From Balanoglossus misakiensis (lineage: Eukaryota; Animalia; Hemichordata), in NCBI GenBank assembly GCA_040954595.2, contig CM082582.2, positions 5,812,303 to 5,876,302 of the forward strand: a stretch of 64,000 bases of DNA, written 5' to 3'. Shown in pieces: positions 1 to 64,000 of this stretch. The stretch's first letter is position 1, and each line of letters begins with the position of its first letter. The notes under the pieces were generated by a model. It searched no databases. It had not been told where the DNA came from and saw nothing but the letters and a program-made list of their open reading frames with translations. A program made the translations under genes and the position numbers.

Positions 1-3000
1 CAACCACGGTCCCTCCACACAGATGCTCATGTGACGTCACAGCGTGGAAGTTCGATCGAAACGCCGTCTGGTCGAAGTGATTTAACACCTTGATTAACAC
101 AAAAGGCCCCCACTTTGTTTCATGACCGTGTGTGGAGTGGCCGTGCTTCAACTTTCCATGTACACATGCAGCTAGCGTGACCCGATCAGCCTTTCGTTCG
201 CCCCTCAAGACAGTCATGCTGTAGGCCTATATGATACCTTGATTACGTGTTGGAGATGGCAAATACGTCAATACAACACATAATTTGACAGCGGACGCAA
301 AACAGATCAGTCGACATGGCAACGCCAACAAACGAGCTAATTACGGCTGCAGGAAAGGTATACGCCTATTCGTTTTTTTTCGTCGGTTTTCGTCGAACAT
401 GACACGTGTTAACAATAAACTCATATCCTTTCAGTCATTCGATGAATGTCGGCACAAGTCAATGCATGTATATTATAAACACTGGTACATAAAGGGATGC
501 CTCCAAAGACTAATTATTTAACTAGTTTCAATTCAATCGAAAGGTGTCCTAAATACCTTTATTGAACTGAAATTACACGCAGTCGTGTTCATGTCTGCCT
601 GTATTTCACTCTTTAATTCATTATAGGGTCCATTTGTATTGAAATATGCCTTTTGAATGCTTAACCAATTTCCGTTGACTCAAGCGTCTATTGCAGTGGA
701 AATGCATTATCATCCGGTCAATTCAATTCTTACATGGATATGACGGTTGTAATATCCCAGCTGACTAATTTGATCTTCGGCGATCCATGACACGACACGG
801 AAACCTCTTCTTATATACCCGACCGGAGATACAAGAGGCTTCGTGGCAAAATTGGTCAGGCCTGCGGATGACTCCACCGGCACCACGAACCACACTACGC
901 TCGGCGCTGCTCTTTGAGAACAAATACTCAATCGACTGTGCTGCAGCTGGTAGCTATGATTTACATATTCATTGTGCACTTCTTTCAACACAACAACACG
1001 AATATGTAGGACACTTTCATAAAAAATACATCCAGTTTAATACTAGTATTTTCAGGAGGAAATGTTCCCGAAACCTGGCTGTCACGTGTTAACTCTGAAC
1101 GCCGGGTGTATCTAGCTCTGCATCGAAATTAGTGCGGACTGTACGACTTTCGCGCGAAACGACAACCTTACTTTATTGAACAAATCGAAGATATTCCAGC
1201 CACAGCTTTGATTGGTGGCAACACTTTGGGAAACCGACGATTTCGCATCACTCGTCCAAATGGTGCCCACCCATAGAGCAAAGAAAGATACCTTACGTGT
1301 CATTTATTTCAAGAAGCCTTTCTCGTAGAAATCGAAACGCTGTGCATTGACGTAAAGAGGCATCGTCGTAAACATCGACCTCTTTACGGCAACAATTTCT
1401 GCCTTGCCAAGAAGAGGCCGTGAGAGATTCCTCTGACTTTATATACTACGTGTCGTGTCCAGCGTCTCCCCTGGTTCCCTTTCTGACGACTGTTCCTGGA
1501 CAGAGCATACCGGTGAGTACATGGACTTGTATGTACAACTTCTGCGCGGCGCGAGAACTGACTGTTGTTGATGCGGATGGCTTCCTCGTTCTTCAATCCA
1601 ACGACCCCTGTTCCGCTCTTGACTCACGGTCTTCACTCCACACAGGTGCTTGACGAATACCGCCCTTTGTAGGCAAATTGCGCTGTGCGAAGATTGAGTT
1701 TCGCTCATATGTGCGACGCAAGTGTACACGAATTTTATCACTGGAATCGAGCAGATATAAAACTTATAGCAAGCCTGCCTATCTAAAATGGCGACGCACG
1801 TTTTGTATTCCCAAAGCCACGTTTCGTATTCCTCAGTACACGTATCTTAACTTTCGCATTCCCTGGCGGCGTCAGAAGCTATGATCTCCACGGTATAAGT
1901 CTGATACCAGTCGTTAATTCGAAACTGGATATCGATAAGTATATAAATTAAATGAAACTTCTAAAATTCCTTTTGGGATAGGGGCGAAATCCCACAAGCT
2001 GAAATATTAAAAAAAAAACGCACAAAAATTAGCGGAGAATACAAAACCAATCTACAGAGAACAGAAACGGTTTCATGTTTTGCAGACATTCGCGTCCAGT
2101 GTGATTGACTTCACTATGACTTCACTGACCATCATAAGACAATAGGTTGCTTTGTAAAAAATACCCCAAAAGTCGTGGCAGGGTGGCGCTTTTACAGGTG
2201 TTAGATTATCCGTGCGTTCTCACTGTATATTTGTGTCGGAGCGCTGGCCCTGAACCACCCCTCACCGCCGTCGAAAATGAACACCGGCGCGGCACCGTCG
2301 GAAACCGTTCACACGTATTTTCTTCCGTCGGAGTCGTATCTGGGACGTTGCTATACCGCTGAAAACGATACAGTGAGAACGGGGCATATAGGCAGCTGGG
2401 GAAATTATTTTTAGAGTATATTGATATTAAATCTCGTATGGGATCTCTCCAGCCACAAACCCGACGATAAACGAAAGAAACCGCAAAAGTAATTCCATTA
2501 ATATAAAATTGGATTTCGTGGAAGCGGAATTGAGACCTGCAATCCCATGATATTGATTTGATTGTGATTTTAAAAAAATTACAAACGACCTCAAAAATGG
2601 CAGAACCGCGACAAGTGAGAATGGGTATAATAAAATATTCATCGACCAGCGGACAGGATAAATACGTCTGTTTCCGACAAAGGATTGTACCTGGAACGTC
2701 TACAATTTTATCCGCCACTGTAATACTAGTGTCTTTATCGTATCTAGCTAAGTAAGTATTTTATTGTCGTGATCTTTAAAGTTATTCGGTCACCTAATTA
2801 TGAAGGAGGTAAAATATCAGGACAAGTCTTCTGCATATAAATTGTTTTAGTTAGCCGTTTCCGCGAAAGTATTTTGACGTACCTGGTAAGCGTAATGGCC
2901 TGTGACAGAAACAAACAATAGATTTTTCGTCATAATAGTCCGTATCTGTCTATCAGAAAACAGAAGACCGGATCAGAACTTTTAATCGAAGGAATTTAAG

Positions 3001-3809
3001 CGGAATGATAAATAAAGTGTGACAGGATTATGATGCAAATGACAGATTTACAACCATGGGTGAAAAAGATGGATCATTTGTACGTCATAATTGAGCCGTT
3101 TCGATTAGGCTAATTGCACGGCCAGCCGATGGGATCAATAATTGTCTTGCTTGCATCGTGCTTTAGGGCGGTTTCAGTTGTTGTTAAGAGGTGGGTCGGT
3201 GTGTTGGCAACGTAAATTGTGACCCTCTCCAAAACAACAAACAATGACAGTAGGATTCTTTTATATAAAATTTGACCCTCCGCGGTAATTTTGCAAATGA
3301 ACTCTGAAGTATAGTTGTTTTTTTCAATCGTTTAATTTGACTACGGATGATTTGTCGAGTATTGCCGCCTCCAAAGTCAGGTTTGTGAAATATGACCCCC
3401 TTCCCCACTTCATCCGACCCACCGCCCCATAATAAATGGAAGCTCCCTTGATGACGTCTGTGAGATACTAGTACATGTACAAGCAGAGTGATTTTGAATG
3501 GCATTGATGAACACATATCTATAATTCATTAGGCTTAGAGCTTGCCAGATATGCGACTAAGCCAAGAAGTTCCGACTGTACCGTCTGCTAGTTATGTCTA
3601 TTCTGTTGGAAGGACTGCAGTTTAGAAAATTCGCATCGTTGTTGGCGAAGGTCTCTCCAGCAAATCCATCGGTAAAGACTGTTTCGCATCCGTTCAGCAC
3701 AGCGAACGACTGCCGCTTGATGGCATAAATATCATGCCTTAACATGATTTTGCTGACAAAATCGAACTCGCTTTATTTTTCAACCCCAGGTATTTGCTGA
3801 CACATCCTG

Positions 3810-5360
3810 ATGTTTGCCGATCTAGGATACGAAAGAAGGGTAAATGACACGGCCGATGGTTCTTTAACAGAAAACGTTGTTTCCCAAATGGAGCTAGTGA
3901 ACGGAACTCTCGGTATGGAAACCGCTGCCACAAATGTCACCAGTTCGGTAGCAGTGACGTCAACAGTGCATTTGACGACAGCGATGGACAACGATTCTGT
4001 AAGTAGCAGCAGTCTTCGGGAAGATTTGTCAACGGGCGCGTTTGCGACACCGTTCTGGGACGCAACCACTATCATGTCTGACGAAAGTGTTGTGTATTTA
4101 GAGCGGGAGAACATGGATCAGTATTTTTACAATTTTGATCAAACTGTGATCTTGACCATCGTCATGCCTGTTCTGTTGGCCTTCGGAGTGGCCTGCAACG
4201 GCGCGTTTCTCGTCGTCGTCGCGAGAAATAAGCGAATGCACACCCCGACGAACTGCTACCTGGTGAATTTGGCGGTTTCGGACGTCGTTTATCTGAGCGT
4301 CGTTGTTTCGGACAAGCTGATTCGCTACTTCTCGTCGCCTTTCCCGGCAGACTACAGTCCGTGGGGACCTCGCGGCTGTTCTTTGATAACAGGCCTCATT
4401 TTCATTCCGCACTTTGTGTCCGAATTGACCATCGCCATGTTCACGGTCGAGCGCTTCTACGCCATCTGTAGACCGCTGAAGCGCCACCGCCTCAGCGGAC
4501 GACGCAAGTCTCTCATTTTCGTGGGCGCCATCTGGATAACGTCGGCGCTTTTGGCGATACCGTGCAATGCGTTCATCAAGAAGCGGGTCTTTACCCTGGT
4601 GTGGCCGGAATCGCTGAATTCGACGACGGACTTGCCGAAGACTATAATGAAATGCGGCACCCCTCCCATTTCATTCTCCGGGGGCGCCACTCTCCAGTGC
4701 TATGCCCTTCAGGCTATCCCGTTCTTTTTCACCGCAGGGGTGACTGTCGTTCTAAACACTCGAATTATTCGCACGCTCAACAGGAGCGCCAAAACGATCG
4801 GCTCTGCTGGGGGTCACAGGGACGTGCAGAGCCGGAGACAAATTGTGAAAATGCTGATCGTCACTTCAGTGATGTTCTATGCATTAGTCTTTCCGTACTA
4901 TATCGACGACATTTTGACAGTTTTCCACCATTTCGGCTACCTAACGAACGTCAGACTACCCACTATGTTCCTTCAGGTTGCCAGATTTCTCGCCTACACC
5001 AACTCCGCCATCAACCCGATCATGTACAGCGTCATGAGTGTGAGATACCGCCAAGCCTTCAAGTCGACTTTCTGCGCATGCACGAAAGCCCAGCGGTCGG
5101 AAAACAGTTGCGCACACATGATCAGAAGCGCCGATCACGATTCCGCCGCACTCGATCAGCGCAGGATCATTGCCAAGGCCGAGACTCGATTTTCGGAAGG
5201 TTTGATTAACGAAGGGATGGTCGGGGAATCTTCAAATTCACAGGAAAATAGTGCCGATCGGAAGGACACACCGCTCTCCACTACTAAGGGCGTCTCTGTA
5301 CCGAGCATAGATGCGAAACTCCGCAACCTGGAAGTGTTTCACGACTTAGCGACGTTATGA
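3810..5360 (+). CDS. Class A (rhodopsin-like) GPCR, orphan peptide-receptor type (TRH/neuromedin-U/GHSR-like), 516 aa, uninterrupted CDS
   Basis: Seven hydrophobic helices with MHTPTNCYLVNLAVSD (TM2), TVERFYAICRP (DRY variant) and NSAINPIMY (NPxxY). Ser/Thr-rich N-terminus with NxS/T sites. A splice acceptor (tttttcaaccccag, ending 3789) just upstream implies a 5'UTR intron. Confidence 0.95.
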   Translation: MFADLGYERRVNDTADGSLTENVVSQMELVNGTLGMETAATNVTSSVAVTSTVHLTTAMDNDSVSSSSLREDLSTGAFATPFWDATTIMSDESVVYLERENMDQYFYNFDQTVILTIVMPVLLAFGVACNGAFLVVVARNKRMHTPTNCYLVNLAVSDVVYLSVVVSDKLIRYFSSPFPADYSPWGPRGCSLITGLIFIPHFVSELTIAMFTVERFYAICRPLKRHRLSGRRKSLIFVGAIWITSALLAIPCNAFIKKRVFTLVWPESLNSTTDLPKTIMKCGTPPISFSGGATLQCYALQAIPFFFTAGVTVVLNTRIIRTLNRSAKTIGSAGGHRDVQSRRQIVKMLIVTSVMFYALVFPYYIDDILTVFHHFGYLTNVRLPTMFLQVARFLAYTNSAINPIMYSVMSVRYRQAFKSTFCACTKAQRSENSCAHMIRSADHDSAALDQRRIIAKAETRFSEGLINEGMVGESSNSQENSADRKDTPLSTTKGVSVPSIDAKLRNLEVFHDLATL

Positions 5361-6932
5361 GAAATCACACGGCCTTATCGTTATTCCAATGAGTGTTCTT
5401 TTTTGGCCGGCATTTCTACCTAAATCGCTTGGTATCGCGCAAAACCCACTGACTGTGTTCAACGAGCGCGGTCTATACATGAATTATCATGTCATTCAGC
5501 TGAAAAGTCACGTTCCTATATACATGTTTTGAGATACTTTGGTGCAACTTACTTAATTACAGTCGGCAAACATGTTTAACATTTTTGTATGTGGTATTGT
5601 ATACGGTATTACGTTACGTTGCGTTGCACGTTACCACAAGGAATAACTGTCATTAGGAATGGTCCATTTTCTTCAAATAGCCGTAAACTACAACATGCCC
5701 ACTGAACTTTTAGAACTAATCACGCTGAAAGCTTTCTTGCATTTTCATATATTTTGGAAATTACATTAAGTGAAAATGTCAAGGCTGAGAAACAGCTTAG
5801 TAATTATAATCTCATAATATACAGAATATGCAGAAATGGTGGGATTTCCGAGAATGGGGCCACCCAGTAAAGAAACCCCGACCCTGTTGTGTTCTGCATT
5901 GCGCGTGCGCGAATATATCTGGATACTGCGCGTATCAGATACGGGGAACGCGGTTTTCCACGTACGAGGAAAATACATGTACAGCGCATTTTCTGAATTA
6001 TATTCTTGAGTTCCCAGACCCAGACATTGTACCAAAGGACACGGTCCGATTCTGGGAATTCTATACTTGACCCTCACTGTGCAAAATTACTGCCAAGGAG
6101 TCAGATAATATGATCTTAGATATCCGATGTTATTTTCGATGTTGTGGTTTTGCTATGCGCGCCGGGACTAAACATTTATAACAATTTTTTCACGTTGTGC
6201 TGTTGGATTTCGTCATTTAACCCGTTCTTTCTAAATTCAGGTAGGGGGAGAGAGGGAGGGTAGGGTAGGGGAGAGAGACTGACAGAGAGGCACGGATAGA
6301 CAGTAATGGACACATACAGATAAATAGACTGCACCACACACACACAAAAAAAACATTAGCCACATGACATAATAAACCTGTAAATGTAATTTCTCTGTCG
6401 AAAAGCATAACTATGTCGTTCAAGTTGTTTGGGCTTTCATCAAGAAGTCGAAATTCTCCTCTGACATGGCGGCCTATTTCGTCAGCTTTTGACGAAGCAT
6501 AATCTGCCCACTAGCAACAAACGCACAGCCAAACATACAGCTTTCCCCGGGCTGCAACGATTCAACCGCCCCATTCCTATGAATATTTGAACGCGATTAC
6601 TGCATATTATCCTCTTGTTGTTTTGTAGGCCTTTGTCGCATGTCTTTTCAGTGGGGCAATCGGAAAGCCATTGCAAATGTGGAAATATGTTGATACCAAT
6701 GGCACGTGTCAATTGTTCATAATTACGATGCATGATATAGTTATTATAGAATCACTGACTATTGTTCAAATCTTTTGAAATACATTGATATTGAGTCCTG
6801 CGTAATCAAATAAGGCTGATCTAACTTGGAGACAGACACGTTATTTGACGTGTAAGGCACTTTCAGAAATATCGTGCTTGGGCGTCGTATACGCCGTCAT
6901 CGCTGGCGTCGCTAGAACTGTTGTCATCATCA

Positions 6933-7148
6933 TCAACGCCCGTGCACGTACTTGTGAAATTCTCTAGCAATTTTAACAGTCTTAACGACTGCTTCTTTGG
7001 CTAGATCAAATATCTCGTCACCTTCATCCCCATCACCAACGCCCAATCCCGCGAATTCGTGGGCGAGGGCCGTCCCGCTGTGATCTGCATCAAAGCGGGA
7101 CAATAATTTCTCCACTGAGCCACCCATTTTCCTGGGGATTATAACCAT
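6933..7148 (-). pseudogene. Relic or orphan fragment similar to the C-terminal helix of the IFIT-like gene
   Basis: ORF ends DLAKEAVVKTVKIAREFHKYVHGR*, aligning without gaps to NLAEWSVINVSQIVREFDKYM* of the neighbouring gene. Same strand, 1.7 kb downstream; the upstream frame is closed by a stop. Confidence 0.5.
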
Positions 7149-8831
7149 GGGGGATGTTAGACAACTACAATGTAATTACAGGTGAATCAAGCTTACAGCT
7201 ATTCTTGGTATTTGTAGCGTGGGGGTCAGGCCTTGGTAACATCCGACTCAACTATGCCACTTAATGCCAAGCTTGGGCAAATATTAGGCTGGATATTTTT
7301 TTTTCAGTACCGTGGGTATTGGCGAAACCATTTGACTCAAGTTTTTGTTGGGGTGTGCACTGGAAAACGAACGAAAATTCTGGCGTTTTGGCAGGTTGTT
7401 GAGGATTGAAGAGCCTGTGGCGTCTTCCGTTTTGCCCTTAAAGTCTCCATTTGACGACGACACTATTTAAGGACTCATAAGCACCACCAGATTTGAACAC
7501 CCTCAATAAGTTAGATGGCCTGGGCAATAATTTATTAGCAACTATTTAATACACAACGAACCAAAGCAAACGAAAAAATAAACATGTATACTTCAGAGGC
7601 TTTTCCAGGAAACAATATCTATTAAACTTAGTCTTCCAAGTAACATGCATGAAAAATTCATTTAAAAATACAGTTTTCGTGAATTATTCACTGGTCGGTT
7701 TAGTCAGGATCAGATCACAAAGGCAGTGAATTATAAATATCCCGTTTATTTACAATTATCCAGGAAATATATAGCGCAAAAATTAACAGTACATTCTTAT
7801 GTGTAACAGGTTACAGTATATAAGTTTATATAAGACATATAAAGCCAAAATAAGTTTAAGGAAGCCCGGATAACCGGCGTAATTTAATGACAAAATGAAT
7901 TTTATTCAAAATGAAATGCCGTCACCCAGTCATGCTGTGCATACACTGCCAGGCAGATAAGTGACAGGTCAGCGCAACAATGGCAATCAAAGTGCATGTA
8001 CGGTCAAAGTTTGATTTATAAATCAGTCAGTTATATAAATAGAGACACTGATTTATTGCGAAAACACTCAGTGCTTTTCCAACGAATTTGCTTCGCATTG
8101 TTTGTCCGCGCCAACAACAATTTATTGCTTGTTATGACAAAATGCATTGTTCGTTTCATTTTATTTTCTGCAATTTAGCTTCTAGTGTTCTTCCGTGTAA
8201 GCTCAAAGATCAACCATAAACACTGTCGACGCCTAGATTTTTTTCTGATACTATTTCTGCTGTATCAGTGCTCCAGACATATTGTCAGTTTTTGTGTGAA
8301 AAGTTTCAGTTACGAGAAAATCACATCGGTTATCACTATGCATCATCGAACTCGCCCCGTTGGTGAAAATTGATGGTCATTCATAGCACACCATGACCCC
8401 CACCGACCACAATACAAAACAGCTGACGAAAACCAGCGTCATGACATGAGCGATCGGTAACATCGCTTTTCAAGTCTTCGAATTTCTGGTGTAAATAAAC
8501 TTAAATCCTAACCTCAAAAAGTAGTCCATCACATGAATTCCATTTGACACCATAATATGACGAACGAATCCGAGTATGATGATATCAAATGACACAATTT
8601 TAATATAGGTTATACCATATTATTTTAAATCGATATCAGAGGCTTTGCTTACCATCGTCGCCCATGTATAAAATAAAAAAAACAAAACAGATTTGTCGAT
8701 CAAAAAGTTAAGTTGTAAAATATTTATATACATGTACATATGTTTATGTACACGTAATTTGGGAACACCATTGCTATAATTTCTGGAGGATAGGAGCATT
8801 TTACTATTAGTGGGGTGGGTGAGGTCCTTCC

Positions 8832-11424
8832 TTACATGTATTTATCAAACTCACGGACTATCTGCGACACGTTGATAACGGACCATTCGGCGAGATTTCT
8901 CAAGTTTACTCGGTGAGGAATGCCGTCGATCTCAACTTCTTCTTCGTGATGCAGACGTTTGTTGTGCTTGTGCAAGTTAACAATCGAAAAGAGAAAAATC
9001 AAGTTTTTGTTCTTGTTGAAGTCAAATGCCGGTTGAAATTCAACTAGGCGCTGGAACAAATTCGGAAATCGTTGTCGGAAATCGGCCCAGTTATATTCAC
9101 CCTCTATCTTTCTTTGTAAAGTGGATTCAACCGGGGGTGATTTGTTCTTGATGTAGTAAAACGAGCAGTGGGCCCGAGGGTCTTTTATTCCGTATACCCG
9201 TTTTTGGAAATCCGACATGACGCGATCCAGAAGGCCCCTGGCTTCCAACAAAACGTCTGCCGCGTTTCGAATCAGCGCCACAGCCTCGCGGTCGTTGTCT
9301 GACAAACTCAAGAATTGTATGTATTTCTCGTGCAAGTCTGTCAAGCACCGAACGTTTGGCACCGCGATTTGCCTCAGGTCGTCTTGCAGTCTTCCCAACC
9401 GTTTAATAATCGCCCTTTGTTTTATTTCCCCTATGTGTTGTTCTATCAGGAGTGCTTCTTTTTTCCCGAGGGCCGCGACCCGTGCGCAATTTTCGAACCA
9501 AAGCTGTTCAAATTTTTCGTGGTCTTCGCACGATCTCAGGACCCTGACTAAATTCTCGGCGCCTTCCAAACTGTCGTGTTCAGCCGCGAGGGAGTAACAT
9601 TTGCGGGCTTCTTCAATGTCGCCGCCTTCCTTAAATTCCCTGCCCTGAACCAAATGTACTTCGCCTGCTAGTCTGCGATAAGGCTGTGAATTCACGTCGG
9701 GGATCGCGGCTAAGTACTTTCTAGCATTTTCGCTGTCGACGGCTTTGACATAGAGCTCGGTCAACGCGAGTGCCGCGGCCAATTTCTCGTCGTTGACCAA
9801 CTGGTAAGCTTTCTCGTAGTAGTAACAGGCCCTGTCAACAGAACCTGTCGTTTTGTATATCCACCCTAACAGTTTCAAAGCCTCGTAGTCGTCCTCGTTC
9901 GGAGACAACCGCTGTTGCATTAGACGGTCCAATCTCGACACTGCTTTCTCTCCGCCATGACTGTCTGGTTGTGCTCTGATAGCGTTTTTGTACTGCTCTA
10001 TGGCATTTGCATCCTCGTTCCTTCTGAGAAGGAAATCGCCGAAATAGAAACACGCCATTGCCCTGTCATCTCTATCTGCGGTCTCTACAAGTTGGCAATA
10101 TTTAGTTCTTGCCTGGTCGTCGTGATTCACGATGAGCGAATGCATATTCGCCACGTCGCACTTTGCCAGAAAGTTACTCCTGTCGGCCTCCACGGCCTGT
10201 TCAAAATAATCTAACGCCGAGTCAAGGTTCGATTTATCTCGCCTTCCCCCGCCTTTAAAATATCTATCTCTGTAAACGCAACCGATCTGACGAAGAGTGA
10301 AACTTGAATCGCACTCAGAATGGCGAGCATTGTCAAGGAGTTTCAGCGCCTCGTCGTACATTGACATCAGCCGGTAAACCTCTCCGGCGCGCTGGACGAC
10401 AACAAAGTTATTTCCGTCAAGTTCGAGCGCCTTTTGTACCTGCGCGTATGCCTCCATCGTCGAACCCTTTCTGACAAGTCGTCTTGCCAAAAGAATTCGC
10501 GCCAGACCATGCCTGGGGTTGAATTCTAAAATTTTCCTCAGATTTTGCTCGATTTCGGAAACTGCTGTGACGCCGTTTTGAGCTTCGGGGGATGGTTTCT
10601 CGGTTTTCTCACAGAAACGCGTGTATCCGAACAGCCAATCAACGTTAGACGGGAAAACCTCCAGGGCTTTTTCATAACACAAAATCGCCTCGCTACATTT
10701 TGAACGACCAAACCATTGGAACGCAAAGGCTTTGTGGGCGTTGAGGTAAGCTTCCGCCTCCGTCGATAAATTTACGCACTTTTTTAACTCGCGTATCAGA
10801 CGATCTGCCTCATCTATTTTACCCAGTTTTAAATAAACCCAGGCTTTGTCTGCGAGGAGGATGACCCTGTCCCCCTCGGGCCCGTCATGGTCAAGACCGA
10901 CTCGTGTTTTGGTGCTGGCTTGCAGCGCTTTGTCAATCCATTCCAGGGCCAATGCTAGCGGATTCTTGCTCCCATTGCCACTGAGATCTGACATGTAGAG
11001 GTATGCCTTCAGGGCCTTGGCTGCCACGGGCATCTGCTCTGGACTGTAGTGAATGTGGTGGTCTATGTAGTCCATTGCGGTCTGCGGGTAGAAAATCATC
11101 TTCTCATGAGAAGGAATATGAGACATAAAATTCCTCGGTAACGAGGTTAACATTTAAAAACACCTATGCTTTTCAGATCGATCGAGAGAGGGGGAGGGAG
11201 AGAGCACATAGTATAGAACCGTGATATTTGGTGCCAAGAATTGCTCGATTGGGGACGGTAAACTGTGAGAGGTGATTTAGCGTTTGCTATTTTTTTGCGG
11301 AATCGAAGGGACGGGGTGGTTCCAGTACCTTGAAATCGCGACCACAATTTTCCTCCAGTCCCCACACGAAGTGACAGGGGTACTCTTCTAAGTGGGATTC
11401 AAATCCACTGCTAGCTGTAGCCAT
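8832..11424 (-). CDS. IFIT-like tetratricopeptide-repeat protein with an extra C-terminal (HEPN-like) domain, ~781 aa; coding exons 11424-11329 and 11081-8832
   Basis: Exon 1 encodes MATASSGFESHLEEYPCHFVWGLEENCGRDFK (IFIT CHFxW motif). Donor AAG|gtactg and acceptor ttttctacccgcag|ACC join it in phase 0 to TAMDYIDHH... VILLADKAWVYLKL and HKAFAFQWFGRSKCSEAILCYEKALEVFPSNVDWLFGY match the IFIT N-terminal TPR pattern, and many more TPRs follow. A probable 5'UTR exon lies upstream (donor near 11776, acceptor near 11430). Confidence 0.88.
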
Positions 11425-11549
11425 ATTCTGCTGGAAAATGAATGTTTAACGTACAGTAAGTACTTTGTCTTGGCGTTGTGAAAGAATCAAAAGAAAGAAG
11501 GAGCGTAGGGAGAGATACAGATACATAGACATAGACATAGAGAGAGAAA

Positions 11550-11586
<37 letters not shown>

Positions 11587-12039
11587 GAACAAGAAAGACA
11601 GTAGCGACGATATAGCTCTATGTTCTATAGCTCTGTATGCCATGGGGAGCCATTTTCACGAGACATGCTTCTATCCCGTTGACTGAGCTGGCCGAACCTT
11701 ATTTTGCCGTAGTGCAATATAAGTACACTGTGTAAACAAGAGACGCAGGTCTACCGTAAAAATGACCTCAACTCACCTTTTAACAAGTTGTTCAGAGTCT
11801 TCACTTACAAATGGAACTTACCGCGCCTTCCAACAAGTTTTTGTTCGGACACAAAAAAGAGATCGCCCGAAACCAGACTGTTTCATAACACGTATGAACT
11901 CAGGAGTAGTCGACTCTGGTATAAATTTGCAGAAGCTGACCTGCGATCGATTTGGTCTCCAATTCGTCAAAGCAGTGGTCTGACATAATTACTACCGAGA
12001 ATCCACTGAATTGTGTAGTGTTACTAATAATAGTTCTGT

Positions 12040-12370
12040 TGACACAAACATGGCGTTGTTTTCATTTATGAGTCATATTCTACGAATCGCAATTCCAGGT
12101 ATATTGGTTTCGTTTTATTTTGTTTTGTATGGCTGAGTAGTGTGACAAAGAGTGATTGTTTCGCAGTGTCCCTACGAGAGAGAGATAGCCTGATAGACAG
12201 ACAGACAGGCAGACAGGCATAGACAGAGAGACAAATAGAGACGGAGGGAATGCCTTCGTGCGTTGACCCAGCTCTGGGCTTTCTTGTGACGTCATGGGCC
12301 AATGTACAACACCTCGAAAGGCCTATATTCCCATCGGTTACAGCATTCAAGCACGTGACGTTGAAAAAAA
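12040..12370. promoter_or_regulatory. Divergent promoter region between the IFIT-like gene (-) and the fucosidase (+)
   Basis: Head-to-head genes. Perfect CRE TGACGTCA 12287-12294, CCAAT at ~12299, E-box/CLEAR-like CACGTGAC 12352-12359 and YY1-like AACATGGCG at ~12047. Confidence 0.45.
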
Positions 12371-12859
12371 AAACAATTCATGCAAGATGTTTACATAGCT
12401 AACCAGGATATAACATTTCGACTTATTAAAAATAAAACTTTTGGGGTACTCGATATGAGCACAATTTAGTAGCTCGAGCATATATGGTTGTTGATTTGTG
12501 CAAAATATCGGGGCAAGCCTGCCCTCGGCGGCGCTTATTCTCCGAAAGGTGCGACATTAATCCCTTTGAATCCTCACTCTTTGAACTCTCTCTGCCTCAC
12601 TGTGTCTCTCTGTTTTCTGTCTCTCCGTTCTTGGTCTGTCTTTCTCCGTCTCTCCCTGCTGTCAATTATAGTTGTCCTCTCTGTAGCCTCGACGCGAATT
12701 TCTATAGACCATTTTTTTCACAATTATAATAACCCCCCCCCCCACACACACACACACACTAGCGGTTTTGCCAGTCCACCCCAGCTGTTTGCGTCATAGC
12801 CGTCGTCTGCCTGAGCTGGCGCTCAATAAAAACAAACCCCCTCATTATCAGAAAAAAAC

Positions 12860-17669
<4,810 letters not shown>

Positions 17670-18071
17670 CAGAATATTCAACACGTTTAGACCATGTAGT
17701 TTCATTACACTGCATTCTTTGATTATATGATTGCTTCTCAAGGTCTTGACATTTGAGAATTTAAGGAAGTACACAGAAATCAAACAAATTTGACATGTTT
17801 ACTTAAAAACTGATTTATTCCACACAAAAATAAAATTTCAACTGCATTAAGAGAATTACTCTTAATTTAGAAAAACACCCAAAAACAACAGTAAGAGTTT
17901 TCATTGTGTTTCAAAGACACATTTGGAAAGTCGACATTACAAATGCAATCATCGATTTACTTGTCTTTTTATGAAGGACTACCATGAGTATTTTTGAAAT
18001 GTATGGTCTGCACCAAAGCATCATACGTCATGTGTCGTCATCGTACGTCATGTGTCTGAAATCTTTGAATT

Positions 18072-21000
18072 TTAATCGCCATTTTGTGGACAACGTGCTT
18101 CAACTCCGTTGAGTTTTGCCCACTTCAGGAACTGTTCGGGAAGTTTACGGAAGACATCCCTAGCCAGCCTCTCTTTACTTATTAGTTGGTTGTTTTGGTC
18201 CACGAAATCTTGAATGTGAACGTACTGTAGAGAAGAAAACAACATAAATTTATATTCAGTAGTTATATTAATTTTTATGATATGTCTATCGTTCTCGTAC
18301 ACCATGTTTTGGTGTTGACATGAAATGGTCCGTGTTAAGAAAATGACGTAATTTGACGTGTTTTGTTTCATATAGTTCAGTCGATAGAGTCAACAATGTT
18401 AATCCTATGGTCGAACCTCCAACACATGATGAGGGGTATTCCATAGGCACGGAATAATTTCATGTAGCTTGCAGCAATACAATGCACCAGCCGATATGAA
18501 AATGACATAGCATTATACGGCTATAATGAGTGGGTTGTATATGGTCACGTATGCAAATGAAAAATCGTCTGCGACATGTTAATTAACTGACCTGTAACAT
18601 ATCATCAACCGTTCTCTCGCTGTCTCTTGATGCAAGGTCCGTCCACCACACTGTGCTCGTATTCTGTGACGCTGGAAAAGATGGAAACCACGTGAAAAGT
18701 TCAAAGAGTGCCTCATTATAATAAATTGTGTGCACATGCGTTTCCCTGCCACCATCAAATCACAATATTTGAGTCAGGATATGCCATTTTTCAGACCCCC
18801 AGATCGACAAATTTCACGTGAATATTCCTCGGGCTGAAAAAGTAAGATTTACTAACCTGATGCACTGTACTCTCCGAATCCAAGGACTATTAATGACATT
18901 GGCAATGAACGTATCTGTAAATCAAATGCGAAAAGTAATTAATTGGTGTGTGTTACCATCTCCTAACTGTGTTGATGTATACTGTACATGCATGGGCTAT
19001 GCATGTAAATATCGTATTGCTGTTACCGTTTTCAACTTTCAAAATAACAATGCAACCAAATTTATTTTACTGCGATGCTGCCTAAAATATTTCATTATGA
19101 CATAAGCTTACATGGCATTACTCACATCCTGTAAAGCTTCTTTTGTTCTGACGCAGACACTTTCGGAAAACGTGTCTGTGAAAAGCAGAACGACGTGGTA
19201 GATTGTTCCTTCATTGTTGTTTGCTTGTCTGTGAATGACAATAGTTCCAGTAAATATCAGACGTGAATTGACATGCAGCAGGGTATAATTCCATGTCTAA
19301 TATGTAAAAAAATTCTGTGCTTCTGGGCGTCGGTGTGTATACCGGCATTTGTACCATCATAGGCTTGCTAAAGGTAAACAGTAAAAGTTCGTCGAGTTTT
19401 GTATTAAAAATCTTCGATTTTACGTCAAAACGTCATAAAATGGAAGAATGTTAATCGTCATTTCCAACACTGTTGACCCTACGGCATACTTTTTGATGTG
19501 TTCTATAGCGGATGTGACGTCACCAGTACAACACAAAGGCAGCACATTCTGCGCTTCCTGTTTGAAAGCTTCGATGACGTCGTCTACTCTGCTGCAGTTT
19601 AAAGGCGAGTTGTTCTGTAAAAACAAGAGAACGCGTGGTCGATATCGGAATAGGAAACGACGCTTGCATTTACTTCACACAGGTCTGTATGAAATCATTT
19701 TGCTCAAGAACCACCTGTTTGCTGTATAAAGAGTCTGGTCGGTTTTCATCGATTCTTCTCGGTGATGGTAGCTAGTAAGTCAGGAAATGTCCTTTAATAC
19801 ATGTAACTCGATACAGGTGCTGCCCCTTAACTTACCAGAAGAAACTCGCTACTGTTTGCACCGCCTTCAGAATGTGTTCTCAATCTGAGTAGAGTGAGGT
19901 CATCATCGGAATTAAAATACTCCAAGGATTGGTCTAACGACATCAAGACATTCTCGCAGAGGCTGTGCTTATCTGAGATGGGTAATTTACACTGTGGTGT
20001 TAAAACTAAAACAGCAAAACTTTTGATCATTGCCGTAAAATTGAAAATGCGCACGAACAACAAACAAGTTGTCTGAACACAAATTAATACATTGCACACT
20101 GCATACACTGTTCTTGTTTCGCTCGTTTGAAAGAACTCTTCAGTAAACATACAGGCCATCGGACATTCCAAAAGACACCTACCTCTTGCCATACTGAAGT
20201 CGATTGCTAATGTGAAATGCACGCTCACGCCACTTCTGATATAATCATGGAACGAATGTCTTTTTTCAACATCGCACTTGACCAGTCGTAGTTTTCCTGA
20301 GTTGTCGTAGTGTTTGTCGTCATCTTTGTCCAATTTGATAATCTAAGAATGGAGAGTAAGCAGAAACGATTACGTCAGGCGACCAATGACCAATATATGT
20401 AAACATGTACACGTGAGAGACGTTCAACCAAACCAAGAAAGTGAAGAATGCGTAGTAATTTATGTGTGCTTATTGTGACATGGCTAAATTGTCGACTTCT
20501 GTACCATAAGCCATTGGTTCAGAGCCCGAAGTAGCAGCTCATAGAAAATATTGAACGCGGGTGAGGGATTCGAACTTCAACAGTATGATGCATAACAGGC
20601 ATAACGCCACAAGTGCTATCGTGCCAGTGCAATCATTGCCCGCAGATAATACTAAGATATTAAATAATGGTATTAAAGTATACATGTATATCTGACCTTG
20701 TAAACAGTTTCCAGTGGTCCATCTTTGAGGGCGTCCATAGAAATTTCACATTCGCCGGCATATTCATCACTAAATGGGAATACAAAAATATACTTGTCTG
20801 TTTGAAGGGCAAGGGGGTGTATCATCTATGTACGCATCAACTTCATAAACACAGCGCACTGTAAATTACACATCTGTTGCATTGAATCGTAGATACTCTT
20901 AGTATATGTCATTCTAATGGAGTAGAAACAATTTTATGGATTGTACCAATACCTAGCACACGTCAAAAGAAACATTATCTAAATTTGATTGATTGATTGA

Positions 21001-24000
21001 TTGATCAATTGATTGATTGATCAATCGATTGATGGCGGTGTGTTAGTATTGTCCGTACCTGCCAGTCTTATTCCAATCCCAGCAAGTGACAGCAATCGGG
21101 CGGCTGTAGTCATTTGCACACAGCGTCCGAAGAGGAATCGTAAACTCTTGCCACGTCGGGTTTAGCGTCTTTTTGATAACCTCTGACCGGTAAACAATGG
21201 TTGTGCTGAAATGAAATTGACGAAGTTATTTCTCCATGGATACCACATCCTCACTGCGATCTCTCCCTCCCTCCCCCTCTCTGTCTCCCCCCTCTCTTCA
21301 TACCACAATTCTTCAATTTACCTCTTATCACGATTTGTTCTGTAGAAAGTCAAGTATGGGTCAGATTTTCCAAATGTGTCCATTTTATCCAGCTCCGTGG
21401 CTTGAAATTGTAAAGTGACGACATCCTGTAGGCGACAAAATGTTATCACGTGATAAAATGTATACGTATCCACAGAGTGATTTTTGAATCGCAATATCCT
21501 CCAGCGAGAAAAAGATGCGGTGATATTTTTTCAGACAATACACGTGCTTAGCTGGCAATGAATAGCACACTCTCAAATTACAAGTACATGTATATGAAAA
21601 GCGAAACAATGGTTCACTTGAATTTGTATAAAAACTATTTGAATGTCAAAAATCAAGAAAGTTTAGGAATTTCTACCTTTAGCATTAACAAAGCAAACCA
21701 TGCATGATGGAACTTACATTCGAATCGCCGACATCTTCAAGTGTGATGCAAATTGTGCCGTAATCACGCTTCCTTTCTTTACCTTTGTACCTAAAGGTCG
21801 GTGAAATATTGTGAGATATCGAATTTATTCAAAGCATGACATGAAACGGTATACTTGCAATCCAAAAGATTAAAGAAATCTAAATTTACAAGTTAAGCGC
21901 AGAATCACAAGATGAGAGGTTATTCTACTTCATTTGAATATTACACTGCAAAATTAAAACGTGAAAAAAATGAAAGCAAGCGAGACATTTCAATAAATTT
22001 GTCGCTTACAGTATTGGTCTTTCGATTCTTCGACTTTCCACAATTTCCTTCAAAGTGCAAAGTACTTCACCCAGGGCGTCCTGAAAGAAAGAAAGAAAGA
22101 ACGAACGAAAGAAAATGGATAGATAGACATATAGATAGATCGACGGATGTGTAGAAAATACAAAACACGTTACCGTGTATACCGAACGGCTATTTTTATC
22201 TTTTCTATTTCGGAGAAATAAATTGTCTGAAGTTCTGAACCGTTTTGCACATATGGAAAACACACTTGGATAAATATAGAATCGACGCTCCTCAAAAAAA
22301 CATTTACAGCTTTGATGTCCCCGTTTGTGTTCAAACCCACAGCGTCACTTTGTGAATATGCGTCGCCATTTTGAATTCACTTACGTGTCGACTGAGATCT
22401 TTGCTTGGGGAGTCTTCATCGAAGCTGAAAGACGAACACGGATTCTATTGTTCAATTTATAATTTATTAAACATTGGCGCTATCTGCCTTCTTGACGACG
22501 TAACCTCGATAAGACCTCAGACGTGACGACAAAGAGACCAATGAAAATATCATCGTGATGCTTAATATACCGCCGGAGGTACAAATACGCTGTATATTTC
22601 CGAGAAACACTTGTCCAGCATATATGTAAAGCCTTCCACGTTCAACACAAGAATTATGTCACGTGAGCTTTGAGCAAAAAGTGATAACCGAATATGTATA
22701 GCTGCGTTCTCTGATATCTAGACTAAAAAAATATTGTAAAGATTGTTTTCATTTTGTCGTATGGATTTGATGGAAAATCCTATACGGAAACCACACAGAC
22801 TGTATACTCACAATTCGAATTTTAACTCTTGAACCTCCTGGTCGAAATAGTTCACTTTGAATTTCTTCACGAAGTCAGGATTGACGGTGTCCTTTATTGT
22901 CTCTGTCCTGTCGGTCTGTAAATCACAAACAGAGACGGGATAAATTCACACCGCCGAGCATTCAGGAGGTCGCGGTTCGGCTCCGCGCAAACATGCATGG
23001 GCGTTGTCATGAGCGACTACCAGAAACGACAAAGACAGCTTATTATATTATGGCTATTCCGCTTGCTGTGACCCTCAAACCTTACGTACGACGTGCAAAA
23101 TCTTCTGTCGTCTTTCACAGACAGACAATCCTTAATTTCACAACGACTGTTTTACCTTCAATGATAGATATGTATGTTTCTAGCATATCATGGCCAATAT
23201 TCAAGTCAACGACTCTTCATTGATGTTTATTCGGGCCCTCAAGTAGCGATACGCTATATTGTGTCTTACCTCCACAAATTCTTCCGAGCCAAGTTTCTTC
23301 TGATACAGGACACAAACTGAGAGGGATGAAAAGACAAACACTACCATTATTTATTATGTGTGGTACTAGTGCAACCCCGAGCAGTAACCGGGAAGCCGTG
23401 TAACATTAGTTTTTCGCATTTCATGTATTACCTGTCGACATGACCAGAAAGATTATTATAATGCAGTAGGTTTTGATCATACTTAAAGGATGTCGTTGCT
23501 TCAGTAAATGATAGGAAATTTTTACACGTTAATGATATTAGATGATATGCAATAGGCTTGTTTAGTATAAGAGTCTGATATATTTTCAGTCTTATTTTGT
23601 TTTTCATCTTTCTCCATCTGAAATGTTCCTACTCTAGACATTGTTGATTGTAAACTAATATACATCATGAATATCTTATTGGCCGTTAGCTAGAGAGTAA
23701 CGGTACAGTACTTACACGGGTCTGACGTGGAAAACAAGTCTCTGTCCTGAATATTCCTGTAGACAGAGAAATAGAAAGTCGGAGATAGATTTTGTGATCA
23801 GTTTTACTTTCGCACCCGCCCTCTATCGGCTGGTCGGTAGGTAAAAAAATAGGGAATAGGCAAGCCTTGGTGCGTAGATCGGACGATGTTATTTACCTTT
23901 ATTTAAAATTCATTGTGTTCGCAATCTGCGGTAAATGCATGCCAATGTACATGTGAAATCTTGCTGCCCACGCTAACACAGTTTCGGTTTTGTATGTAAA

Positions 24001-25028
24001 ATAAGAACGCTTCAAACACCATATGACCTGACAGGTTACATGTACATTCATGCTATACGTAATACGTTGGTAAATGCATTCGTTGTATTACCTCGAAAGT
24101 TGTCACACGTGATACATGCATACGTAAAGAACTTTCCGTGGGCACGTAACACAACTGCGTGTCCATATTTGCATGTAAATCATGGTGCCGACGAAGTACA
24201 AATAAGGAATACTCGGGCCATGGTAAAAAACACGTTCCGTAACCTTGGCGTGTTAGGGTGTACCATGTTAATAGCCTAGGTCTGCAGTTTCTATGGTTAC
24301 GGGCGCTTCTTACGAGTTGAAGGTTGCCAAGCTATCCGACACAGCCACGGGCGCGCATGAACAGTGTTGGTGGCCATTCAACGCTGCAGTGCTGACATCG
24401 TAAACACAACTTGGGGGCAACGACTTAAGTGGCAAGAGTTGTTGGTGGGGACAGTGTGGGTAATGAAGCGGTATATCGACGTCACTACCACCACCCCCAC
24501 CCCCGCCACAACCGGCTTAGCGTTTGTTTTCAAAAATAGTTTCGAACTACCAGTGAAACAATCGAAGGTCTAGGTCTGTCATGACCAAACTGTGTGTATC
24601 ATGGCTACTGGCATACTGCCAATCCTGAAATCATTGAAGTGTGCTTATAACTGAACAGACCCATATGTACATGTAGTAAATAGCCTTGTACATGTAAATG
24701 ACCCCGGTATCGCCATAATTACGATATAGGCGAGGTAAAGCAAATATCGTTTGTCGACGGTACCGTTACGTGTTGAATGTAATTATAGTCGACCACTTGC
24801 GATGTGCTTCTAAATATAGCTGATTTTCACATATGGTGCCCATGTACTGTCACAGTACATGTACTGTCATGCGTCACCCCTTCGCTTCAGAAACCATTTA
24901 TGACTCATGTAGGGTTACTGTACACGAAGCGGGTATCGACGTTAGTTTCGGCCCTACCTGGCTGATATGTGCAATTCAACTTGGTTGAACAGCCCGGGTT
25001 CCTTAACACTAGTCCCAATGCCGGCCAT
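18072..25028 (-). CDS. CPNE-like: Copine-family protein (C2A-C2B-vWA), ~17 small exons, divergent vWA domain
   Basis: Exons read [24 protein letters not shown] (25028-24958), [13 protein letters not shown] (23756-23716), FCVLYQ (23316-23270), [18 protein letters not shown] (22915-22812), [56 protein letters not shown]...[42 protein letters not shown] and [16 protein letters not shown]. Middle vWA exon boundaries are approximate. Confidence 0.92.
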
Positions 25029-25314
25029 TCCTCCGGCAAGGCTCTGATATTCTCGGGATATATAATAACGTGGTTATCGAGACAGATCGACCATTATCAA
25101 TTCGTAACTGGTCTCGCTCTGAGAACGCTATGACCTCCTTCTGTACTGCTGGGCGTATAGGGTGGTGAGTGGGACCGCTTTCCGTTCCGTGGTAGTCGTC
25201 TTAGGTCAAACATAATAAATTTCACCCGTTTAAAATTTCGCCCGAAGCCCGATTCGTCGTTGATAGAGGGCGTTGGCTGGTACATGCTATATTTATCACC
25301 GTTACGCAACTTTA

Positions 25315-25419
25315 GGCTGCATTCACAAACACCTCAGGAGGGGGGGGGCATTTGATAAAAACGGTAAAACAATTTAATTCTCCCCCCCCCTCCCTCCAGA
25401 GGTGTTTGTGACTCCAGCC
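25315..25419. mobile_element. 105-bp MITE, PIF/Harbinger (Tourist)-like, upstream of the copine ATG
   Basis: Imperfect TIRs GGCTGCATTCACAAACACCTC ... GAGGTGTTTGTGACTCCAGCC, flanked on both sides by TTA. Confidence 0.75.
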
Positions 25420-26147
25420 TTAGGCCCTATAGTCCGGTCGCCGTAGAATGAAAGAATACACACGCAATGTCCGTCGTAGGAATTCCACACTATTGAAAAA
25501 GCATTGGTGACATGGTCGTTTGCTATGTCTAAAAACCCCTTGGCATTTGCACGTTAGGAATATTTTAATCACCTACTAGGCCTACTAAAGTGAAATTGTG
25601 GAATTTAAAACAAAAAGTTCAGATTCTTGCTGTTTTTAGCCTATCCCTTCAACAATTTCGCGACGAAAATGATATCCAGCAACGTTCTATTCCGTTCATA
25701 TATCTAGACATTAGTGTCTCAGTCGCATCTATTAACCCTAGGAGAGGGTCCAATGGTTTATAGATCGAAATGAATGTTGATGTAGTGACGTTTAGCGAAA
25801 CACTCATCTCTCCCCCCAACAAGGTCGTTGGTCTCCGAAAATGAGATCAAAGGGGACTAAAGGAGATTGTAGCCGAGCGAGCGATCGATGCGAAACACTA
25901 GACTTAATTTTCATTCCCCATCGCATCGTGAAAATCACTCTCAATGTCGAACAAAGTATTCAAATGACAACGATTGGACAAACGGTTGTCAGACATGTGT
26001 ATTAGCATTGCATTTTTTACTGCTGTTCGGTTGGGCCCATTCTCCCGAGCCTGAGGCTTATTTTCGCTCCACGCACAAAACGCAATAATAACGCAGTAGC
26101 TGCTGCCGTAAAAGGGCACGTAATTTACGACGATGGCTGAACTCAGC

Positions 26148-26265
26148 AGTGCACAGTATTATACTGATTGTGTGAAGCCGCCGGTGACCTAGTTGACCTT
26201 GAGTCTCCTTGAGTCTGGATCGCGCACGTACCTGGTCATGGTCTGCAGAATCTGGCGACCCAGAA
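26148..26265 (+). repeat. ~115-bp direct repeat, copy 1 (copy 2 at 30091-30202)
   Basis: Near-identical sequence agtgca..atactgattgtgtgaa.ccgccggtgacctagttgaccttgagtctc..ggtcatggtctgcagaatctgg.gacccagaa. Confidence 0.92.
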
Positions 26266-27490
26266 AAATAAATTCGGTGTAAACAGCTTTTTGTGAGATG
26301 ACATTTTGTTTATTGTTCGGCCGTATTGGGTAGTTCCATCAGTGAGTTTGCGCATTGAGCTGTAGTTTACAGGGTCCTAGAAATTTTCTCCACTGGATTT
26401 ATTTGAGTAGATGTTTTGAATTATATTCATAGCTAACGCTAAAGGTTCTAGAAATCGATTAGTATAATATAACTGATATCGTTTGTCACGTTCAAACGGG
26501 TCAATTCCGAGCAAATGGGGACTCGGTTCATTGAATGGTATTCTTGTTGTGGAGCTAAATAGTTGTGCTGAAATGCAAAACAATCACAATTAAAATTTGT
26601 GCTCGTTTTTGTAGGCCATTTTAATGAATCCTGAGTGACCTTACATCCAAGTATTTTGTTGGTGTGATGTCATAGCCAATTAAACATTACGTATACAACA
26701 TTCATGTATTTGTTACTGACAAAATTCTTTTTTTTTATACCTTATTAACCCTTTCCATCGAATGTTCTAAAATCTCTGACAATATGCCTTGAAAAAATTC
26801 CTACTGTACAGTTCCACGCAACAGTAGTAGTGAGGAACACGTACGGACAGATGCTAACTATACCTGAACCATAACCCTCTGAAATTTGTTGATTCTAGTG
26901 TTGGGACATTTCCTCGATGAAAGAAGCAACGAACAAGCGTTAGATAACTACAAGTATATACAAGCATTTTATCACTAATCTACTACATGTATTTGAACGG
27001 GCAATAACATTTTGGCAAAGATGACGGGGTTCAAGAAAGTTCTATGCAAAAATGAGGTCAACAAGGAACACATTACCTTACTCATTAATATCCGGAATTC
27101 ATTAATGTTAACGGTTGTTGAACAGAACAGATATAGTTTACATAGAGAATCAAAACACTGGGCATGCAACGCGAGACAGTTTGTGTTAATTGTCAATGAC
27201 AGACACAGGTACTGATACCAAAGTAAACCTGTACTTTGTGCTTAGTAGCTGTTCATAACAAACTATTTCACGTTTCAACTTTTCAGAACAGAATACACTC
27301 TATCATCTTGTACTTCAAGACTTTGATAGTGACCCGTTTCTTCGGAAGCTTGGTTAACACCAGCTGAAGGGACATTTGTGTAAGGCTGTGGTGTCTTGGG
27401 GACTAAACATCTTCCAATCTTTGCTCGACTTGATCCTCCGGTATGTTTTGATAGTTTTGGACATCGCCAACTTCTGTGTTCCAACTGATT

Positions 27491-28825
27491 CTATATTGTG
27501 TCGGCATTCAATTCAATCCCGTCACGGGATGATTTTCCGCCGAGATTTAAACTTCTTCTACTTCGACGATGTTTGACGACATATACCACGACGAGGGTGA
27601 GCAGCACTCCCACCGCGATACCCGCGAGGACCAAACCGATGACAAGCCCATCTCCGGCCGCATCTGTCAGTGAAAATGCGGCATCGCCATCTGATCTCCT
27701 CCCTGTATTCGTCGAAGTTGAGATTGTTGACATCGGCACAGACTGTGGCCGCGTTGGTACATGGAAGGGAATGTCGACTGTCACCAACGCGCTGGCGCTG
27801 CCCGTCCCAATAATATTTCTCAATTCACACTTAACCGAGTGAAACCCATTGTCCTGTGGACCAAAGCTCAAGATACGAAGATACATTCCATACACACTGA
27901 GTTCGAACCTGCCTCCACTGTTCACGGCGTCACCATCATAATACCAAAAAGGGACTGTAACTAGTGGATTTGCGTCTTGGTTGCACTTGAACTCTACGAC
28001 GTCATCGTCCGTCACCGTGACATCAGTCTGGTCGAGTGTCACTGTTGGCGCGTACTGGACATCGAAAGATATGTGACAGATTCTGGCCGATGGCAAACCG
28101 GGATGTTGAAGGTGACAGCGAAAAATTAAGTTCGGGCCGTCACTCTGTGATGGTGTCCAATCAGAAATTCCGATTTGATAGTTATTATAGCTATTGTCAA
28201 CATCTGGCGAGCTCCAAAGTTCCCCAGACCTATACCAAAATAACCCAACAGCCGGGATACTTGGACCAGAAGAGCAATACAGACTGTATCTACGATTTGC
28301 TATAACGGTTGTGATAGGATCTCTCTTGATGTTCCTGTTGTTCGAATCGATTACTTGGCACCTTGGATATTCTTCTGGTGGGACGTATATGTTGACTGCT
28401 GCCAGCCTTGAGCTTCCATTGGGTACAACAGTGTCGTTTTGCCACCATGTCGCTGCGCAGTGATAGCTTCCACTGTCGAATACAGCGGTGGCAGCTGAGA
28501 CTGATCTCACTTGAAGCGTGTAAACTCCTTGGGTAGAGTACGAATTTATAAAGTATCTGTCTTGATCAGTGTCCACGAGATGAAAGACGTTGCCCCTGAA
28601 CGTGTACTCATCGCTGATGATGTCGTTGTTCTTAAACCACGACATCTTCTGAGACGTCTCCAGGGAATTCGGTGACACCTGGCACTCCAAGTAAAACGAG
28701 CCCGTCGTAGAACTTGCGTACGGGTACGCCTGCGTCTCGTCTTCTGGTTGGCGCATAAATTCAACTCCTCCACCCGGCACGACAGCCAATCCGAACAAAA
28801 TGCCCAGTAGAAATAGAATGCGCAT
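27491..28825 (-). CDS. Intronless type I Ig-superfamily membrane protein (three Ig domains; nectin/kirrel/CD22-like architecture), 444 aa
   Basis: Signal peptide MRILFLLGILFGLAVV; Ig motifs LECQV..MSWFK..DSGSYHC, LYCSS..LFWYR..FRCHLQHP and FKCNQDANP..WYYDG..VKCELRN; S/T-rich stalk; TM segment LVIGLVLAGIAVGVLLTLVVVYVV followed by KHRRSRR. Confidence 0.93.
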   Translation of the reverse strand: MRILFLLGILFGLAVVPGGGVEFMRQPEDETQAYPYASSTTGSFYLECQVSPNSLETSQKMSWFKNNDIISDEYTFRGNVFHLVDTDQDRYFINSYSTQGVYTLQVRSVSAATAVFDSGSYHCAATWWQNDTVVPNGSSRLAAVNIYVPPEEYPRCQVIDSNNRNIKRDPITTVIANRRYSLYCSSGPSIPAVGLFWYRSGELWSSPDVDNSYNNYQIGISDWTPSQSDGPNLIFRCHLQHPGLPSARICHISFDVQYAPTVTLDQTDVTVTDDDVVEFKCNQDANPLVTVPFWYYDGDAVNSGGRFELSVYGMYLRILSFGPQDNGFHSVKCELRNIIGTGSASALVTVDIPFHVPTRPQSVPMSTISTSTNTGRRSDGDAAFSLTDAAGDGLVIGLVLAGIAVGVLLTLVVVYVVKHRRSRRSLNLGGKSSRDGIELNADTI

Positions 28826-30090
28826 TGTTTTTAGTCCTGTCTCGAATCCTTATAACCGAAAGAGGGGTTCAGCACTGACACATACGCACAGCGACTTCGG
28901 TCACCGCTATTTCAAATTGGAAAACTCAGTTCGACTGCGCCCCGTGCTTCTGTTTTCTCTCCCGATAAATTTGCGGTGATCCGCGTTTTTATATTTTACT
29001 GGCTTTGTGCTAGGTAACGCCTTTTGAGAATTTTTCACATCCGGGGTCATCATTCGGAGGTGAATGCCACTGTGCACACGTACACTGTCACTCTTCAAAC
29101 GACATTAATAGAAGTGCCTTGCATATCTGGCAATTCGCACGTCCCACTTTAACCACCAAACGTCACTTACAGAAGCTCTTAGCATTAGCCATCACCAAGA
29201 GATGGTATACCAACAGATATTCCGCTATCACAGTTCTGGCTTTACTTCGTGCTAGGGGGTCAAATCATATTATAATAATTGTAATCTGGATTTGTAATAA
29301 ACACTTCACTGTAGTAAGAGATAGATGAAATTAATTTCGACACCTCACTTATAGTAAGAGATAGAAGAAATTATATGTGAACTGTATTTCATGACTTCTT
29401 TTGGCCAAACATTTCTGTCTACTTTGTAGAGTATACAAATTCTGTGTAAAGAAAATGAGGTCATTAATTGTTACAGTATTAGGCTGAATTCATTGCCCAA
29501 AACGATTCAAAGTAGGTCAAATTACAAGTGAATTTGCAGTACTGATACTCAACCATTAAGCTCGACTTCACACGTTTCCTAAACAAATCAAACGCATCGC
29601 AACTGGACTTATCTTTAATCTTGTTATAATGTGAAATGTGAGCTACTATTAAACTTGGTAGTTTTTATATGAAAACAAGGCGCATTGCAGACTTCTGGCC
29701 CTTACTGTATGGAGAGCCAAAAATCTACCAATTCTGGGGAATGGTGTCTTTGTTACATGTTTTCCCAACAATACCACGAATAAAAATAAGAAAGTTATGC
29801 AACCGCTGGCATTCTACGAACATATGACTATAAATGGTATCAATATGATTATTACAAAACGGGCAATTTTGTCAATATAGCCAGCCGAATGTAAATAGAC
29901 ACCTGTGGATATAGCACCGTGGAGGAAGTTGAATACACCCTAACCCTAACCGTTGAATATACCCTTAGGCCTACATGTCAAAAAACAAACGTGACCATAT
30001 TTTTTGTTTGTTATGCCAATCAACAAACACACAAACAAACAAACAAACAAACACAATAAAGGCACAGGGGAGCGCCCCCCTGGGCTCACT

Positions 30091-30202
30091 AGTGCAGAGT
30101 AATACTGATTGTGTGAATCCGCCGGTGACCTAGTTGACCTTGAGTCTCATTGAGTCTGTATCGCGCACCTGGTCATGGTCTGCAGAATCTGGTGACCCAG
30201 AA
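30091..30202 (+). repeat. ~112-bp direct repeat, copy 2, upstream of DHRS4
   Basis: Matches 26148-26265 with a few substitutions and small indels. Confidence 0.92.
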
Positions 30203-30466
30203 CACTGTGCATGTTTTGCCTGGTGTTGGCGGTTTGAAGGCAAACCTTGGCTTTGCCCATAAGCCCCAAACCTTAGGGTTGCAATGCTGCGGTTGACAAT
30301 CAGTACATATAAGTATCAAGTCCGCACCACGGTCACCGTGACCGTGCTTCCACCAATCACCTGCCATGACCTTTGACCCGTATACGGAGGCCCAGCTGAT
30401 CAGCGGCCACAAACCAAGCACGGGGCCGGGGTTGCTGAACTTTCCTGCTGGATGCTGAACTTTGAT
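30126..30466 (+). promoter_or_regulatory. Candidate nuclear-receptor response elements upstream of DHRS4
   Basis: Perfect DR3 TGACCTagtTGACCT 30126-30140, DR1 TGACCTtTGACCC 30367-30379, TGAACT half-sites at ~30436 and ~30456, and CCAAT at ~30353. Confidence 0.45.
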
Positions 30467-30499
30467 TTATAATTTGCATTGCATGCAAGGGGCGATATC

Positions 30500-34001
<3,502 letters not shown>

Positions 34002-35631
34002 ATCGCAGCTACATCAATTTGTGTACAACATTAGACTCTCTCACAGCCCCCTCTCGCTGTCCATGCAGGCTTATGGTCTGATTGCATGTGTGCCCGGCGA
34101 GAGGTTCGCTACACAACACCTTATGGGGCTTCTTCTTTGCCAAACGGTTGAGGGCACATCAGTGAAGAGCCTTGTAGCGAACCGTGGGCTGTGAGAGAGT
34201 CTAGTACAACATGTGCCTCGGAACGAACGCCTACAGAACATACAAACTTTCAAGCTCATCAAATGTGATTCTGTAAATCTTCTGAATGTAGAGGTTGCTA
34301 TTGTTTCTATTGATGTGCATTTTGTAGAAGGAAATTACATCTCTTCCCTGGATCTTCTCTTGTCCAGGGAGCATCATTCTGTAGCATAGTACTATGGACT
34401 GTTAGAAACAACTGATGATGTATATTAATTATTGTATTACAACATGGTGAAAATGTAAATGTATTATTCTGGTACATTAAATACATCTTCCACACTACAG
34501 GTTTTACAGTGTACTTTCAAAGCTGGTGTAAACTGTATGTGGATGGATTAGCTTCTGGAGTGAGTCTTTTATAACTCTGTAAATATGCATATTCAGCCAC
34601 AGTTACCATAAAAAATGTTGCGATTGGTCAATCACAGATTTTCGCCGTGCGCCCTCAACATTTAACCGGGTAAAGCTTGGACCATGGGATTGGCAAGCAG
34701 GAACTGTTGAGGGCGCATCAGTGCCACATATCGGAATGCTGGCTGAATTTCTTCCATTTTCATCCTTCATTGCAATATGCTCAATAATTGCACACAAATA
34801 TTTATCTTATTATATTGGTCACTTTGTAATTTATGTGTGATAAAATTCAATTGACTATGAACCTATTCAACATTATTCGTCAAATATTCATAAACTAAAA
34901 TGTTGCGACTACTAAGGCGTTTTACAAAACCGCGTATACGGTCCCTCTGATAGTTACAGTTACGTGAAAGTGAATCATTTACTGGTAATACAACTCCCTA
35001 TTTATTTGCAAGGACAAATAGATCAATATAGTCTGGTTTGTCGTGCGGTTGTAACGCCCCATTAAATGTCAAATCTAAAAATGTAAACTTTCTATTTCAC
35101 GTCAAATCGCAGTTTTGGCTGAAAATGGCAAAGCTACTTGTTGACATGATGCGCACAAGTCTGTGCAAAACATTTCACGAAGACGGACGACATTTACATG
35201 CGCCAACGGTCTTTGTGGCTTGAACGAGTTGATGAATTTCACGCCCATTTCAACAGTGCACTTTCGTTCCGTCCGTATTGCGAGAACTTCTCACACGATC
35301 ACCTTGTATTAGCCTCTTCATCTACGTTGTCGGAAACTTTTTAACTGGCTCTTCACCTTGACCTTTTAGTTTTACAACTTTTCTTCTTCTTCAAAACTTA
35401 ACGAGTTGACAGAAAATCAATAAACTAGTGTGATGATTGACTAAAACCATTAAAGCAATTTACAGTCTATCATTAATTATTGACTTCAGAAGGGCTCCAA
35501 GTGTTTGGACTCGATTCAAATTCGTCCACAGCCCCGATCTAGAGTTAATATGGTCGCCGTGGTAACACCACACATTGCTGGGTTTTCAATCTTTCTTAAT
35601 ATCTCAGAAAATGTCCTTTCCTTGTCGGAGG

Positions 35632-36648
35632 CTAGACGGAGCAGGCGGCATCCCACGAGGTCACGATGACCTTTCTGGTGTGCCTGCTGCCGACGACGCA
35701 AATGCCAACCGGCCTTACCACCCCATCTCGATCGTAGTCCACGCAGCCCAAAAAGTTGCCGATAATGTCGAATGTCAATAAACGGTTGCCCCGGTAGCTG
35801 CAAACGTAAACAGTCCCGGTGCGGTCGATGGCGATCCCCGTGGGGTCGAAGCACCAGCACCCGTTGCTGTGGGTCGGTCCGAAAGCGTACAGAAACTCGC
35901 CGCTCTCGGTGAAAACCGCGACGCGCTTGTTGCCCCGGTCGCTGACGATGACGTTGCCCGTCACACCGTCGACGCAGGCGCACCAGGGAAAGCTGAGGCG
36001 GTCCCTCCCGAAGGAATCGATGAGGTTTCCTTCGGGGTCGCAGATTCGGACGCAGTGCGACCCGTTGTCGACGACATACACCTTCTCGTCGGACGGGCTC
36101 AAGGCAATGCCGATCGGGTTGACGAATCTCCCCTCCCCGAAACACCGAATCACTCTCCCGGCTGCGCCGCAGACGACCACCTGTTTGTTTCCACAGTCCG
36201 TAGTGAAGATGTCTCCGTTTTTGGCGACCGCAGAAAACTTCGGCCGAAACGCGGTCTTGAAGCCGGTCATTCTGAACACGCGTCGCGGGATGCCGTGGAG
36301 ATTGTACGTCCGCAGCTCACCTTTGTCGCTGTAGTCGTTGACGAGAAGGTCGCCTCTTGAAGTCACCGCAACGCCGTACAGGAGGTTTTTAATTCTTCCC
36401 AGTATCGTCCCTCTCAAACCAAACAGGTGAATTGTCGGAGGCGACGTTCTTTCGAAGTCTTCGCTCTGTTCATGAGTGCCGCTGGCTGACGATCGCGATG
36501 ACGATGTGTCCGGCGTAGAATCTGATTCAGGCGATGATTGTTCAACCGAAACTGGTACGGGCGACGAAGTCGATTTTTCCGCCGGTGCCTCGGTTGTGTT
36601 TACGGGGGGCAGTGTCGGCCTCCTTCGTACATGTATGCGGGTCGCCAT
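35632..36648 (-). CDS. Stand-alone NHL-repeat beta-propeller protein (TRIM2/3-like NHL domain, no RING/B-box seen), ~338 aa
   Basis: Repeats YGVAVTSRGDLLVND, GDIFTTDCGNKQVVV, FVNPIGIAL..VYVVDNGSHCVRI, FPWCACVD..VIVSDRGNKRVAVF, PTGIAID and RPVGICV. First in-frame ATG at 36648 in good Kozak context (gcaATGG); the track's 36702 start is TTG. The N-terminus is S/T/P/E-rich. Confidence 0.88.
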   Translation of the reverse strand: MATRIHVRRRPTLPPVNTTEAPAEKSTSSPVPVSVEQSSPESDSTPDTSSSRSSASGTHEQSEDFERTSPPTIHLFGLRGTILGRIKNLLYGVAVTSRGDLLVNDYSDKGELRTYNLHGIPRRVFRMTGFKTAFRPKFSAVAKNGDIFTTDCGNKQVVVCGAAGRVIRCFGEGRFVNPIGIALSPSDEKVYVVDNGSHCVRICDPEGNLIDSFGRDRLSFPWCACVDGVTGNVIVSDRGNKRVAVFTESGEFLYAFGPTHSNGCWCFDPTGIAIDRTGTVYVCSYRGNRLLTFDIIGNFLGCVDYDRDGVVRPVGICVVGSRHTRKVIVTSWDAACSV

Positions 36649-37477
36649 TGCACACACCTGACCGATATCACTGTTTTGAACCGTCCTCCCGAAGTCGTGC
36701 AATTCCTTTACACAGGTTCGTCTATGATCAAGCCGCGCCCCAAAGACGAACAGAACTTGACACTCGGAGATGACAATACCCTCTTCAATAATCGAATCAC
36801 TTATTGTATGGAAACAACTTCCAAATGTCTACAACTTAACTCTGTAAAATCTCTAGCCACAACACCTTCCCGCATAAGCTGCCCGTTCAACTGTGCGATG
36901 TTATACTTGTATACAAAACTACCTAGCATGTCACGCCTTCTTTAATCAAAGTCCAATATGCGCCATAATTGGTTAAGGTACGGGTTTCTAGAGTAGCCTT
37001 CTGAAGTGTGTTTCATTTCGAGTGCAACCCGGCCTGATTCCCGGCCACTTGAGCATTAGGTTAAAGAATGGGGGCGCACCCAAATAGCTCGGTTGCTAGA
37101 ACTTCAAGAAGCTGAGGAAAAGAGAAAAAATGAGAAGAAAAAAAACCCACGTCACGGTAAGGTTGTCTGGTCACCTGGTGCGGTTTCTGTACTCACGATG
37201 ACAAATTTTCTAATTAAAAGATAATAATGAACAAAACAAAACCCATGATTTTAAATGGTAACTTTAATGTCCCTGTGTCTCTTCACGGACGCAGCAAAAC
37301 TATTAGTTCAACAGAAGTTTATTTCAGGATCACTGTGATATTGTAACCAGCATAAGTTAAAGAGTCGACAGTTGCAAGTCGCAAGGTCTGTCTTACAGGT
37401 AAAACTGTTTCAATGCATGAGAAATAAAACGATGAGAAAAATACCAATTGTTACATTTAATTTACGTGCGTTTCAGT

Positions 37478-37810
37478 GAAAATTCGCAAAGTCGAAAAAT
37501 CGTAATTTTTTGACAATTTTCATGAGCTATAACCCATGATTTTTCGAAAAAAATGCAGAAATTTTGAAAATTCGCAAAGTCGAAAAATCGTCGATTTTGA
37601 CAATTTTCATGAGCTATAACCCATGATTTTTCTCAAAAAAAAAGAAATTTTGAAAATTCGCAAAGTCGGAAAATCGTCGATTTTTGACATTTTCATGAGC
37701 TATATATAACCCATGACTTTTCTCAAAAAATGCAGAAATTTTGAAAATTTGCAAAGTAGAAAAATCGTCATTTTTTCACAATTTTCATGATCTATAACCC
37801 ATGATTTTTC
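37478..37810 (+). repeat. About four diverged copies of the 88-bp satellite
   Basis: gaaaattcgcaaagtcgaaaaatcgtc..ttttgacaattttcatgagctataacccatgatttttc units, in the same orientation as the main array. Confidence 0.93.
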
Positions 37811-39593
37811 GAGGGACTGAATAATTGACGGGTTGTTCATCTATGCAAATTACTACAAGTACCTGACTCCAGATAAGTTTCTATATTCACCACCGCTGCA
37901 CTGCGGTGCAAAATTCTCACACTGGCTGCGCACGATATGACTGTTCGCCCTTTAGATATTTATATTACCGAGAATTTTGACACATCATGCATATATTGTG
38001 TCGCAAATTCCAGAACATTCGCCTAGGCCATACATTATACAAGGTAGAACAAAAGAATTATAACAAAACAAGTTTGACAAGTGGCACTACATGACGCAAT
38101 GACGCGTGTTCGCTGCTGATTGGTTGGAACCACCTGGACCATCTCCACTTGGATATTTCCGTCTAGCCTTCCCCGTGCATTTTCATAAGAGAGTCAGACG
38201 GCCATGCTGCTGCACGGACCACGAGAAGATGCGGAGAACTCTGGCCCCAAAACAGAGTTTCTCCGCTGGATAGTTTTCATGACGACAGCGGTAAGTAAAG
38301 TAACAGAAGTAGAGACATTTACTCAAATTTTGAACAGAAACATGGGTTATTCTGTGGCGAGTTACGGACAACTAAAAAGTCAGACGGTACTTGTCTGTTA
38401 CACCACGGAATTGAAAAATTGGATGTAATGCGCAGTCAGACAGCTCGGGTCAGCGCTTCGCTGCGTTTTATTCACAAATTCGACTCTTTCGCGTTACTCA
38501 ACTTGAGATGGTACGGTTTATAAAGTTTAGACAAGTCGGTGTTGAAGCTCTACTGGTGGGCGGCATGTTTTTTTTCACATAAAAAGGTAGTTTTTCGGGA
38601 AAGGGGAGGGGGCTGCAACGAATTACTAGCGGGTTCGGTGAATTGACAGCGGGCTCACGTGTAGTCAGCGTGTTTTCGAATTGTGAGCGAATGCAAATTT
38701 TGTACTATGCATGTACTACCAGTCAATAGCAAAAATAAGCTTTGAAACGCTTCATTTGGAACAGTTTTTGCGTGTGTCCGTGAAGTCTTTGCCAAAAAAT
38801 TGTTGAAGTTTAATATGTTCCGCTTGGCTGTGGGCCTAAAATTGAAAATGTGTGAACGTGGATAGTGCCAGGCTGGGGTTTAGGGGTACTTGTCTGTCAG
38901 CGAAGCCCTAAAATATTTGCCGTCGCGTATGCTGTACAATGTGCGAATGAACAACAGTTTGGCGTACGGTGACCCAAGTAGATATGTGGTTTCGCGTTTA
39001 TGGATAGACTATTCACTTCCCTTTCCTCGTTTTACAGACTGATCCCGGATTTCAACGACCAAGCCACGCAGCTGGAGGATTGTGCCTGTACGTTCCACGT
39101 GGATGCTATGATGTTACAAGCATGATGTACAAGTAAGCGGTATTAGCCAAATTTTGGGCAATTTTTAAGATCTTTCAACGATTCTGACTGGTGCCGGTAG
39201 CCAGTTCAGCGAACCGATTTTGAACAACCCTGAAAAATGCAACAACACGGATGCTATATGCGGATGTCATTTGAAAGTTTTGAAACCAACATGACTACAT
39301 GCTCGGTGTATGGGTCATTTTTGTTACGGCACCAACAAGTTCATCGACTTTGAATTCTTCGAAAGGTGCTCGTTGTTGTGAGTGTGTGTGCATGGTTCGT
39401 TTGTGTCACGGTAAGTTGAACGGTATATTTGGGCCATGCAGCTAGACTACAATGAGGTGAGCGTTTGTATGTTCCATGGCTGAATGAAGACCAGTGGAGG
39501 AGTGGTTTCATAACAAGTAAGTTATAGACATAAATAAAACCCCCGGTGCGGGTGGGTCCCATCCCTCAGACCGTCAGTTAATACTTAATACAA

Positions 39594-40525
39594 GTTTTTT
39601 GAGATATGTTATCTTTCGTCATTATTCAATAAAAAAAATTAAAAACATGCACGCACTCATAATACTGAGTAGTTTATTTCCGTACCGATCATCTTCCCGT
39701 CGCGTATATAGATAATGCAGTTTTTTAGATATGTTATCTTTCGTCATTATTCAATAAAAAATATTAAAAACATACACGCACTCATAATACTGAGTAGTTT
39801 ATTTCCGTACCGATCATCTTCCCGTCGCGTATATAGATAATGCAGTTTTTTTAGATATGTTATCTTTCGTCATTATTCAATAAAAAATATTAAAAACATG
39901 CACGCACTCATAATACTGAGTAGTTTATTTCCGTACCGATCATCTTCCCGTCGCGTATATAGATAATGCAGTTTTTTTAGATATGTTATCTTTCGTCATT
40001 ATTCAATAAAAAATATTAAAAACATACACGCACTCATAATACTGAGTAGTTTATTTCCGTACCGATCATCTTCCCCTCACGTATATAGTTAATGCAGTTT
40101 TTTTTAGATATGTTATCTTTCGTCATTATTCAATAAAAAAATTAAAAATATGCACGCACTCGTAATACTGAGTAGTTTATTTCCGTACCGATCATCTTCC
40201 CGTCGCGTATATAGATACTACATTTTTTTTAGATATGTTATCTTTCGACATTATTCAATAAAAAATATTAAAAACATGCACGCACTCATAATACTGAGTA
40301 GTTTATTTCCGTACCGATCATCTTCCCCTCACGTATATAGTTAATGCAGGTTTTTTTTAGATATGTTATCTTTCGTCATTATTCAATAAAAAAATTAAAA
40401 ATATGCACGCACTCGTAATACTGAGTAGTTTATTTCCGTACCGATCATCTTCCCCTCACGTATATAGTTAATACAGATTTTTTTTTAGATTTGTTATCTT
40501 TCGTCATTATTCAATAAAAAAATAT
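39594..40525 (+). repeat. Tandem repeat, ~126-bp unit, about 7.3 copies
   Basis: gatatgttatctttcgtcattattcaataaaaa... recurs at 39603, 39728, 39854, 39980, 40107 and onward. Confidence 0.96.
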
Positions 40526-40739
40526 CTTCGCTTGTGTCTATGTCTCTGTTAGTCTGTTTTTATGGTAAATAAGTTTACTTTCCAGGTTTTTGTTGAGATT
40601 GGTAATCTTTACCACGATTCCAATCAATAAAATGTTATCGAAACATACACTTGTATAATCAAAGTGGTTTATTTTGCACCTATTATCTTCGTGTGTATTT
40701 ACTTTCTATTTTTTTAGATTTGTCATAGATATTAACTTT

Positions 40740-41135
40740 ATTTCCTTGTTTTGCAGATGCAGAGACCAGTTTTTTCGCCATGTAGCGGTATAGCTGGGTG
40801 AGGTGTAAGGTCAGGTATGTTCCATGGCTGAACGATCATGAATATTAGACACTCACTTCATTTGCTTGTTTTGCAGATCCAGAGACGAGATCAATGGATA
40901 ATGGTATTCATCAACCAAGCTGGGGCCCAAGTGACTAGTTATTTTCGCCATGCAGAAGTATAGCTGGGTGAGGTAAGGGCAGTATGTTCAATGGCTGAAC
41001 GATCATGAATATCACCGACATTCACTTCGTTTCATTGTTTTGCAGATGCAGAGACGAGATCAACTCATAATGGTATTGCATGCAGCAGTATGGCTGAGTG
41101 CGGTAAGGGCAGTATGTTCAATGGCTGAACGAAGA
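40740..41135 (+). repeat. Three diverged 120-170 bp modules, each resembling acceptor-exon-donor
   Basis: ttgttttgcagat(g/c)cagagac ... gtatagctgggtgagg ... gtatgttc.atggctgaacga recurs, with acceptor AG ending at 40756, 40876 and 41045. Related pieces at ~39460 and 41688. Confidence 0.8.
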
Positions 41136-41881
41136 CCAGGGGTTTCAAGCAAGGTTTGACAAGCGATTCATGGCGGCCATTTTGAATTTTTTTTCGATTC
41201 AGACTGGTGCCGTTACCCAGTCAAGCGAACTTATTTTTGCACAAACCTGCATGTAACAATATTGACCCGGTACTACACATGGATGTCAATTCAATGTTTG
41301 AACACCGACCTGATTGCCAGATGCATGGCGTGGTCATTTTGTTGTGACACAAACATGTCCGCCATCTTTGTAGGAGACACTCCATTTACATAATTTTCAT
41401 TTATTCCAGGAATCCCATAGATGATGCTAAGATGATTGCCAGCCTGTGTGATTGAAGTCCAGAGATTACTGAATGGTTGTGAGAAGGTAAGAATTGTGGA
41501 AAAGAAAATTGAAGCAATGACGGAGACAATACATGGTAAAGGGGTGTGGGTGGGATTGTGTTCGTTCAATGTCCAGGAGTCGTCAGTTTAACAAAGTACA
41601 ATTATAAACTTGGGCAGATCTCTATCGTTGTTGCAGTAAAATTTAATCAAGTTGCCAAATAGTCATTTCTACTTTGCTTGTTTTGCAGATTCAAATACCA
41701 GATGGGTATCCGACAACCAAGCCGAGGACGAAGTGTCCATTATCCGCGATGCAGCAGTAACTGTTACCTGGCAGTCTGCAGTGACCACCTAACATCTAAT
41801 GATAAAATTCACTTTGATGTTTACTGTACTTTGAAATTCTGTCTTGATCGTTTAAAATTTTGCTCATGAAAACTTTAGATA

Positions 41882-42811
41882 ATTGTCACTAGCCACTGTG
41901 TATATTTTGGAATTTAATTGATTTCAGAATTTTGTTGTTTTTTATTGGCTGGAGATGGTAACTTTGAAATAAAAATTGTCAATGAACTAGATTGAAATGA
42001 AATACTTGTGTCTGTATCATTTTATTACCCCAGCACTACCTTGATGTTGAGATAATTGAAACGTGTAAGATCAAACTTAATTTGTAGCAAAGTCTGTTGT
42101 ATTCCGAGTCCCCCAAAGTTTAGATGTATCAATACAACAGTATGAACGCAGCTTAAATTTTTTCCCCGACTTGATGGTTAATCAGGTTCCCAACCCTCCC
42201 CGCAATGCACCCAAGTGTTTGACCTTCTAATCCTAATTAGTCATTTCAATAGAAAGCGATGGGTGGGGGACTACGGCGTAAGTCGCTGAGGGCGCCATAA
42301 TATTCATCACTACCGTGACACCACTTCATTAGAGCCATTCAGTTTTCAAACGCCGCCATTTTGAATCGGCGGAAGCACAGGGAAATAGCATGAAGTAAAT
42401 CTAAAACTAATTAATGCATTGATATAAGAACATTTCAACCCCACAGAAATCCATTTCATGTCAGAAATGCAAAACAGAAAGTTGTCTAAGTAATCCAGCT
42501 GGAACACCATTTGGCGAAGTGCAAATTAAATCGACCAATTGCAGGATAACATGTAGTCCCACGGTTGATTGACTTTGAAATGATCCCGATAGTTGTGGCA
42601 AATTATGCTCGGGAGTGATCCAGACAATTAGCAAGGTGGGTGACTTTTCCTTGTTTTTATCAATTTGATCGCAGCACAGGACAACACAATACATCACAGC
42701 AACAGCTTAGTACATCAAACACGACGCAACGGATGAAAATATTGGAAGGCACACAAGAAAGTTCGCAAAATCCTCATAACCCATGATTTTTCTCAAAAAA
42801 TGAAGGAATTT
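41882..42811 (+). repeat. Left arm of a long inverted repeat (visible part)
   Basis: Reverse complement of 63064-64000, e.g. acacaagaaagttcgcaaaatcct / aggattttgcgaactttcttgtgt and attgtcactagccact / agtggctagtgacaat. Confidence 0.97.
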
Positions 42812-45800
42812 TGAAAATTCGCAAAATCGAAAAATTTTCATTTTTGGATGATTTTCATGAGCTATAACCCATGGTTTTTATCAAAAAATGAAGAAATTTT
42901 GAAAATTCGCAAAGTCGAAAGATTGTCATTTTTGGATGATTTTCATGAGCTATAACCCATGGTTTTTATCAAAAAATGAAGAAATTTTGAAAATTCGAAA
43001 AGTCGAAAATTTGTCATTTTTGGATGATTTTCATGAGCTATAACCCATGGTTTTTATCAAAAAATGAAGAAATTTTGAAAATTCGCAAAGTCGAAAATTT
43101 GTCATATTTGGATGATTTTCATGAGCTATAACCCACGGTTTTTATCAAAAAATGAAGAAATTTTGAAAATTCGCAATGTCGAAAAATTGTCATTTTTGGA
43201 TGATTTTCATGAGCTATAACCCATGGTTTTTATCAAAAAATGAACAAATTTTGAAAATTCGCAAAGTCGAAAATTTGTCATTTTTGGATGATTTTCATGA
43301 GCTATAACCCATGGTTTTTATCAAAAAATGAAGAAATTTTGAAAATTCGCAAAGTCGAAAGATTGTCATTTTTGGATGATTTTCATGAGCTATAACCCAT
43401 GGTTTTTATCAAAAAATGAAGAAATTTTGAAAATTCGCAAAGTCGAAAAATTGTCATATTTGGATGATTTTCATGAGCAATAACCCATGGTTTTTATCAA
43501 AAAATGAAGAAATTTTGAAAATACGCAAAGTCGAAAAATTGTCATTTTTGGATGATTTTCATGAGCTATAACCCATGGTTTTTATCAAAAAATGAAGAAA
43601 TTTTGAAAATTCGCAAAGTCGAAAAATTGTCATTTTTGGATGATTTTCATGAGCTATAACCCATGGTTTTTCTCAAAAAATGAAGAAATTTTGAAAATTC
43701 GCAAAGTCGAAAAATTGTCATATTTGGATGATTTTCATGAGCTATAACCCATGGTTTTTATCAAAAAATGAAGAAATTTTGAAAATTCGCAAAGTCGAAA
43801 AATTGTCATTTTTGGATGATTTTCATGAGCTATAACCCATGGTTTTTATCAAAAAATGAAGAAATTTTGAAAATTCGCAAAGTCGAAAAATTGTCATATT
43901 TGGAATATTTTCATGAGCTATAACCCATGGTTTTTATCAAAAAATGAAGAAATTTTGAAAATTCGCAAAGTCGAAAAATTGTCATTTTTGGATGATTTTC
44001 ATGAGCTATAACCCATGGTTTTTATCAAAAAATGAAGAAATTTTGAAAATTCGCAAAGTCGAAAAATTGTCATTTTTGGATGATTTTCATGAGCTATAAC
44101 CCATGGTTTTTATCAAAAAATGAAGAAATTTTGAAAATTCGCAAAGTCGAAAAATTATCATTTTTGGATGATTTTCATGAGCTATAACCCATGGTTTTTA
44201 TCAAAAAATGAAGAAATTTTGAAAATTCGCAAAGTCGAAAAATTGTCATGTTTGGATGATTTTCATGAGCAATAACCCATGGTTTTTATCAAAAAATGAA
44301 GAAATTTTGAAAATACGCAAAGTCGAAAAATTGTCATGTTTGGATGATTTTCATGAGCTATAACCCATGGTTTTTATCAAAAAATGAAGAAATTTTGAAA
44401 ATTCGCAAAGTCGAAAAATTGTCATTTTTGGATGATTTTCATGAGCTATAACCCATGGTTTTTATCAAAAAATGAAGAAATTTTGAAAATTCGCAAAGTC
44501 GAAAAATTGTCATATTTGGATGATTTTCATGAGCTATAACCCATGGTTTTTATCAAAAAATGAAGAAATTTTGAAAATTCGCAAAGTCGAAAAATTGTCA
44601 TATTTGGATGATTTTCATGAGCTATAACCCATGGTTTTTATCAAAAAATGAAGAAATTTTGAAAATTCGCAAAGTCGAAAAATTGTCATATTTGGATGAT
44701 TTTCATGAGCTATAACCCATGGTTTTTATCAAAAAATGAAGAAATTTTGAAAATTAGCAAAGTCGAAAAATTGTCATTTTTGGATGATTTTCATGAGCTA
44801 TAACCCACGGTTTTTATCAAAAAATGAAGAAATTTTGAAAATTCGCAAAGTCGAAAAATTGTCATATTTGGATGATTTTCATGAGCTATAACCCATGGTT
44901 TTTTTCAAAAAATGAAGAAATTTTGAAAATTAGCAAAGTCGAAAAATTGTCATATTTGGATGATTTTCATGAGCTATAACCCATGGTTTTTATCAAAAAA
45001 TGAAGAAATTTTGAAAATTAGCAAAGTCGAAAAATTGTCATATTTGGATGATTTTCATGAGCTATAACCCATGGTTTTTATCAAAAAATGAAGAAATTTT
45101 GAAAATTAGCAAAGTCGAAAAATTGTCATTTTTGGATGATTTTCATGAGCTATAACCCATGGTTTTTATCAAAAAACGAAGAAATTTTGAAAATTCGCAA
45201 AGTCGAAAAATTGTCATATTTGGATGATTTTCATGAGCTATAACCCATGGTTTTTATCAAAAAATGAAGAAATTTTGAAAATTCGCAAAGTCGAAAAATT
45301 GTCATTTTTGGATGATTTTCATGAGCTATAACCCATGGTTTTTATCAAAAAATGAAGAAATTTTCAAAATTCGCAAAGTCGTAAAATTGTCATATTTGGA
45401 TGATTTTCATGAGCAATAACCCATGTTTTTTATCACAAAATGAAGAAAGTTTGAAAATACGCAAAGTCGAAAAATTGTCATTTTTGGATGATTTTCATGA
45501 GCTATAACCCATGGTTTTTATCAAAAAATGAAGAAATTTTGAAAATTCGCAAAGTCGAAAAATTGTCATATTTGGATGATTTTCATGAGCTATAACCCAT
45601 GGTTTTTATCAAAAAATGAAGAAATTTTGAAAATTCGAAAAGTCGAAAAATTGTCATTTTTGGATGATTTTCATGAGCTATAACCCATGGTTTTTAACAA
45701 AAAATGAAGAAATTTTGAAAATTCGCAAAGTCGAAAAATTGTCATTTTTGGATGATTTTCATGAGCTATAACCCATGGTTTTTATCAAAAAATGAAGAAA

Positions 45801-48800
45801 TTTTGAAAATTCGCAAAGTCGAAAAATTGTCATATTTGGATGATTTTCATGAGCAATAACCCATGGTTTTTATCAAAAAATGAAGAAATTTTGAAAATAC
45901 GCAAAGTCGAAAAATTGTCATGTTTGGATGATTTTCATGACCTATAACCCATGGTTTTTATCAAAAAATGAAGAAATTTTGAAAATTCGCAAAGTCCAAA
46001 AATTGTCATTTTTGGATGATTTTCATGAGTTATAACCCATGGTTTTTATCAAAAAATGAAGAAATTTTGAAAATTCGCAAAGTCGAAAAATTGTCACTTT
46101 TGGATGATTTTCATGACCTATAACCCATGGTTTTTATCAAAATATGAAGAAATTTTGAAAATTCGCAAAGTCGAAAAATTGTCACTTTTGGATGATTTTC
46201 ATGAGCTATAACCCTTGGTTTTTATAAAAATATGAAGAAATTTTGAAAATTCGCAAAGTCGAAAAATTGTCATTTTTGGATGATTTTCATGAGCTATAAC
46301 CCTTGGTTTTTATCAAAAAATGAAGAAATTTTAAAAAATTCGCAAAGTCGAAAAATTGTCATATTTGGATGATTTTCATGAGCTATAACCCATGGTTTTT
46401 ATCAAAAAATGAAGAAATTTTGAAAATACGCAAAGTCGAAAAATTGTCATTTTTGGATGATTTTCATGAGCTATAACCCATGGTTTTTATCAAAAAATGA
46501 AGAAATTTTAAAAAAATTCGCAAAGTCGTAAAATTGTCATTTTTGGATGATTTTCATGAGCTATAACCCATGGTTTTTCTCAAAAAATGAAGAAATTTTG
46601 AAAATTCGCAAAGTCGAAAAATTGTCATTTTTGGATGATTTTCATGAGCTATAACCCATGGTTTTTATCAAAAAATGAAGAAATTTTGAAAATTCGCAAA
46701 GTCGAAAAATTGTCATTTTTGGATGATTTTCATGAGCTATAACCCATGGTTTTTATCAAAAAATGAAGAAATTTTGAAAATTCGCAAAGTCGAAAAATTG
46801 TCATTTTTGGATGATTTTCATGAGCTATAACCCATGGTTTTTATCAAAAAATGTAGAAATTTTGAAAATTCGCAAAGTCGAAAAATTGTCATTTTTGGAT
46901 GATTTTCATGAGCTATAACCCATGGTTTTTATCAAAAAATGAAGAAATTTTGAAAATTCGCAAAGTCGAAAAATTGTCATTTTTGGATGATTTTCATGAG
47001 CTATAACCCATGGTTTTTATCAAAAAATGAAGAAATTTTGAAAATTCGCAAAGTCGAAAAATTGTCATATTTGGATGATTTTCATGAGCTATAACCCATG
47101 GTTTTTATCAAAAAATGAAGAAATTTTGAAAATTCGCAAAGTCGAAAAATTGTCATTTTTGGATGATTTTCATGAGCTATAACCCATGGTTTTTATCAAA
47201 AAATGAAGAAATTGTGAAAATTCGCAAAGTCGAAAATTGTCATATTTGGATGATTTTCATGAGCAATAACCCATGGTTTTTATCAAAAAATGAAGTAATT
47301 TTGAAAATTCGCACAGTCGAAAAATTGTCATATTTGGATGATTTTCATGAGCTATAACCCATGGTTTTTATCAAAAAATGAAGAAATTTTGAAAATTCGC
47401 AAGGTCGAAAAATTGTCATTTTTGGATGATTTTCATGAGCTATAACCCATGGTTTTTATCAAAAAATGAAGAAATTTTGAAAATACGCAAGGTCGAAAAA
47501 TTGTCATATTTGGATGATTTTCATGAGCTATTACCCATGGTTTTTATCAAAAAATGAAGAAATTTTGAAAATTCGCAAAGTCGAAAAATTGTCATTTTTG
47601 GATGATTTTCATGAGCTATAACCCATGGTTTTTATCAAAAAATGAAGGAATTTTGAAAACTCGCAAGTCGAAAAATTGTCATTTTTGGATGATTTTCATG
47701 AGTTATAACCCATGGTTTTTATCAAAAAATGAAGAAATTTTGAAAATTCGCAAAGTCGAAAAATTGTCACTTTTGGATGATTTTCATGACATATAACCCA
47801 TGGTTTTTATCAAAATATGAAGAAATTTTGAAAATTCGCAAAGTCGAAAAATTGTCACTTTTGGATGATTTTCATGAGCTATAAACCATGGTTTTTATCA
47901 AAAAATGAAGAAATTGTGAAAATTCGCAAAGTCGAAAAATTGTCATATTTGGATGCTTTTCATGAGCAATAACCCATGGTTTTTATCAAAAAATGAAGAA
48001 ATTTTGAAAATTCGCACAGTCGAAAAATTGTCATATTTGGATGATTTTCATGAGCTATAACCCATGGTTTGTATCAAAAAATGAAGAAATTTTGAAAATT
48101 CGCAAGGTCGAAAAATTGTCATTTTTGGATGATTTTCATGAGCTATAACCCATGGTTTTTATCAAAAAATGAAGAAATTTTGAAAATACGCAAGGTCGAA
48201 AAATTGTCATATTTGGATGATTTTCATGAGCTATTACCCATGGTTTTTATCAAAAAATGAAGAAATTTTGAAAATTCGCAAAGTCGAAAAATTGTCATTT
48301 TTGGATGATTTTCATGAGCTATAACCCATGGTTTTTATCAAAAAATGAAGGAATTTTGAAAACTCGCAAGTCGAAAAATTGTCATATTTGGATGATTTTC
48401 ATGAGCTATAACCCATGGTTTTTATCAAAAAATGAAGAAATTTTGAAAATTCGCAAAGTCGAAAAATTGTCATATTTGGATGATTTTCATGAGCTATAAC
48501 CCATGGTTTTTATCAAAAAATGAAGAAATTTTGAAAATTCGCAAAGTCGAAAAATTGTCATTTTTGGATGATTTTCATGAGCTATAACCCATGGTTTTTA
48601 TCAAAAAATGAAGAAATTTTGAAAATTCGCAAAGTCGAAAAATTGTCATTTTTGGATGATTTTCATGAGCTATAACCCATGGTTTTTCTCAAAAAATGAA
48701 GAAATTTTGAAAATTCGCAAAGTCGAAAAATTGTCATTTTAGGATGATTTTCATGAGCTATAACCCATGGTTTTTCTCAAAAAATGAAGAAATTTTGAAA

Positions 48801-51800
48801 ATTCGCAAAGTCGAAAAATTGTCATTTTTGGATGATTTTCATGAGCTATAACCCATGGTTTTTATCAAAAAAATGAAGAAATTTTGAAAATACGCAAAGT
48901 CGAAAAATTGTCATTTTTGGATGATTTTCATGAGCTATAACCCATGGTTTTTATCAAAAAATGAAGAAATTTTGAAAATTCGCAAAGTCGAAAAATTGTC
49001 ATTTTTGGATGATTTTCATGAGCTATAACCCATGGTTTTTATCAAAAAATGAAGAAATTTTGAAAATTCGCAAAGTCGAAAAATTGTCATTTTTGGAGGA
49101 TTTTCATGAGCTATAACCCATGGTTTTTATCAAAAAATGAAGAAATTTTGAAAATTCGCAAAGTCGAAAAATTGTCATTTTTGGATGATTTTCATGAGCT
49201 ATAACCCATGGTTTTTATCAAAAAATGAAGAAATTTTGAAAATTCGCAAAGTCGAAAAATTGTCATTTTTGGATGATTTTCATGAGCTATAACCCATGGT
49301 TTTTATCAAAAAATGAAGAAATTTTGAAAATTCGCAAAGTCGAAAAATTGTCATTTTTGGATGATTTTCATGAGCTATAACCCATGGTTTTTATCAAAAA
49401 ATGAAGAAATTTTGAAAATTCGCAAAGTCGAAAAATTGTCATATTTGGATGATTTTCATGAGCTATAACCCATGGTTTTTATCAAAAAATGAAGAAATTT
49501 TGAAAATTCGCAAAGTCGAAAAATTGTCATATTTGGATGATTTTCATGAGCTATAACCCATGGTTTTTATCAAAAAATGAAGAAATTTTGAAAATTCGCA
49601 AAGTCGAAAAATTGTCATATTTGGATGATTTTCATGAGCTATAACCCATGGTTTTTATCAAAAAATGAAGAAATTTTGAAAATTCGCAAAGTCGAAAAAT
49701 TGTCATATTTGGATGATTTTCATGAGCTATAACCCATGGTTTTTATCAAAAAGTGAAGAAATTTTGAAAATTCGCAAAGTCGAAAAATTGTCATTTTTGG
49801 ATGATTTTCATGAGCTATAACCCATGGTTTTTATCAAAAAATGAAGAAATTGTGAAAATTCGCAAAGTCGAAAAATTGTCATATTTGGATGATTTTCATG
49901 AGCAATAACCCATGGTTTTTATCAAAAAATGAAGAAATTTTGAAAATACGCAAAGTCGAAAAATTGTCATTTTTGGATTATTTTCATGAGCTATAACCCA
50001 TGGTTTTTATCAAAAAATGAAGAAATTTTGAAAATTCGCAAGGTCGAAAAATTGTCATTTTTGGATGATTTTCATGAGCTATAACCCATGGTTTTTATCA
50101 AAAAATGAAGAAATTTTGAAAAGTCGCAAAGTTGAAAAATTGTCATTTTTGGATGATTTTCATGATCTATAACCCATGGTTTTTATCAAAAAATGAAGAA
50201 ATTTTGAAAATTCGCAAAGTCGAAAAATTGTCATTTTTGGATGATTTTCATGAGCTATAACCCATGGTTTTTATCAAAAAATGAAGAAATTTTGAAAATT
50301 CGCAAAGTCGAAAAATTGTCATATTTGGATGATTTTCATGAGCTATAACCCATGGTTTTTATCAAAAAATGAAGAAATTTTGAAAATTCGCAAAGTCGAA
50401 AAATTGTCATATTTGGATGATTTTCATGAGCTATAACCCATGGTTTTTATCAAAAAATGAAGAAATTTTGAAAATTCGCAAAGTCGAAAAATTGTCATAT
50501 TTGGATGATTTTCATGAGCTATAACCCATGGTTTTTATCAAAAAATGAAGAAATTTTGAAAATTCGCAAAGTCGAAAAATTGTCATATTTGGATGATTTT
50601 CATGAGCTATAACCCATGGTTTTTATCAAAAAATGAAGAAATTTTGAAAATTCGCAAAGTCGAAAAATTGTCATTTTTGGATGATTTTCATGAGCTATAA
50701 CCCATGGTTTTTATCAAAAAATGAAGAAATTGTGAAAATTCGCAAAGTCGAAAAATTGTCATATTTGGATGATTTTCATGAGCAATAACCCATGGTTTTT
50801 ATCAAAAAATGAAGAAATTTTGAAAATACGCAAAGTCGAAAAATTGTCATTTTTGGATTATTTTCATGAGCTATAACCCATGGTTTTTATCAAAAAATGA
50901 AGAAATTTTGAAAATTCGCAAAGTCGAAAAATTGTCATTTTTGGATGATTTTCATGAGCTATAACCCATGGTTTTTATCAAAAAATGAAGAAATTTTGAA
51001 AAGTCGCAAAGTTGAAAAATTGTCATTTTTGGATGATTTTCATGAGCTATAACCCATGGTTTTTATCAAAAAATGAAGAAATTTTGAAAATTCGCAAAGT
51101 CGAAAAATTGTCATTTTTGGATGATTTTCATGAGCTATAACCCATGGTTTTTATCAAAAAATGAAGAAATTTTGAAAATTCGCAAAGTCGAAAAATTGTC
51201 ATATTTGGATGATTTTCATGAGCTATAACCCATGGTTTTTATCAAAAAATGAAGAAATTTTGAAAATTCGCAAAGTCGAAAAATTGTCATATTTGGATGA
51301 TTTTCATGAGCTATAACCCATGGTTTTTATCAAAAAATGAAGAAATTTTGAAAATTCGCAAAGTCGAAAAATTGTCATATTTGGATGATTTTCATGAGCT
51401 ATAACCCATGGTTTTTATCAAAAAATGAAGAAATTTTGAAAATTCGCAAAGTCGAAAAATTGTCATATTTGGATGATTTTCATGAGCTATAACCCATGGT
51501 TTTTATCAAAAAATGAAGAAATTTTGAAAATTCGCAAAGTCGAAAAATTGTCATTTTTGGATGATTTTCATGAGCTATAACCCATGGTTTTTATCAAAAA
51601 ATGAAGAAATTGTGAAAATTCGCAAAGTCGAAAAATTGTCATATTTGGATGATTTTCATGAGCAATAACCCATGGTTTTTATCAAAAAATGAAGAAATTT
51701 TGAAAATTCGCACAGTCGAAAAATTGTCATATTTGGATGTTTTTCATGAGCTATAACCCATGGTTTTTATCAAAAAATGAAGAAATTTTGAAAATTCGCA

Positions 51801-54800
51801 AAGTCGAAAAATTGTCATATTTGGATGATTTTCATGAGCTATAACCCATGGTTTTTATCAAAAAATGAAGAAATTTTGAAAATTCGCAAAGTCGAAAAAT
51901 TGTCATATTTGGATGATTTTCATGAGCTATAACCCATGGTTTTTATCAAAAAATGAAGAAATTTTGAAAATTCGCAAAGTCGAAAAATTGTCATATTTGG
52001 ATGATTTTCATGAGCTATAACCCATGGTTTTTATCAAAAAATGAAGAAATTTTGAAAATTCGCAAAGTCGAAAAATTGTCATATTTGGATGATTTTCATG
52101 AGCTATAACCCATGGTTTTTATCAAAAAATGAAGAAATTTTGAAAATTCGCAAAGTCGAAAAATTGTCATTTTTGGATGATTTTCATGAGCTATAACCCA
52201 TGGTTTTTATCAAAAAATGAAGAAATTGTGAAAATTCGCAAAGTCGAAAAATTGTCATATTTGGATGATTTTCATGAGCAATAACCCATGGTTTTTATCA
52301 AAAAATGAAGAAATTTTGAAAATTCGCACAGTCGAAAAATTGTCATATTTGGATGATTTTCATGAGCTATAACCCATGGTTTTTATCAAAAAATGAAGAA
52401 ATTTTGAAAATTCGCAAGGTCGAAAAATTGTCATTTTTGGATGATTTTCATGAGCTATAACCCATGGTTTTTATCAAAAAATGAAGAAATTTTGAAAAGT
52501 CGCAAAGTTGAAAAATTGTCATTTTTGGATGATTTTCATGAGCTATAACCCATGGTTTTTATCAAAAAATGAAGAAATTTTGAAAATTCGCAAAGTCGAA
52601 AAATTGTCATATTTGGATGATTTTCATGAGCTATAACCCATGGTTTTTATCAAAAAATGAAGAAATTTTGAAAATTCGCAAAGTCGAAAAATTGTCATAT
52701 TTGGATGATTTTCATGAGCTATAACCCATGGTTTTTATCAAAAAATGAAGAAATTTTGAAAATTCGCAAAGTCGAAAAATTGTCATTTTTGGATGATTTT
52801 CATGAGCTATAACCCATGGTTTTTATCAAAAAATGAAGAAATTGTGAAAATTCGCAAAGTCGAAAAATTGTCATATTTGGATGATTTTCATGAGCAATAA
52901 CCCATGGTTTTTATCAAAAAATGAAGAAATTTTGAAAATTCGCACAGTCGAAAAATTGTCATATTTGGATGTTTTTCATGAGCTATAACCCATGGTTTTT
53001 ATCAAAAAATGAAGAAATTTTGAAAATTCGCAAGGTCGAAAAATTGTCATTTTTGGATGATTTTCATGAGCTATAACCCATGGTTTTTATCAAAAAATGA
53101 AGAAATTTTGAAAATACGCAAGGTCGAAAAATTGTCATATTTGGATGATTTTCATGAGCTATTACCCATGGTTTTTATCAAAATATGAAGAAATTTTGAA
53201 AATTCGCAAAGTCGAAAAATTGTCATTTTTGGATGATTTTCATGAGCTATAACCCATGGTTTTTATCAAAAAATGAAGGAATTTTGAAAACTCGCAAGTC
53301 GAAAAATTGTCATATTTGGATGATTTTCATGAGCAATAACCCATGGTTTTTATCAAAAAATGAAGAAATTTTGAAAATTCGCAAAGTCGAAAAATTGTCA
53401 TATTTGGATGATTTTCATGAGCTATAACCCATGGTTTTTATCAAAAAATGAAGAAATTTTGAAAATTCGCAAAGTCGAAAAATTGTCATTTTTGGATGAT
53501 TTTCATGAGCTATAACCCATGGTTTTTATCAAAAAATGAAGAAATTTTGAAAATTCGCAAAGTCGAAAAATTGTCATTTTTGGATGATTTTCATGAGCTA
53601 TAACCCATGGTTTTTATCAAAAAATGAAGAAATTTTGAAAATTCGCAAAGTCGAAAAATTGTCATTTTTGGATGATTTTCATGAGCTATAACCCATGGTT
53701 TTGAAAATTCGCAAAGTCGAAAAATTGTCATTTTTGGATGATTTTCATGAGCTATAACCCATGGTTTTTATCAAAAAATGAAGAAATTTTGAAAATTCGC
53801 AAAGTCAAAAAATTGTCATTTTTGGATGATTTTCATGAGCTATAACCCATGGTTTTTATCAAAAAATGAAGAAATTTTGAAAATTCGCAAAGTCGAAAAA
53901 TTGTCATTTTTGGATGATTTTCATGAGCTATAACCCATGGTTTTTATCAAAAAATGAAGAAATTTTGAAAATTCGCAAAGTCGAAAAATTGTCATTTTTG
54001 GATGATTTTCATGAGCTATAACCCATGGTTTTTATCAAAAAATGAAGAAATTTTGAAAATTCGCAAAGTCGAAAAATTGTCATTTTTGGATGATTTTCAT
54101 GAGCTATAACCCATGGTTTTTATCAAAAAATGAAGAAATTATGAAAATTCGCAAAGTCGAAAAATTGTCATTTTTGGATGATTTTCATGAGCTATAACCC
54201 ATGGTTTTTATCAAAAAATGAAGAAATTATGAAAATTCGCAAAGTCGAAAAATTGTCATATTTGGATGATTTTCATGAGCTATAACCCATGGTTTTTATC
54301 AAAAAATGAAGAAATTTTGAAAATTCGCAAAGTCGAAAAATTGTCATATTTGGATGATTTTCATGAGCTATAACCCATGGTTTTTATCAAAAAATGAAGA
54401 AATTTTGAAAATTCGCAAAGTCGAAAAATTGTCATTTTTGGATGATTTTCATGAGCTATAACCCATGGTTTTTATCAAAAAATGAAGAAATTTTGAAAAT
54501 TCGCAAAGTCGAAAAATTGTCATATTTGGATGATTTTCATGAGCTATAACCCATGGTTTTTATCAAAAAATGAAGAAATTTTGAAAATTCGCAAAGTCGA
54601 AAAATTGTCATTTTTGGATGATTTTCATGAGCTATAACCCATGGTTTTTATCAAAAAATGAAGAAATTTTGAAAATTCGCAAAGTCGAAAAATTGTCATT
54701 TTTGGATGATTTTCATGAGCTATAACCCATGGTTTTTATCAAAAAATGAAGAAATTTTGAAAATTCGCAAAGTCGAAAAATTGTCATTTTTGGATGATTT

Positions 54801-57800
54801 TCATGAGCTATAACCCATGGTTTTTATCAAAAAATGAAGAAATTTTGAAAATTCGCAAAGTCGAAAAATTGTCATATTTGGATGATTTTCATGAGCTATA
54901 ACCCATGGTTTTTATCAAAAAATGAAGAAATTTTGAAAATTCGCAAAGTTGAAAAATTGTCATATTTGGATGATTTTCATGAGCTATAACCCATGGTTTT
55001 TATCAAAAAATGAAGAAATTTTGAAAATTCGCAAAGTCGAAAAATTGTCATATTTGGATGATTTTCATGAGCTATAACCCATGGTTTTTATCAAAAAATG
55101 AAGAAATTTTGAAAATTCGCAAAGTCGAAAAATTGTCATATTTGGATGATTTTCATGAGCTATAACCCATGGTTTTTATCAAAAAATGAAGAAATTTTGA
55201 AAATTCGCAAAGTCGAAAAATTGTCATTTTTGGATGATTTTCATGAGCTATAACCCATGGTTTTTATCAAAAAATGAAGAAATTTTGAAATTTCGCAAAG
55301 TCGAAAAATTGTCATTTTTGGATGATTTTCATGAGCTATAACCCATGGTTTTTATCAAAAAATGAAGAAATTGTGAAAATTCGCAAAGTCGAAAAATTGT
55401 CATATTTGGATGATTTTCATGAGCAATAACCCATGGTTTTTATCAAAAAATGAAGAAATTTTGAAAATACGCAAAGTCGAAAAATTGTCATTTTTGGATT
55501 ATTTTCATGAGCTATAACCCATGGTTTTTATCAAAAAATGAAGAAATTTTGAAAATTCGCAAGGTCGAAAAATTGTCATTTTTGGATGATTTTCATGAGC
55601 TATAACCCATGGTTTTTATCAAAAAATGAAGAAATTTTGAAAAGTCGCAAAGTTGAAAAATTGTCATTTTTGGATGATTTTCATGAGCTATAACCCATGG
55701 TTTTTATCAAAAAATGAAGAAATTTTGAAAATTCGCAAAGTCGAAAAATTGTCATTTTTGGATGATTTTCATGAGCTATAACCCATGGTTTTTATCAAAA
55801 AATGAAGAAATTTTGAAAATTCGCAAAGTCGAAAAATTGTCATATTTGGATGATTTTCATGAGCTATAACCCATGGTTTTTATCAAAAAATGAAGAAATT
55901 TTGAAAATTCGCAAAGTCGAAAAATTGTCATATTTGGATGATTTTCATGAGCTATAACCCATGGTTTTTATCAAAAAATGAAGAAATTTTGAAAATTCGC
56001 AAAGTCGAAAAATTGTCATATTTGGATGATTTTCATGAGCTATAACCCATGGTTTTTATCAAAAAATGAAGAAATTTTGAAAATTCGCAAAGTCGAAAAA
56101 TTGTCATTTTTGGATGATTTTCATGAGCTATAACCCATGGTTTTTATCAAAAAATGAAGAAATTATGAAAATTCGCAAAGTCGAAAAATTGTCATATTTG
56201 GATGATTTTCATGAGCAATAACCCATGGTTTTTATCAAAAAATGAAGAAATTTTGAAAATTCGCACAGTCGAAAAATTGTCATATTTGGATGTTTTTCAT
56301 GAGCTATAACCCATGGTTTTTATCAAAAAATGAAGAAATTTTGAAAATTCGCAAAGTCGAAAAATTGTCATATTTGGATAATTTTCATGAGCTATAACCC
56401 ATGGTTTTTATCAAAAAATGAAGAAATTTTGAAAATTCGCAAAGTCGAAAAATTGTCATATTTGGATGATTTTCATGAGCTATAACCCATGGTTTTTATC
56501 AAAAAATGAAGAAATTTTGAAAATTCGCAAAGTCGAAAAATTGTCATATTTGGATGATTTTCATGAGCTATAACCCATGGTTTTTATCAAAAAATGAAGA
56601 AATTTTGAAAATTCGCAAAGTCGAAAAATTGTCATTTTTGGATGATTTTCATGAGCTATAACCCATGGTTTTTATCAAAAAATGAAGAAATTGCGAAAAT
56701 TCGCAAAGTCGAAAAATTGTCATATTTGGATGATTTTCATGAGCAATAACCCATGGTTTTTATCAAAAAATGAAGAAATTTTGAAAATTCGCACAGTCGA
56801 AAAATTGTCATATTTGGATGATTTTCATGAGCTATAACCCATGGTTTTTATCAAAAAATGAAGAAATTTTGAAAATTCGCAAGGTCGAAAAATTGTCATT
56901 TTTGGATGATTTTCATGAGCTATAACCCATGGTTTTTATCAAAAAATGAAGAAATTTTGAAAAGTCGCAAAGTCGAAAAATTGTCATTTTTGGATGATTT
57001 TCATGAGCTATAACCCATGGTTTTTATCAAAAAATGAAGAAATTTTGAAAATTCGCAAAGTCGAAAAATTGTCATTTTTGGATGATTTTCATGAGCTATA
57101 ACCCATGGTTTTTATCAAAAAATGAAGAAATTTTGAAAATTCGCAAAGTCGAAAAATTGTCATATTTGGATGATTTTCATGAGCTATAACCCATGGTTTT
57201 TATCAAAAAATGAAGAAATTTTGAAAATTCGCAAAGTCGAAAAATTGTCATATTTGGATGATTTTCATGAGCTATAACCCATGGTTTTTATCAAAAAATG
57301 AAGAAATTTTGAAAATTCGCAAAGTCGAAAAATTGTCATATTTGGATGATTTTCATGAGCTATAACCCATGGTTTTTATCAAAAAATGAAGAAATTTTGA
57401 AAATTCGCAAAGTCGAAAAATTGTCATATTTGGATGATTTTCATGAGCTATAACCCATGGTTTTTATCAAAAAATGAAGAAATTTTGAAAATTCGCAAAG
57501 TCGAAAAATTGTCATATTTGGATGATTTTCATGAGCTATAACCCATGGTTTTTATCAAAAAATGAAGAAATTTTGAAAATTCGCAAAGTCGAAAAATTGT
57601 CATTTTTGGATGATTTTCATGAGCTATAACCCATGGTTTTTATCAAAAAATGAAGAAATTGTGAAAATTCGCAAAGTCGAAAAATTGTCATATTTGGATG
57701 ATTTTCATGAGCAATAACCCATGGTTTTTATCAAAAAATGAAGAAATTTTGAAAATTCGCACGGTCGAAAAATTGTCATATTTGGATGTTTTTCATGAGC

Positions 57801-60800
57801 TATAACCCATGGTTTTTATCAAAAAATGAAGAAATTTTGAAAATTCGCAAGGTCGAAAAATTGTCATATTTGGATGATTTTCATGAGCTATAACCCATGG
57901 TTTTTATCAAAAAATGAAGAAATTTTGAAAATTCGCAAAGTCGAAAAATTGTCATTTTTGGATGATTTTCATGAGCTATAACCCATGGTTTTTATCAAAA
58001 AATGAAGGAATTTTGAAAACTCGCAAGTCGAAAAATTGTCATATTTGGATGATTTTCATGAGCTATAACCCATGGTTTTTATCAAAAAATGAAGAAATTT
58101 TGAAAATTCGCAAAGTCGAAAAATTGTCATATTTGGATGATTTTCATGAGCTATAACCCATGGTTTTTATCAAAAAATGAAGAAATTTTGAAAATTCGCA
58201 AAGTCGAAAAATTGTCATTTTTGGATGATTTTCATGAGCTATAACCCATGGTTTTTATCAAAAAATGAAGAAATTTTGAAAATTCGCAAAGTCGAAAAAT
58301 TGTCATATTTGGATGATTTTCATGAGCTATAACCCATGGTTTTTATCAAAAAATGAAGAAATTTTGAAAATTCGCAAAGTCGAAAAATTGTCATTTTTGG
58401 ATGATTTTCATGAGCTATAACCCATGGTTTTTATCAAAAAATGAAGAAATTTTGAAAATTCGCAAAGTCGAAAAATTGTCATTTTTGGATGATTTTCATG
58501 AGCTATAACCCATGGTTTTTATCAAAAAATGAAGAAATTTTGAAAATTCGCAAAGTCAAAAAATTGTCATTTTTGGATGATTTTCATGAGCTATAACCCA
58601 TGGTTTTTATCAAAAAATGAAGAAATTTTGAAAATTCGCAAAGTCGAAAAATTGTCATTTTTGGATGATTTTCATGAGCTATAACCCATGGTTTTTATCA
58701 AAAAATGAAGAAATTTCGAAAATTCGCAAAGTCGAAAAATTGTCATTTTTGGATGATTTTCATGAGCTATAACCCATGGTTTTTATCAAAAAATGAAGAA
58801 ATTTCGAAAATTCGCAAAGTCGAAAAATTGTCATTTTTTGATGATTTTCATGAGCTATAACCCATGGTTTTTATCAAAAAATGAAGAAATTTTGAAAATT
58901 CGCAAAGTCGAAAAATTGTCATTTTTGGATGATTTTCATGAGCTATAACCCATGGTTTTTATCAAAAAATGAAGAAATTTTGAAAATTCGCAAAGTCGAA
59001 AAATTGTCATATTTGGATGATTTTCATGAGCTATAACCCATGGTTTTTATCAAAAAATGAAGAAATTTTGAAAATTCGCAAAGTCGAAAAATTGTCATAT
59101 TTGGATGATTTTCATGAGCTATAACCCATGGTTTTTATCAAAAAATGAAGAAATTTTGAAAATTCGCAAAGTCGAAAAATTGTCATTTTTGGATGATTTT
59201 CATGAGCTATAACCCATGGTTTTTATCAAAAAATGAAGAAATTTTGAAAATTCGCAAAGTCGAAAAATTGTCATTTTTGGATGATTTTCATGAGCTATAA
59301 CCCATGGTTTTTATCAAAAAATGAAGAAATTTTGAAAATTCGCAAAGTCGAAAAATTGTCATTTTTGGATGATTTTCATGAGCTATAACCCATGGTTTTT
59401 ATCAAAAAATGAAGAAATTTTGAAAATACGCAAAGTCGAAAAATTGTCATTTTTGGATGATTTTCAGGAGCTATAACCCATGGTTTTTATCAAAAAATGA
59501 AGAAATTTTGAAAATTCGCAAAGTCGAAAAATTGTCATTTTTGGATGATTTTCATGAGCTATAACCCATGGTTTTTATCAAAAAATGAAGAAATTTTGAA
59601 AATTCGCAAAGTCGAAAAATTGTCATTTTTGAATGATTTTCATGAGCTATAACCCATGGTTTTTATCAAAAAATGAAGAAATTTTGAAAATTCGCAAAGT
59701 CGAAAAATTGTCATTTTGGGTGATTTTCATGAGCTATAACCCATGGTTTTTATCAAAAAATGAAGAAATTTTGAAAATTCGCAAAGTCGAAAAATTGTCA
59801 TATTTGGATGATTTTCATGAGCTATAACCCATGGTTTTTATCAAAAAATGAAGAAATTTTGAAAATTCGCAAAGTCGAAAAATTGTCATATTTGGATGAT
59901 TTTCATGAGCTATAACCCATGGTTTTTATCAAAAAATGAAGAAATTTTGAAAATTCGCAAAGTCGAAAAATTGTCATATTTGGATGATTTTCATGAGCTA
60001 TAACCCATGGTTTTTATCCAAAAATGAAGAAATTTTGAAAATTCGCAAAGTCGAAAAATTGTCATTTTTGGATGATTTTCATGAGCTATAACCCATGGTT
60101 TTTATCAAAAAATGAAGGAATTTTGAAAATTCGCAAGTCGAAAAATTGTCATATTTGGATGATTTTCATGAGCTATAACCCATGGTTTTTATCAAAAAAT
60201 GAAGAAATTTTGAAAATTCGCAAAGTCGAAAAATTGTCATTTTTGGATGATTTTCATGAGCTATAACCCATGGTTTTTATCAAAAAATGAAGAAATTTTG
60301 AAAATTCGCAAAGTCGGAAAATTGTCATATTTGGATGATTTTCATGAGCTATAACCCATGGTTTTTATCAAAAAATGAAGAAATTTTGAAAATTCGCAAA
60401 GTCGAAAAATTGTCATATTTGGATGATTTTCATGAGCTATAACCCATGGTTTTTATCAAAAAATGAAGAAATTTTGAAAATTCGCAATGTCGAAAAATTG
60501 TCATATTTGGATGATTTTCATGAGCTATAACCCATGGTTTTTATCAAAAAATGAAGAAATTTTGAAAATTCGCAAAGTCGAAAAATTGTCATATTTGGAT
60601 GATTTTCATGAGCTATAACCCATGGTTTTTATCAAAAAATGAAGAAATTTTGAAAATTCGCAAAGTCGAAAAATTGTCATATTTGGATGATTTTCATGAG
60701 CTATAACCCATGGTTTTTATCAAAAAATGAAGAAATTTTGAAAATTCGCAAAGTCGAAAAATTGTCATATTTGGATGATTTTCATGAGCTATAACCCATG

Positions 60801-63063
60801 GTTTTTATCAAAAAATGAAGAAATTTTGAAAATTCGCAAAGTCGAAAAATTTTCATTTTTGGATGAATTTCATGAGCTATAACCCATGGTTTTTATCAAA
60901 AAATGAAGAAATTTTGAAAATTCGCAAAGTCGAAAAATTGTCATTTTTGGATGATTTTCATGAGCTATAACCCATGGTTTTTATCAAAAAATGAAGAAAT
61001 TTTGAAAATTCGCAAAGTCGAAAAATTGTCATTTTTGGATGATTTTCATGAGCTATAACCCATTGTTTTTATCAAAAAATGAAGAAATTTTGAAAATTCG
61101 CAAAGTCGAAAAATTGTCATTTTTGGATGATTTTCATGAGCTATAACCCATGGTTTTTATCAAAAAATGAAGAAATTTTGAAAATTCGCAAAGTCGAAAA
61201 ATTGTCATTTTTGGATGATTTTCATGAGCTATAACCCATGGTTTTTATCAAAAAATGAAGAAATTTTGAAAATTCGCAAAGTCGAAAAATTGTCATATTT
61301 GGATGATTTTCATGAGCTATAACCCATGGTTTTTATCAAAAAATGAAGAAATTTTGAAAATTCGCAAAGTCGAAAAATTGTCATATTTGGATGATTTTCA
61401 TGAGCTATAACCCATGGTTTTTATCAAAAAATGAAGAAATTTTGAAAATTCGCAAAGTCGAAAAATTGTCATTTTTGGATGATTTTCATGAGCTATAACC
61501 CATGGTTTTTATCAAAAAATGAAGAAATTTTGAAAAGTCGCAAAGTCGAAAAATTGTCATATTTGGATGATTTTCATGAGCTATAACCCATGGTTTTTAT
61601 CAAAAAATGAAGAAATTTTGAAAATTCGCAAAGTCGAAAAATTGTCATTTTTGGATGATTTTCATGAGCTATAACCCATGGTTTTTATCAAAAAATGAAG
61701 AAATTTTGAAAATTCGCAAAGTCGAAAAATTGTCATATTTGGATGATTTTCATGAGCTATAACCCATGGTTTTTATCAAAAAATGAAGAAATTTTGAAAA
61801 TTCGCAAAGTCGAAAAATTGTCATATTTGGATGATTTTCATGAGCTATAACCCATGGTTTTTATCAAAAAATGAAGAAATTTTGAAAATTCGCAAAGTCG
61901 AAAAATTGTCATATTTGGATGATTTTCATGAGCTATAACCCATGGTTTTTATCAAAAAATGAAGAAATTTTGAAAATTCGCAAAGTCGAAAAATTGTCAT
62001 ATTTGGATGATTTTCATGAGCTATAACCCATGGTTTTTATCAAAAAATGAAGAAATTTTGAAAATTCGCAAAGTCGAAAAATTGTCATATTTGGATGATT
62101 TTCATGAGCTATAACCCATGGTTTTTATCAAAAAATGAAGAAATTTTGAAAATTCGCAAAGTCGAAAAATTGTCATTTTTGGATGATTTTCATGAGCTGT
62201 AACCCATGGTTTTTATCAAAAAATGAAGAAATTTTGAAAATTCGCAAAGTCGAAAAATTGTCATATTTGGATGATTTTCATGAGCTATAACCCATGGTTT
62301 TTATCAAAAAATGAAGAAATTTTGAAAATTCGCAAAGTCGAAAAATTGTCATTTTTGGATGATTTTCATGAGCTATAACCCATGGTTTTTATCAAAAAAT
62401 GAAGAAATTTTGAAAATTCGCAAAGTCGAAAAATTGTCATTTTTGGATGATTTTCATGAGCTATAACCCATGGTTTTTATCAAAAAATGAAGAAATTTTG
62501 AAAATTCGCAAAGTCGAAAAATTGTCATTTTTGGATGATTTTCATGAGCTATAACCCATGGTTTTTATCAAAAAATGAAGAAATTTTGAAAATTCGCAAA
62601 GTCGAAAAATTGTCATTTTTGGATGATTTTCATGAGCTATAACCCATGGTTTTTATCAAAAAATGAAGAAATTTTGAAAATTCGCAAAGTCGAAAAATTG
62701 TCATTTTTGGATGATTTTCATGAGCTATAACCCATGGTTTTTATCAAAAAATGAGAAATTTTGAAAATTCGCAATGTCGAAAAATTGTCATTTTTGGATG
62801 ATTGTCATGAGCTATAACCCATGGTTTTTATCAAAAAATGAAGAAATTTTGAAAATTCGCCAAGTCGAAAAATTGTCATTTTTGGATGATTTTCATGAGC
62901 TATAACCCATGGTTTTTATCAAAAAATGAAGAAATTTTGAAAATTCGCAAAGTCGAAAAATTGTCATATTTGGATGATTTTCATGAGCTATAACCCATGG
63001 TTTTTATCAAAAAATGAAGAAATTTTGAAAAATCGCAAAGTAGAAAAATTGTCATATTTGGAT
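42776..63063 (+). repeat. 88-bp satellite array, ~20.3 kb, ~230 head-to-tail copies
   Basis: Monomer gagctataacccatggtttttatcaaaaaatgaagaaattttgaaaattcgcaaagtcgaaaaattgtcat(t/a)tttggatgattttcat; very homogeneous. Confidence 0.99.
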
Positions 63064-64000
63064 AAATTTCTACATTTTTTGAGAAAAATCATGGGTTATT
63101 AGGATTTTGCGAACTTTCTTGTGTGCGTTCCGATATTTTCATCCGTTGCGTCGTGTTTGATGTACTAAGCTGTTGCTGTGATGTATTGTGTTGTCCTGTG
63201 CTGTGATCAAATTGATAAAAACAAGGAAAAGTCACCCACCTTGCTAATTGTCTGGATCACTTCCGAGCATAATTTGCCACATCTTCAACTATCGGGATCA
63301 CTTCCAAGTCAATCAGCCGTGGGACTAAATGTTATCCTGCAATGGGTCGATTTACTTTGCACTTCGCCAAATGGTGTTCCAGCTGGATTACTTAGACAAC
63401 TTTCTGTTTTGCATTTCTGACATGAAATGGATTTCTGTGGGGTTGAAATGTTCTTATAACAATGCATTAATTAGTTTTAGATTTACTTCATGCTATTTCC
63501 CTGTGCTTCCGCCGATTCAAAATGGCGGCGTTTGAAAACTGAATGGCTTTAATGAAGTGGTGTCACGGTAGTGATGAATATTATGGCGCCCTCAGCGACT
63601 TACGCCGTAGTCCCCCACCCATCGCTTTCTATTGAAATGACTAATTAGGATTAGGAGGTCAAACACTTGGGTGCATTGCGGGGAGGGTTGGGAACCTGAT
63701 TAACCATCAAGTCGGGGAAAAAATTTAAGCTGCGTTCATACTGTTGTATTGATACATCTAAACTTTGGGGGACACGGAATACAACAGACTTTGCTACAAA
63801 TTAAGTTTGATCTTACACGTTTCAATTATCTCAACATCAAGGTAGTGCTGGGGTAATAAAATGATACAGACACAAGTATTTCATTTCAATCTAGTTCATT
63901 GACAATTTTTATTTCAAAGTTACCATCTCCAGCCAATAAAAACAAAAAATATCTGAAATCAATTAAATTCCAAAATATACACTTAGTGGCTAGTGACAAT
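63064..64000 (-). repeat. Right arm of the long inverted repeat, running off the window
   Basis: Mirror of 41882-42811 with scattered substitutions and one 6-bp indel near 63280; begins with an inverted partial satellite monomer. Confidence 0.97.

Follow-up and report, generated by a model that had tools for sequence, protein, structure and literature searches.

A gene on the minus strand of the Balanoglossus misakiensis genome encodes an IFIT-homologous tetratricopeptide (TPR) protein with a C-terminal domain of predicted HEPN fold, and this fusion of IFIT and HEPN-like parts is conserved across hemichordates and echinoderms. The architecture has apparently not been described before. That acorn worms and echinoderms have this arrangement in common suggests that they likely rely on a single protein for both detecting an invader and cutting RNA. 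We put the probability that it is a ligand-gated RNase of innate defence, with RNA as ligand and a non-canonical HEPN domain as predicted effector, at roughly 45%.

The gene extends from 11424 to 8832 of the window, i.e., of the whole stretch of 64,000 nucleotides analysed, has two exons and yields an intact protein of 781 residues. Coding exon 1 (11329..11424, minus strand) consists of 96 bases. It starts with ATG, encodes 32 residues, among them a CHFVW that represents the N-terminal C-H-F-x-W motif of IFITs, and ends with ...CGRDFK before a GT. A phase-0 intron of 247 bases (11082..11328, minus strand, GT..AG) follows. Coding exon 2 (8832..11081, minus strand), with the AG acceptor preceding 11081, contributes 749 residues and the stop; it lies in an open frame of 773 codons (minus strand, 11153-8832). 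Joined, the exons form one open frame of 781 residues with a single terminal stop and no internal one, and three annotated hemichordate proteins continue across the junction (CGRHFK/TAM, CGRDFK/TAM and CDRDFK/TVV), which upholds the spliced product proposed in the first-pass annotation. The position of the junction is inferred from homology only. That the fusion is a prediction artefact was rejected, since one exon encodes both the TPRs and the C-terminal domain, and five named species have the fusion. With one ISRE-like pattern, 10 matches were found in the whole window versus 10.95 expected by chance, and none between 11424 and 13640, upstream of the gene. A frameshifted remnant of a paralogue, the C-terminal end of the motif-less type discussed below, lies 1.7 kb downstream of the gene (6933..7164, minus strand).

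The TPR region (9753..11424, minus strand; residues 1 to about 475) is collinear with full-length human IFIT1 and IFIT5. What had at first been called IFIT-like TPRs is a full-length IFIT homologue (IFIT1/IFIT5 at E about 1e-28): among solved structures, IFIT1 (E 2.8e-28 to 3.1e-27) and IFIT5 (8e-27) occupy the first five places. Natural TPR proteins outside the IFIT family reached 1e-05 at best, and this gap of 23 orders of magnitude to IFIT1 led us to reject a merely generic TPR similarity. A relative from Ptychodera, P0005, was aligned with IFIT1 over residues 5 to 470, C-H-F-T-W included, at E 1.1e-35. The closest relatives in the databases are hemichordate: Ptychodera flava (57-58% identity), Glandiceps talaboti (50%, full length) and Saccoglossus (40%). 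Typical traits of the IFIT family are present in the 781-residue protein, namely collinear TPRs over about 460 residues with C-H-F-x-W, and two exons with nearly the whole reading frame in the second; that of a TPR-only protein is absent, a C-terminal non-TPR domain being present. An extra helical, TPR-like linker (9411..9752, minus strand; residues about 476-589) is common to the ambulacrarian homologues and missing from the vertebrate IFITs aligned.

A tree of 24 TPR regions was unrooted and had no outgroup, hence it gives no order of events. The 7 vertebrate IFIT rows stand on one side of a branch with support 100/100, the Balanoglossus protein groups with three hemichordate proteins (100/99), and the TPR parts of the paralogues diverge widely. 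Left out were P0021, P0024-P0027, P0033, P0034 and P0036-P0042, which have little or no alignable TPR region, and three non-IFIT TPR matches.

The C-terminal domain (8835..9410, minus strand) comprises residues 590-781, its structurally aligned core about residues 608-781 (9356-8835). The first-pass annotation had placed a non-TPR domain at about 9330-8832; the domain stands, its start has to be moved slightly upstream, to about 9356-9410. The stretches it had quoted are found in place, ADVLLEARGLLDRVM at 9260-9216, CSFYY at 9167-9153, FPNLFQRLVEFQPAF at 9068-9024 and LIFLFSIVNLHKHNKRL at 9002-8952. Searching 1.84 billion proteins with the domain yielded 20 homologues at E <= 0.001, and all 18 that carry a species name are hemichordate or echinoderm (Glandiceps 3, Ptychodera 4, Amphiura 7, Anneissia 3, Asterias 1). 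Pfam TPR matches (E <= 0.01) occur in 16 of the 20, an IFIT-type x-H-[FA]-x-W start in 9. A profile search extended to shorter proteins brought 7 further fragments of the domain, and among 7 vertebrate IFITs the profile found none (best E 1.3).

Several polar residues are kept among the animal domains at 24-55% identity, as seen in a 20-row alignment that excludes the frameshifted P0003 and the truncated P0034. Helix 2 carries the motif D641-x5-R647-x3-D651 (9225..9257, minus strand), with R (15/20) or K (2/20) in the R647 column and D (14/20) or N (4/20) in that of D651. Q715-P716 (9030..9035, minus strand) is nearly invariant in the animal and the prokaryotic families; in the animal rows the counts are 20/20 and 18/20. 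The end of the last core helix displays V733-N734-x-x-K737-H738 (8964..8981, minus strand), a non-canonical HEPN motif with His738 as the predicted catalytic residue. N734 is found in 15, K737 in 16 and H738 in 17 of the 20 rows; the exact N-x-x-K-H is present in 15 and missing from 5. The survey of R, D, N, K and H that had been recommended thus speaks for conservation.

The Val that had been noticed at the canonical Arg position is indeed there. Residues 5 to 7 before H738 are V733, I732 and S731, none of them the motif Arg, and the V733 column has Arg in just 1/20 animal rows. As a caveat, however, the observation weighs less than had been feared, because the whole family is devoid of that Arg. 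For the same reason, and with an upstream Arg conserved, Val733 was rejected as a sign of decay; R647 may be the substitute for the absent motif Arg.

Not all copies are intact. The closest Ptychodera models are frameshifted or stop short of the motif, and a motif-less clade of paralogues is found in two species, Glandiceps and Ptychodera (P0020 and P0031, support 100/99). A starfish protein has two tandem copies of the domain, one intact and a second that is motif-less; they score E 4.5e-26 and 2.8e-09 with a profile built without the starfish row. This coexistence fits an active/dead pairing but does not show it. The Ptychodera copies appear to be clustered on one chromosome, and so do those of Glandiceps.

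A DNA pattern for W-L-x2-L-x2-L-x-N-x-D-K-H, designed on the basis of the animal rows (the D and the following R only partly so), led to a prokaryotic sister family. It marked 10 loci in viral contigs, 3 of which are family members, and 28 in GTDB, 27 of them in open frames of 185-348 residues. The proteins, 250-300 residues long, share the signature G-[DE]-x3-N-L-R-S-x-L-D, FP, QP and N-x-D-K-H-R. Kinship with this family, which carries R-x-x-L-D, QP and N-x-D-K-H, supports the likeness to bacterial proteins that had been suspected. QP was outside the search pattern, and it lies within 40 residues upstream of the motif at 23/27 loci versus 5/54 control windows. An alignment of 26 rows (23 of the 27 GTDB loci plus the 3 viral ones, after removal of two near-duplicates and two broken frames) contains the helix-2 acidic residue in 26/26, R in 22/26, D in 26/26, Q in 23/26 and P in 24/26 rows. 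Arg is present in 0/26 at the canonical position.

Comparison of the animal with the prokaryotic profile gave a probability of 95.5% and E 1.5e-8, figures that are partly circular, the rows being motif-selected. Both profiles were therefore cut before the motif; they still matched with 60%, E 8.7e-5 and a score of 31.5; the controls, 30 column shuffles and one reversal, did not exceed 14.3. Overall identity between the animal and prokaryotic domains is about 19%, yet both share conserved His, Lys, Asn, Arg and Asp residues. Five members came to light without the motif filter; among them, the His and the L-R-x-x-L-D of helix 2 occur in 5/5, Lys in 4/5, Asn in 3/5 and an Arg five before the His in 0/5. 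The animal profile misses single filter-free members (best E 1.1 among 117 frames) and, in consequence, the link rests on the profile-profile comparison. By this comparison, the animal domain is homologous to a prokaryotic family that often adjoins mobile elements.

The prokaryotic family is patchy (4/301 genomes of one phylum, the seed genome counted in) and found no convincing match in Pfam, PADLOC, NCBIfam or PDB; its plasmid and phage matches are all annotated 'hypothetical protein'. Among 138 neighbouring frames at the 27 loci, raw counts with no background rate to set them against, were IS1595 transposases at 6 loci, another transposase at 1, integrases at 2 and restriction-modification or Shedu genes at 2; many neighbours were housekeeping genes or unannotated. 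One member resides in the temperate Gordonia phage ZiggyZoo, in an accessory region between the tail genes and the integrase. A plasmid member is flanked by helicase and DNA methyltransferase genes.

How could such a protein work? In our preferred scheme, the TPR solenoid would bind non-self RNA via a remodelled channel, not via the triphosphate contacts known as K150 and R253 in IFIT5, and the bound ligand would bring two HEPN domains together. In the HEPN RNases characterised so far, two motifs have to be juxtaposed (10.1101/760058, in part). The composite site, in which R647 or K737 would take the role of the motif Arg beside H738 and N734, would cut viral or host RNA, and this cleavage would shut down translation; paralogues without the motif could act as regulatory partners. 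RNase L KEN, PrrC and Las1 depend on the motif Arg (PMC3710099; 10.1101/760058, both in part), and some HEPN families without this Arg may use other basic residues, a replacement proposed for Parep1/8 (PMC3710099, in part). Counted against the gated RNase were the absent Arg, prokaryotic kin with no function annotated, the middling Z scores, a pocket score of 2/12, the absence of an upstream match to the one ISRE-like pattern, the 5/20 animal domains without an exact N-x-x-K-H and the frameshifted or shortened models of the closest Ptychodera relatives.

The domain might also have the HEPN fold without being an enzyme. As an RNA-binding or dimerisation module, it would then extend the IFIT clamp, and sequestration of RNA would block translation as in vertebrate IFITs. 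We deem this unlikely, though deserving of serious consideration. The motif Arg is, after all, absent in 19/20 animal rows, and the structural matches HI0074 (nucleotidyltransferase substrate-binding), human sacsin and Roquin are regarded as non-catalytic. The preservation of the motif-less clade (P0020 and P0031) in two species further implies that the domain is useful without the His. The polar residues shared by animals and prokaryotes at so low an identity are at odds with such a role: inactive HEPNs are expected to be without any conserved polar residues (PMC3710099, in part).

The nature of the ligand has to be judged from the TPR part. Twelve RNA-contact positions of IFIT5 were taken from PMC9677429 (in part), placed by hand count on an alignment with the IFITs and read in one of 23 rows. 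IFIT5 E33, T37, Q41 and K150 correspond to T33, Y37, H41 and W155 of the Balanoglossus protein, Y156, R186, Y250 and R253 to C161, K191, V259 and Q262, and Y254, R260, H287 and Q288 to R263, R269, R296 and Q297. Two of the 12 are identical and 1 is conservative; K191, R269 and Q297 are the ones kept. K150 and R253, the two strongest phosphate contacts of IFIT5 (PMC9677429, in part), do not vary among the 6 aligned vertebrate IFITs. Because they are replaced by W155 and Q262 here, an IFIT5-like recognition of 5'-triphosphate RNA, to which the first-pass annotation had pointed, is unsupported and cannot be assumed.

In the ambulacrarian rows, the K150 column contains W (7/12), R (4/12, some echinoderms among them) or S (1/12), and that of R253 has Arg in 0/15. 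The R186 column has K or R in 15/15 of the rows having a residue there, R260 and Q288 are mostly retained, and an Arg sits one position past R253 in 8/9 hemichordate rows. A basic RNA channel may thus persist in the ambulacrarian TPR region. A single-sequence fold of the 749-residue exon-2 product (pLDDT 42.5) provided no usable model of it.

These replacements, together with the wide divergence of the paralogue TPR parts, could also mean that a HEPN nuclease is gated by something other than RNA, the TPR part sensing a protein, e.g., a viral one, or a small signal. Bacterial TPR-effector defence proteins may sense such ligands. The basic residue throughout the R186 column and the largely kept R260 and Q288 fit a retained basic channel instead, and the Arg next to R253 in hemichordates and at the K150 column in some echinoderms point in the same direction; we consider a non-RNA ligand quite improbable.

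As far as models tell, it is highly probable that the C-terminal domain has the HEPN fold. Modelled with the 20-row alignment (pLDDT 92.1, pTM 0.86), it consists of helices 21-34 and 40-73, an insert (94-105, 111-114 and 116-125), a helix at 131-148, a hairpin and a final helix at 170-189. The model thus displays a HEPN trait, the up-down four-helix bundle whose helices 2 and 3 are separated by an insert, at middling structural scores. The His, number 149 of the model, lies just past helix 131-148, which ends with K737, and the polar N734 precedes it by four residues; in HEPN domains the motif sits at the end of helix 3 (PMC3710099, in part). The conserved acidic and basic residues of helix 2 (D641, R647 and D651) are there too, with a spacing unlike E-x3-[KR].

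In a structural search of 48,161 chains, ranks 1-19 were all HEPN-type, every Z being below 8. HI0074 came first (Z 7.8, rmsd 3.4, 119 residues aligned). Ranks 2-19 include 4nqf, 1wwp, Las1 (three times), HepT-type toxins (three), Csm6 (two) and Roquin (two), as well as the sacsin HEPN, LsoA, TT1696, YutE, AbiA and RnlA. The first clearly unrelated bundle appeared at rank 20 with Z 5.9, and metavinculin scored 6.3 in a second structural comparison. The class of the 19 derives from the title in four cases and mostly from literature or a cluster match in the others. HI0074, SO_3166 and TT1696 (structures 1jog, 5yep and 1ufb) and Roquin we take to be HEPN-type. Csm6 was classed by a named-cluster match in the Atlas; 1wwp, YutE, Las1, LsoA/RNase LS and AbiA are listed as HEPN in PMC3710099 (in part).

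The Atlas, a language-model resource, returned RiboL-PSP-HEPN as top cluster (0.91, 167 shared features, no common Pfam), and for the Glandiceps domain named clusters of HEPN types at 0.81-0.87, which serve as leads only. The best structural and language-model matches hence agree with the HEPN-like domain proposed in the first-pass annotation. The structural check it had advised split: Foldseek found nothing at E <= 0.001 in PDB and BFVD, the ranked comparison of chains the HEPN-type structures. Neither the domain nor its alignment produced a consistent match in sequence searches of Pfam, PADLOC, NCBIfam, PHROGs and PDB, no HEPN Pfam model matched, and a word-based search limited to the C-terminal region gave a score to 0/603 candidates. 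The fold assignment is based on how the middling scores (Z <= 7.8) rank, with no single decisive match. A generic four-helix bundle unrelated to HEPN and with another function, e.g., protein binding, is very improbable: it would explain the failure of the HEPN Pfam models and a best Z of 7.8, which according to the tool may reflect a common arrangement only (bundles of p130Cas and vinculin reach 5.8-6.3), but hardly the HEPN-type chains at the first 19 ranks, the HEPN clusters from the independent Atlas or the conserved N...H at the HEPN motif position.

With vertebrate IFIT1 and IFIT5, the Balanoglossus protein has in common the collinear TPRs over the whole IFIT length, C-H-F-x-W, a reading frame mostly in exon 2 and membership in a multi-copy family (PMC3688568, in part). 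It differs by about 310 extra residues ending in the HEPN-like domain and by the replaced K150 and R253. Exon 1, which here encodes 32 residues, in mammalian IFIT genes mostly consists of the ATG plus two bases (PMC3688568, in part). For zebrafish IFIT5A, a tail of 265 residues has been noted (PMC3688568). The canonical R-x4-6-H RNases, i.e., HepT, Las1, Csm6, RnlA/LsoA and RNase L KEN, resemble the animal domain in the predicted four-helix fold, the helix 2-3 insert, the His after helix 3 and the polar Asn four residues earlier; unlike them, it lacks the motif Arg and has a Lys before the His and a conserved QP. The prokaryotic proteins, in contrast to the animal ones, stand alone, with extra sequence on both sides of the core and no TPR fusion in 27 loci.

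TPR-HEPN fusions of other families are already known from DZIP3 and LA2681 (PMC3710099, in part). Like the Balanoglossus protein, DZIP3/hRUL138, LA2681, CXorf38-dsRBD and RNase L combine a repeat or RNA-binding sensor with HEPN, with a role in defence proposed or known, but they belong to other HEPN families that wholly or mostly keep R-x4-6-H (PMC3710099, in part). The word 'IFIT' is absent from PMC3710099.

If the domain is active, the protein would be a direct sensor-effector for animals without interferon, another instance of a nuclease of prokaryotic type serving animal immunity, and an example of arginine-less HEPN chemistry common to animals and a prokaryotic family. Type-I interferons have no clear hemichordate homologue, and the effectors of hemichordate antiviral immunity are an open question (PMC10210618, in part); in the accessible portion of that paper, the main text contains neither 'tetratricopeptide' nor 'TPR' and one supplement no 'IFIT'. 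Rather unlikely, yet worth stating, is a scenario in which IFITs predate the vertebrates and started out as single-chain sensor-RNases, after an early deuterostome had fused an IFIT-type RNA clamp with a HEPN nuclease from the mobile prokaryotic family. Hemichordates and echinoderms would then have kept active and dead copies side by side in tandem sets; the IFITs of vertebrates would be truncated, nuclease-less descendants under the control of interferon.

The origin of IFITs has been placed with jawed vertebrates and interferon, and no true IFITs were reported in acorn worm, lancelet or sea squirt (PMC3688568, in part). A 2026 review names, in its accessible part, vertebrate IFIT homologues only (PMC13197388). 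Our literature search, mostly outside subscription journals and in partial texts, turned up no publication that deals with IFIT-HEPN fusions or with IFITs of Ambulacraria. The full-length homologues in hemichordates and echinoderms date the family, on homology alone, to early deuterostomes. Several of the ambulacrarian relatives already bear the automatic NCBI label 'IFIT-like'.

The closest relatives of the window protein are two Ptychodera flava models, P0003 and P0005, both of which lack the N-x-x-K-H motif of the predicted HEPN domain. Compared with the window protein, P0003 shifts its reading frame at around aa 696, and the model of P0005 stops at 536 aa. Pseudogenisation or an assembly error may account for the missing motif. 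In Asterias amurensis (P0032) the domain is present in two tandem copies (aa 691-849 and 928-1098), the second being devoid of N-x-x-K-H. P0035, a divergent IFIT-like protein of 828 aa with the C-terminal domain, has an R-x4-H-like stretch at the motif position; its branch is long in the unrooted tree of 24 TPR regions.

Downstream of the main gene, a frameshifted remnant (6933-7164, minus strand) corresponds to the C-terminal ~70 aa of a motif-less-type paralogue. Its best matches are P0020 and P0031 of the motif-less clade (E about 1e-06). No upstream part of this paralogue was found between the remnant and the main gene.

No vertebrate match to the C-terminal domain emerged from the search of 1.84 billion representatives (E <= 0.001). 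By its published description, zebrafish IFIT5A resembles the window protein in total length, and its model has a long unconserved C-terminal tail, aa 509-773 (PMC3688568).

The prokaryotic HEPN-like family (L011-L037, L039, L040, L042-L044) carries N-x-D-K-H-R, and IS1595 transposases adjoin it at 6 of 27 loci. The family is itself a candidate for a toxin or for defence cargo.

The IFIT-like gene lies head to head, at about 2.2 kb, with an alpha-L-fucosidase gene (plus-strand exons 13641-13958 and 14204-14344). Also on the plus strand are a Rhodopsin-family GPCR (3801-5360) and a short-chain dehydrogenase exon (30824-31282); an Ig-domain membrane protein (27491-28849) and an NHL-repeat protein (35632-36828) occupy the minus strand. 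A 20-kb satellite array (42776-63063; GC about 27%) comprises about 231 copies of an 88-base unit with 96% matches. A few related copies are found at 37477-37810, and another repeat, of 126 bases, at 39593-40521.
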